In this document: positions 1-64,000 of the stretch, piece by piece
Layout: the number at the start of each line of letters is the position of its first letter
Numbering within the stretch: position 1 is the stretch's first letter
DNA from: Podarcis gaigeae
Taxonomy: Eukaryota
Length of the DNA stretch: 64,000 nt
Strand: one strand, 5' to 3'
Assembly: GCA_964106915.2 (NCBI GenBank)
Contig: OZ066927.1
Translations under genes and position numbers: made by a program
Notes under the pieces: model-generated
The model's input: the letters and a program-made list of their open reading frames with translations, nothing else
What the model was told of the DNA's origin: nothing
Database searches by the model: none

Positions 1-544
1 TTGTTTCCTTTTTTTTAAAAAAAAAACCTGTAGCTCACTGGCTAAATATTGTGTTCAACTACCTGCTTAATACTATGCTGTTAGGCTATAACCAAAAAAG
101 GGAGTTGACTGAGCCCTTGACAGACCGTCTTGAATGGCTACTATGACAGATTGGCAGGTTAAACATTTTGCAGGCCTGCCTTATTCTGATAGTTCAGAGT
201 GGGTAACATGAAACTTCCTGTCTCCCACATAAGGTGTGAGGAATCAAAGAGGAAAAAAATATTTTTAAAGCCAGGGGCAGGCATAATTCCTGTCTGCCCT
301 GACCATAAGCATAGGGCTAGGTACCAAGAACAAAAGAGAAGTAGAGTTCTGCTAGATCAAAGCAAAGGTTCATATTGTCCGTCATCTACTTCCCAAGGGA
401 AACTCACAAGCAGGACGTGAAGACAACATAGTATTATGAGAGAGGGAGAGAAAAAGCAAAACTCTTCACACTATGTATAATTTGATATACCTCTATGATT
501 TCTCTTACTTGCCTTTTTTATTTTTATTAACAACAAAGTTCCAA

Positions 545-1860
545 ATGTTGTAACCTGTCCTTATGGGTAAATAGTCCCAGCCCCCTAATCATTTTGTTTG
601 CCCTTTTCCAGCTCTACAATGTATTTTTTAATTTACAGTCATAACTCGTGTTGCGTTAGGTTCATGTTGCGTCTTTTCGGCTTGCGAACACGGCAAACCT
701 GGAAGTGTATACTTTCGGGTTTCACCGCACACGCAGAAGTGTTCTGCGCACTTCGTGCATGAGCAGAAGAGCTCTATTGCGCTCCATGCTTGCACAGAAG
801 CGCCTCTCTAGTGGACTTTTCAGGGTGCAAACGGCACACCAGAATGGATCGTGTCCGCAACTAGAGGACTGTACTGCAACCAGGACTGTATACAATATTC
901 CAAGTAGGGGTGCATCATAATATTTGTATAAAGACTTTACAATAGTGGCAGTATTATATTCAGTCTCTTTTGTAGTGATTCCTAGCATGGAATTTGCCCT
1001 TTTTGCAGCTGTTGCACATGACAGTGTAATGCAAACAAGCAATTGTGCAGGTTCCTGAAGCAAAGTCTGTGGTCCCAATACTTCTCCTCCTTCAGCCCCG
1101 CTACCTGGGACTAAGCCATGGTTCATCTTAACATTACATCTGAATCTGGGCTTGTGGATTGTCTCACCCAGAGAAACCGCAAGCGGTAAGCTGAGAACAA
1201 ATCTTCATTGCGCTTGTGGTTTGTCTGGACTGAGACAAACCATGATTCAGGGTTTGTATATAACACTAAGCCAAACCATGGAATAGCCTTGGGTATCAAG
1301 ATGGCAGCAGGAACATGCGAGGAGTGCAGTGATCTCAGTCTTATGCTCATTCACATTAAGTCACAGTTTAGCTTACTGCTGCATGCATGTAAAATTCAGA
1401 TTTTGATTCCCCTCCCCCCCCCACTTTTCACTAATTTATCTTGAGTTGCAATTGGCATTTTGTTTCCCGTTTTCCCAAAATTGGAGAGTTCCTTTTGGAG
1501 CCCTTTACACAATGACACTGTAGGTCATTTATGGATTTTAAAATAGTATTGATCCTGCCAAATATCCTTTGGTGACTCTACACCTTGCATCTCTCCATTT
1601 TGAGAGTTGCATATTTATTATTACTCATTGGTTCCTGTTATTAAAAGTTATTGATCCATATGGGGATCGCTTCCATTCACAATCTTCTTTTCACTCTGAA
1701 ATTTTAATGAGACAAGACTTACCTTTGCTGAAGCCATATTGATGAAAGACTTGTTCGTAAATTTTATATTTAACAATTTACCTAGAACTGATGTTAAGCT
1801 AATCAGCTTGGATCCTTTTTAAAAAAAAACTGATTTTACACTGGTTACTTTCTAGAATGG
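545..1860 (-). mobile_element. Highly decayed CR1 LINE fragments (antisense), interrupted by MITEs
   Basis: CR1-like antisense stretches: TTCCTAGCATGGAATTTGCCCTTTTT (~978), GACTTACCTTTGCTGAAGCCAT (~1716), TTTACCTAGAACTGATGTTAAGCT (~1777). Boundaries approximate. Confidence 0.55.
634..873. mobile_element. Tc1/mariner-type MITE (TA-flanked CAGTC...GACTG) inserted in the CR1 relic
   Basis: TA|CAGTC at 634 and GACTG|TA ending at 873; CpG-rich interior. Confidence 0.55.
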
Positions 1861-1890
1861 TTCTATCCAAGTGAATAATTATTTTCTTAC

Positions 1891-2025
1891 TTGGAGTGAC
1901 GTCCTCCTTCTGAGATGTATATTCTCCATGATGGCAGAGCAGTTATTGCCCTGGGAGTGGAACACATTCTCAAAGGCCTTGTCACATATTTGAATCTCTT
2001 TCAAGTTCTCCAGGGCATCCCCATG
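1891..2025 (-). pseudogene. Probable ancient RPL17 processed-pseudogene fragment (5' part)
   Basis: Minus strand CCTGGAGAAC...GTGTTCCACT...AACTGCTCTGCCATCATGG...ATACATCTCAGAA...AGGACGTCACT is collinear with remembered RPL17 cDNA (CCCGGAGAAC...GTGTTCACT...AACTGCTCAGGCCATCAAGG...ATGCATATACGAA...AAGATGTCACT). Translation AIMENIHLRR vs AIKGMHIRK. Confidence 0.4.
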
Positions 2026-2143
2026 GCCACAAAATTATACTGTAACTGTGCCCAGCTGTTTGAGGCACAGGACATAGTGGTGCTTGTAATCTATTGTTTG
2101 AAAAGTAAGAATAGAGTAACACTTTTTCATTAAGGTATTATTA

Positions 2144-2369
2144 CAGTGGTACCTTGGGTTACAGACGCCTCAGGTTACAGACTCCGCTAACCCAGAAATA
2201 GTACCTCGGGTTAAGAACTTTGCTTCAGGATGAGAACAGAAATCGTGCTCCTGCGGCGTGGTGGTAGTGGGAGGCCCCATTCGTTAAAGTGGTGCTTCAG
2301 GTTAAGAACAGTTTCAGGTTAAGAACGGACCTCCGGAACGAATTAAGTTCTTGACCCGAGGTACCACTG
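2144..2369 (+). mobile_element. Tc1/mariner-type MITE, family A copy 1
   Basis: TIRs CAGTGGTACCT...AGGTACCACTG with TA target duplication (2142-2143, 2370-2371). Confidence 0.9.
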
Positions 2370-5300
2370 TATTTCTTTTGTCGGTTATACAATATTAAAA
2401 ACGCTTGTATGTACCCCGCTTTAAAGCAGATACATCAGAGCATTTAAACAAAGAAAACTGCTGTAATGCCAGAGCATTTTCATGACCAGAGGTAATAGAT
2501 TACCATAAGTGATAAGGGAGTAGGAACAGTCTTAATGAACCTCTGAACAACCTGCAGGACTTGGTTGTAACTTGCACTATTTTCATTTCACTGTTTGAGT
2601 AGCTGCTAAGAAGTCAACATTCAGAGGTCTCATTCAGCGCAAGGCATTTTACAGGTGTTTTTTGAAATACTTTTTAAAAGCAACATTACAAACAGTTATG
2701 CCAAACAGTAGACAATTAAATCATAAGCAGGCAAGACATCAAGACCACATTATTGGGGTCAGAAATGCCCAAGGTTGTGCTCTCTAGATGTTGCTGGTCC
2801 TGGACTGCAATTCTCAACAGCCCCAGCCAGCATGGCTGTAGTTCCAGTAATATCTGGTGGCTCTACATTGGCTACTCTGAGACAGCCCAGCCATAGTCAT
2901 TTATAGGAAGCAGACTATTGAGCTCATGCAGCAGCTTTCCAGATTTTCAGATGGGAGCCCATTTCAGCTCTACCTGGAGATGCCAGGAATTGAATTTCAG
3001 ATCTTTTGTATACAGAGTATGCGCTCTACCTCTAAGCTATGGCACTTTTGGAGTTTGCTCCCACAATAGGTCACAATGGTGATCAACTTGGATGGCTTTA
3101 AAATAGGATTACAGTATACAGATTCATGGAGGATAATGCTACCAATGACTACTAGCTACTGTTGAAGGAAGTATATCTCTGAATCCCAGTTGCTGGCAAT
3201 CACAAGGAAAAGAGTTCTTTAGTGCTCAGTTTCTGCTTGTGGGCTTCTCATAATGGGCATCTGGATGACCATTGTGAGAACAGGGTGTTGGAATAGATGG
3301 GCCACTGGCCTGCTCCAACTGCTGTGTTCTCCAGATGAAAGGTTTTTACTTTCAATGGGCCCATTCCTAGGGTTGAAATTCCCAAAAGATTCTGCTACCA
3401 CAGAAGAGACATGACATTCACTCATTGAGTGAATAATGGCACCCTAAACAAGCCTTCCTTAGCTGAGCTCCCTGTCGGGAAACAGTTGATTCAAGGAAGG
3501 GTGTTCTTTTGTTTCTCAGGGAACTGTCATAGTAACTGTTCGCTAACTAAACTTTTTGAATGCTGAGTGTACTAAAATGGTCAGGAAATGGAAGAAACCA
3601 CAAGAAAACCTGCTCAAGCTGTGTGTCTTATTAAGCACTAACTAGCTGCAAGAAACCAAGCATAAGCTGGAGTTTTCTTGTGTTCTGAGGCTCTGTGGCT
3701 TTCTGGCCCTGCTGGTTTGTTTTGTCAGGATAGGAAGATACATTGGCATTTGAAGCTCTAACACTTTGAGATTGTTCTTCTACACTGATTGTTCTTGAGT
3801 TTTAATTACTATGCTTAAGTAAATTGAGTTCCTGCATGGTGAAACCTTTATTATGTACTGTTCTGTCTTTCTGTTCATGTCACATGTGCTTGTATTTTCA
3901 TGTCTATCAATTTGATAGTAACACCTCCAATTGCAGAAATGTGCATTTGATTTTAAATAGTTTATTTAGCTGGTTTTCTCAGATAAGATAGAATTCTCAC
4001 ATGCATAGACAGGAAAGAAACTACAAGGCATTTTGAGTGTTGTATATGAAAATTCCTCTGAGGCTATAATCTTAGAGTATTACTATGCCACCTAAATATT
4101 TTAAATGTCTTCAAAAATAGTTGAGACATTTATTAATTGAAGGTCAGTGGTTCCCTGGATAAATTTGCCATCGTGTCTAGATTTTAAGTTTTCTATGCAC
4201 TAAAGGCAGCACTGTCAATGTGCCATGAGGCTGCCTTTAGAAATCTTCCAGATGCCTGGGCAGCTAAGAAGGACTTCACTTAAGATTTTGTTCTTTTTCT
4301 TAATTTATCTGAATGCCAGGCTATGCCCAAACTCTACTGGTATGCTGTTTAGAAAATTTTGTTGGGAGCCTAAAAGACAGTGTACATTTGCAAGTAAGTC
4401 ACCTGACTGCTCAGTACTTGATGAATTACAACTGAATGTATGAATTGACTCCTGCATATTATACTTATTTGGTGGAAACCATTGATCAACTTTCAAGAGA
4501 TTTTATGCAATTATATAGCTGCCTCTGTACATGATCTGTCAAGTTTCACTTCCTCTTTAGAGGAGAACTGCGTAATGGCAATAATTTCCACTCAAGGAAG
4601 CTGTAAAATCCTGACTGCAGAGTACTTGACTCAGTTATGTTTCCGATAAACATAGCCATTTGCAGAGATACAAAAGGAGATTATTGCTACAGATTAATAA
4701 AGTGTAAGGGAAATAGGCAGGGTTGTAAGAGCATGAGACACTAGCTTTGAGCTTCAAAATCCAAGGGCGTCCTCTTGGTAGTTCCTCTGCACCCAGAGGC
4801 TCAGGGTGGTGGCAGCCCAGGAGAGGGCATTCTCTGTGGCAGCCCTTAAGCTTTAAAATTTCCTCCCCACAAAGGTGTGTATTGCACCTTCATTATACTT
4901 CTTATAGAAGTATATTTTTATTTTTGTAAGTGCTTTCAAACTGTTTTCAATGTGGTATCTGAATGTTGTAACCTGCCCTGGGACCTTAGGGTGAAGAAAC
5001 AAATAATACTGTTGCTGCATGGTATATAGAACATAAGAGGATACCTTCTGAATCAGAACACGTGCCCAAATAGCCCATCGTTCTATTTTCAAAATGGTCT
5101 TTGAGAAGTGCATAAGCAGAACATGGGTCCAATAGCTTGTGATCCTCCGCAGCCACCACTGTTCAGAAACATACTTTCCATCTGCTAATCAGGGTACAGA
5201 GACACACATGTTTGATTGTGGTATCATAGTTCTTATCTGTGTTAGGCTTGAATTAATCTATTGCTATGTGATGTTTGTCAGATTAAATGTGTTGGGTTTT

Positions 5301-8300
5301 ATAATACCCAGTGAGAGAGTTGTTCTCTCCAGAGATTGTTGGATTTCTTCTGCTGGCAATAGTAACATAGCAAATTTGTGGGTTAGCTTTCTTATCCACT
5401 GGGAGGAGTTCAAATTAAATGCAGAAACTTGCTGACTATGAAACAATATTGGAATATTTACATTCTTATCCAAGATGATATCAGTATCTGGCAGTGTGTC
5501 CACAAAGGCTGTTTGTATGTCAAATGACTGGAACAGATTATTATTTTTTTAACAGAGTTTTTTTGCCTCTGGGTTTCATTCTGCCTGTCTCTAGTTTGTT
5601 TGATTAAGATAAACCTTTGCATTGGAGCATCAGCTTCTAATAAACAATAACAAAAACCCCTCGTATTTTGGAAGACAATATAAAATGAAGGAGAGCTGTA
5701 GTAATAGAGAGACTTTGCTTTAGAAATTCCAGTTTAGTATGATAGTGTCATACTTAATTTAAACTTATAACAATTCTTTGGTAGTGTATTGTATCATCGT
5801 ATCTAATAAGTCAAGCTTTTTCCTCTCAGAATTGTATGAAAAAAATCTGTCAACTGCTGATTCTGAACTTTCAGTTTGAGTTTGAAGGACTTCATAAATT
5901 AGAAAACTCATGAATTAAAACAAGCTTCTCAACTATTTTTCATGATTGTTGTTGTGGTTGTGTATTCAAATATGCATCCGTTTTTCTCTGTGTGCAGAAG
6001 ATAGAGGCATTTGAGATGCTTGGTGGTTTTATGACCATGTCACAGAGACAAGATATTTGGCAGACTCCCAGACTGTGCTCTTGAATCAAATTCCTGAAGA
6101 TGTTGTGCAACATTTAGGAATACATTTCCAACATAGCCCTTAGAATGTTGCTTGCTTAGTAATTGAAACAAATCCTATAGAAATCCTCATTAGTATCATT
6201 TGAATGTTTGCTCAGTAATATTATTTTAATACATTGTCTTTAAAATTAATTATTTCTGAGAGAAAATGTTTTGAGTTTTTATCCATTTCACACCAAGCTT
6301 CCAAGCATTCTGTGCCAGGCCTGGGGTGATGGAAGTGGGAGGAGGGGCAGGCTAGGCCACTTGGTTTGCGATGGCCTATCTTGGCTTTCTGTTGTAGAGT
6401 ATTGTATTCACCTTAAATAGCTTACCATTCCACAGCCATGTTAAAATGCTAGTTTAAAACGGCTTCCATGTTATGCTTATAGACGCAGTGCCTCTGTGCT
6501 ATTGAAATGTGAACACTGCAACTCCTCCCTTTTATGTATGTTGACAGGTCTTTTGGTGAAATGGCTTGGGTTGAATGGGAGAAGCATCTGCACCTTTTGT
6601 CTTCCCACATGACAGATGTCTGAAGGCATCATCCCAATTCACAATTGGCAGATGGAGCTTTCTTATATGCTGCTGTCTCATTTGACTGACATGGAGACAA
6701 ATGTCTTGTTTAAATATCAATTAACACTTAATGACTTTAGGAATCAGTGCAACTTCTGACTGAATAGCATATGCTCTGAGGAACTTACTGTGAGCCAGAT
6801 GAAAAACAGCTACCATACCTTGATGCCTTTATGTTCTTCAAAATAAGTATTTTTTACACATTGTTATTTGATGGCTGGATGTGGATTGAATGTGTTCTTC
6901 TTAAGCTCCTTGCTGAGTTTTCAAAGCAAAGCACCCTACCCTAACTTTAGATCAACCTCTGATTGCAGGCAGACTTCTGTTTCTTGGAGACTAGCAGATA
7001 GCATTCTCCAGTTCACCATTATCTATGGAATTCTGTAGTTTAATAACTTTCCTAACATCAAGACTCCTTAGCATATGCAGTGTTTGCAACAAAATGTATA
7101 TTAAGTCTTGAAGACTCTTACACAGGACTATCCAACCTCCCAGTTATTTGCTTCTCACCGACTTCTTTCAACCCTTAGAAAGGGACATAAGTTAGGAACT
7201 GTACCTGGGAATGATTTTGCTTTGCATTACTCTGTGTGTGGCTTCTGTGCGGACAAGGAATGCTTTGCCTCTAGCTGAAGGTAGCCTCTGAATATAAGGT
7301 TTGCCTCCAGTGATTTACCATTGTTATAACTGCAATATACACTTGTCTATATTGAACTGAACTTTAATATCTGGCTGCCTGAGAGATGCTAGCAGGTTTG
7401 CAGTTTGATAAACTGTGAACATAATTTCCGCCTAAAGGGTATCTTTTTAAGCCATGTTTTGCTATTTGTTTGGGGCACATTAATGTTAACTGAGTTGACA
7501 TTTGTTTGCATTCTCACTTGTGGTGTGATTTGGTTTTTAGGTGGACTTTAGAACATTCTAGTTGGGGAAGGAAAACAAGTGAGCTGGCTGCATTATTCTC
7601 AAATCTGCTAAAGAAAAGGGAGAAATATTTTCTTCTGCTTCCCTTTCTCCTTTTGTCTGAATAGATTAACATTAAAGGTGGGGTGGTGCATAAATATTGC
7701 CTTATCACAGCTGCTTGTTGGCTTGGATTTGCTGTGCTGTGGAATTACATTAGGAGAACTTAAAAAAAAATGTACTTTATATTTGTGAGTGCCATGCAAG
7801 GAACAACATGCCAGTGGGACAATTCTGAGGATGACATATTTTGAGAGGCAAAACATTAAGGTAGCAGTAATTTGTTTGCATTCAGAACTGAAATTTAAAA
7901 ACAGAGAAATTAGTATGGAGAGCAAAATAAACTATTGGAGAAAATCTGCCACTTAACTACTAAGACAATCATTTTGTAAGTCTTTAAACAACAGGTGACT
8001 AGACGATTTCAATAGCCTTCCTAAGGCAGGGAATACCCTGATTTGCTATTTAGGTTTTAGGTTTCCTTCTGTATCTACCTGGTAATAGTCAAGTGACTTT
8101 ATCCACTGTGGCTTAAATTATCCAAATTTAGATAATGGCCAGGGCCTGGAAGAACTTTTAGGCTTCCTTGAATCTCAGTTGAGAACAGTGAGGGGTCAGG
8201 GAGAGAGAACAGTTAGTCTTGACTGCAGGTAAACTTGAGGCTTATGGGCCACTTAGACAAATAGACCCCCACCCCGCCCCCATTACATATGTGTGTGCTA

Positions 8301-8336
8301 GGATTCTCTTTAGAAATAACTTTGTACATGCTAGTA

Positions 8337-8564
8337 CAGTGGTACCTCGTGTTACAGGCACTTCAGATTACAAACGCTTCTGGTTACAGACTCCGCTAAC
8401 CCAGAAATAGTACCTCGGGTTAAGAACTTTGCTTCAGAATGAGAACAGAAATTGCGCGGCAGCCGGAGGCCCCATTAGCTAAAGTGGTACCTCAGGTTAA
8501 CAACAGTTTCAGGTTAAGAACAGACCTCCAGAATGAATTAAATTCTTAATCTGAGGTACCACTG
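8337..8564 (+). mobile_element. Tc1/mariner-type MITE, family A copy 2
   Basis: Same TIRs and interior as copy 1; TA TSD. Confidence 0.9.
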
Positions 8565-9397
8565 TAATGTTAATGCAGGGAACGACTGATTTATGCATTT
8601 CCAATTGACTTGTGCACCATGGTGACCCAGAGCTGGCTGGAAAAGGGGGTGGGGCAGAGACGGAATGGGCTTAGGTGCACTCTGACAACACATGGGGGTA
8701 ATCTTCAAAATTAGCCAGGAAGGGCGTCTGACAGCTCCACCACCTGAAGGTGCATGCCTGGGGATCATTGGATCATGACTTTTTTTTTTTGCACACTAAT
8801 ATCAGATCCTGTAGAATTTTATCAGTTATGTTTTATCTGTACAATTGGACTGAATTTCAGGAACCAAAATGCTTTTTCTGAGCAGGAGCAGTAAACGTTA
8901 TAGTTAATTGTTGTAGCTTTTCATTTGCCCCACCCCATTGCCCTGCTCACAGTTGTGAAGAATATTCTTATGATATCAATGGTCCATGTCACCATTAAGA
9001 AAAGGAGGTCAAAATAAGTCAGTATATATGTGGACTGTCCCTGGATAAAGTGACTTTCCTTTTTAAATTTCTCAAAGTTCTTAACCTAGCTCAAGGCTGT
9101 CATCTGAACTAGCCAGATGTTTAACAGATAATCAATCACAGTCAGTCCTTCATTTGAAAAATAAGACTTTGGAACCGTATTTCCCTAAAATGGCAACTAG
9201 ACATTCCATTTTGGCAACTGCAACCTTGGTTTAAGGAGCCTTTTGGCACCTAGCTTATATATCTGAGTTTCTAACACTGGCGTGGGGGTGTATGCAAATC
9301 GGTTGTTGCCTGTATAAGAACATTGATCCTACAGTTAATGAGCATTGCAGAACTATGACACTCCCCCTCTGCTCTCCTCTTCCTGCATGGTCTAGAT

Positions 9398-9533
9398 CAG
9401 TGTTTCCCAACCTTGTGCCTCCAGATGTTTTTGGCCTACAACTTCCATCATCCCTGACCACTGGTCTTGCTAGCTAGGGATGATGGGAGTTGTAGGCCAA
9501 AAACATCTGGAGGCACAAGGTTGGGAAACACTG
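9398..9533. mobile_element. hAT (Charlie-like) palindromic MITE
   Basis: 58-bp arms (9398-9455 / 9476-9533) with a single mismatch; perfect 8-bp TSD GTCTAGAT (9390-9397, 9534-9541). Confidence 0.9.
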
Positions 9534-12500
9534 GTCTAGATGAGAGATAAAAAGTCTCTGGTTCTAACTTCACATCATGGTTAATAATCTTGGTTTCATT
9601 GAATGAAACATAGTTTAACACTAACCACAGTTTCAAAATAAAGAATGCTCCTCTCAGTGCACAAACCCATGGCTTTCTCATGCAATACTAAATTTTGTGT
9701 GAACCAAACCAAACTCTAAACTGAATCAGTGCCCTCTACTAGATGCAGTGAATTTAAAGATGGTTTCCTATGTAAATTAAGAACCAATTTGATCATTGAC
9801 CGTACATAAATATTTACAGCCTACTTACTCAACATAGGTATTTCATTTCTACCTCATATGTTGCTCTGATCTGCGCAGTACCGGTAACTATCAGCCCTTG
9901 CTTTGACCTATCAGTCATGGGAATTTCATTTTTGTTTGCTCCTTTCTTTTTGTGATGGCACGGCTGGGCCAAGGCAGAAGGAAAAGCAGACAGGAGCAAT
10001 ATTGGAAAGAGGGAAATATGGAATTGTCTAGTGTGCACGGTGTTTTTCCACACCTAGTGATACCTTCTGGTTGTAAGATCCTATATACTGTAATAATAAT
10101 TTAATGAAATTATTTATATAGATATGTTTTAAAATCTATTAAGCAATGTTATGTTCTAAAATTAGTAAAAAATAAACTTGTATTTAAAAATTATACAAAA
10201 TATCTCCTTTACCCCTTCTATAACTAATGTCCTATTTAGTTGTAAATTAGTGTTGCCTAGTGGTTGGATTTGCACAATTTAAAATAAAATGTGAAGTATA
10301 TCAATAGGAAACTTGATTTAAATTTGCTTTTTTTTCTTGCAGATTTAAATTATGAAATGTAATTGTTTCAAATCCCCTTGACTGGATTTTGCTGCAAGCA
10401 AGGTGGATTTCAGAGTTGTTTTTGGAGCTCAGCTGTTAAAAATGGAAGAATGAGATTGTCTGCAGTGTGCTGCTCTGTTGTTTATTCGAATGGGATTTTA
10501 TAGGGCTGCTTGGAAGAGGACAGATGAGCCAGGCTCTCTGTTTAATCTGTGGACTGGAGAGGTGGTCTTCCTCCTGATAATATTTTAATCTTATCTGTTT
10601 AGTCACTGTTTATAGGTTTACTAAAGGGGGTGAGGAGCTACCTCTGCTGGGTTTAAAGGAGGAAAGCCTCCAAGACCAGTGACAGCCAGCACATGTCCGT
10701 CTGAAAATGAGCACTTCTTGAAAGTGAAAATTCATTCTCTGCTGGAATGGAATTCTGTTCAATTCCCTGTTAGCCCTATGAACTTCATATGGTTGCATTC
10801 CATACGGCTTATGCAATGGACTTCTCACAGTGAAATCCTTATACATCTTAATGAGAAGTTATTTGCATGCCTGAATTTCCCTGAACAATGATCTAACTGT
10901 TGGAAGTTTGCTGTTTGACTTAGAATAGTGGCTTGTAACAATTGCATGATTGATAGCTTGAAGAGACTATTTCTGTAAGTAGTCAGGTTAGCAATTTATT
11001 TCTTAAAGGGACACTGATACTAACAATAACACTTGAATTGGTTTAATTTGGCCTTGCTATCATAGCAATTCCACTTATGGCCGCACTTTTTTGTATATTA
11101 GCATAGCTAGTGATTGCTTCTGCCGCTGGTACATACACCTTTGGTACGAAATGCACACAATAAATGATATTGGATTGCTCCCCTGCATATTTTGGTATGC
11201 CTTGAAATAGAAGTATGAATTGGATATATCCAGTCATTTTCCTTATGTCTCCTTGAAAGTAGAAGGACCTTTTCAGGGTGGGGAGAGGGCCTCTTCTGAC
11301 CCTGAACCTAAAGATCCATTGAAGCTTTGGCCATCTTGAGCTGTGAGGAAATGCTTCCTTCATTGCAGTAAATGATTTAGCATTTTATTCATGTTTATGT
11401 CCCTGCCAGAACATGTGAGATGTGCTCTTGAGGTTTTGTTCTAATTTTGTCATTGGGACATTTTCGACAAAATGACATCTGTAAAGGACTATATGAAACT
11501 CTCAAATTAGTTATTTTAGTGCTTTATTCTGGAGGGTCCTATCACCTACCTGCAGAATCTTGAAGCACCTGCCAGCATTGCTATACTTGCTTTGACCTGG
11601 TTAGTGAGTCCTAAAGTGCACAAGAATAGAAAGTGTGCACAAACTCTTTCTCCTTATCCACAGCAAGCTTAATTATGGAGCCTATCATACTTCACCTTTA
11701 ATCCTTTTTGAATTCAGACCTTTATAATGTCTACTCATGATGGTACAAGTTCAGTTGTATGGATCTTCTGGAACTAGTAAACAAGCTAATTGAGGCTATG
11801 GACATTGACACATTTGGAGCAGTTGGTGGTGGTGGCAGAGGTTCTGCATGGAGCTTGTGACCTCAGCGTCATCATGTGTATGCTGTTCTCCCTTCCACTC
11901 TCCAGGACCAGGTGCAGGATTGTGGGCATGCTCCTAATACCAGGTAACTTTTATGTTGGGTCTCCTGTTGCTGTGTATGAGCCCCAAGTTACTGTTGGAA
12001 CTACTCTTAAAATTTATTCTGGTCTTTGTATTGAAAGCTGTTAAATAGGCTGGAAACAAATGTTAAAGTGATACTCTCCTTGAATAGTATAGGAATTTAC
12101 ACCATCCTCCTTAAAACTATCCAGCTTTTGTCTTTTGGAAGGGTTCTTGCCTATTAGTCGCATACAGTAAGTTTTTTTGTGTATCTATCAAAGAAAATAA
12201 ACCTGTATTTAACCCAGTATCCTTGCCTATTATTTGGCAATATAACAGGGCCAGCAGGTCATGATGTGTATGCTGAATTTGCTTCCCTCACTAAAAAAGG
12301 CCACAGTCATTGGATCACATGCTAGTTATCTTTTGGTGCTTCTATTCTGTCTGCTTTGGGTGAAATTGTTTGCATATCCATGAAAATGCCAATGGATATG
12401 TTTTGGGAAAAGAAAGCCAAAGGTTAAAGTTCAGGATAAGTTGCCTTTGTGGCTTTGCACAGCATGACACTAGTATGTTGCAATTGTACTCCACCCTCAC

Positions 12501-12969
12501 AATATTATGAATGTACCTCCCATAAGCATTGTGTTCCTCATATCTCTAGTTTTTTGCACAAATAAGGATGTGCATAAGCAAGATTTAAAATTTCTTTCAA
12601 CTTTAAAGAAGGGAGGCTGAGCAATCTCATACTTTAGGAGTTTAGAGGCTAGTGTAAACATATTTTTAAATATGGAGGTGTAATAGAGGAAATAAAAAGG
12701 GAAATTCCAGGCACTAGACTTGATCCTTGGAGTCCAGTTTTGGTGCATTTATACCTTTCATCACTTTCACAAAAGACTCATATGCACATGTAACAACTTG
12801 CAGGTATGTCTCTACATGTCAAATTTTAATCCCTGGACTGTAAAGTCAACATGATCCCCTCAGGGTTTTCCCTGCTCACCCCTTCTTTGGAGGTTTTTAA
12901 GCAGAGGTTGGATGGCCTTCTGTTTTAGCTGAGATTCCTGCATTACAGGAGGTTGGACTAGATGATCGT

Positions 12970-14700
12970 TAAAAACACGGAAAAGAAGGCAAAGGAGAAT
13001 CTGGGGAAAAAACATTAGGAATCAAAGAAGAGAATAAAGTAAAATATCTAGGAGTTTGGCTTACATCTAACAATTTAAGTCTTATTCAAGATAACTATGA
13101 AAAAAAATGGACAGAAATAAAGAAGGATATGGAAAAACGGAACTGCATGAATTTATCTATGATGGGAAGAATATCAGCAGTTAAGGTGAACATATTACCA
13201 AAAATGATTTTTTTTATTTCAATCATTTCCGGTGATCGCTAACACTAATTGTTTTAAACAATAGGAAAAGGACTTAACAAATTTTATATGGCAAGGCAAA
13301 AAAGCCAAGGATTAAGTATAAAATACTAATAGATGACGGGAATAGAGGGGATTTCTCGCTTCCCTATTTGAGATTTTACTATGAGGGTGCATGCTTAGTG
13401 TGGATAAAAGAGTGAGCGGAATTAAAGGATGTAGGAACTCTGGACTTGGAAGGATTTGACCTAAGGTTTGGATGGCATAGCTATTTGTATTATGATAAGA
13501 TCAAAGTACATAAGGGTTTTTTAAACCAGGTGACCAGGAGGAGAGTGTATAATGCTTGGGCAAAACACAGAGAATTGTTACAAAGGAAGATCCCACGTTG
13601 GATATCTCCAATGGACACGGTTGTGGTAAAAAAGAATTGAACATGGAGGAAAACTGGGGAACATAAAAAGACCTTCTTGAATTTACAGATAAATTTGTAA
13701 GACTTTAAAAAGAAGTGATAGGACTTGTCACAGATTGCTTCCAGTATTTCCAAATAAACAAGATTTTTAAAAGAGACAAAGAAAAAGGATTTGTAGAAGG
13801 TGGATCGGAATTTGAGAAAATAATATTGGGAAAGAACAAAAAAAATATTGAAAGTATACAGAACTCTACTTGAATGGGAAACTAAAGATGAATCAGTGAA
13901 AAAGGCAATGATACACTGGGCGTGAGATTTCAGATATAACATTGAACTTTTGGCATGGTTAAAATTATGGAATGGCACCATAAAAAATTTCGGCTGCCTA
14001 TGCAATTCAAGAGAACATCTTCAAAATGGTATATAGATGGTATCTTGACACCAAATAAACTTGCCAAAATGTACAAGAGAGGATCCAATGCATGTTGGAA
14101 CCATCTAGAAAAAGAAGGTTCTCTATATCATACGTGGTGGCAATGTAAGTATGCAAAAAAATTATGGGAAATGAGGAACTCAAAAATATGTTTAAATTTA
14201 CCTTCCCTAAAAAACCAGAAGCCTTCTTGCTGGCAATAATAGGGGAAGGTATGTCTAAGAAAACAAAGAACTTATTTTTATATGCAACTGTGGCCGCAAG
14301 GATAACTTATGCAAAAAAATCGAAAGAAATTATTGATCCGACAAAGGATCAGTGGTTGCAGAAGTTAATAGAGTTTGTTGAGTTAGCAAGCTTGATGGCC
14401 AAAATAAGAAATTATGATGAAAAGAAAACAAGAAGCAAGTGAGAGCTTTTTGAAGAATACTTAAAGAGTGGTATCAAGGTTAACTGGCAAGTAGGATAAG
14501 CCTATGAGAATTAGTAGACAAGACAAAGGGAAAGAAAAAGGAAATAATAAAGTGGGGGGGGGGGAGAGAAAAGGTAAGGAGTTGTCTCTAAGAAAACTAA
14601 GAATTTGAAAATAGGATATCAATGGAAGATAAGTCAGGAAGCCTATGTAAGACTAAGGCAAGACTTGTATGGATGTAATGTGTAAAATGGAAAATGAATG
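12970..14700 (+). mobile_element. 5'-truncated L1-clade LINE, decayed ORF2 C-terminus and 3' tail
   Basis: Frameshifted translation KYLGVWLT..NLSLIQDNY..NLSMMGRISAVKVNILPKM; C-terminal zinc-knuckle-like CW...EGSLYHTWWQC; A-rich sense strand. Confidence 0.85.
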
Positions 14701-15189
14701 CGCGCACACAGACACACACTTAGTAGGCCAGTTCAATATATCAGTATATTGTTTAAAACCGCTATTTAAAGAAAATCATGATAACCTTAAAAAAAAAAAG
14801 ACCTGGCAATTTACTGTGAATCAAGCAGGGTATTGGAGAAGCTGGGGGAAGCCTATGCTTTGTCCTGTGCAGCTCTTGCTAACTTGGCGCAAGCTCCTCT
14901 CTGCCTCCTGCAGGCAGCGAATCACAAGAACTAGCTGTGGCTGAAATGATTGAGAAACCACATGCAGCGTTAACTCCACCTCCAGTTTCCCCTGCCTATG
15001 GCAGCAGCCGCAAGTCTCAAGAGCAGCCTGGCAAAAAATCCAGAATCTCTGCAGCCAATCATCTGGTAGGTTGCTTAAGAATGCTGCTCCATTACTAGTC
15101 TGGACTTCTGGAGCCACTTTTCTCCTCCTGTTCCTCCTCCTGTTCTCCCGTCAACATAAACAAACCAAAAAGAAGCACCTGCACTGGCC

Positions 15190-15740
15190 TTTCCCCCCAT
15201 CTCTGTGTGTGCACTGCTTGTGGGAGGGCAGTGGGTGTTGCGTTTGTTTATGTGATTGTGATTGTCTCCCAGTCTTTCTCTCTCTCCATCGCCAGGTTGG
15301 CTTTCCTGAGGGAGCAGCTCCTAGCTTACCAGTTTGATTATTAACAGAGCCAGTCCAGCAATCACTGTGGACTGAGCTCTCTCCTTCATTGTAAAAGAAA
15401 GACTTGTTCTGTGTGAAATGCTACTCTTTCCTCCCATCTGTGTTTGGGGGGGGCAGCGGGTGGGGGGTGTCTCTCCCCTGGTGTTTGGTTTTGCAACAGA
15501 GCAGCTCCCAGCTCACTGGTTTTATGATTAACTAAGCACAGAGCCAGTCCAGCATTCACCGTGGGCTCTCACCAATGGTTGCTTTTCATAATAAAAAGAA
15601 AGACACTGCTCTGTGCTTGAGACGCTACTCTTCCCCCCCCCCCATCTGTGTTGGGGTGGCAGTGGGTGGTGTGTGTGATTGTCTCTGTGTCTCTCTCTTC
15701 CCCACTCCCCAGGTGTTTGCTTTTGGGACCGAAGCAGCTT
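15190..15740. repeat. Diverged ~200-bp direct repeat, about 2.5 units
   Basis: CCCATCTGTG...GCAG(T/C)GGGTG...CCAGGT/TGTTT...GAGCAGCTCC...CAGAGCCAGTCCAGCA...AAAAGAAAGAC...GCTACTCTT recurs at about 15195, 15433 and 15641. Confidence 0.6.
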
Positions 15741-16059
15741 TGTCACCCTCTCACACATTCAATCAAGACTCAGTGTTGAGTTATATTTGAATATCTAAAA
15801 GTGTGACACTGAATTGCCCTTTTTCTTGTTTAGTACGTAATGTAATTCATTTTTTAGGGAACATTCTCTTACCTTACTGATGATGTGGATGAAATAAAGG
15901 GGGTATGATTCCTTCTACAGTTTTTATTTTAGAAAAAATATATGCTAAGTTAAACATTATTGGTAGTAAGTAGTAAGTTGCCAGGTCATTACCACATTCA
16001 CTTCTACATAGCTTCAGCCTTCTTTCACATATCATGATATATCAAAATATCGCGATGTT

Positions 16060-17580
16060 TAGCTAGTGATATAAAAAATCAGATACTTCTCAGCTCCCAT
16101 TGCATCTGCTAGCACTTGCCCAGCACAACTTTTCAGAATAATTAGGTCTTTAACATTCCCAGTGGGACAGCCAAATTTAAATACGAATTTGACCCATAGC
16201 TGTGAGGCATTTGCGAGTTTTTTTGCGGAGAAAGTCACTGCTCCACCGTGACCTCCCTGCCAATTTGGATACAGTAATAGAACTGGAGGCCCCTCTACTG
16301 TCCTCGGGTCCAATATTGGACTATTTCGACTGGATACTCCCTGCCGATGTGGACAGATTCCTCCGAGCTGGAAGGCCCACCACTTGCCTCCTCGACCCAT
16401 GCCCGTCTTGGCTGATTAGAGCATGCCCAGACGAGGTGCGGGTCCCCCTGGGTGAGATCATCAACTTGTCCCTTGGCACAGGGACATTCCCAGGGGAGCT
16501 GAAGGAAGCAGTGGTGTGTCCGCTCTTAAAGAAAACATCATTAGATCCTTTAGATCTATCCAATTACCACCCGTTTTTGAATTTTTCGTACTTGGGTAAG
16601 GTATTTGAGAGAGCGGTTGCTGAACAGCTTGGTAGGTTTCTGGAGGAAACATCGGCTTTGGATCCATTCCAGTCCAGTTTTCGTCCTGGTATGGGACTGA
16701 GACGGCTCTGGTTGCCCTAACAGATGATCTCTGTAGACCGAGGTGGGTCGGGACTGTTGATTCTTTTAGACTTATCAGCAGCCTTCAACATGGTTGATCA
16801 CAATCTTTTGGACCACCGCCTTGCTGACGTGGGGATTCAGGGCACAGTCCAACAATGGCTGTGTTCCTTTATCTCAGGTCGGGGACAGAGGGTGGCGCTA
16901 GGGGAGGAGATGTCATCGTGGCACCCCTTGGTATGTGGAGTGCCGCAGGGCGCAATCCTTTCCTTGATGCTTTTTAACATCTTTATGCGCCCCCTTGCCC
17001 AGATTGTCTGGAGTTTTGGGCTGGGTTGTCATTAGTATGCTGATGACACCCAGCTCTATCTGTTGATGGACGGCCATCCTGAGTCGGCCCCGGACACACT
17101 GACCAGATATCTGGAAGCTGTGGCTGGATTACTGCGTGGGAGTCTGTTGAAGTTCAACCCTTCAAAGACAGAGGTCCTCTGGCTGGATCAGGACGGCATG
17201 GAGTTGGGGGGCCAACTCCCATCTCTTGCAGGGTCTCAACTTGTGCCAGTGCCTTCTGTCAAGAATTTGGGTGTAATCTTTGATGCCTCCCTCTCCATGA
17301 AGGTGCAGGTTGCAGCTACCGCAAAGGCAGCATTTTTCTATCTCCGCCGTATCAAAAAGTTGGTCCCTTACCTTTTCCCGCCCTGGTCTGGCCACAGTGA
17401 TCCATGCGACGGTCACCTCCAGGCTTGACTACTGTAACTCGCTCTACACAAGGCTGCCCTTGAAGTTGTCCCAGAAACTCCAGCAGGTGCAGAATGCCCG
17501 TGGTGAAGCTCCTTACGGTGTCCTTGCTGGGGGACCACATTCACCCAGTGCTTTTCCAGCTGCACTGGCTCCCGGTGGAG
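16060..17580 (+). mobile_element. L2-clade LINE reverse-transcriptase region, decayed
   Basis: PTTCLLDPCPSWL, LLKKTSLDP..SNY, LDPFQSSFRPG, LLDLSAAF, GVPQGAILS, YADDTQLY, SRLDYCNSL, with stops and frameshifts. Confidence 0.9.
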
Positions 17581-17582
17581 TA

Positions 17583-17756
17583 CAGCAAGTGTTCTGGTTT
17601 TCTAACCTTTTTTTGGCAGCTGAACGTCTGATGCGGCTTCCACTTGAGTGCAGGAAGCTCCTGCAAGCAATTAGAAGTCATGCCTTGGTTGTCAAACATT
17701 TCAGAAGTTAAACGGGCTTCCGGAACGGATTGCGTTTGACAACCAAGGTTTGACTG
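17583..17756. mobile_element. TA-flanked mariner-type MITE at the 3' breakpoint of the L2
   Basis: TA|CAG...GACTG|TA; interior resembles the 634-873 MITE. Confidence 0.5.
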
Positions 17757-18933
17757 TATTAACCTTAAGTTCTTTCTGACAGAGGGGCCGTCACACAGCT
17801 GAAGATGGGAATGGATTTATGAGAATTAGCACCAAAAGCCGTCCTCTGTGGCTACAAATAAGATATGAAACATGCCTTGTAGTGGCACCTTAGAGATGAA
17901 TAACTTATTGTGTCATAATTTTTGTAGAGTAGAACCTAGTTCCTTAGGTGCAATATTGTCCTTGTTGGCTGGTTATTATTAGTTTTATGTGTACACAAAT
18001 CCAGAAAAGGTTTGCAAACTCTTATGATTCTCCTTCCTAAAATGGAAGGGTGCAGTAGCACTGTCGTGTTTCTGTGCAGATATATACACTAGCATAATCC
18101 ATTCAAAATACCAGTCATTACTATCTTATTTTTCTTGAGATCCTAATTTAACATCTGAAGAGACAATGGCTTTCTGCAGTGGGGAAGATAATCCCATATC
18201 TTGATAGATCTATCTTTGATCTTGCTTAGCAGAAAAAGACATCTGAGCAGTGTCTCATTAAATCTTGACTAGCCTGGCTTGATACAGCTTAATACCTGAA
18301 GCAGAAAATTAAATCACAACCCCTTTCATAATTAATACAAGACAGAAGCCTCTGGAAAATTCTACAATGGGGCTTATGTGGGAGGGAACTTCTATGTTTT
18401 TCTGCAGCTTCCCATTCATTTCAGTTGTAGCTTGCACAGGAAAACTTGCCTGTGGATTCTGCTCTGTTTGTGTTTGGTCCAAATGTGCCCTAAGTCTTCT
18501 CTTTACTTTGATTCTTGGTCAGTCCACCTCTGCTTGGGCATAATGTTCCTCAGTAGCATTTTCCAGACTTCCGATACCTGAGGCAGACTGTTCAGCTGAG
18601 CAGATAGTGGAGGTACATTCACTCTTACGCATACACCCTGAGAAGTTTAGTGCTCATAACACTCACTGTGTTTCTCTGGGCATGACTCCTGATGTGAAAG
18701 GGATTTGCAGAGAGGAAACATGGGTTAATTCTCAGGGTAGTTCAGTTATATGACATCCCTGCCTCATGAGTAGTTGCAATATTTAATCATACCTGATGCA
18801 GACAGAGCAGTGTTATCTGTCCTAGTGTCGGCAAGGCTAGAGTACTGGATCATGCAGAGACTTAGGAAACAGATGTCTTTGTAGGAAGGTACCTGGGCTT
18901 GCACAAACCTTTTAGTTATTCTTTATCCTAATG

Positions 18934-19429
18934 CAGGGGTCTGCAACCCGCGGCTCCGGAGCCGCATGTGGCTCTTTTACACCTTTGCCGCGGCTCCGGG
19001 GCGGATACTAGTTAGGGGAGGAGGCGCATTGTGTGCCCCGACACTCCCCACTGTGGCGGGCGCTGTACTGGCTGTGACGTCGCATGGGGGCAGTGCGTGC
19101 GTTAGTCACGCACCGTCCCGACGTCACCTTCCCGCCCGCCCGCTACATTGAAAGGGGGCATGTACGCTGGTCACTGCATTGAAAGGGGGCATGTACGCTG
19201 GTCACTGTTTTGAAGGGGAGTGAAGAACACACAAACACAAAAAAGGTAACTTGTTAATTTAACGTTTATTTCTATGAGGAGGTGTAATTCTGAGGGGTCA
19301 AACAAAGAAATAATAAAAAAGTGACAAAAAAGTTATTTTTATAATGACGAGTTTTGCGGCTCCCAGTTTTTTTTTCCTTCGGAAACGGGTCCAAGTGGCT
19401 CTTTTTGTCTTAAAGGTTGCAGACCCCTG
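18934..19429. mobile_element. Young non-autonomous hAT DNA transposon
   Basis: TIRs CAGGGGTCTGCAACC / GGTTGCAGACCCCTG; 8-bp TSD TCCTAATG/ACCTAATG; CpG-rich; internal 31-bp tandem duplication at 19146-19207. Confidence 0.85.
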
Positions 19430-20227
19430 ACCTAATGGCATATCAGCAGTACTGCCATGGCACACAAGCGACCAAAGCTTTCTCACACTAGTGGGGATGG
19501 GAAATTCAAAATATCTCTAGCTGCTGCCTGGCTAAACTCTGAAACCTCCTGTATCATGTTCTTCAGTGTGTAAAGTTCACTTTAGAAACACTTTATTTCA
19601 TGCTTCATGCAACTTCTGCAGCAGGAAGCAGTCGGTCACCAGACCTGTGCTGTTGATGGGTGCAGCAGCTCACCACTTCCTGTTGCTGAAGTGAGGAAAC
19701 AAAAGAAACGTCAGCGGGTGGCTCATTCTAGCCACTCATTAAAAGCTGCAAGTAGTTGTAAGACTTTCATTGCTTCCATGAAGAGAGAGAGTGTGTGTAA
19801 AAAAAACAGCAACCCACGAACCCTGTGTACATTTCTCAAATTTGAACAGGAATTTAGTTAGTGATTGCAACTGCTATGTTATGGCACACATTACATTTAG
19901 AGTAAGAGAATTTAGGGGTTGCATATAATCTATGCACACCAGATGTAGGCTTAAACATAAGCTTGTAGGCGCCAGTCCTTCCTATGGGATGGAATCTTTT
20001 CTGTGTGCAGGAGAAAGATGTTTTAAGCAGATAGTTCTTATCTCTAGGTTAAAATTCTCAAATTTGCTATAAATAAGACAACAAGAACCCACTGACAGCA
20101 TATGAATCAATATGGCTAACTTGACACAACAACCCACCCATGCAAACAAAACTCACTCACAAAACTGTAGGCAACCACCCATGCCCTGGGCCCCCCAACC
20201 TCTCTCAACACCAATGAAAACTTAATA

Positions 20228-20458
20228 CAGTGGTACCTTGGGTTAAGAACTTAATTCATTCTGGAGGTCTGCTCTTAACCTGAAACTGTTCTTAACCTGA
20301 AGCACCACTTTAGTTAATGGGGCCTCCTGCTTCCGCCGCGTGATTTCTGTTCTCATCCTGAAGCAAAGTTCTTAACCTGAGGTACTATTTCTGGGTTAGC
20401 GGAGTCTGTAACCTGAAGCATCTGTAACCTGAAGCGTCTGTAACCCAAGGTACCACTG
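20228..20458 (-). mobile_element. Tc1/mariner-type MITE, family A copy 3 (reverse orientation)
   Basis: CAGTGGTACC TIRs, TA TSD; interior is the reverse complement of copy 1. Confidence 0.9.
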
Positions 20459-20761
20459 TAAATGAATAGAAAGAGAACCTACTGACATGAAACTGACACA
20501 AAAACCTTGCACATATACCATATACCCCCACCTTGCGCTCTCTCCCCAACTATCTTTCCCCCCAAACTTTTACTGCATCAAAGTCTCACATTGAATATAA
20601 CTGATCTGTAGAAAGGACTTTACAATCTGAAAATAAAAACAATGTATGTACTTTTGCCACCCCAGGAAATCTTTGATAAAGAAACAATTTAAAAATTGCT
20701 TTAAAATTGGGGTGGACAAGTCAGGACAGCCATCCAGTAACTCTCAATGCTATGTCTACTA

Positions 20762-20923
20762 CAGTGGTACCTTGGGTTAAGTACTTAATTCTTTCTGGAG
20801 GTCCGTTCTTAACCTGAAACTGTTCTTAACCTGAAGCACCACTTTAGCTAATGGGGCCTCCTGCACTATTTCTGGGTTAGCGGAGTCTGTAACCTGAAGC
20901 GTATGTAACCTGAGGTACCACTG
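20762..20923 (-). mobile_element. Tc1/mariner-type MITE, family A copy 4 (internally deleted)
   Basis: Same TIRs and TA TSD; shorter interior. Confidence 0.85.
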
Positions 20924-22219
20924 TATATTAATTGTCAACAGCAAGTGGACTGCCAAGCCAAGTCTCAATTTTTCTAATTTAATTATCATTAAACTCTCAC
21001 ATGCGTTGCCATTTTGTGCTGATTACTGTGATGGCAATGGTTGCTGTTTTGAGTATGTTTATGAAAGGCAGGATATAAGTTAAACACTCATTGATCAGGG
21101 GGAAAGAGTTCAAGACTTTACATATCAGTCAGGAGTTGTGGGAGGAAGAACACACAGGAAAAGGTGGAACTTAGCAACAAAAGTGAGCTGTTTTGAGTGA
21201 AATGTCATCTTTATTAGCAGAAGCCATGTCAAGACTCTTGTCTGATGTTAACTCTTCAGTTATATTTTTTGAAGTTACCGGTAACTTCTCATTTTAGGTC
21301 TTTCTGGAGTAGTCCAGGGCTCAGAAATTTATTCCATTGCAACAAATGGAATACCGTGTTAGCTTCAGTCACAGTACAGAAAATGTCTATTGCTTATTCC
21401 ATTTTCATTCTGCTATACTACACATTTTATCTGTAATACTGTTCAGTATTATTAAATGCAAGCTCTTCATGCCCTTGACAGATAAATTTGTACAATGGAT
21501 TTTAACCCTGGGAATTCTTTGGAACTGTTTGTTGAGAAGCATTGATCACTTTATTGGGGGGGGGGGGTAGGCTCCATGGATGCATTTGGAATAGGTTTAA
21601 CTCTGGAGGTGGTTAGTCACTTCGTGATGTGTAAAATGACTGCCTTTTGGATTCTGCATGACTAGAAAGCAAGTCTGCTTAGACTTACATATGTAGCTTT
21701 AGGAAGCAGCCAGATCTGTTTCAGACCCACTCTGCGTTTTTCCAGTTCTACTCATTATTCAGAACCAAATTAAACCTGTTAAAAACAAAGTTCTTTCCCC
21801 CCTCCATTCACTGTAATGGATATTTTTAAAAGAGCAATATAATCACCAGTTGCACAGAAGTGGATGAAAGTTTGTGAATTAAGCCTGTCAAGTTGTAGGC
21901 ACCCTTTACCCTTTTTTGAAAAAATGAAATAGTTTTCTGCCAGATTTGGATTTCATTTGAAGGTATAGTCACCCCTTCTCAGGGGATGAAACCTGTTAAA
22001 TTTCAGAACGATATCTGCAACAGACAGGCTTTACTCTTTAGAGGTGGGTGGAGTAGGAACCATAGGGTGGGGTGGGGGAGTCTATGGCTCTCCGGGAAAA
22101 TCTGGGGCAGAGAAAATGTCATCACAATCCCCAGCAAGGAACAACAAGAGTCACTGGTAGGAGTCAACTTCTGTCTACCACCAAAGTAGGGTTACAGCTG
22201 CTTCTCCACAGAAGAGGCA

Positions 22220-22244
22220 GGAAAGTCCCATTGTGAAAGTGAAG
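22220..22244. promoter_or_regulatory. Candidate NF-kB site plus IRF-like motif in RAB8B intron 1
   Basis: GGAAAGTCCC (reverse complement GGGACTTTCC) at 22220-22229, followed by GTGAAAGTGAAG. Confidence 0.35.
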
Positions 22245-22441
22245 TTCCACTCACACTTCTCCGGAGCCCAGCAAGTGTGAGACTGGAAGTCCTCTTTCAT
22301 ATAAAGTAACGCTGAGAATTCTAAACTTCAGTATTTACAGAGTTCTCTCTGCCTACCACGATGATAGACAATATCTAATTTGAGAGCAAAGCAGCAGAAA
22401 CCTGCAGAATCCTAAATAACACAAATCTATCTTTCCCACAG

Positions 22442-22502
22442 GAATTGATTTTAAAATCAGAACAATAGAACTAGATGGGAAGAAAATCAAACTACAGATA
22501 TG
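22442..22502 (+). CDS. RAB8B: RAB8B exon 2 (GIDFKIRTIELDGKKIKLQIW)
   Basis: cag|...|gtaagt, 61 nt; Rab switch I/RabF sequence as in RAB8B. Confidence 0.95.
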
Positions 22503-23224
22503 GTAAGTTTTTTAAAAATGCAACTTGCCTCTGGAGCTAGAGGCTTCAGATCATGTTTGTAAATTTCACACTCCTAGTAAAATCATAGTGCCTTGAATGT
22601 GACAACCAGTGGCTGTAACATCTGGGTACTCCCACTGATGACAGACAAACTTAGTTCCCTCCCAAGATTGTTAAAGAAGCATCCTGTATGTACTCAGCAG
22701 ACAGCATGAGAGGATCTCCCCACACAATATAAAATCAGCTCCACTCGTCTACCTTCCTAGCAAAAGAACGTAGAAGCTGAGATCACTGCACTTGGAATGG
22801 AAAGATTGCACTGATAAAACTGCCATTTAATTAAATGCATACAGTTGGGGGAGATGGTGCACATGGATGAAAACCAAACTGTACATGTAAGGGCTGTACT
22901 TGGCAGTAACGTCTATTAAAAGTAAGCCTTGCTTCCAAATGTGTCAGGGATTTAACTATAAAACTACTGTCCAGATCAGCCTTCAACCTGGTGTTTTGCA
23001 GATTGTACTGGCTAGGGCTGATGCAGGTTGTAGTTTGTAACACATGAAGGGGTTGGGAAAGGCTAATCTAGAACCTTCTTGCTTGTAAATACAGCTTGCA
23101 TAACTTGTACTTTGAATGCAAATGTATTGAGAATGAGGCTGTAACATTTTGCTTAATTGTACTTGTCCAACGTAGAATGTAATTGCAAGGCACTTGTAGA
23201 ATTGTCACATTTATTTTTAAATTG

Positions 23225-23517
23225 TTCAGCCCAGACACTAAGATCCAGCGCCGAGGGCCTTCTGGCGGTTCCCTCATTGCGAGAAGTGAGGTTACGGGGA
23301 ACCAGACAGAGGGCCTTCTCGGTAGTGGCACCCGCCCTGTGGAACACCTTCAGATGTGAAGGAAATAAGCAGCTATCCTATCTTTAAAAGACATCTGAGG
23401 GCAGCCCTGTTTAGGGAAGTTTTTAATATTTAATGCTGTACTGTTTTTAACATTTGATTGGGAGCCGCTCAGAGTAGCTGGGGAAACTCAGCCAGATGGG
23501 CGGGGTATAAATAATAA

Positions 23518-23558
<41 letters not shown>
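23225..23558 (+). mobile_element. L2-type LINE 3' end with (TTA)n tail
   Basis: TLRSSAEGLLAVP..RAFSVVAPALWN; ends GGGCGGGGTATAAATAATAAA(TTA)n. Confidence 0.8.
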
Positions 23559-23559
<1 letters not shown>

Positions 23560-23672
23560 TAATGGAAAGGTCCTCATTAAGGGCATTGGTATTGGATGGG
23601 GGTGGGGTGTGAGCACTGAATTCCTCTCCACACCCCCCAACCCCCATTTCTTACATCTGTTTTGGTTTACAG

Positions 23673-23733
23673 GGATACTGCTGGTCAGGAAAGATTCCGC
23701 ACCATTACAACTGCATACTACCGAGGAGCCATG
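23673..23733 (+). CDS. RAB8B: RAB8B exon 3 ([20 protein letters not shown])
   Basis: ag|...|gtcagt, 61 nt; G3 motif WDTAGQE. Confidence 0.96.
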
Positions 23734-24479
23734 GTCAGTGCTCTGTTTCATGCATAGTTTTTCAACTGTTATAAAAAGATATCAGCATCTCACTTTTGAT
23801 TATCAAGTATATACTGTTGAAGATAAATATTTGGCCTTGCTTGACAGAAGAGCTGTTTCGTGTATCTGTCTTCTAAAATCCTGTTTCCAAACATCATGAT
23901 GGGAGTAGTTTTTCACAGAAGATTTTAGATTTTGGACCAGAGCTCTCCAAACTCTTCGTGTTGGTGACACACCTTATTTAGACATGCATCATTTTTGTGA
24001 CACAGTATTTCAGTTTTACTAGCAAACTAACCTCTTTCTAGCCCTGGGAGGAACATTCGTGCACATACCTACACACTGCAGCCAACATACCAACATGTTT
24101 GTAAAGCTGTGTTTTAATCCAACACCCAACACCCATCCAGTGTTAAAAATTCAGATATATAAGCTAATTGCCCAATGACACCCTAAACCTAGTTTATAGT
24201 TGCCACAACAGAATGTATAGGCACTATTTGGGGGGCGGGGATAAAATTGTTATTGTTATTGTCGTCGTCATCATCATTTCTGTACAACTTTATATTTTAA
24301 TCAAAAGATCTCAAAGCAGTTTACAGCACAATAAAACATCAAATAAAACAATCCAGAATAAAACAAATTAAAGCTTCAAGAAAAATATTTCAGATCCTTC
24401 TCAAAGTGGCATTTTGTTTGCCCCATATTTATTTACCTACTTAATTTTTATAGCTGCCCCATAGCAGAAGTACTCTAGG

Positions 24480-24680
24480 AAGGCAGTATGGTGTAGTGGC
24501 TAGAGTGTCAGACTGGAAGATCATGGTTCAAATACCCAGAATCATGAAGCTCACTGGGTGACCTTGGGCCAGTCACAGCCTCTTAACCTGCCTCACAGGA
24601 TCGTTGTAGGGATTAACTGAGGAGGGGATGAATCATGTGCTCCTTGGAGAAAAAGGTGGGATATACATGCAATAAATAAG
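24480..24680 (+). mobile_element. Old tRNA-derived (MIR/Squam-like) SINE
   Basis: GGCAGTATGGTGTAGTGGCTAGAGTG..GGTTCAAATACC..GAAGCTCACTGGGTGACCTTGGGCCAGTCAC; AATAAA tail. Confidence 0.65.
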
Positions 24681-24696
24681 CTATTCTGCTTATCTA

Positions 24697-25380
24697 CCGT
24701 ATTTTTCGCTCCATAAGACGCACCAGACCATATGGCACACCTAGTTTTGGAAGGAGGAAAACAAGAAAAAATTATTCTGAATCCCAGAACAGCAAGAGGG
24801 ATCTGGCTTCTGGGATACCGTGTGGCTGTTCTGGCTTCTGGGATAACCGCGCCAAGCCTCTTCAGGGCAGCAGGATGAAGGCTTCCCTGCTGTGCGGGGC
24901 TAAGGCAGAAGCCAGGACAGCAAGCGAGATCACTGCATAGTGATCCCTCATGCTGTCCTGGCTTATGGGATAGCCGCGTGCAGCCTCTCCCGGGCAGTGG
25001 GATGAAGCCTCCCCCTGCCCGAAGAGGCTGTGCGCAGCCAGGCGTGTCGCTGAAGGGGCGCTGCATAGAGAGGGAGAACTGCACAGCGCCCCTTCAGTGA
25101 AGCTGGAGACGGAACAGAAGGAGACCCTTCTGTTCCTCCTCCGGCTTCCAGGACAGGCGCATCGCTGGAGAGGTGCTGCACAGAGAGGGAGAGCTGCGCA
25201 GCGCCCCTTCATCGAAGCGGGAAAAGGAACAGAAGGGGCTCCGTTCCTCCTCCCGCTTCACTGAAGGGGCGCTGCGCAGCTCTGCTTCTCTCCGCAGTGC
25301 CATTTGCTCCATAAGACGCGCTCACATTCCCCCTTACTTTTTAGGAGGAAAAAGTGTGTCTTCTGGAGTGAAAAATATGG
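24697..25380. mobile_element. Tigger/pogo-like non-autonomous DNA transposon with internal GC-rich repeats
   Basis: TA|CCGTATTTTTCGCTCCATAAGACGCAC ... GTGTGTCTTCTGGAGTGAAAAATATGG; a partial relative lies at 62560-62727. Confidence 0.8.
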
Positions 25381-25653
25381 TTCTTAAGAAAGCTGGAGGG
25401 GTCAGCCAGATGGAGATGTCAGACGCCAACCTGGCATCCAAGGATCTCCACATGGTCACAGTTGGACCCGTGCCAGTTGCAAAATGCACCTGGCATCTGA
25501 GGAATTTCTATCACTGCTCCCATCATCCCTGTTGGCTTCAGAATACAATTGGGAACTGTTTCCTGGTGGTTGGTTTTTCCATTAGTATCTGGTTGAGCCT
25601 TTGGCTTGAATCCAGCAGCCAAGCACTTACGTTCTTACTCTGTTTTTTTGTAG

Positions 25654-25731
25654 GGTATTATGCTGGTTTATGATATCACAAATGAGAAGTCCTTCGACAA
25701 CATTAAAAACTGGATAAGAAACATAGAAGAG
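25654..25731 (+). CDS. RAB8B: RAB8B exon 4 ([26 protein letters not shown])
   Basis: tag|...|gtatgt, 78 nt; IKNW as in RAB8B. Confidence 0.96.
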
Positions 25732-26528
25732 GTATGTGTCTATAGGGGAACAACCAGCTTTGAGTGCTAGCTCAAATTTCACCAACATCATCTCTTAAAT
25801 TGCACAGTGATGAGGACAGCAGCTGCCATGTCAGTGGGAAGTGGGGGCAAAGTGACTTTGATTCACTGGTAGGATTCAGGTGAAATGTTTTTACAGGATA
25901 TCAGGTAAATCCACACACAAAAAGTGGTGGAGGGAAGAATAAACTGATTCAGACTGCTTTCTTTGGGCAGTATTAGATGAGGGTATCCCCCGCACCCTGA
26001 TGGAATAGAGATGAAACAAGAACTTGGTAATAAAAATGTAATGGTGTATATTGGTGTATAAAGGTGTATATTGATGGTCTATCTACTCTTGATCATACAT
26101 GGTTGGATAATATTTTAATTTTTATGTTTGAATAATGGCACTTAGAGATCCCTTTCTAGTTGTTGAGCATTTTGTTAAGGTCTGGGCTAAACTTTTATTT
26201 ATTTTCTCACATAGCTGAAGCTTTTTTACCACTTGGTGCTTATTTAACCACCAGCATGAGGCCCTGCATTTTGACACAGTAGTCCTTGCTCTGTTAAATG
26301 AAGCCATGAAAGTTTAAAGGACAGAGTTAAAGGAAGAGATGGTGTCTCAAGAGATGAATTAATCAGACAATTCTTCATGAGCAAAAGATAGCTGGTTTTA
26401 TTCTGATATAATTAAAAATGTGTGAATTTGTGCTTTGTGTTGCCTCTGAATAGCTTAGTTCTTGTTATGTATCTGGCATATCAAGATTTTGTGACTTGGC
26501 TGTTTTTGCTGTTTCTCCCTCTGTTCAG

Positions 26529-26618
26529 CATGCATCTTCAGATGTAGAAAGAATGATCCTGGGTAATAAATGTGATATGAATGAGAAAAGACAAGTTTCA
26601 AAAGAAAAAGGAGAAAAG
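26529..26618 (+). CDS. RAB8B: RAB8B exon 5 ([30 protein letters not shown])
   Basis: cag|...|gtaaat, 90 nt; G4 motif NKCD. Confidence 0.96.
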
Positions 26619-26764
26619 GTAAATCTAGTTTCATCTCTCTGGATATTTTTTCACCTTCCTGACCTGATGCCCTTTTCTTTCTTGCACCCAATTTCATTTT
26701 GAGGCAATGAGTGATGCAGAAACAAAGTGTTCTCAATACTGATTTGGGGATGGTCTCTGAGTAA

Positions 26765-27140
26765 GCAGGTGGCGCTGTGGTCTAAACCACTGAGCCTCTT
26801 GGGCTTGCTGATTGGAAGGTTGACTGTTTGAATCCACACAATGGGGTGAGCTTCTGTTGCTCTGTCCCAGCTTCTGCCAACCTAGCAGTTTGAAAGCATG
26901 CAAGTAGATAAATAGGTACCACTGTGGCAGGAAGGTAAAAGGCATTTCCATGTGCTCTGGTACTCATCACGGTGTCCCATTGCACCAGAAGCAGTTTAGT
27001 CGTGCTGGCCGGAAAGCTGTCTGTGGACAAATGCTGGCTCCCTTGGCCTGAAAAGTGAGATGAGCGCCACAACCCCACAGTCGCCTTTGACTGAACTTAA
27101 CCATCTAGGCATCCTTTACCTTTCTTTTTTTCTTTTTTAC
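26765..27140 (+). mobile_element. Sauria SINE (older copy)
   Basis: GGTGGCGCTGTGGTCTAAACCACTGAGCC...CTGCCAACCTAGCAGTTTGAAAGCA...TTTACCTTT tail. Confidence 0.85.
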
Positions 27141-28338
27141 CCTTGAGACAGAAGTTTTCCTTGAGCATCTCAGAATCAACATTACCGAGATGAAATATTC
27201 ATGATAGGACTGTAGGTCATAATATGCTAACCATCAAGTTCATCAAGTAGACGAGCTTAAATCACAGGAGTTTAAATACCCAAGACTAAAGACCTGGCAA
27301 CACAGATAACAAGCAAAAGATTCAGGACATGAGACCCTTGAAAGCCCCACGACCATGCAGGCTGGACAGTCATTAACTTTAATTCTTATTTTGTGAATAG
27401 ACAACAGTTTTAAAAGGTGCCAGTTGAAATCAACTGTATGTTCTCACTTCTACTGTGGTTGTATCTGGGTCACAACCCTTATGTCCTGAACCAGTTTTGA
27501 TTCTGTTTAGCTTTAGCATTAAAACTCAAAAGGTTGAGGTTTGCCTAATGCAGGCTTGAAAACTAACTTCAAGGACTCATTAAAGTAGACTTCAAAACCA
27601 ATGCAAGCCTTTAACATTCTGTTCAGATCTTAATCTGAATTGAAAGGAATGCCTCTCCCACTGGAGTTAATGGAGTAAAGCTATGATGGAAAGGGGCAGG
27701 GAGGGAAGATCTTACAAACCAGTTCAATGGAAGGAAGCTGCTCTGTTAGATTGCTGGGGTGGAAGGAATGGGGGTGGAATTCTGCAGATGATGGGCAAGA
27801 GAAGACAGTTTTCCAGTACCTCAAATTGGCTCAGTTACTCAGGTAATTTCCAGTTTTAATTCTAGAGCATCACTCATTTCTAAGAACCCTTAACTGGTGT
27901 AAAACACCATTTGGTGTTGCTTGCCATACTGGATAGTATGCTAGCATCTTGGCATATTTTAGCTTTTCAAAATCAATGAAAATGAAAAAAATAACCCAGC
28001 AGGTAACAAGTAAATGCAGAGGCTGAATTCCAGAGGGACACATGGTGCCTCCTCTGTGCCCACGGGATGCTTCATTCCAGCGCTGGTGCCCAAATGTATT
28101 CCAAGAGGTGAGGCCACCTAAAGGGAAAATGAGCCTGTTTGTGCCTCATCTACACGGACCTTTTGCACATTGGCCCCTTTGGATTCCAGTGGAAGAATGT
28201 CAGCTTGGAGGTGATAGAGATGGCATTGACTTAGCTATAAATTCTGCTTCCTGCTTTTTATCAAGCTGTGGTATAGTTGGGCAGTTAGAAGTATCCACTT
28301 TTTAAAACACTAATGAGTTCTTATTAACACTTTTGCAG

Positions 28339-28404
28339 TTAGCAATTGATTATGGAATCAAATTTCTGGAGACAAGTGCAAAATCAAGCATAAACGTGGA
28401 AGAG
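28339..28404 (+). CDS. RAB8B: RAB8B exon 6 (LAIDYGIKFLETSAKSSINVEE)
   Basis: cag|...|gtaaga, 66 nt; G5 motif ETSAK. Confidence 0.96.
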
Positions 28405-29067
28405 GTAAGAGTAGCTAACAACCTGGTGAACACCTGGTGGCTAAAATATTTTCTGATGTTGTGTTATAGATGCATTAAACAAAGTCCTATGCTTACACAG
28501 ATGCTCGTGTGTGGTCTTCTGCGGTGGGGTTCAAATCTTAGTTTGACTTGCTAGCCAGGGATTATATGTATGGCCACTAACACCTTGCTGAGTACTCTGG
28601 GGAAGCAGCATGAGTCCTTTGTCCCTCTTTTGCAGTGCTTCCATGGGCATGGGGAAAAGTGGGAATCACTTATGTGATAAAGCACATGCTTTGCTGCATG
28701 CAGATGGGCCCAGGTTCAATCCCAGGCATTTCCAGCGAAGAAGATCAGGTAGCAGGTGATAAGAAAGACCCTTTCAGACCCAGAGAAGAACTGTTTGAGC
28801 CAAGAACATCGTATTAAGTGGGAGTGCTCAGGGGAGTCCATAAAAGAGTGCTTTTACTTTGAGGCATGTTGAGGTCTCAAAGATCCCTTTTAGAAGCCAG
28901 TTCCTATAAGACCCAAAGTTTAATGGGACAAAGATTTTTCAACTCCAATAAAGGAATTATTGTACTTTTCATTTTTTTAAAAAGTGCTTTGCACTCTTAA
29001 ATGCGTAAGATGTGATGATTCATTTGTGGGGGGTTTCTTACTACTCTCCCTTTTTCCTTGGTTCTAG

Positions 29068-29118
29068 GCTTTCTTCACCCTTGCACGGGATATCATGACA
29101 AAACTCAACAAAAAAATG
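29068..29118 (+). CDS. RAB8B: RAB8B exon 7 (AFFTLARDIMTKLNKKM)
   Basis: tag|...|gttggt, 51 nt. Confidence 0.95.
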
Positions 29119-31272
29119 GTTGGTTTCTCTCATTATTTGTATCTCATAATTAGTATGTTTTCTACCAAATTCTGAGATTCAGAGTGGTGTTCAACTATGT
29201 TTTACTGTGAGTCAACCCATTCAGATTAATGAACATGGCTAAGTAAGGCTTTTTAATTTCAGTTGGTCTGCTTTGAGTAAGAAACTTAGTTGAATACCAT
29301 CCCCACAGTTTTGCCAGGCAATAGTAGCCAGCAAATGTTTTGTATTTTCAAACATACCTCTCTTCTCCAAAGAGGTGGGATCTTGTCTGTGATATGCTGA
29401 GCTTGGGAGGTGCTGGGGGCTCCTGTGAACCTGAACCCAGCAGTGACAAGCTCCCATCTTCCTCATTCTGGAGTTGAGATAGAGACTTGTCCTTCTTGGG
29501 CTCCTCTTCACTCTGGTCAGATGCTTCCTTGCATGGCGAATCCTTGACTTTGTGCAGAAAGGAACTCCTTGATCAATCTAATGCTTTTTGTTTCATTTGG
29601 AACTGGAAACAACATTATAGCATAGAACAAACTCAAAACAAAGGAAGTTCTTACCATTGTTTTGTGTACATTTTGAACAAATTATGTAGTGTGCCAATGT
29701 TGCACATGGCAGTGGGAATATGCAGATTACATTCCTTTCCATATGCTCAAAAGCAACATTCTGCACAGTTTCTTCTCAAGATCTACAATTAGGAGGCCCC
29801 TAGCCAAACATTTGTAAAGCTTGGAACTGGCCTGCAGTGGTATTAGAGCTTATCTGGTGACATCCCACAGGTATTTTGTTTAACCTTTTGGCTTTCCACA
29901 TCTAAATGGCTGCAGCTTGTCTTCCTTAGAGGACTCTCTTAAGTGCTAGTGAGTTTGCAGTTGTGTCTTTAAGATGCAAGTCAGGCACCACAATCTGAAG
30001 AAGCCCTGATTCCTGCCTCCACCCTCACAGTGTAATATAAAAGATGTGCTACAACATTTGCTTTTTTAATGGGAACTTGTGCACACATCTTCATGAGGCC
30101 TTTCCATTAAGTAGTGAGCTCAGAGAGAGCCTTGCCATTAAAACATTAGATCTTAGGTGCATTAGAGGTGGCAAAATAGAGCATGCAGGTCTGAACCCTT
30201 GAGCCATCCTCCAGGAAATGCTCCTGCACAAGCCTTGCTGAAACACGTGGGAAATGTGCAAGAAAACAGAAGTATGTAGTTCCCATTTCTTTGAAAGAGG
30301 TCTACTCAGGAGAGTTTCCTGCCACATTGTGATCTGTTAAAATCAGATGCGGTGCTCTTTGAATTTGCCATTAGTTATTCCCCCAACTGCTTCACTTGTC
30401 TTGTACTGCAAAGGGATGCAATGTTGCTCCGGTTTTCAAAACCATCCAGTAAGCTAGATTTCCTCCTAGAGGGGAAAGAGGCCCCAGTTGTCCTGCTCAG
30501 GGATTGTCCCATTTGGAATAAGGTTTTCTCACTTGACATGGAACTGCCTTTGCCTCCTGGGCTACCTTGATTGTACTGACAGCCAAAGACCCACCTTTGA
30601 GGAAACTTGAACATGTCTGATCAGTCATTTTTCCTAGTTTGCTGCACTGTAAATTCTGAATTAATTTGTATGATGTTTTAAGGCCTTTTTTGTATTTTTT
30701 TGGCTTGTCTGTCTTCCACCCTAATCTGCTAAGGGAGGAAGGCCAGGATTTAAATGTAGTGACATAAAGAAAGCAAGGCTGTCCTGTGTGGTGTCCATGT
30801 ACAGGAGGCATAATCAAGCTGAATCCTCTCTAGCATGAACTTTAGGAATGGAATTTGCACATGAATCTGCTGCTGCTCTTTTGCAAAGCTCCTTTTCACT
30901 ACAGTGAGGCAGGCGTATTCATTCTTTCATGATTTCCCAAATGCCCGGTAGCTGAATCAAAATTGTGGAGTCTTACACCTGAAGAGGTTCTGAGCACCCA
31001 CACACCCTGGTGTCTGCATGAGTTTCTGTTCTGGGCATAACTTCAACAAGCACGGAACAGTGACTCATGCAGGGCTGCAACGGGCATCCACCTCTGAGGG
31101 CAGGTAACTACTGCAACTCTGTATAAGTTGTGATTAAATGCTCCAGATAGGGAGAATTATAAAGCCTAAGCAAAGGAGGAGGCATTATTAGAGCAGTGAG
31201 GTGTATAGAGCAGGGTGGTCCAATGCATGGCCCTCAATACCTTTTTTGGCGACCCTCACCAGCGTTTGATGC

Positions 31273-31277
<5 letters not shown>

Positions 31278-31310
<33 letters not shown>
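31278..31310. repeat. (CA)n microsatellite
   Basis: Direct read. Confidence 0.95.
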
Positions 31311-31314
<4 letters not shown>

Positions 31315-31678
31315 TGCCCTTGTGCTGCCTTCCCAAAGCTGGGTAAAAGAGAAGCTGGGTTTTGGGAAGGAGGCATGTGGGCTCTAGAACCCTGACAGAG
31401 CCTGGCGCCTTGCTTAGCTGGCTTTGGGAAAGCAGCGTGAGAGCTGGGAGGGGAGCGTCAAATTTTCCAAAGCACTCTTCTGTGCCCTGTGTGGGGTCAG
31501 CTGCTTGACCTCTTGTTTTGAGTATACAATCGTACAGTGTATGATTTATGTACTAGTTTTTCATTGGATTTGAGTTTTGTTTGGACGGGAGGCAAAAAAA
31601 TCCAAAGGATTTGTTCATTCTGCGACAATAATGCACCTTAAATCGTCATCTTCTTCTTCTTCTTATGTCTCTCCTTAG

Positions 31679-31771
31679 AATGACAACAGTTCAGCAGGTG
31701 CAGGTGGACCAGTGAAAATAATGGAAAACAGATCAAAGAAGAGCAGCTTCTTTCGATGCACACTGCTTTGA
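31679..31771 (+). CDS. RAB8B: RAB8B last coding exon (NDNSSAGAGGPVKIMENRSKKSSFFRCTLL*)
   Basis: tag| acceptor, TGA at 31769-31771; CaaX prenylation motif CTLL; tail matches RAB8B rather than RAB8A or RAB13. Confidence 0.96.
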   Translation, partial: NDNSSAGAGGPVKIMENRSKKSSFFRCTLL

Positions 31772-34700
31772 TGAACTCCTAAGAATAGACTGCAGCATAC
31801 CTAGAGAGAGAGAAAACCCTTTTCCTGCTTCTCTGAAAGCACAGGCTCACCTGGCCTCAGAGCTGTTACCACCAGGCTGCTGCTGAGAGCTCTGTTTGAA
31901 TGTAGAGTGTGCTAAACCAAGAGAGAAAAGGATTTTGGTTCGCTCTGCTTCTCAGCAAGTCGGGCTCCCTCTTCTCAAACACGGAAGCTGTGAAGTTGAG
32001 AGACACATGTGCAGGAGCTAAATCTTCTTTATTACTTTGTTTCACCGCCTGCTTCAAAAGCTGCTAAGTTTTTCTTTGCACACTCATATTTGCCCTCTGT
32101 TGCCTGCTAGAGCACAGTCTTAACACTTGTCTTTGCACAGCTTTCTTTCTTTCTGTTCTGGTAAGCATTCCCTAGCATTTCACCCAGCTGTAGTATAAAG
32201 GGATCAGATTGGGTCCCATACTGAATACAGAGGGCATGGCCGTAGATGCAGCACCCATGCTCAGAGGGTCACCATAGAGCCAATAGAATTCTGCATACAA
32301 TTATTCATGGGCATCACAAGAGGCCCTTGGAGCTCTGTGTGCTTCCTATATCCCCAGCCAGTTGCCCTCCTCAACTCAGTGTAATTTACTTGTGCTCTGT
32401 CAAGGCAAAAGGGAGGGCTAGATGGCATGTAGGCGCAGACCTCCCACCAACACCATGGCTCCTCATACTGCCTTGTGTACTTAATAAGAAGGGGCAGGAG
32501 GGCTGAAAGTGGCCTGGAATATGGCCCTAGTATTTTTCTCAGGCATAGAAATATGTCTGCAACATAAATGTGGTTTTGTAGCCTGGTGTTGGAAAGCTTA
32601 ACACCCCAGGCACTTACAATTTCTATTTGGGCTTGCCACTTTTGTTTGACAGATACACAGATCTGTTTATATGGAAAAGAACTTTTTTTCTGAATGTATG
32701 GTGTTGAATTTCTATGTACAGAAGGTGTACTGGAACCACTTACAGTATCTCTTACATCAATCCAATTTCACTTCTATTTCATGCTGTATTCAGTTGAACT
32801 GGAAGGCACTCAGTTCTCTCTTGAATGCAACTATTCCTGTATATAAAGGTTCCTGTTTCAGCCTGTTGAATATTAATAGAAAAAGCACACACAACATGTG
32901 TAACTATCCCCTCTAGCTTTCAGTCCCTTTTTCAAAAAGCATAGTCACTGTCCTCCTGATATGACCTTCCATGAATCTTGAGGCAACTGGTGTTGGTTCA
33001 GACATTTAGAACAGATATAAACTTAGCTGCCTTTCTCATTTAACTGAGACTCCCATACCAGCCTATTTCACCGCTATTTAAATTATTTATAAAATGTTGA
33101 GTTACTTTAAATACAGGTGCTTTAGTTCTATTGATGTGCCAAACATGGACCTTTGTAAGTTAAAACTTATCTCAACACAACCTTGATGACACCCCAGCTC
33201 CATGAGCTGCTGTTGTGTAACATGTCCCATTAGCTAGCCAAATAGGCACACAACGTTGCATCGTTTTAGAGGGTCAAATGTCAATATAATTCTAAGCATA
33301 TCTTGCGTCATTCAAGGTGAATAGGTTGGCCACTGGCACTCTGTAACATAACATTGGTTGAGCGGGTTAGAAAAAACATTCCTGTGGAGTTGTGAATTTT
33401 TGCACACTCTTCCTACCCCTCTGTTTATAATCCTAACAATATTGCTCCAATTACCTCTTGGATTGCAGCATCTGGGTTGATGCATGGAAAGAGGAGTGTA
33501 TCCAACAGGAATATTAAGCAGCAAAACACAAAAATGTCTGATTGCTGTAGGTCCCATGCTTGGGCTAAAGTGTTGTGGTTCTTGCTTTATAACACAAAGT
33601 GCTTTTGTGGGGGCAAGTGTGACTCCACCCACGATGAATGTCCATCTTTTTTCCACATCTGACTTCTTTGTATTGTAATCTGTATCTCAGGGGGTTTGTC
33701 TGAAAGCCAAAACTGACAAGTTCTGTGGTTCCTTTTGGCAGATTTTCTTTGCTTATGTTTCCTCTTTGTTGGCATCATACTTCACATCTTGGTTCTATGT
33801 ACGAACATTTAGTCTCTATGAACTTCCCTTTGAGAGAGCCTGTAACTAGTTGAATTTATATAAAGTGCTTCTTGAAGCAGCAGCAAATTGGGGTATCTAC
33901 TCTGTTTTATTTTAAAAAATATCTTGCTATTTTCTTACTTCTAGCTGTGCTAAAATGTACATAATTTGAGTAAGACCATAGGAAATTCACTTTAAGATTG
34001 GTGTAAGGATGCCACACACAGTTCACTTTCCCTCATTGTTAATATTGTTAATATTTAGTTTTATCCTGTCAAAATATTAGTGACAGAATAGTCTGTTCCC
34101 TGCTGAAGTTCTGAAAATATTTGTTTCATACGGAAACAACTTTAGTCTTAAGGAAATGTTGGTATAGCCTATGCAGCAGTATTAAGTGCTATGGCTGCAC
34201 TTCAAACTTTTCATAATGGTTGATTTAGCTCATTTTTCTACAAATAATATGCCTTGTCGAACTGCATTTTACAGTGTAAATCAGCTGATTGTCCACGTCA
34301 ACTTATTTCCTTGAGTGCTCGAGGCAAACAGGCAAACTATGATGGTATGGGGACTGCCTTTGCCTTCATTGCCTGATGCAAACATTTCTTACCCCAGAAC
34401 AAGTCTTGTGTTGGGTGTTAACCCTGCAAAAGACAACATTCTTCCATTTAGCTAATAGTTGGTTTAGATTCCCCAACTGTTGTCTTTTCTTCATGATACA
34501 ACACATTTAGCCTTGCTCTGCAGAACTCACCCATTTAAATGAAGGGTAAACCTGGATACGCTTTCCAGAGCAGAAAGCATACACTCTCTTTCCATTCTTA
34601 GTTTTTTGTCGTTTACTACTGACTTTCTAAAAAGAGAGTGCAATTTTAAAACATGCATCTGTGCTTAGCTAAACTTGTTGATCCATCAAAGCATTGTCTC

Positions 34701-35600
34701 TCCTCCAGTTGACATTTTATAGCTTAATTGCTTGGTTTTAAGTTTCATACATCTGGTTAGACTTGGATTCCTGTGTGGCATATGAAATATAATCTCTTTT
34801 TGAACTTGGTGTTCTCTCTGTACCATACTTGTAAAATACTTGCTAGCCTTTTTTGAGAAGTGTTGTTTTTTTAAATAAATGGGGTATTTACCTGTCCCAA
34901 GTGCATTCCCACTTCTCACTTACTTGCAAATTCAATGAATAAAGTCCATTAATTCTGCTAGCCAAAATGGATGTTGTGTTAGACTTCTTTAAATTCTGCC
35001 ATCAACTTGGTCTGTAACAACTTGAGAGGCTTGTGACAGTAAGTTAATGTGCAAACGTGTTTGGTAATTATGGAAAGGCTTGATTTAGAGTGAGTGCAAT
35101 ATTTGTAAGGCTAAAGACTGAAGGGACTAACAGTAAGTCTGGTGTCACCATCTTCTAGTCTTATGCCTTTCATTTTAAAATACATGTCGATACAGGGCTT
35201 CTTAGATAAGTTCCCCTAGCTTCTGGGGAATTTGTAGTGTGTTCCTATGGCCTTACAAATATATTTTTCTGCCCAAATATCATGTTTCTCCCTTGAGCTT
35301 AACAGTTTTAATGAGACATACCAAATTCTGAGAAATAAAGCATGATCCAGAAGAGCCTAATTTTTACATAATTATTCTGCCACGTGTGAAGCACATATTA
35401 TCAATACTCCAAAAGCATAAGGTGGAAAAGCTCCGGCAGATAATGTGAACTTGTCATGTAGTTAACTTGTAAACTTAATCATTAACTGTGTATTGATACT
35501 GTGTACAAACGAACAAAAAAGACAAGGGGGAGGGGTATTATTTCAAGTGAACTCTTTTATAACTATGTGCGTCTCAAATAAAATTACATAATTAAATGTT
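31772..35600 (+). other. RAB8B: RAB8B long 3'UTR
   Basis: About 3.8 kb AT-rich stretch with no recognisable repeats; AATAAA at 34938, 35334 and 35577. Confidence 0.65.
35577..35596 (+). terminator. Probable distal RAB8B polyadenylation signals (AATAAA, ATTAAA)
   Basis: AATAAA 35577-35582 and ATTAAA 35591-35596, followed by U/GU-rich sequence. Confidence 0.6.
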
Positions 35601-38600
35601 AAGTTTTTATGAAATATACAGTGTGATCAAACAAGTTCTGTAGTGCGTTATCATTCTGCCTGATGCATGCTGTTGGGAGTAAAAAGAGGTAAGAGACAAC
35701 TGTTTCCTGAAACTGAATGGATTGATTGAACACCCTTTGTTGAATAATTCAGGGCCATATCTACAGTATGCTTAACCCTGATCACGCACAATTTTCAGAA
35801 CTACACTCAGAAAAAGTAACACATTAGATCTACATCCCTGTCCAAATGTTGAATTACAATGCGCATCAACCCTAACTCTTGGCTGGAGCTGATGTGGGCA
35901 TTTGGAGAGTCAGAGGTTCCCTATCCTTTGCCTACTGTGTCTCCAAGAGCTTTCCCCTCTAGCCTTGTCAGGAGATGCCAAGAACTGAGTCTGGGACTGT
36001 CTATGTCTCTCAGCTACAGACTTCTCTCTTCAATCATCTATGAATGAACTGTTTCCTGCTTCAGTTTATTCCAGTGTGAAAATCTGTAAAAGGTGACTGA
36101 CACAAACATGGTCTCCAGCTATATTTCATTCATATAAAGATTCTGCTAGTACAGTCACTGCTGGTTTGAAATACAGCAGAATATTGTTACTTTTGGTGAA
36201 CAAAAGGATAACCTTTTGCATATTCCATTCATATACAAAGCTGCTCAGGGAGCATGTAGCCCAGCTGAATCCTCAGATAAGCGGCTAAAGTTGGAGAAGA
36301 GTGGAAAGGAAAACTGGCAGACGTTTCCATGCTTGCTGCAAGACTTCTGTACTAGGATAGCTAGTACTTGATTGCAGCCTATCAATATATTTTGTTTTGC
36401 TTTCACTTCCCTGCTCTTTCTGTTAAATTTGTTTGGAGGCATTCCCATTTTATCTTGGCAATAATCTTGTTTAGGTTGAGTGTGAGAGTGACCTAAACAG
36501 CTTCATGGCTGAGCAGGGAGAATAATATTGTGTGTTGAGCTTAGAACTAGAGAGAAGCGTTTACACTGACTTCTAAGTGTGAGAGAGGCTGCTATCTTTA
36601 CTACTTAATCCCATGTGTTTGGTTCCCTTCTGTAACACAGCACCAAAGTATCCCCTTCCAGCTGGTGAAGGCTGCCTGCCAGAAGTCAGTGGTTTGAAAA
36701 CCCTCTATTCCACAACAGTAGCTTATCTGATATTAATGTATTGCTAACCTAGTTTGGGCCTAATGAGTCGTGTTACAAAGGACAAAAGGCATGCTTGCAT
36801 ACAGTAGGAATATCCCTACTCTGGTAGGCTTGAAGACTCATCCCCTTTTCTAAAAGTATCGTGCTCAGGGTTTTTTTTTAACCCTGCCAGAACATCTATA
36901 TGAAGCTTTGGGGAGTGGTCATTAGGAGTTTGGGGCTGAGGTTTCATGAGTATATGGCTGAAACCCTTTTGTAGAGCAGGGATGTTTAAAGGTTCTGGAC
37001 TTGGTTGGTTTGACAGCTATGCCTGTTCCTGAATAGGAAGAATTTGCCTACTTCAGTCATGCATTGGTAACCTCGCAGATAGTGGCCACAGCACCCCATC
37101 CCACAATTATGTATTTACAGCACCCCGGACCTACCTGGCTACACCATTCTAGCAGCATTTAATTAGCTAGGCAGGGGGGGGGGGAGTCCAGAGGGAAGGA
37201 GGTCAGACATTACAGCAAGTATGATCCCATAATAAAATTTATAAAATTCTATCAGTTCAAGCATATATTCAAAAGGCATATTATTATTATTCACGACAAT
37301 TACAATAATATGAACCGACCTGGACCCGTGATCATCATCTGAGACCCTTCATGTGCCTCCTCTGTGAGAGGTCCAGAAGGTGGCAACCTGAGAACAGGGC
37401 CTTTTCTGCAGTGGCCCGCAAAATCTTTAGGCGCCCAGCAAAAAGATGTCTCTTCAGCCAGACAGTTGGCTGATTAACATTCTATGGCTTTTAAATGTGT
37501 TTGTGGGAGGGAGGTTAATGGCTTGTTTTTGTTTTATTATGTATTTTGTGTTTTCTGTTGCAAACGGCCCCAGGAACGTCAGATGAAGAACGGTAAGTAA
37601 ATAACAACAACAACAGCTATATAGCTGGGATAGTCAGAAGCGTATGCGACTCTTAATCTCAGGGTGGTGGGTTTGAGCTCCACATTGGGGAAAAGATTCC
37701 TGCATTGCAGAGGTTGAACTAGATAACCCTTTACAATTATATTAAATAATTGAAATGGCTATGCTTACATGACACATTTATTGTAAGTCGTCTCTGTTTT
37801 GTTGGATTAAAATTAGATTTTTTAAATATGCAGCTAGGAGTAATGTACACATCTCTGCAAGCCATTTCCCCTAATAGAATGCATTATTGCATGTTGTTTT
37901 CACTAATATCTCCATTTCTAGGCATACTTTCCCCTAACAGATGCATTGTGGTTGGCTGGAGAACTGCATTGAAAATTAGGATAAGTGCAAATGTTGAAGG
38001 ACAGACATGTTTCACATGTTTTGGAAAGTGTGAACTGGAGAGATTCTGCTTTAAATATGTTCTGGATTGAATTCCCCCTCTATCCTCTTGTCAGTCGGCT
38101 GAGGTGAGGAGGCGAGGTCTAAACCGATAAGCGGCAAGTTTTGCCCTACTCGTTGCAGAGTTTTCTTTAGTCAGCCTTTGTTAGAACCAGATTTTGTTAA
38201 AAGAACACAGTAAATAATATTCAGAAAAGCAAACTATTTATGAAAGTGCTTCTGCACCACTACAAATCAAAGTGGGGCTGTGTATAACAATAAAACAACA
38301 TAAAACATAATTTGCACTATCCCTCCTTTTCTCCAAGGGAGCCCAAGGTGGTGGACCTGGTTAGGCTGCTCCCTGTTTTATCCTCTCCACAACGCTGCAA
38401 GGTGGATTAGGCTGAGAGACCGTGACTGGCCCAAGTTCACCCAGTGGGTTTCATGGCTGAACAGGGATTTGAACCCTGGTCCTAGTCCAACACTGCACCA
38501 TAAATGTCTTTTGAGCCATACATCTCCATAGGTTACATTCAAATAATAAATGGATCAAACAAGCCCATTTTCCTACAGACTTGTCAATGTGAAAATTTAC

Positions 38601-38903
38601 ATCCCTCCTATGAACTAAATCTGCTGATTTGCCCATTTCTGCCATTATGTTAAAATGGTTTGCAAGGTGGTTGAGGATAAAAAGCAACAACACTTTAAAA
38701 CATTTTGGAAAATTTAACATGCTAGTAGGAAACTGCAAGGGATGGTTTCAGGTGAGACCCCATTGTGTGGAGCCCATGAATAGTACAGGGGCATGGCAGA
38801 CGCTCCACACACTGGGATTGCCAAGGGCCTGCGTGAAAAGTCTACAGAGCCCACGCCAGGTTATCCTAGATGTGTCTTGGGATCTTTCCTCTTTGATTTT
38901 TAG

Positions 38904-39133
38904 GTTTGTTTTTATATTGCTCCATACCTGGCTGGGGATATATTTCACATTTATATGCCACTTTCCTCCAAGCAGCTCAAGGTGGCACTTGTGGTTTTCC
39001 ACATTTTCGGAGAAAAACCTCACTGAGTTAAATGGGACTTAATCCCAGGTAAATGTGTTCCACTGTATTCTTTGGGGGTGATGTCTGTGGAGAAAAGATG
39101 GGGTGGACAGGCAATAACATGGGGCTTCCAGAT
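38904..39133 (+). pseudogene. Probable APH1B exon-5 relic (unitary pseudogene), split by a ~120-bp repeat-like insert
   Basis: tttttag|...FVFILLHTWLGI (vs APH1 IILLH(T/V)FWG(I/V)); then CACTGTATTCTTT..GATGTCTGTGGAGAAAAGATGGGG (vs CATTGTATTTTTTGATGGCTGTGAGAAGAAAAAGTGGGG, IVFFDGCEKKKWG); gtaagt at 39134; syntenic position and strand of APH1B. Confidence 0.55.
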
Positions 39134-39979
39134 GTAAGTGCAAAGCGTTGCCACATTAAAAAATTATCATAATAGTTCTTGTTCTTCCACTATGCACTAA
39201 AAAAACCCAGATATTTCAGCAAAATTCTTAGTCCTAATTTGTCAAAGTTTAGATAAGAATATCTTTGCTTTTTGCTCCATATAGGATTCTGCCACTAGAT
39301 GGTATCAAATTGCTTCCCCTTGAGATTGCCACATCCCCTTAGTGTTTCAAAAGAAAAACTAAATGGACCCTGTGTCTTGAAATACACATATTGCTACTGT
39401 TGAGCAAGAAGCTACAGTTAAAAAATTATCTGCAGGTATATGCATAACTGTTGATCTCTGCTATTTCATTTTGCAGTGTGTATAAGTGAGATGTTTTATT
39501 TTTTTCACTCAGGCAATTCTTTTTGTTCCTTTTGACATTACTTTGGTATATTCTCCCTTTAGCTGGCTACAACTATACTGACTTTATGTTAGCTTGTAAT
39601 GTTTCTGTTGTTTCTGTCTTAGTTGTGTGTCAATTAGTCTACTGCTTCTATTTATGTGTGTGGCAAAAAATGTATTCTAAAAATAATTTAATTTTTGATA
39701 TCTATGCAACTCTAGAAATATTCCCATATTACATTGGTTGGCTGATGTTGGAAGCTGAACGCTGAACAAAAAGACAGAATACATTATTGTGGTCTTACAC
39801 ACAGCTGCTGCAGAGATAGCCACACACAATTTTGCTGCTTTATGAATGTCTTCAGCCCAGTTCTAGTGACTTTTAAAAACTTTTAGCCTTGAAACCCCTA
39901 AGAGTCTTAATTTACAATGTATTTGTGAAGTGGCTCATCATAAGCATGGCAGCTTGCTTTTGCTTTTGTTTTATGTTGG

Positions 39980-41037
39980 TGTTATAAGAATTAGATGTTC
40001 AAAAATGTACCAAGCAAACACATACAAATATGTACCGTAAACCACATGTCTGAAACCCACAGAAAAGTCCTGAAGCAATTTTCTCTTTCACAAAATGACC
40101 TCAAATATTTCTCTACAAGGTCGAAGTAAATGGGGAAAAACCTCCACATTGTCTCTGTGCTCACAAATCCTGCCTTAAGGGCACATTTAAGATGTGAATA
40201 GGATGAACATGTGACCTGGAATCGGGAATTAAGTAGTTATAATAACAAAAGAGTGGCCAAAACCCAGATAATGCAATCAGGTAACCTGCCAGACAGGAGA
40301 TAACACACTCAGGATTCTGTTTTAGACCGCCCCTTCTGAGATGTATGTATGATGTATTGGGGGAGGTGGTCCTGCGCTACACCAATTCTGTGTTGTATGT
40401 ATGATGTTTCTGGGGGTGGTCTGGAGTTTGAGGGTGGGCAATTTCCAAAGTCTATATAAGGGTGGGCACACCTTTGTTCTGGGTTCCTCCTCTTTCCTGC
40501 TTGTGGTGAGTGAGGACCCTGTTGCAAGAGTTTAATAAAGATCAGGCTTAATAGCTGGGTGGTACTGTGGGTTAAACCACAGAGCCTAGGACTTGTTGAT
40601 CAGAAGGTCGGCGGTTTGAATCCCCACGACAGGGTGAGCTCCCGTTGCTCGGTCCCTGTTCCTGCCAAACTAGAAGTTCGAAAGCATGTCAAAGTGCAAG
40701 TAGATAAATAGGTACCACTCCAGCGGGAAGGTAAGTGGCGTTTCCGTGTGCTGCTCTGGTTTGCCAGAAGCAGCTTAGTCATGCTGGCCACATGACCCGG
40801 AAGCTGTACACCGGCTGCCTCGGCCAGTAAAGTGAGATGAGTGCCGCAACCCCAGAGTCAGCCACGACTGGATATAATGGTCAGGGGTCGCTTTACCTTT
40901 TAATAGCTGCTTTGCTTTTCAATATTCTCTGACTGGCCTCTGTTATTTCTCCTACCAATAGAGAACCTACAAAAGGACTCTATATGGGCTCTTGGGTACC
41001 CCATAAGGGAAAAGGAGCAGGTTTTCCCCTCATAACA
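39980..41037 (+). mobile_element. Solo LTR (ERV1/gypsy-type) with nested Sauria SINE
   Basis: TGTTAT...ATAACA termini, 4-bp TSD TTGG, TATATAA at 40453, AATAAA at 40534. Confidence 0.85.
40558..40899 (+). mobile_element. Sauria SINE nested in LTR
   Basis: Sauria SINE body; TSD TTAATAGCTG (40548-40557, 40900-40909). Confidence 0.92.
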
Positions 41038-41349
41038 TTGGCATATTGTCATCATAATGTGATACAAACAAATTATCTTGCTTATTCATAATCCATTTAA
41101 TGAACTCCCTGTTTTCTCTTTTAATTGGGTGGTGTGGCTACTTTCCAATAATTACTTTGAGTTAGGGTGTGGAAACTCAGGCCTGAAGGCCAAGTGTAGT
41201 CCTCTAAGGTGTTTGGCCCTCAAAGCAGTCCCAAGGTTGCCAGCCTTGTTCCACACCCTTCACAAGTGCAGTTGCCCAGCTGGAGACAGAATTGTAGAGT
41301 TAGGAGGGACCCCAGGGGTCATCTAGTCCAACCCCCTACAATGCAGGTA

Positions 41350-41800
41350 TGATGGACAGCAGAACCAGACCAGAGTCTGAAATTCCCCCAGAGGGCTGGA
41401 GCCTCTCTCTGATTAGCTACAGAGTCTGCTAGCCACAGGGCGGGGGGAGCAGCACTTTGCGGGGCAGGGGGGAAGAATATAAATGGAGCCATTTCTGAGG
41501 GAGAGAGTTAGATAACAGAAGAGTTAGTAACAGAAACTGAAGCGTAGCAACTGATTTTGAGTAAAGAGTGGTTAAGAGAAGCTGTGAGACATCTTATACT
41601 GTAGTTAAAGTAAACTTCTAACAGACAGTATGCAATTCCTGACCCCACTTTGTTTCACAAATTTCTTTTTGCTTAATAAAACTTTTCCTCTTTGCTTGAT
41701 CAACTCCTGCCTGAGATGGTAAATGGTAAAACTTATGTGACTGGCATACAGAGTGTGTGCTATATTTAATTGGGGTCAGTTAGCGGGGTGAGTCCACTCA
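41350..41800 (+). mobile_element. Probable solo LTR (second family)
   Basis: TGATGGAC...GTCCACTCA termini, TATAAA ~41478, AATAAA at 41675; no clear TSD. Confidence 0.55.
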
Positions 41801-41825
41801 TTATTAATTGGTAGTGTTAATGGAG

Positions 41826-42766
41826 AAATCCGAGGGCTCTCTTGGACAAAAACAAAGACACCAACCAGGATAAGTTGGAGCAAAACAGCAGCCTGTAGGC
41901 TTGGCCTTTATTGGATACTGTCGCGACAGGACTCCCACCCGCAACAAGATGAAGCAAAATGGAAGCCCAGAACAAAAGAAGACCCCAACTTTTATTAGTT
42001 ACTAATCCCCCAAACTCTGGGACGCGGGTGGCGCTGTGGGTAAAACCTCAGCACCTAGGACTTGCTGATCGCATGGTCGGTGGTTCAAATCCCCGCGGTG
42101 GGGTGCGCTCCCGTCGCTCGGTCCCAGCGCCTGCCAACCTAGCAGTTCGAAAGCACCTCCCGGTGTAAGTAGATAAATAGGGACCACTTACTAGCGGGAA
42201 GGTAAACGGCATTTCCGTGTGCGGCTCTGGCTCGCCAGAGTAGCTTTGTCATGCTGGCCATGTGACCTGGAAGTGTCTGTGGACAGCGCTGGCTCCCGGC
42301 CTATAGAGTGAGATGAGCGCACAACCCTAGAGTCTGTCAAGACTGGCCCGTACGGGCAGGGGTACCTTTACCTTTACCTTTAATCCCCCAAACTACACTC
42401 CTAAGACGACATGACAACTACATCACAAAAAGGAGGGGTTGAGGGAGGAGTTGTGGTGGTAACCTGAGTATCTTGTCACCTGGCTGGTTCCTCCTTTCGC
42501 CCCTCCCCATGAGTACTTTCCTGGTGACAGAGGGGAATTTGCAGTTTCCTGCCCCCCCCCCAAGGAAGAGCTGATCATTGTCCTGTGTTCCAGTCCATGC
42601 TGAATCCACTCCTATATGCAAGTTCTTTATGACCTTGATGGTCTTCTGTCTAGGACCATCAGGGTTGGCATAGCAACTTGGCAGGGCCTCCTTGTATGTG
42701 CTGGTATGCTCAAGGGATTATAGCTGGCCTGTATCAAACCTTCCCCATTTTGTAGTCCTTCCTTCA
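41826..42766 (-). mobile_element. Probable solo LTR (third family, antisense) with nested Sauria SINE
   Basis: Minus strand begins TGAAGG; AATAAA on minus at 41907-41912; flanked by direct repeat TGGAG (41821-41825, 42767-42771). Confidence 0.6.
42017..42380 (+). mobile_element. Young Sauria SINE
   Basis: Full body, CpG-rich, (ACCTTT)n tail; 14-bp TSD TAATCCCCCAAACT. Confidence 0.95.
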
Positions 42767-42847
42767 TGGAGTAAAATAAAAGTGAAATGGTGCAGATCCG
42801 ATGTATGGTTGATTTTCTATGAATTTATAACAGAAGCATAGCGTATG

Positions 42848-42849
42848 TT

Positions 42850-42932
<83 letters not shown>
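42848..42932. repeat. Compound (GTA)n(TG)n microsatellite
   Basis: Direct read. Confidence 0.95.
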
Positions 42933-42934
<2 letters not shown>

Positions 42935-43419
42935 GTTTGTACAAATTGAATGATTGGGGGGGGGGGGCTTCCTGCGACAGTAGTAAGCGTTGGATCTGCT
43001 ACAGCAAGAATCCCAACTAAAGTATCTATGATAGATGAAGGTATCTTGAACTATAATAATGCCTCTTGCTTTTCTGGATGGAGAGGTGTTTGTATGTGTC
43101 CAGGTGTGTGTCTGGAGTGTGGATGCAATATATCCTACTGTACAAAGGTAAGAATCACATCTGCTGCTTTGCACATTTTTAGCCTTTGGCCCCGTCATGG
43201 GGGCCTCGGGAAGCTTGCCAATAAGGGAATGCCCTAGATTATTGAAAACTAAGGCTGAAGGTTTCTAAAGCAGTAACTGTACACAATTGCATCTAGGCTC
43301 TTAATTCCTCTTTTGCAACTTCATCTGAATTGCTTTAGTGCTCTAAGTATAGTAAGACAGTGAAATTCGAAATCCCAGGCAACTGGGAGCTGTCTGATGT
43401 GCCAGCTGTAGAAGCATTG

Positions 43420-43875
43420 TATGGTGGGAATTAGTCTTCTTTGTGGTCTGACTTCAACAGCAATTTGCCCTACTCCTATTTTGGTTGTGGCCCAGCTCTT
43501 GAATAATATTTGTGTGGAAGTGTTTTTTGTAATTATTGCTATAGGAGGTACACATGTGGAGGGGGGGACACAACCTGTCAGAACAAGACATATCTCTGTT
43601 TACATTTTTCAGTTTTCCTGTCAGCTTCACCCCAGGAAAATTAATCCAAGTGGCCAATTCCAACATTTGTGTTTTGGGGCTGAAAGCAAATTCTGTATCA
43701 GATTCAATATGGTATATAATGTTATTCCCTCAGTATGTGAACTCGGGCTATATAAATACTCAACCAGGCATGAGAGAGGACCAAGCTGCTGTGCAGAAAT
43801 GCAGTTGTGAATATGTCCAAGGGGTGTGTGAAACTAGTCTTTATTTTACCCAGGTCAACAACCCAGTTTGGCACC
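43420..43875 (-). mobile_element. Highly decayed retroviral integrase-like relic
   Basis: Ordered motifs across frames: WVVDL..K, LDIFT, HIESD..FAF..TQ..W..P..GKLKNVN, STQILF; compare WQxDF, VDTFT, IxSDNGxAF, GKVERxN, SPxEILF. Confidence 0.45.
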
Positions 43876-44036
43876 CCCCCACACACACACCCACACACAC
43901 ATTTGCATACACTCACAGGCTGGAAGCATCAAAGCACCTCTGGAGGCTTTACCCAAGGCTGGCTATAGCTATGGTCCAAGTGACAGCCCCCCTCCATGAC
44001 CCACCAACTAATTAACACTATGCATAATCTACCAGA

Positions 44037-44622
44037 TGGTGCATCATCACTGCAGATAGTGACAGCAGCCACGAAATTAAAAGACTCCTGCTTCTTGGGA
44101 GAAAAGCAATGACAAACCTAGACAGCATCTTAAAAAGCAGAGACATCACCTTGCCAACAAAGGTCCGTATAGTTATTAAAGTCATGGTTTTCTCAGTAGT
44201 GATGTATAGACGTGAGAGCTGGACCATAAAGAAGGCTGATCGCCGAAGAATTGATGCTTTTCAATTATGGTGTTGGAGGAGACTCTTGAGAGTCCCATGG
44301 ACTGCAAGAAGATCAAACCTCTCCATTCTTAAGGAAGTCAGCCCTGAGTGCTCACTGGAAGGGCAGATTGTGAAGCTGAGGCTCCAATACTTTGGCCACC
44401 TCATGAGAAGAGAAGACTCCCTGGAAAAGACCCTGATGCTGGGAAAAATGGAGGGCACAAGGAGAAGGGGACGACAGAGGACGAGATGGTTGGACAGTGT
44501 TCTTGAAGCTACCAACATGAGTTTGACCAAACTGCGGGAGGCAGTGGAAGACAAGAGTGCCTAGCGTGCTCTGGTCCAGGGGGTCACGAAGAGGTGGACA
44601 CGACTAAATGACTAAACAACAA
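44037..44622 (+). mobile_element. BovB (RTE clade) LINE 3' fragment
   Basis: ORF MTNLDSILKSRDITLPTKV..ESWTIKKADRRRIDAF.LWCWRRLLRVPWTARRSN..LQYFGHLMRR.DSLEKTLMLGK; (CAA)n tail; 14-bp TSD CATAATCTACCAGA. Confidence 0.95.
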
Positions 44623-45727
44623 CATAATCTACCAGAAAACACAAGAACACCACAGAGAGCTGTAAACTTAAGCATGCTTCACTCTATACTGAATTGTGGC
44701 TCATGAATATTCATTTCCTTATATGCTTAAATTTGTGGTCCACCAGACCTGGAGGCTCTGAGCAGCTCACAAAGGACATCCAGCACTGCCCTGGCCAGTG
44801 ATGATTGACTAATTGAAATAAATTCGCCCCTTCCTTTGTTGACAAACAAGTAGGTCTTAAAATACTTCTGAAAGGCCCCCTGACTTCAACCCTGGCCTCT
44901 CTACGTTAATTCTGGAGAAATTAACAGGGGAGATATGATGCTGGGACTTTATAGCCAGCACCTTGAATTGTGCATGGAAAATAAGAGGGCAGAGCTGCAG
45001 ACGGCAAAGCACCAGTGTAAGCTGCTCCTGACTCACTAGTGGGTGGACTGTACCACTGCCAGGAGTGCGGGTGTAGTCCACCTCAGGTGCAAGTCCCCAT
45101 TTAATTAAGAATGGAGGCCAAGCAGTCTCACCGACATTTTCACTCGTGTTTCTGAGATATCATGGAAGACACAGGATGCCAATGGTGTAGTCACTGAAAG
45201 ATTCCAGTTGTCTCCTTACTGTAATATTATGCACACTTGCTCATGGGTTACCAACATTGAAATAAGTAGAAGTTACGTCTGAGTAAATATGCTCAACCTT
45301 GCAAGAACAGAGAGTACAGCTAGAACAAACTCAGCACTCACTTCCAGCTGGCATTGCAGGGGGGGGGGGGGGCTTGATGGTGGCAGGCCACCTGACTTTG
45401 AGAAGGTTGTCCATTAATACAACTGATTTTCTTTGTTGCTAAACCAATGGGGTTCCCCGGAACGCAGTTTGAGAACAAGCCCTAGTATGCCTTGGGAGCA
45501 ATCACGGTAATATCTGCACTATAAGGGCTGCCAGGCACTCCTTGCTATCTGGGTGAAAATCCTTGCTGAGGATTACATGAGCATCTCCTGGTCAGCTGAG
45601 AGCTCAGGAAATACAGGAAAACATTGCCTGGCTTCTATTCAGGAGAATAATTTTGTCTGATATATTTGTAAAACGGTAAATGATTGAAGACAAATGGGAG
45701 TTGCCACAAAAACTCTTAATAAAAATG

Positions 45728-45733
45728 TTTATT
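45728..45733 (-). terminator. Candidate CA12 polyadenylation signal
   Basis: TTTATT on + (AATAAA on -) about 1 kb after the CA12 stop; further candidates at ~45782, ~45899 and ~45914. Confidence 0.45.
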
Positions 45734-46202
45734 ACATGCTGCTATATAAAGTTGAAATTACTGATTAAGTATATATTTTTGTTTATTTACAAATTTGTGG
45801 CTTCTACCTGTTGTCACTAGCAATAACAACTAGGAGGAAACAAGATTTCTCTAGCCTGAACCTAATGGAGCTCATTATAGTCTCAGAGGAAATGTGAGTT
45901 TTATTTGACCTGTTTTATTTGAAAGTACCTGACCCCTGACCTATAAACTGCTTAAAACTGGCGCTGGGAAACCTGCATCCAAAGCAGGTTTTCTATCCAA
46001 ATTTGCTCATTTTCCTCTCAACATTTCCCACTGTTCCAATTCTATTACTGACACGATCTTTCAATCTGTCACCAATAATGTCATCTGCTCCCTAATACAG
46101 GTGATTCCTTAACATTAGCAGCACTGGTTTTCTGATAGGGGGAGGGGAGTCACATTTTCATACACATGAAAAGCTTTCTTCAAACTATAGTACTTTTTGT
46201 TA

Positions 46203-46408
46203 CAGGTAGGTAGCCGTGTTGGTCTGCCGTAGTTGAAACAAAATAAAAAAATTCCTTCCAGTAGCACCTTAGAGACCAACTAAGTTTGTTATTGGTATGA
46301 GCTTTTGTGTGCATGGTATCTGAAGAAGTGTGCAAGCACATGAAAGCTCATACCAATAACAAACTTAGTTGGTCTCTAAGGTGCTACTGGAAGGATTTTT
46401 TTTTATTT
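46203..46408 (+). mobile_element. Penelope-like element terminal inverted-repeat insertion in the predicted CA12 3'UTR
   Basis: CAGGTAGGTAGCCGTGTTGGTCTG...GTAGCACCTTAGAGACCAAC squamate Penelope-type end; perfect 53-bp inverted repeat; perfect 17-bp TSD TATAGTACTTTTTGTTA. Confidence 0.8.
46315..46354 (+). ncRNA. Minimal type I hammerhead ribozyme motif (Penelope-type)
   Basis: GGTAT-CTGAAGA-A-GTGTGC-AA-GCACAT-GAAA-GC-TC-ATACC: helix I, CUGANGA core, helix II, GAAA, palindromic AGCU helix III, UC cleavage site after 46349. Confidence 0.7.
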
Positions 46409-46743
46409 TATAGTACTTTTTGTTAGCCTTGCTCATAAAGCTCATATTTGAAGTCATAACATAAACAAAGTTCAACACAGCTCCTAATATGTTGTTTGGT
46501 ACACTTTAGAAAAATATTTTTGGTGGGGGGAGGGAATATTAAGGCACATCTCTGTTGCACATCTACTTGAGAGCAAACTCTGTCCTTTCATATTCTATTG
46601 CACAAAGGAGAACAGCTGAACATGTCTCTTGTTGTGCTCAGGCAAAAACAACCCAGCAGATTTGAGTGATAAAGCAAGAGATAACAGTGCAAATGTTTGA
46701 GAAAGTAGTGAATGAGTGGCTACTAAGGTAACTCAACAGAAGC

Positions 46744-46822
46744 TTATGCTTTGGAAATATTCTCCTCTTTGCTGATCGCTGGCTTGTAAATGACCCCTTT
46801 TTCTTCCCTTGTTTGTTTGATG
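46744..46822 (-). CDS. CA12: CA12 last coding exon (SIKQTREEKGVIYKPAISKEENISKA*)
   Basis: ttcag| acceptor, TAA at 46746-46744; KGVIYKPA is diagnostic of the CA12 cytoplasmic tail. Confidence 0.93.
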
Positions 46823-47205
46823 CTGAAAGGCAGAACAACTGGGTTAGTCAAAGCTGAAATTGCAATTGAAGAATATCAGCAATTATTTTAAAGCCCTGTT
46901 ATATTGTTCTCTGAATTGAAGTCATGAAAGCATGGACTTTTCCTACACAGACAATGGTTAAAGTAGACGTTCTAATCTATTGATGCTATAGTAGGGGGTG
47001 GTTTGGACTCATGGCCCAAATGGCTCCAGTGGGGTGGGCAAGGTAAGGACACTGGGAGAAAGATAATTTGTGTGGTACAGTACCAGAGTAAGTCTGTAGT
47101 AAGACTACTGAAATTGGTTTCATCTGCTAATTGTACAGGACAATCTAGCTACAGAGAACCATGACTCTAAACTAACACCCCATGGAATGACAGTAACCGT
47201 CTTAC

Positions 47206-47293
47206 CTCTTCTTCCTTCGAATCAGCCATAAGGCTACCACGAGAATGAAGACACTGCCAAGACTACTGGCTAATACAACAAATGGAACAAAAC
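47206..47293 (-). CDS. CA12: CA12 transmembrane exon (GFVPFVVLASSLGSVFILVVALWLIRRKK)
   Basis: ctag|...|gtaag, phase 1 to 2; hydrophobic helix plus RRKK stop-transfer. Confidence 0.92.
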
Positions 47294-47369
47294 CTAGGGT
47301 GGGGCAAGGAAGGAGAGAGAAGCAGGCAGTTATGAGTAAAACATTGTAATTGAATAACTTGTCCCTAAC

Positions 47370-47411
47370 CTGTTGTGATGCTATAATTGCCTTCACTCTT
47401 AGCAGCCTGTA
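47370..47411 (-). CDS. CA12: Probable CA12 stalk exon 9 (VQAAKSEGNYSITTG)
   Basis: cag|...|gttagg, 42 nt, phase 1-1; begins VQ and ends G like human exon 9 (VQVCTAAGLSLG). Confidence 0.6.
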
Positions 47412-50039
47412 CTGAGGCCCTCAAAGGAGAATACAGAGTTAAGTACTTTTGTAAGTACTTCACACGGTGCAGTGTTAAACTATGGATTTCACCCATACAA
47501 TATATAGTGATAGCTGCCAACCTGGATGGCTTAAAAATTCGACAAATTCATTGAGGATAAGGCTATTAGTCATGACAGTATATTCCATCTCTATTGCCAA
47601 AGGCAGCCTCTCACCTCAGTTTCCCATTAGAAAAATAGGAAAAATAATGATCAGCCATTATTTGATAAATGCCATGGATAATAAAACTAAACATGACTGC
47701 CCACAAAGCATTAAAGAATACAAAAGTTGCTAATTGGAAGTTAGATTGTTGGGTTTGACAGCCAGTACCTTAGAAGAGGGCACTATTGACAAAGCAGGCA
47801 GTCAAGCAAATGCAATTACATAATTAACTGAGATTGAAACTTAACTTCCATGCAAGACAGAGAGAAGCAGTATTACAAAAGATATTAGCGGTACATTTCT
47901 ACTTGTGCTTCTCCCTAACTCCTAACTGATGCTTCATAGACACTATACATTTTAAGCACATCTCTACACACACACAAAAATAATAATCCTGGGAACTGTA
48001 GCTAACATCTCCCAGAGGTACAATTCCCAGCACACTTAACAATCTACAGGTCCTAGAAGTGGAGAATGTGCTTTAAATATATTATGTGTACGCAGTCTCA
48101 GTTGCATATTACATTTTCCAATCTAAGCACAGGGTGACGTCCGCACGTGATTTTCCTGCAAATATGCAATGCACACTTCTCAACAGGTCTGTATACTTTA
48201 GTGTGCAAGTCATGCATGTGACCCAATAAGTCACTTTTATATCCAGAATCAGGTATTAGGAATGGCAGACGTTACTCATGTCTGGACAACAGGATATTCC
48301 AATTTCTAATTTCTAATTCTAATTTCTAAATCGTACAGAGGAAATTGAAACTCTAAGCCAGTTGATGAACATGTATGAAATTGTTTGTCAAGACTTGATA
48401 ATACTTTGCAGGTACTCCATATGTGATCAATCCTGAGTGCTCTCGTACAGGCAATAACTATCAAGAGGACTGATTGGAAGAAAGATATTCTTGTGCTGAA
48501 GCATAATATGAGCACAAATTTAAATGGAAATAGGTACCCCTAGGGTCACCTGCTAGGAATCCAAATGCTGAAAAATATAAATATGCCAAATCATTTCCTG
48601 TCATCAACAGAAAGGAGTTATATTGGAACAGGCAAATAACTAACTGCATGCAGAGCCCAGGCAGTAATGAGACAGTGCTGACAAATGCAACCTTCACAAT
48701 GTCAATTAGCAGCACAACAAACACAAATGCTCATGCAGCAACCACCAGTACTAGAGAAATGAAAGTCTAAACAGTGTGTTCAAATACTGCCAGCCAAACC
48801 ACTGCAAGCATATACTGTGTTGGCCTCTCTTGTTTCTGGGCAGTGGATTTAGACATACTGCTTGCTGGACTTTCATTTCTACCTGTCCAGATGGAGTCTG
48901 GATCCAGAGACTCAAGAGTTTCCGTCATCTTCCATCTGTTAGGCTGAAAGTTAATTGCAGCAGGCATCTTCAGCATCCCCCAGAGGTAAAAATCAAAGAG
49001 AAGTCCAACAAGTGTAAAACAAATGTCTCTCAAAAGCTCTTGACTGGCTTGAGAGCCACCTGCGATCTTTTGAGGGTTTCACCACAAGGAAGCTCAGAAG
49101 AACCTTCAGCAGAGCCAAATTGATACATACTTTAAAACAAATGCATTTATTGAATGCTAATCTAAAATACTTTTAGGTGGTGTACCTGTTCCAATGCCCT
49201 CTGCTAAATGTGTGGATTCACAAAACATTCCTTCACCCCCACATTACATTCTAGAGAGGTAGCCCTGTGAACTGGTTGTGGCAAAACCAACCCCCCCAAA
49301 AATGTGTAGCACCTTCAAGACATGCACATCTATTTTAGAAAATGCTTTTCTTGGCCATGTACCACAATACTCTGCTTTTTAAAAGTAATTTCTCTTGTGG
49401 GGAGAGAGATGCAACTTATTAATCTATCAAGTGAAATAAAAAAAATGGTATGGATGCCTTTTTGCTGTATATATTATGCAAATATAATATACTATAGTGG
49501 GATCTCAGATGAATCTAGAACCATGCTCCTGGGATTCTACCTAGAAAAAAATAAAGCAAATAGTCAATTTGAAAGTGACAATCCCATATCTGTGTTTTTT
49601 AAGTAATTCTGAAATTCCAGCCCTCGAGTGCCAAGCATTTCACCCTTGGCCCATCCTTTGTTTTCTGTTCTTTTCCTTCCACTGTTCTTAATTTAATAAA
49701 TAGGGATAAAGACTTCTATGATCATTAAGATCTGCCATATTGTTATTAATTCAGAATAGTTGTCTTAGAGATATAGACCATGAAGCATTGGTGGGATTGC
49801 TGACACTTGTCTTTTTTATAATGCTTCTTGAATATGCTTTAAAAATTGAGAATGGGGTATAGGATGCAGTGAGGAAGGCCAATTGTAAAGATTTAAGGAT
49901 ATAGCATAGATTACAGAGCCAGACTGGGACCATGACAGCTGGGTTCACATCCCACAGCCAGGAAGTTCACTGAGTGGCCTCTGGAAAGGCATTCTTTCAG
50001 CCTGACCTCTCAATATCATAATGTTGTTTTACAAATCTA

Positions 50040-50440
50040 TGATGCAACTTGGAATCACTTGGAATCCTGTGTATAGTTCAGGTCACTTCACCTGAAAAAG
50101 GGGGGAGGGCTCGTTTAATCTCACTGTAAACAAGTGGTACAGTGACAATAAAAAGTATTTTTATTTCTATGTTGTACCGCTGGAAAAAGGTTCAGAAAAG
50201 GGCAGCCAGGAGGCTCAAAGGGTTGGAGTTACTCCACTGTGAGGAAAGGTTACAACATTTGTGGCTAAAAAAAAATGTTTAGACTTTACAGAAAATGTGA
50301 GTAAAGAGGGACATGACAGAAGTGTATAAAATTATGCATGGTGTGGCTTCTCTAATACTGCAACACAGAGACATCCAATGGAGCTGAATGTTGGAAGATT
50401 CACGACAAAAGTACTTCCTCACAAAGGACATAATTAAATT
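50040..50440 (+). mobile_element. Decayed CR1 3' fragment
   Basis: TTGGAATCCTGTGTATAGTTC..CTGGAAAAAGGTTCAGAAAAGGGCAGCC..GAGGAAAGGTTACAAC..GGGACATGACAGAAGTGTATAAAATTATGCATGG. Confidence 0.7.
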
Positions 50441-53400
50441 AACCCCTTTTGAGGTAGCAAAAAAGGTTTGTGTTAGGCTTCTAAAGTGCTACAAGGCTTG
50501 AGTGTGAGGGCGCTGCAACACTCAGGACCGTGTGTGTGTGTGTGTGGTCCAGCTGAGTTGAGCTGATAGGAGGCAGGCACTGTACCTAAGCTGTAGGCGC
50601 ATTGCCCATGTTAATTCCCTTCTGGCACATATGTATGTGTGCCATCATCATGTATGTATATATATGCAAAAGTAACCTTGAGCATATAGACTGGCACCTC
50701 CCCCCACTAGCAGAGTTATTGTCCCTTCAACTGATGTATGACAGACAGGAATTCAGCAGGTCAGAACCAGCATTGTGAGTCTTATTCCTTGGAAGGCTGT
50801 GGGTTTTTAATTCCCACTGTTAACTGTTTGAAAGGGTTGCAGATCCCTTTGTGTGCTCTCACTGACTTGAATGGGACAAGATGTGTATACGATTTCAGAC
50901 TTGAGCATGCTTGGATTTGAACTTGGTGGAACTTACAGCTTGAACCATGCACAGTTTGAAGTTCGAACTTTGAACTATGCGTGTTTGTTTCAAAGTAAGT
51001 CCCCCTGGGGCAACTCAGCTAGCCCTCCCCCTTCCCCTGTATTTCATCAGCAGTGTCCGTGTATAATAGCATGGTCCTATTCAACTGAGAAATGATGGAG
51101 ACTATGAGCTTGTCAACATCCTTTTTGACACATAGTACCTGGAATTTAGATTTTACTAGTAGCATGGCCTACTAAGATGCTAAGAACGCTAATTTTCTAA
51201 GATCAGTTTTATTTTTGCTCCTTTGAATGAAGGATTCTGTACAAGGCAGAGCTTAGAGCAGTCTTTATTACAAATCCATTATGTGACCAATTGAAAAATA
51301 CAATATATAATAAAATTAGACAATCTATTTGCCACCTCAACGCTCATTATTTCAAGAACCACTCACTGCTTCTTTCTTTAGGGAGAGAATAAAGAACCTT
51401 GTTTACAGAAAAATTAGCCATCTTTTGCCTTTCCTTTTCAAACAAATTTAAATTGGTGTTAATTTCTAAGGCAGAACACTGAGAATGTCAGATCATTTGG
51501 GACCTTTTCACACATTATGTCGCAACGAACTTAGGACTGTAAATGTGTGTACATATGATGGGGAACTCCAACCAATTCTGATGCTCTGTGCCTGTATAAT
51601 ACACATGTGTGCTCCATTCACATGTATATGTAAAGGTGTACATGCTTGACTGGGCTTCTACAATTGAGTTCCACAGAACAGAGGCAAGCTCAGCTTTCCC
51701 AGTTTAGTGGATTCTTAGGTCTGTATACACAGATCAGAGCACATCTCTGAGTGTGTTGTGGGCTTGGGAATGGGCTCTGTATCAGCCAAGAATCTAAGAA
51801 CAGCACACTCCTTTTCTCATGCAAACATGTCCGACATTGACACACAGGGCCATCATCCTCACCATGAAGGGGAGGCTATTACAGAAGTCCACCCAGAGGA
51901 AACAGCTTTTGGTAAACATTTATGATAGAAGCAGAGAACTTGACTTGGACCTGCTTGTTTTGAGTTGGGAGACTGGCTGGCACTACTGGGCCCTTGGCAT
52001 CTTGCCACAATTTTGATACCCTAGATTTTGACTATGTCCCCACCAAAGTTGCCACATTATGCACTAGATTTATTCTGCATCCCAGATATGAACTTTCAAA
52101 GAAATTAACAATTTTGAGCAAAGCACTTAAAATATACCCACAACATTTTATGGATACCGTAGTGCTTGCTTGGTCTAGTTAAGTGCAAAGGATAAATGAA
52201 ATGTAGCTTTCATGATATAAAAGTTTGAAGGCCCATGAAACATCCTGGGTTGCGAAAGGAAATCTCCCTGTATTTCTTTCTTCCTTATTTCCTGTCTTTG
52301 GGAGGGTCAGCTGTATAAACTACAGCTTAGTTTATAAGTTACATGCCCTAGTTGAATAGCAAATGGGCAGACCAAGAGTTCCAGCCTGCCCAGCACAGCA
52401 TAGGCTTAAAGACAGGGGTGGCATAAGGCAAGCACGTGTCCCTGAATGTGCTCTCTGGTGCACCTTGCGCATGAAGTCTTCTGCCAGCTGCTTGGTTCAT
52501 GCTCCATGTAAAAGCTTTATTGGAGCATTTGACTGCTGTTTACCCTGTCAGTGCTATATAAATAATAAATAAGGTTTGGGGTTTCCCCATATGATTTTAG
52601 AGTACTACAATTTCAGACCTCTTCAGAAATCTAGTGGAGAATCCCTCCTGAGTTATTTATACAGTTGCAGGAAACTACAGCTGCAATTCTATGCAGAATT
52701 AACAGAATAAGCTCCTTTCGAAACAGTGGCTTATGAAACATGGCTTAAACATGCATAAGACTGCATTATGTATACTTTCTTTGCTGTAAAGCAACAAAGT
52801 TTGCAGTTCAGTTTGCAGAAAAGAAGCCCTGTGACAGTAATAAAAAACATTACTGATCCACAGTAAAATACAAGGCTCCCCCCTTTTTTCTTTTTGACAG
52901 AGGTCATTGTTGCATTGATTTGCCAATAATTTAGAACCATATAATAATCTTCAGCCAATTATTTTTGCCTCACATTTCACTTCAGTCAGATGGCTAATTT
53001 TTCCACTCATGACGGTGGGTTTTTTAAATCAATCCAGCGTTATGAGTCTTTTTATTACGTGTCAAACTCATTCTCCTGAATGGCTTCATCGGATCCTTTG
53101 AAACTCCCCAGAAAGTGTCTTCCTGCAATGCAAAGTTGTGGTTCCTTTTAGATGCAGATCATCAGATAGCAAAATATCCTTGTCCGCTGTTATATTCTGC
53201 CGACGGCTCACAGGGGCCCAGATACTCAGGTTCCCAAAGAAAGCTGTCCACACCGCCAGGTTTACTTAAAGGAAAAGCAAACTCACAACCCCTGCTTCCA
53301 GCACTCTGTGGGACAAACTCCACAACAAGGAGATGGCTTGTCCGCACCCAGGCAGTGGCACAAATGCTTTTTATACAGCAGAGCAGCCCACAGGTGGCCA

Positions 53401-53719
53401 TGATCTCCACCACACCCAAGGTTATCTTGAGGATTCAGCTGGTGCCAGCAAAGCTCCTGGACCACCTCACCTTTGGTTCAACACATCCACTTTCTGGTGC
53501 TTGTTGCAACTTTAGCCTTTTAGGAAATACAGCCCGGCTGCCCCAACAGAAGGCAAGATAAACAAACAAAACAGTATTTAATGACACCCCATTTCATATC
53601 ATGTTAAGGGGGAATGCTGCACACCCAACAAACTGTTCTTGGCTTGGAAGTGTCTCTGGTGCCATTTATAAAACTCTAAACTCTGCATAAATTTGAAATT
53701 CGAATCTTCTGTTGCTTAC

Positions 53720-53846
53720 CTTGCCGGAAGGACACAGAAACCAGCCTTTCATCAAACTCCTGGACTCTCCTATAGTTGTTCACCATTTCAAGAGGGGCAG
53801 GGTCACTAGGCTGTGTGCAGTACAGAGTGCTTTCCAGGGCCAGCAG
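53720..53846 (-). CDS. CA12: CA12 exon 8 ([42 protein letters not shown])
   Basis: tag|...|gtaag, 127 nt; NxRxxQ motif. Confidence 0.95.
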
Positions 53847-54009
53847 CTATGAGCAAAGCACAACAGTTTTAAGGATATCACAGTGGCAGGAATGGAAAAG
53901 CAGGCTTTCCTTCCATCACCAGTCCTTGTTACAGTTGAGACATTTCCCCCAGTATCTAGCTTTAATGTTTCTGTAGCTGGGATGTACTGACTCTACAGTA
54001 CTAGTTAAA

Positions 54010-54700
54010 ATTCAAGCGACTGAATTCTCCAATCTGTTAAGGTCACTTGGAATTCTGATTCTGTCTTCTGTACCCCTCCTAGTTTAGTGTCATCTGCAAA
54101 TTGGATGAGCATCCCTCAAGTCCCTCATCCAACTTGTTTATAAAGATGTTGAACAACAATGGACTCAGGGCAGAACCCTGCAGCACCCCACTTGTCACTT
54201 TTTCCCAGGATGATGAGGAACCATTAATGAGTTCTCTTTGGGTTCAGTCCACCAACCAGCTACAAATCCACCCAACAGTTAGAATCATAGAATCATAGAG
54301 TTGAAAGAGACCACAAGGCCATCGAGTCCAACCCCCTGCCAAGTTAACTCATTCAACCCACATTTACCAGCTTCCTTGCAAGAATATCATGGGGGACTTT
54401 GTCAAAAACCTTACTGAAATCAAGATACTCTATGTCCACAGCATTTCCCTGATTCATCAAGTTTGTAATTCCATCAGAAAAGAAATGACTTATTTTTGAG
54501 AAACCTATCCTGGGTCTTAGTAATCACAGCATCCTTTTCTAGGTGCTCACAGACAAACTGTTGAATTATCTGTTCTAGGACCTTCCCTAGTATCGATGCC
54601 AAGTTCACCAGTCAGTAGTTACCTTGGTCTGCTTTTTGCCCTTTTTGAAGATGGGGACAACATTTGCCCACCTCCAGTCTACAGGGACCTCACCTGTTCT
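54010..54700 (-). mobile_element. Decayed CR1 RT fragment with a short nested insertion (~54280-54342)
   Basis: TTTAGTGTCATCTGCAAA (FADDTK antisense), CAGAACCCTGCAGCACCCC (GVLQGS), GACTTTGTCAAAAACCTTACTGAAATCAAGATA (YLDFSKVFDKV). Confidence 0.85.
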
Positions 54701-55129
54701 CTTAACATGCAAACCGTTAACAGAAGGAAAATGTGGAAATGGCAGTATGATTTCCAGATGGAAAGTAGGCACTGTGAAAAGCTGGAAACCTCAGGAAGGG
54801 AGAGGGCTCTTGTGCTCAGATCCTGCTCATGGGTTTCCCACAGGCATCTGGGTGCCACAATGAGAACAGGATGCTGAACTAGATGGCCCATTGGCCTGAT
54901 CCAGCAGGTTCTCCTTATGTTCTGTAAAGCAGCTGCCACAGCAGACTTGACTAAGCCAGAGTCTTTAAGAGACCTGGATACCCCCACAATTAAGGAGAAT
55001 TTGCTCTCTTACTATGTTTGACTAGGGCTGTTTCAAATAGCCACATATGGGGCTTGTATTCAGTCTTGACAGCTTTTTAAAAAAATGTCAACCCAGATCA
55101 AAGGTGGGTGTTCTAATGTGGTTGAGTGC

Positions 55130-55476
55130 CAGCGGCAGAGCATGCCTTCCCAGTGCCCGGTGTACACGTGCCCGGGGGGGCAGGGCTTGGCGGGCACCAA
55201 GAGGAGGAGGCAGCAGGGCAGGTGTGCACCCTGCCAGTCAGCCAGGTGGGGGCTGCACTCACCCGCCAGATGCCAACTCAGTGAGGGAGAGGGGCGGCGA
55301 AGCCACCACTGCCTCTCCTCTCTCCTGCTTCCGCCCCGAGTCAGGCCTGCCCGCAGCTGTGCCCTTCCCCTCCCTCTCGCCTAGCCCATGGGCAGCCCTA
55401 AAGAGAAAGGGCACCTCATTGCACCCCCTAAAAAAATGTGCCTTGGGCTATGGCCCTCCCCCATGCTGTGCCACTG
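55130..55476. mobile_element. GC-rich non-autonomous hAT-like element
   Basis: Imperfect TIR CAGCGGCAGAGCATG / CATGCTGTGCCACTG; 8-bp flanks TTGAGTGC/CTGACTGC. Confidence 0.55.
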
Positions 55477-55985
55477 CTGACTGCATTGCCTGGATTGCAA
55501 TTTAGTACATTACTGCTTATCCTTCAGGTGGTTTGGTTTGGTTTTGCAGAGGATACTAGGTCTGTGATGGAATGTGTGGACAACCATTTCACTATGGCTG
55601 CATTCAACACACGTTCAGGTCTTACCCAAGTTTCTTAAATGTGCCCCAAGATCTCTTGGGTTGCAACTCTCATATTGTCCACTGACTGCTTGCACACACT
55701 GATGACAGAACAATTTCATTTCATTTTTCACATTGGGTCAAATGAATTAGCCCTGTCTGTATTTTCCATGTCTCAAACACTAGGGAGGAAGTTCAGTCTT
55801 AATCTTCAGTTTGAATCCAACACAGTAAAGCTAAGATGGTAGATGGGAGTCTAGCGTGTGCACAACAGCAGTATCCATAAAGGTGTAAGTAGGTGGGAAA
55901 CTCAGAAGGCAGGTATACATTTCATGCACAATTACTGGCAAGATTACCAGCTTTAACTGAGAACATATGTTTTATAGACCCTTGC

Positions 55986-56143
55986 CTGTTCCTCTGAAAT
56001 TTGTACTGGCTTTCGAAAAACCGTCCAAAGAACACTTGGGTAGCAAGGAGGTGTGGTCAGGGATCCTTCATAGCGGTAATATTCATCCAGTCTGTCTGGG
56101 AGCAAATCTTGGACATTGAAACCCGGGATGAAGGCTTCCTGAT
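55986..56143 (-). CDS. CA12: CA12 exon 7 ([53 protein letters not shown])
   Basis: ttcag| acceptor, 158 nt; GSLTTPPC (Thr199); donor is GC (CAG|gcaagg). Confidence 0.95.
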
Positions 56144-56650
56144 CTGAAAGAGATCACCCTTTTTTTATTAACTATATTCTTGCCAGCCCAACTCTCAGCA
56201 TATTTTTGGATGCAGCATTTCCTTAATTCTTTACTTTGCCCTCTTTTCCATTATTCCAGATAAGCAGGTTTCATTTGTGCATGCAAGAGAATGAGCACTT
56301 TCACCAGTCAGTCCCCCTGATGCTGTGCATCTAGCTAGAAAAGCAAAGTGTTCTGCTCTAAAGGTCACAGCTATGACAGCCAATCAGTGTGGCTGGCTGC
56401 TGCAAAACACGTACTTTGCTGAGCAACAAAAGTCATCATGACACATGCTCAACCGCAGGTTAGCTAACTTGTCTAGGACAGGGGTGGGGAGATGACAGTG
56501 AGGCAGACAACAGGGTGGGTGCACAACAATGGTATTGATGGATAAAACAAGCAGAATGTATTTTGTTACGCTGCTTTTTTAATTTTTTGTTTATGCTGCT
56601 TTGGGTTATCACTTGCTTATAAACAATTCAGTACCACATACAGCAAACCA

Positions 56651-57006
56651 GGGGGCGCGGGTGGCGCTGTGGGTTAAACCACAGAGCCTAGGACTTGCCG
56701 ATCAGAAGGTCGGTGGTTCGAATCCCCGCGATGGGGTGAGCTCCCGTTGCTCGGTCCCTGCTCCTGCCAACCTAGCAGTTCAAAACCACGTCAAAGTGCA
56801 AGTAGATAAATAGGTACTGCTCCGGCAGGAAGGTAAACGGCGTTTCCGTGCGCTGCTCTGGTTCGCCAGAAGTGGCTTAGTCATGCTGGCCACATGACCC
56901 GGAAGCTGTACGCCGGCTCCCTCGGCCAATAAAGCGAGATGAGCGCCACAACCCCAGAGTCGGCCACAACTGGACCTAATGGTCAGGGGTCCCTTTACCT
57001 TTACCT
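56651..57006 (+). mobile_element. Young Sauria SINE
   Basis: Full body, (ACCTTT)n tail; 12-bp TSD TACAGCAAACCA. Confidence 0.95.
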
Positions 57007-57134
57007 TACAGCAAACCAACCTCACACCGGTCTCTAATGAATTAACCTGCACTGCAAGTACATCCTAAATTGACAAAGTCTTCTGATTTGACTGCTTAGG
57101 GATGCAAAATTCCAGTTGAAATCCTTTTTCCTAC

Positions 57135-57198
57135 CTTTATATTTCACATTCTGAAAATGACTGAAGATCTTTTCGAATGATGGATTGAATGCACCTGT
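57135..57198 (-). CDS. CA12: CA12 exon 6 (TGAFNPSFEKIFSHFQNVKYK)
   Basis: cag|...|gtagg, 64 nt. Confidence 0.94.
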
Positions 57199-57888
57199 CT
57201 GTAACAAAAAAGGAGAAGATTTATTTTCTAGCCATTTTAATTCTGCATAGTTTTAGGTTCAGCAAGTACTTGCAGATCTTTATTAGGCACCATTAATGGT
57301 AATGGAAGAGGAGAGCCCACCAAGGGGCAAAATCCACCAGGAAGGTCTCCTGCGCAAGAACACAGTAGCACAGCTCCCATCCACTTCAATGGAACTTGAA
57401 CAGGAGAGCTTTGGGTGGATGGTTTCCCCATGTTTACTCAGTAGGGAAGACCATGTGGATGTTTTGGGCACCCAAATGTTTTGGTCTGACCTTGTTGTTT
57501 CAGTTTACGCCATCATTTGTTGGCGATATAAGCCTAGCCACAGATTTAGTGGGCTGAGGTCATTTCTTTTCAGGGCACAAATACATTTGTGTTTCAATAA
57601 CCCCAGAGCTGCTCTCATTAGAATAATGGCATCTGGTGGTGAGTGATTTCTTCAACCACATTCTAAAATACTTAATAGCCATGATTATAGTTCACTAAAC
57701 CATTAGCAAAATAGCACTGGAAAAGCAACCCCAAACATATTTGGTGACCAAAGCATACTTTGGGGAGGGAGATGATGTTGTTTGCATTGTAAGACGTATG
57801 AAACAGCTTTTAACAGGGCAGCAATCCTTCATCCACAAGGGCAGGCAATCAAAAGAGCCTTGTCTCCTCCTTTTCCCTGTGTCTGGAG

Positions 57889-58026
57889 CAGGGGAGGGGA
57901 ACATGTGGCCCTCCAGATGTTGATGGGCTACAACTTCTGCTATCGCTGAGCATTGGCAAGTGTGGCAGGGGCTGATGGGAGTTGGAGTCCAACAACAACT
58001 GGAGGGCCAAAGCTTCTCCAGCTCTG
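57889..58026. mobile_element. Older hAT palindromic MITE related to 9398-9533
   Basis: CTCCAGATGTT..CTACAAC..GATGGGAGTT..CTGGAGGGCC; TSD GTCTGGAG/GTCTAGAG. Confidence 0.75.
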
Positions 58027-58153
58027 GTCTAGAGGGACAAGCTTTGAACCTGGATAGAATCATCAACTGCCAAGAGCCAGATAAGACCCTATTATATTAA
58101 ACCTCTGGGTGCACTTCAATTTTTGGACACTTTTGAGGGAAAGAGCCCCTTAC

Positions 58154-58249
58154 CTCAATCAGGATTGCCAAGACTGCCAGTCCATCTGATTTGTCCATTG
58201 CTGAGTTCACGTCCAGATATTTGTCAGAGTTGTAATGTACGATGTGGAG
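58154..58249 (-). CDS. CA12: CA12 exon 5 ([32 protein letters not shown])
   Basis: aag|...|gtaag, 96 nt; Zn ligand His119, GLAVL motif. Confidence 0.95.
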
Positions 58250-60683
58250 CTTCAGAGGGGGAATAAAATGGCAAACACCAACTGAAGGCTTAACCACTGG
58301 TGGAGGAAGACAGGTGGGGGGGATGCGGTGTGCACTGGGTGTCAGCTGTGAGGGCGGGTGACATAACTGCACCACCCCCCACCCTACGCTCGCTGCGTGG
58401 GCAGCGGGCCATTAGGGACGATGCTGCCACAGGCAGCTAGCGGCACCCCCCCCCCAACGCTCGCAGCAGGCAGCTAGGGATGCTCACCATATGGGCAGCT
58501 AGCCCCGCCCCTGCGCTGCTCCAGGTGCCGGGGCAGGTAGCTCCACCCCTGGGCTTAACAAATTTACAAAGCTTGCAAAAGATAATCTGATTTACTGGAT
58601 GCCTCACTGCAGTATAAGTTGCCTGATTAGGAAAACTGACTATATATATATATATATATATGCCTGAAAGCACCAGCATGCTGGATTTCACACACCCCAA
58701 GCCTGGCCTAGTTATAATAGAACACAGGTGCAGAATTTGGGGCCTGGGGGCTTGACTTGGCCCACCAGGTTTCCCCATTTGGCAAGTAGTGGGGCAGGTA
58801 GACATGAGGCTTCAAAAGAACAACGAGCAACAGATTATTCCTTTGCAGAGACCAGATGTGCTCCCCTCCCCTTCAGCTGATGTGTGGTAGGAGTGCGCCT
58901 TGCTCAAGGAGGGGAAAGCGGTTTCTATTCAATGTAAACCACTTTCCCCTCCCAGACTCACTCTTTGAACCTCCGAAAACTGATTTTCAGAGGTTTACGG
59001 AGCAGTGTGGAGCTGCTTGCAAAGGACTTTAGCACAGCATTTTGTGAAATCACTGTGATGTCTGGTGATTGACATGTGGACAGCCTTGCCCGCTTGTCAA
59101 ATCTGGCACGCTGGTGGAGGTGAGAGTAAGATCTGGCCCACCAGTCAGAAAAGGTCCCCTATCTCTGTAACAGACCATCAGAATTACAGCATTAACTACG
59201 GAAGTGGCAGAATGGAAGACAGGGGAAATTTGTCTGATGGGTACAGTCCACCAAGAATATGGTATTTTAATGAGGTGGCTTATGTGGGACAGCTTCTGGG
59301 CAACTTGGATGCCCCCTGTTAACAGCAAGGAATATGGGATGGGGAAGAGTGCCAACATCACACCATTAGGGTTTTCTGCCTCAGGAACCAAAATGTATTG
59401 CTACAGCCTTGCGCTCTCATTCCCTTGTAATTGACCTTGAATTATACTTTATGGCAGGCATCCATGTCTTCTGCTAGACTTATAATTAGTGAAAGACATG
59501 AAACAGCTTTGTGGTTGTGAACTGAAGGAACTGAACATAATGGCAATTCTTTGTGGTGTCCACAGAACAGTGTCATAGCTATGGGGGAGGGTAGCTAGAT
59601 TTTTGCCCCAGGTGAAGCCTCCAGAGGGGCGCCATTGAGGTTCCCAGCCTCTCTCTGTGTATGCATGCGTGTGCACAAATGAATAGGTGTGCGTGCCAAA
59701 CTGAGTCTTTGACCCAGGTGAAATAAAGCCTAGTTTGACGCCTGCATGGAATGGATTGTGGTGCTCTGTTCAGATTGGTCCTCCCAGGCAGTTCTGTAGA
59801 ATAAATATATAAACTAGGATTGCAAAACATATTAGCATATCTGGATCAATCGGCAGTTCTTAAGAGCACCCTCATCCCAGGGTGGCCAATGTGGTGCTTG
59901 CCAGATATTGGTGATTCCTGATCTTTGGTCATGCTGGCTGGGACGGATGGGAGATGTAGTAAAAAAAAAAATAGTTACACTTGGCATAGATTTCTCCCTG
60001 CTAACAGATATGATAGTTCACCATGTACTGAATCTTTAAGGGAAAAATATTTTTCTGGTATCATTTGGAACTTGTTTGTGTTATGATCTGGTGCTACAAG
60101 AATTGTAAATGTGCTGCTTAGAGAAGGTGGGGCTTGTAGAGAGTTGTTTGTCCTGAGGAAAAGTATATCAGGGAATGAAATAGAATACAACTTCTTGAAG
60201 AGCTAATAAACATTTTTTATTATTAAAGTTGTGAAACTCAAAATATATTTTTCTTTACTTAATAAGTTTGATTAAAATATGTATAAATATGTAAGTTTGA
60301 TTAAAATATGTATATTTTACTTAATCTTTACTTAATAAGTTTGATTAAAATATGTATATTAAAAATATTAGCTGCTTTTCCATGTGAGAAAAGGTCCTAA
60401 AAGTGGCACACAAAACTTGTGATGAACAAAGCCAGCTGTGCTGTGCAGCAGAGGGGAGCAACTAGCAGTCTGCTTCTCCAGCCTCATAAGGAAAAGGAAA
60501 AATAAGGCGGGAAATTTAGTGTATTTTAATCTTGCCTTTCAATTTTAATTGTTGTTGGATCTTAACTGTAAATTGTCTTGAGTGCCCTTTGTAGGGCCAA
60601 AACGTGGCATAAAATGTTTTAATAAATAAATTAATAAATAGATATCTGAAAGGAGCAATAGATTGAATGCCTCAAAATCTTAC

Positions 60684-60826
60684 TTCAGCAGCAAAATGCC
60701 TCCCACCAATTGTGTGTTCAGATCCTTCCTGCTTGTTCCGGTTTCCCCAGTGTAAATGGAGCTGAGCGGCAGAATAGTGGGAAGGGAGGCTCCGGATGCG
60801 CATGCTTTGAGAAAGACTCATTCTTA
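60684..60826 (-). CDS. CA12: CA12 exon 4 ([48 protein letters not shown])
   Basis: ctag|...|gtaag, 143 nt; QLHLHWG (His94/His96), GSEH (Glu106). Confidence 0.96.
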
Positions 60827-61312
60827 CTAGGAGAGGAGAAGATGGGAGAGGGAGACAACACGACATGAGAGTATTAAATGCAGAGGCAAAACTCAGTGCA
60901 GGTCCACGACACATTTTTACATAAAATTGCATATGCTAATTTATATGTACAGAGGCAAATGAATTCTGCCAGTTCTGATCTTAGATGTAGCTTCCCAAGT
61001 TAGGATGCAGCTCAGATTGCTCTCACCTTTGGGGGCAAGACCTTAAACTGAGATCTACATTTAGGGCTCCTAGTAAAACACTGGCTAATATCACAGTCCT
61101 CAAAGGATTAATGTTGGGATGTTAATGCATTTTAAAAGGGTTATATTTCACACTGGTGCAGAGGCAACAAGAAACTTTGCAGCCATTGAAGGAAGAGAGT
61201 TATTTTTTAATCAAAGCTGCTGCAAAAGGGAATAATTCACAATACTGTAAAGACATTAAGGAAGTTCAGATACAACTTACTATGTGCATATGGATGGAGA
61301 TTACTAAGGAAG

Positions 61313-61384
61313 GAAATTCTGAATATCATGTGCATTTTTGTTGGGATGAAATTCTGAATATCATGTGCATTTTTGTTGGGATGA
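61313..61384. repeat. Perfect 35-bp tandem duplication
   Basis: GAAATTCTGAATATCATGTGCATTTTTGTTGGGAT x2. Confidence 0.9.
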
Positions 61385-62034
61385 GGAAACTAAAGGGATG
61401 ACAAACTAGCAACGTTTTGAAGCATCCTGTTCCTCTGCTAGTTGTATTTTTCCATATTCTGACTGCTGCCACTATCCAGAATATGAAACAAAATACTAAA
61501 TGCAGCTCATCCCTCTAAACTTGGAAGAAGAACATTGTACCTTGGTTGCCAAGCCCAATTTAACATGCTAGGTGGTTATTATTCACTGTGCTTTGGTGAG
61601 AGTTGTACACCTTGTGGTTTTAGAGCTATTTCGTCTATTAGTAGCACTGTATTAAGACCGTCGTAATCGTCACCAATAGCAAGTCATTTAACTTGTAACT
61701 GAGGTTCTTTGAGTGGCCACTTGTGTAGACACACATATGGGTACAGAACCAATATGTGTGACAACACCTCCACACAGGAGGGAAAACTAGATCCAAAGTT
61801 ATGTGCCAAAATAAATAGGCAGTGTGGTGAAGACTGTAAACCCAACCAAATCCTACCTATGCTGATCCCCAAACATCTACAAAATGGGAATAAGGCTGGC
61901 CTATGTTATCTTTTTTAAAAAAAGAGAGATAATAAATTATTAGAAAGTCCTGTACAAGTGCTAAATAGTATTCTTTGTCATTATGTAATGATAGTAATAG
62001 TTCAATTTTCTCTGTCCATGTTAGCCTCCCTTAC

Positions 62035-62217
62035 CTGAATGTCCATTATTGGTCAAAATAAACTCCTCAGTGGGGGAGACATTGTAGCCTTCCAGTTCTA
62101 TGGGCAGAAGAGTTGAATCATACTGGAGAACATCATTGTGAAAATCAATTGGAGACTGGAATACTCCTCCACAAAAGGGGAACATCTTGGGCCACACTCG
62201 CTCCCCATCAGAAGAAC
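62035..62217 (-). CDS. CA12: CA12 exon 3 ([61 protein letters not shown])
   Basis: QSPID and NNGHS (His64), disulfide Cys; gtaag donor; acceptor is ctgAG (GAG); 183 nt, phase 1-1. Confidence 0.93.
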
Positions 62218-62559
62218 CTCAGGGAGACAATAAAGGAATCCAGATTCGAAACACAGGAAGATGCATGGCACAGAGTCAGACCATTGGCCTGTCTCGCCCA
62301 GTAGCCTTCAGCCCCTACAGACATTCGAGAAATACCTTGAACTCAAACATCCATTTAGGGACCCATTTGGAAAACTATTGTAAGCAAGTGAAAAGGCTAG
62401 CAGGATTATTGTAAATTCAACAGTATAATTTAGATTAAGATATAATGGGAAGGGGGAAACTAGATGGAAGAAATAGAATATGCAGCTAATTTTGAAAGTA
62501 CAATGACCCATCGGAGGAGGAGAAGGCAAGTCGTTGGATGTATTGTTTTATATTTACCA

Positions 62560-62727
62560 GAAGCCAGAACAACAAGAGGGATTGCTGCACAGCGAAAGCA
62601 GCGATCCCTCTTGCTGTTCTGGCTCCTGGGATAGCTGCGCAGCCTGCATTCGTTCCATAAGACGCACACACATTTCCCCTTACTTTTTAGGAGGGAAAAA
62701 GTGAGTCTTATAGAGCAAAAAATACGG
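62560..62727. mobile_element. Partial Tigger/pogo-like element (same family as 24697-25380)
   Basis: CCATAAGACGCACAC..CCCCTTACTTTTTAGGAGG..GAGCAAAAAATACGG|TA. Confidence 0.75.
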
Positions 62728-64000
62728 TAATTGTGGAAAATGTGTACCTGAAAATTTGTTTGTTTTTTTAAAGAACCTTGGACATGTAAATAAGCAGGTA
62801 TATGTTGTCCTGGGAACTATACAGACAATTGCTTCTTGAGACAAGCCTTATGGCCTGCCCAGTGTTACGCTCATTCCATGCCTTGAAAGGGTTTGAGCGG
62901 TTTCCCACCACTTCTCCCCCACTTTCTAAGAACAGGTCTGAGTGGTTTTGCCCTGCAGCTTTCCCTTGAAAACCCCACTCTTTACTGCTGAATCGGAACA
63001 ACCAGCAATCCGCAGAAAACCTAATTGCCATTTGTTCCAATTCAGTGGTAAAGAGTGGGTTTTCCGGGGCGGTGGGAAGTAGCGGGCCAGATGGATGAGT
63101 CCTTATTTGGATTAGGAGCAGGGAGAACCTAGGTTCAAATCACTGTTAAGTCATCAAACTTACTTTGTGACTTGTGCCCCTCTCTCTCTCTAAACCTGGC
63201 CCCTGGCCCACCTAGTGGAGTTGTGAGGATAAAAGTGGAATTGTGAGAATAAAAGCTCCTTGAAAGATAAACACTTATTGGCAACAACTCCCTCTCCTCT
63301 CTTTGCCTTGCCAGCAGAACAGAATTGTCTCTTGCTGCGCCCTCTGCTCCAAAGACCACCACAACCTTGCCCTGACCTGTTAGAATCACATCCTGTAGAC
63401 GAAACACCTTTCAACAGCAATGTTATATACCTGAGGTGCCTGTGTGTGCACGTACACACAATTTCTACGCCTTTAGAAACAGTGGAATGGGTTTAAATGT
63501 GCAAAGGTCTCCTGCAAGCTTCCTACATGGAGGGCAGGACCTGGGGTGGGGGGAGCTCCTTATCTGACTCAGATAAATGGAAATGTCCTGCAGTAATAAG
63601 GAAAAGGAATTGAGAGCTGATGATTGCTAAAGTAGGACTGGGAAACTCTTGAAGGAGAGAAACAAGCAGCTTCAGCAAGTCATAACTCTACACAAAGATG
63701 AACTGTGTGGGGCTGGGCAGCGGAGACAGCAAACACTCTGCATCATTTCCCATGTGACACAAAGGTCTCTTGAAAAAAACAACAATTCCAAGACAGATTT
63801 CCCCTAGGGGGAAATTGTGCCATGTAGCTATTTCGCTTTGGAGGCTATCTTGAAGCAATGCACCTCCCTAAGTGTGTCTTACAAGGTCAATTTCCCTGTG
63901 GAGAGAGAGTATGATATGGGCATATGTGTTCATGTGTGCTTTTAATATCTGCATATTTACAAATATGAAAAGCACAGAGGAACAGCCATGCACTCAGATA

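Follow-up and report, generated by a model that had tools for sequence, protein, structure and literature searches.

A probable dead Penelope-like insertion carrying a decayed hammerhead motif in the CA12 3'UTR of the lizard Podarcis gaigeae

The window analysed here is a 64,000-nucleotide stretch of Podarcis gaigeae DNA (contig OZ066927.1, assembly GCA_964106915.2) whose minus strand carries the carbonic anhydrase 12 gene (CA12). A match to human carbonic anhydrase 12 is found in an exon around 58150-58240 (-), and splice joints at 46822/47206 and 47291/53718 are found in contigs of three runs from related organisms that we guess to be RNA. Transcript support as a whole comes from four contig sets guessed to be RNA, all from related organisms and carrying no strand, start or cut-end information. 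The 3' part of the gene is laid out as follows:

46744..46822, minus strand: protein-coding portion of CA12's final exon, with its stop codon at 46746-46744 (splice joint 46822/47206)
47207..47293, minus strand: CA12 transmembrane exon, placed by contig splice joints
45715..46743, minus strand: CA12 3'UTR of about 1 kb, its end near 45715 suggested by an AATAAA at 45733-45728 and by contigs stopping at 45738 and 45744

Within this 3'UTR, self-comparison of the window reveals a 206-bp insertion (46203-46408) flanked by 17-bp direct repeats, a target-site duplication. Its two arms are numbered by the leader of the parent element, in which +1 is the A of an initiator-like word seen in longer copies:

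46186..46202, plus strand: left copy of the target-site duplication, 17 bp
46203..46315, minus strand: left arm, element leader from +21 (mid helix II) through the end of the tail
46203..46239, minus strand: tail, on the left arm only, from comparison of the arms and a full-length copy
46316..46408, plus strand: right arm, leader from +4 to a T-rich stretch, tail-less, holding the whole hammerhead
46409..46425, plus strand: right copy of the target-site duplication
46315..46354, plus strand: hammerhead motif, minimal type I, predicted cut 46349/46350
46253-46305 with 46343-46395, either strand: perfect 53-bp stem within a 76-bp imperfect stem

The last four bases of the left duplication (46199-46202) show microhomology with the tail end of the element, so the duplication may read as 13 + 4, and in 19 of 30 copies these bases are element sequence. 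The arms form an inverted repeat of 76 nt at 92% (46240-46315/46333-46408), and the 206-nt unit folds far better than its shuffles (z = -19.6). Compared with close siblings, the window copy has changed at 46234, 46306 and 46341, all in CpG, and at 46335; with three of its four changes outside the T run at CpG, its decay after insertion appears to have resembled that of sibling copies. Elsewhere in the window lie four copies of a 350-bp repeat that we take to be a Sauria SINE (26755-27123, 40557-40900, 42021-42380 and 56644-57007), a stretch at 44028-44564 that resembles a BovB/RTE fragment, and, in the window self-comparison, palindromic stretches at 9391-9540 and 25057-25301 that are unrelated to the insertion.

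One spliced contig (set X1) runs from the last exon at 46822 to 46370, into the right arm, and others (X1, X5 and X9) lead out of the left arm as far as 45738, 45744 and 45858. Since contigs enter both arms, the CA12 mRNA of two related organisms (A and B) would hold the element, provided that the runs guessed to be RNA are so; the alignable part of a contig from organism D ends at 46202. An initial annotation of this DNA had described a ribozyme antisense to the CA12 3'UTR, and the stop codon together with the spliced contigs of related organisms confirms both that CA12 lies on the minus strand and that the site is in its 3'UTR. The CA12 mRNA itself would be without the ribozyme, as its left arm is missing the CUGANGA half and carries A in place of G12 at 46306; we discarded trans-cleavage of the mRNA through that arm on account of the same G12 change. 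On the CA12 sense strand the T run of the element also adds an AATAAA (46407-46402, minus strand), 670 nt before the likely main signal, and because contigs continue to 45738 it seems, if weakly, not to be the main poly(A) signal.

The insertion belongs to a very numerous family. The exact ribozyme core pattern has 11,403 matches genome-wide, a downstream 30-mer 16,709 and the subfamily tail 499, with reversed controls at 0, and all 40 scored genome candidates, a sample biased by being chosen for likeness, match the 206-bp unit at 91-100% over 196-206 bases. Longer copies extend upstream into a GIY-YIG frame, and one locus (L091, G000:C17:90943500-90951500) holds a full-length element with a 931-aa open frame that has the leader and tail at its start, the tail encoding the first residues of the frame. 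This frame contains RVT_1 (E 1.7e-11), GIY-YIG (E 8.4e-5) and a C-x4-C-x2-C linker. We thus find the features of an EN+ Penelope-like element (PLE), namely a reverse transcriptase together with a GIY-YIG at the C terminus, in one frame with two cysteines inside the GIY-YIG motif (CCHH), as well as an inverted 5' pLTR copy, a one-sided tail of 37-41 nt and a 17-bp duplication. According to the excerpts of PMC8557442, a CX2-5CxxC linker before the endonuclease marks Neptune or Nematis, and we identify the parent as a Neptune-type Penelope-like retrotransposon, the clade resting on this linker motif. The window hammerhead accordingly reads as a single member of a set of >11,000 that a known mobile element has left behind. 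A younger subfamily has probably been active recently, given an identity of 97-100% in all 150 scored endonuclease matches. In place of the ACG found in the older subfamily to which the window copy belongs, the L091 tail reads ATG. Another long element (L096, G000:C21:424000-432000) sits inside a different LINE-like frame with a 999-bp inverted 5' copy (99.8%), the same head-to-head form on a large scale.

The hammerhead motif comprises CUGANGA and GAAA boxes, an NUH cleavage site and pairable helices I and II, as expected of the minimal type I, and every letter named in the initial annotation stands at its position, including the cut between 46349 and 46350. Helix I pairs 46315-46319 with 46350-46354, the core CUGAAGA (46320-46326) is followed by one extra A at 46327, helix II begins at 46328, and GAAA (46342-46345) leads through the palindromic AGCU (46345-46348) to C17 at 46349. 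All core residues are intact and the cleavage site obeys the NUH rule; the palindromic 15.2-16.2 and the extra base between 9 and 10.1 (A46327) are present, and helix III is absent, with AGCU in its place. Two details of the annotated helices need correcting. Helix II has 5 bp and a 4-nt loop (46328-46332/46337-46341) rather than 6 bp, which would leave a 2-nt loop, and native helix I has 4 bp, for G46315 is not the element's own base (longer copies have T there). We take G46315 to be either a base added at the junction or the terminal base of the left arm, which would make the fifth helix I pair accidental.

The annotated C-to-U change at 46341 is genuine, C being kept by 22 of 29 close copies. 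It replaces the G10.1-C11.1 pair, called highly conserved in the excerpts of PMC4209133, by G-U, with which helix II now closes, and the loop carries a further change (T>A at 46335). Across 35 older arms, 23% of sites in the C11.1/G12 CpG are changed versus 2.1% elsewhere, and the loss of the pair looks like ordinary CpG decay. Applied to the 64-kb window, a minimal-hammerhead descriptor picks out a single site, where 150 dinucleotide shuffles give 0.013 on average; the fold of the 40-nt motif taken by itself is no better than that of its shuffles (z = -1.0). The Rfam hammerhead models give no match at the gathering score nor at E <= 10. Minimal motifs lacking helix III are found by descriptor and not by Rfam-type models in the excerpts of PMC4209133. 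MicroRNA matches in Rfam, below the gathering score, were set aside as reflecting the hairpin only. The family copies, the descriptor hit and the PLE parent frame bear out the recognition of a Penelope-type minimal hammerhead, of which the window motif appears to be a decayed and not an intact member.

From this motif the initial annotation had derived a switchable terminator, in which the hammerhead would cut plus-strand RNA from upstream repeats when that RNA lacks the left arm or has refolded, and would so end antisense transcription into CA12. Two repeats with TATA-like words lie 4.5-6 kb upstream on that strand:

about 40100-40556, plus strand: interspersed repeat with TATA- and AATAAA-like words, 80-90% alike to other copies
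41350-41725, plus strand: interspersed repeat, also containing words like TATA and AATAAA, 70-83% similarity to other copies

The structural premise holds up well, in that the hairpin that takes the 3' half of the ribozyme is perfect over exactly 53 bp (46253-46305/46343-46395) and predicted folding makes the two folds mutually exclusive. Yet in the secondary-structure model the equilibrium share of the hammerhead fold is 2e-12 for a nascent plus-strand RNA that stops at 46354 and 2e-21 for the full 206-nt unit, and it exceeds 0.5% only for RNA starting at 46304 or later, with a peak of about 16%. On the plus strand the left arm precedes the ribozyme, so any transcript from upstream, including those from both repeats, would hold it. 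The overlap of the two folds seems moreover to be built into the insertion form, because 14 of 31 sampled hairpins have the core on exactly one arm, as the window copy does. The intact core, the NUH site, the share of about 16% reached when the left arm is missing and, in principle, sibling RNAs acting as trans partners are what the terminator has in its favor. Against it stand the share of 1e-12 to 1e-21 in RNA with the left arm, the start of the copy at +4 (which leaves out the element's TATA), and the G-U in place of the conserved G10.1-C11.1. Lacking helix III, the motif would also need a dimer partner, and the descriptor finds no second hammerhead in the 64-kb window. Published activities point the same way: the excerpts of PMC4209133 and of a review (PMC6765202) report no cleavage of single minimal motifs and just weak cleavage of dimers, those of PMC11167929 state that an Anolis hammerhead did not cleave when protein was left out, and those of bioRxiv 10.64898/2026.07.22.740005 that eight of nine Xenopus dimers were uncleaved and one cleaved. 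We consequently abandon the terminator, which we regard as extremely improbable; on the predicted folds the insertion does not terminate antisense transcription into CA12.

The 5' ends of family copies suggest what kind of RNA they were made from. We used two samples. Set A was built from 95 of the first 100 listed matches plus near-matching partner arms (110 arms with at least 335 nt of upstream context, 109 after one duplicate was dropped); set B holds 70 tail-anchored loci with 95 arms, and the two share two insertions. Arms begin at +1..+6 in 32/109 (A) and 20/95 (B), and at the cut site (+37..+39) in 3/109 and 0/95. A genome-wide count, demanding two non-matching bases upstream, gives 3,198 junctions at +4 versus 102 at the cut site and 58 and 79 at its neighbors, the 79 at +39 being inflated by rows that resemble a sequence variant and not junctions. 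Roughly half of those 79 rows have a common variant immediately 3' of the cut and may be a subfamily with a different helix I. By eye, some 36 of 100 listed cut-site rows fit a 4-nt microhomology with the partner arm, to which the small excess over the neighbors appears to be partly due. Inspection by eye of the first 100 rows shows a G before +4 in 73; among fetched junctions it is there in 33 of 44, and in all four where the partner arm ends one base earlier. An origin of this G in the partner arm explains only 3 or 4 of the 33 cases, though 25 of them lie in unassigned filler; the G is consistent with a copied cap or an untemplated base. These end positions favor a template RNA that was uncleaved and a leader that was probably capped. 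They do not show that the ribozyme never cuts, since cleaved RNA may be degraded and leave no copies.

In longer copies the pLTR upstream of the hammerhead has a TATA word about 30 nt 5' of the initiator-like word, that is, promoter sequence beyond the start of the window copy. The initiator-like word 5' of helix I (leader -11..+2, seen in L093 and L036) also reads as a 3' splice acceptor, a pyrimidine run followed by CAG, and in the excerpts of PMC4209133 the Drosophila Penelope has an intron ending at helix I. A second peak of 5' ends at +2 (15 of 205 arms) could reflect splicing or a second start.

The paired arms are characteristic of the family. Among the 78 insertions of set A at least 31 are head-to-head hairpins, a lower bound because short arms lack an anchor; the tail is on exactly one arm in 29 of the 31 and a duplication of at least 12 nt accompanies 25. 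Set B comprises 66 insertions with 29 hairpins, all one-tailed, and one copy carries two tails. Junctions differ between copies, which indicates that each hairpin was made at insertion, and the head-to-head hairpin appears to be a routine insertion form of the element. For the same reason we take the window insertion not to be a self-copying unit; a hairpin SINE or MITE was rejected because junctions and arm ends differ from copy to copy with no fixed internal junction, and a non-LTR retrozyme because the window has a single head-to-head unit with one hammerhead and no head-to-tail tandem.

Neither arm contains the other in 17 of 29 hairpins of set A and 15 of 29 of set B, nor in the window copy, where one arm starts at +21 with the tail and the other at +4 without it; in those 17 of set A the tail-less arm reaches further 5' and the tailed arm further 3'. 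Neither arm can then have been copied from the other, so plain snap-back cannot give such hairpins. We propose that reverse transcription would start at two internal sites about 40 nt apart, the tail end and the tail-less end, that two cDNAs of the short 5' leader would be primed from both nicked target strands and run on uncleaved RNA toward a 5' end just upstream of the hammerhead, where one G would often be added (as a cap copy or an untemplated base), and that joining the two head to head would yield the hairpin. Inverted 5' copies with one-sided tails are described as typical of PLEs in the excerpts of PMC8557442 and PMC3846280, and in those of PMC11167929 the Anolis Poseidon enzyme cuts and extends both strands from two internal starts on an uncleaved RNA template. 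The alternative accepts the same dead insertion and derives its hairpin from snap-back self-priming of one cDNA, or from an antisense template as proposed in PMC3846280 (excerpts), followed by central deletion. Two of the 31 set A hairpins (L142 and L150) are centered exactly on the 14-nt palindrome of helix II, the second arm is nested in the first in 7 of 29, and palindromes at inverted Adineta junctions were read as self-priming in the excerpts of PMC3846280. The tail arm reaches further 5' in 7/29 (A) and 14/29 (B), as snap-back would also give, and unequal arms could come from later deletion at the palindrome center, both of which count against two cDNAs. However, snap-back is at odds with the mutually non-contained arms, and the tail-less arm has a constant stopping point and in many cases extends to the leader 5' end with the extra G, which points to an RNA template for both arms; we consider snap-back unlikely. 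Our literature search gave PMC3846280 only, itself in excerpt, for twin priming in Penelope elements and no description of fold-back Penelope copies in squamates, although subscription papers and supplements may hold more.

We are therefore highly confident that the locus holds a dead 206-bp Penelope-like insertion (of Neptune type, judging by the linker) within the CA12 3'UTR, that it likely arose when two leader cDNAs, primed on the two cut strands of the target, were joined head to head, and that its hammerhead is a passenger predicted to be held shut by the hairpin. Most likely the insertion is a harmless passenger in the CA12 tail and not a switch, although its clean arms and presence in two related organisms leave room for constraint. 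Any effect on CA12 would more likely come through the mRNA's own double-stranded stem than through the ribozyme, and such a dsRNA effect is possible. The minus strand is predicted to fold into one long stem with a 2x2 A-C loop from two CpG changes. Inverted Alu pairs in human 3'UTRs lead to ADAR editing, Staufen binding, nuclear retention and small-RNA production, and one may suppose that the insertion was kept because its 64-76-bp stem acts on sense CA12 mRNA in these ways, the hammerhead being irrelevant. The contigs placing the element in CA12 mRNA of two related organisms, the predicted single stem and the absence of arm mismatches (0/50 nt, with 0 of 16 older hairpins as clean) speak for this. 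However, the locus was picked for its perfection, 16 of 23 young hairpins are also perfect, a clean stem would arise by chance with an estimated frequency of about one in ten at roughly 2% decay per site, no compensatory change is seen, and the contigs come from other organisms and runs only guessed to be RNA; retention for such a role we hold to be improbable. A broader conjecture, to which we likewise give little weight, is that lizards use Penelope mini-hairpins as inverted repeats acquired in one step, with every insertion placing a 50-75-bp stem in a transcript, and that the CA12 copy, shared by related species and unusually clean, was kept to tune the mRNA through ADAR editing (predicted at the A-C mismatches 46341 and 46306) or dsRNA-binding proteins. 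Inverted Alu pairs likewise place long intramolecular dsRNA of mobile-element origin in an mRNA tail, whereas here one insertion brings both arms, the stem is shorter and any function is putative. The CA12 mRNA, which would carry the long stem, offers a simple test case for hairpin effects on host transcripts; a literature search returned no description of editing of such hairpins, which subscription papers or supplements may hold.

Compared with known systems, the window copy is ordinary for its genome: its motif, here decayed, and its form of insertion are both known. It shares with the PLE minimal hammerheads, as the excerpts of PMC4209133 (Cervera and de la Pena 2014) describe them, the short helix I, the extra base before helix II, the absence of helix III, the palindromic 15.2-16.2, the place in the pLTR and the dispersal as thousands of single copies, reported there for reptiles, and it differs from them in G-U for G10.1-C11.1, the loop change, a helix II of 5 bp versus 7-8, and a 3' half that is paired away by the other arm. 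Similar to the non-LTR retrozymes (bioRxiv 10.64898/2026.07.22.740005, in excerpt), it is pLTR-derived, hammerhead-bearing and non-coding, and their exonic copies lie mostly in 3'UTRs; those are head-to-tail tandems with a ribozyme per unit, unlike the single head-to-head insertion here. The excerpted accounts of EN+ PLE insertions (PMC8557442; Adineta Pen2a, PMC3846280) agree in head-to-head arms, a tail at one end, a target duplication, TATA and initiator-like words in the pLTR and a tail encoding the start of the frame, whereas here both arms are cut down to the leader to leave a 206-bp frame-less hairpin, and duplications measure 12-17 bp versus 8-10 bp in Adineta. The PLE insertion cycle is called undefined in the excerpts of PMC8557442, and thousands of copies such as this one form a record of it that favors two RNA-templated arms made from an uncleaved, probably capped leader. 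This record agrees with the one in vitro study, that of Anolis Poseidon PAc (PMC11167929, in excerpt), in its two internal reverse transcription starts bounding the tail, the extension of both target strands and the uncleaved RNA template, which we infer from sequence and which were seen there in vitro; PAc differs in belonging to the Penelope/Poseidon clade and in a frame that starts at stem II, where that of the present element apparently starts in the tail.
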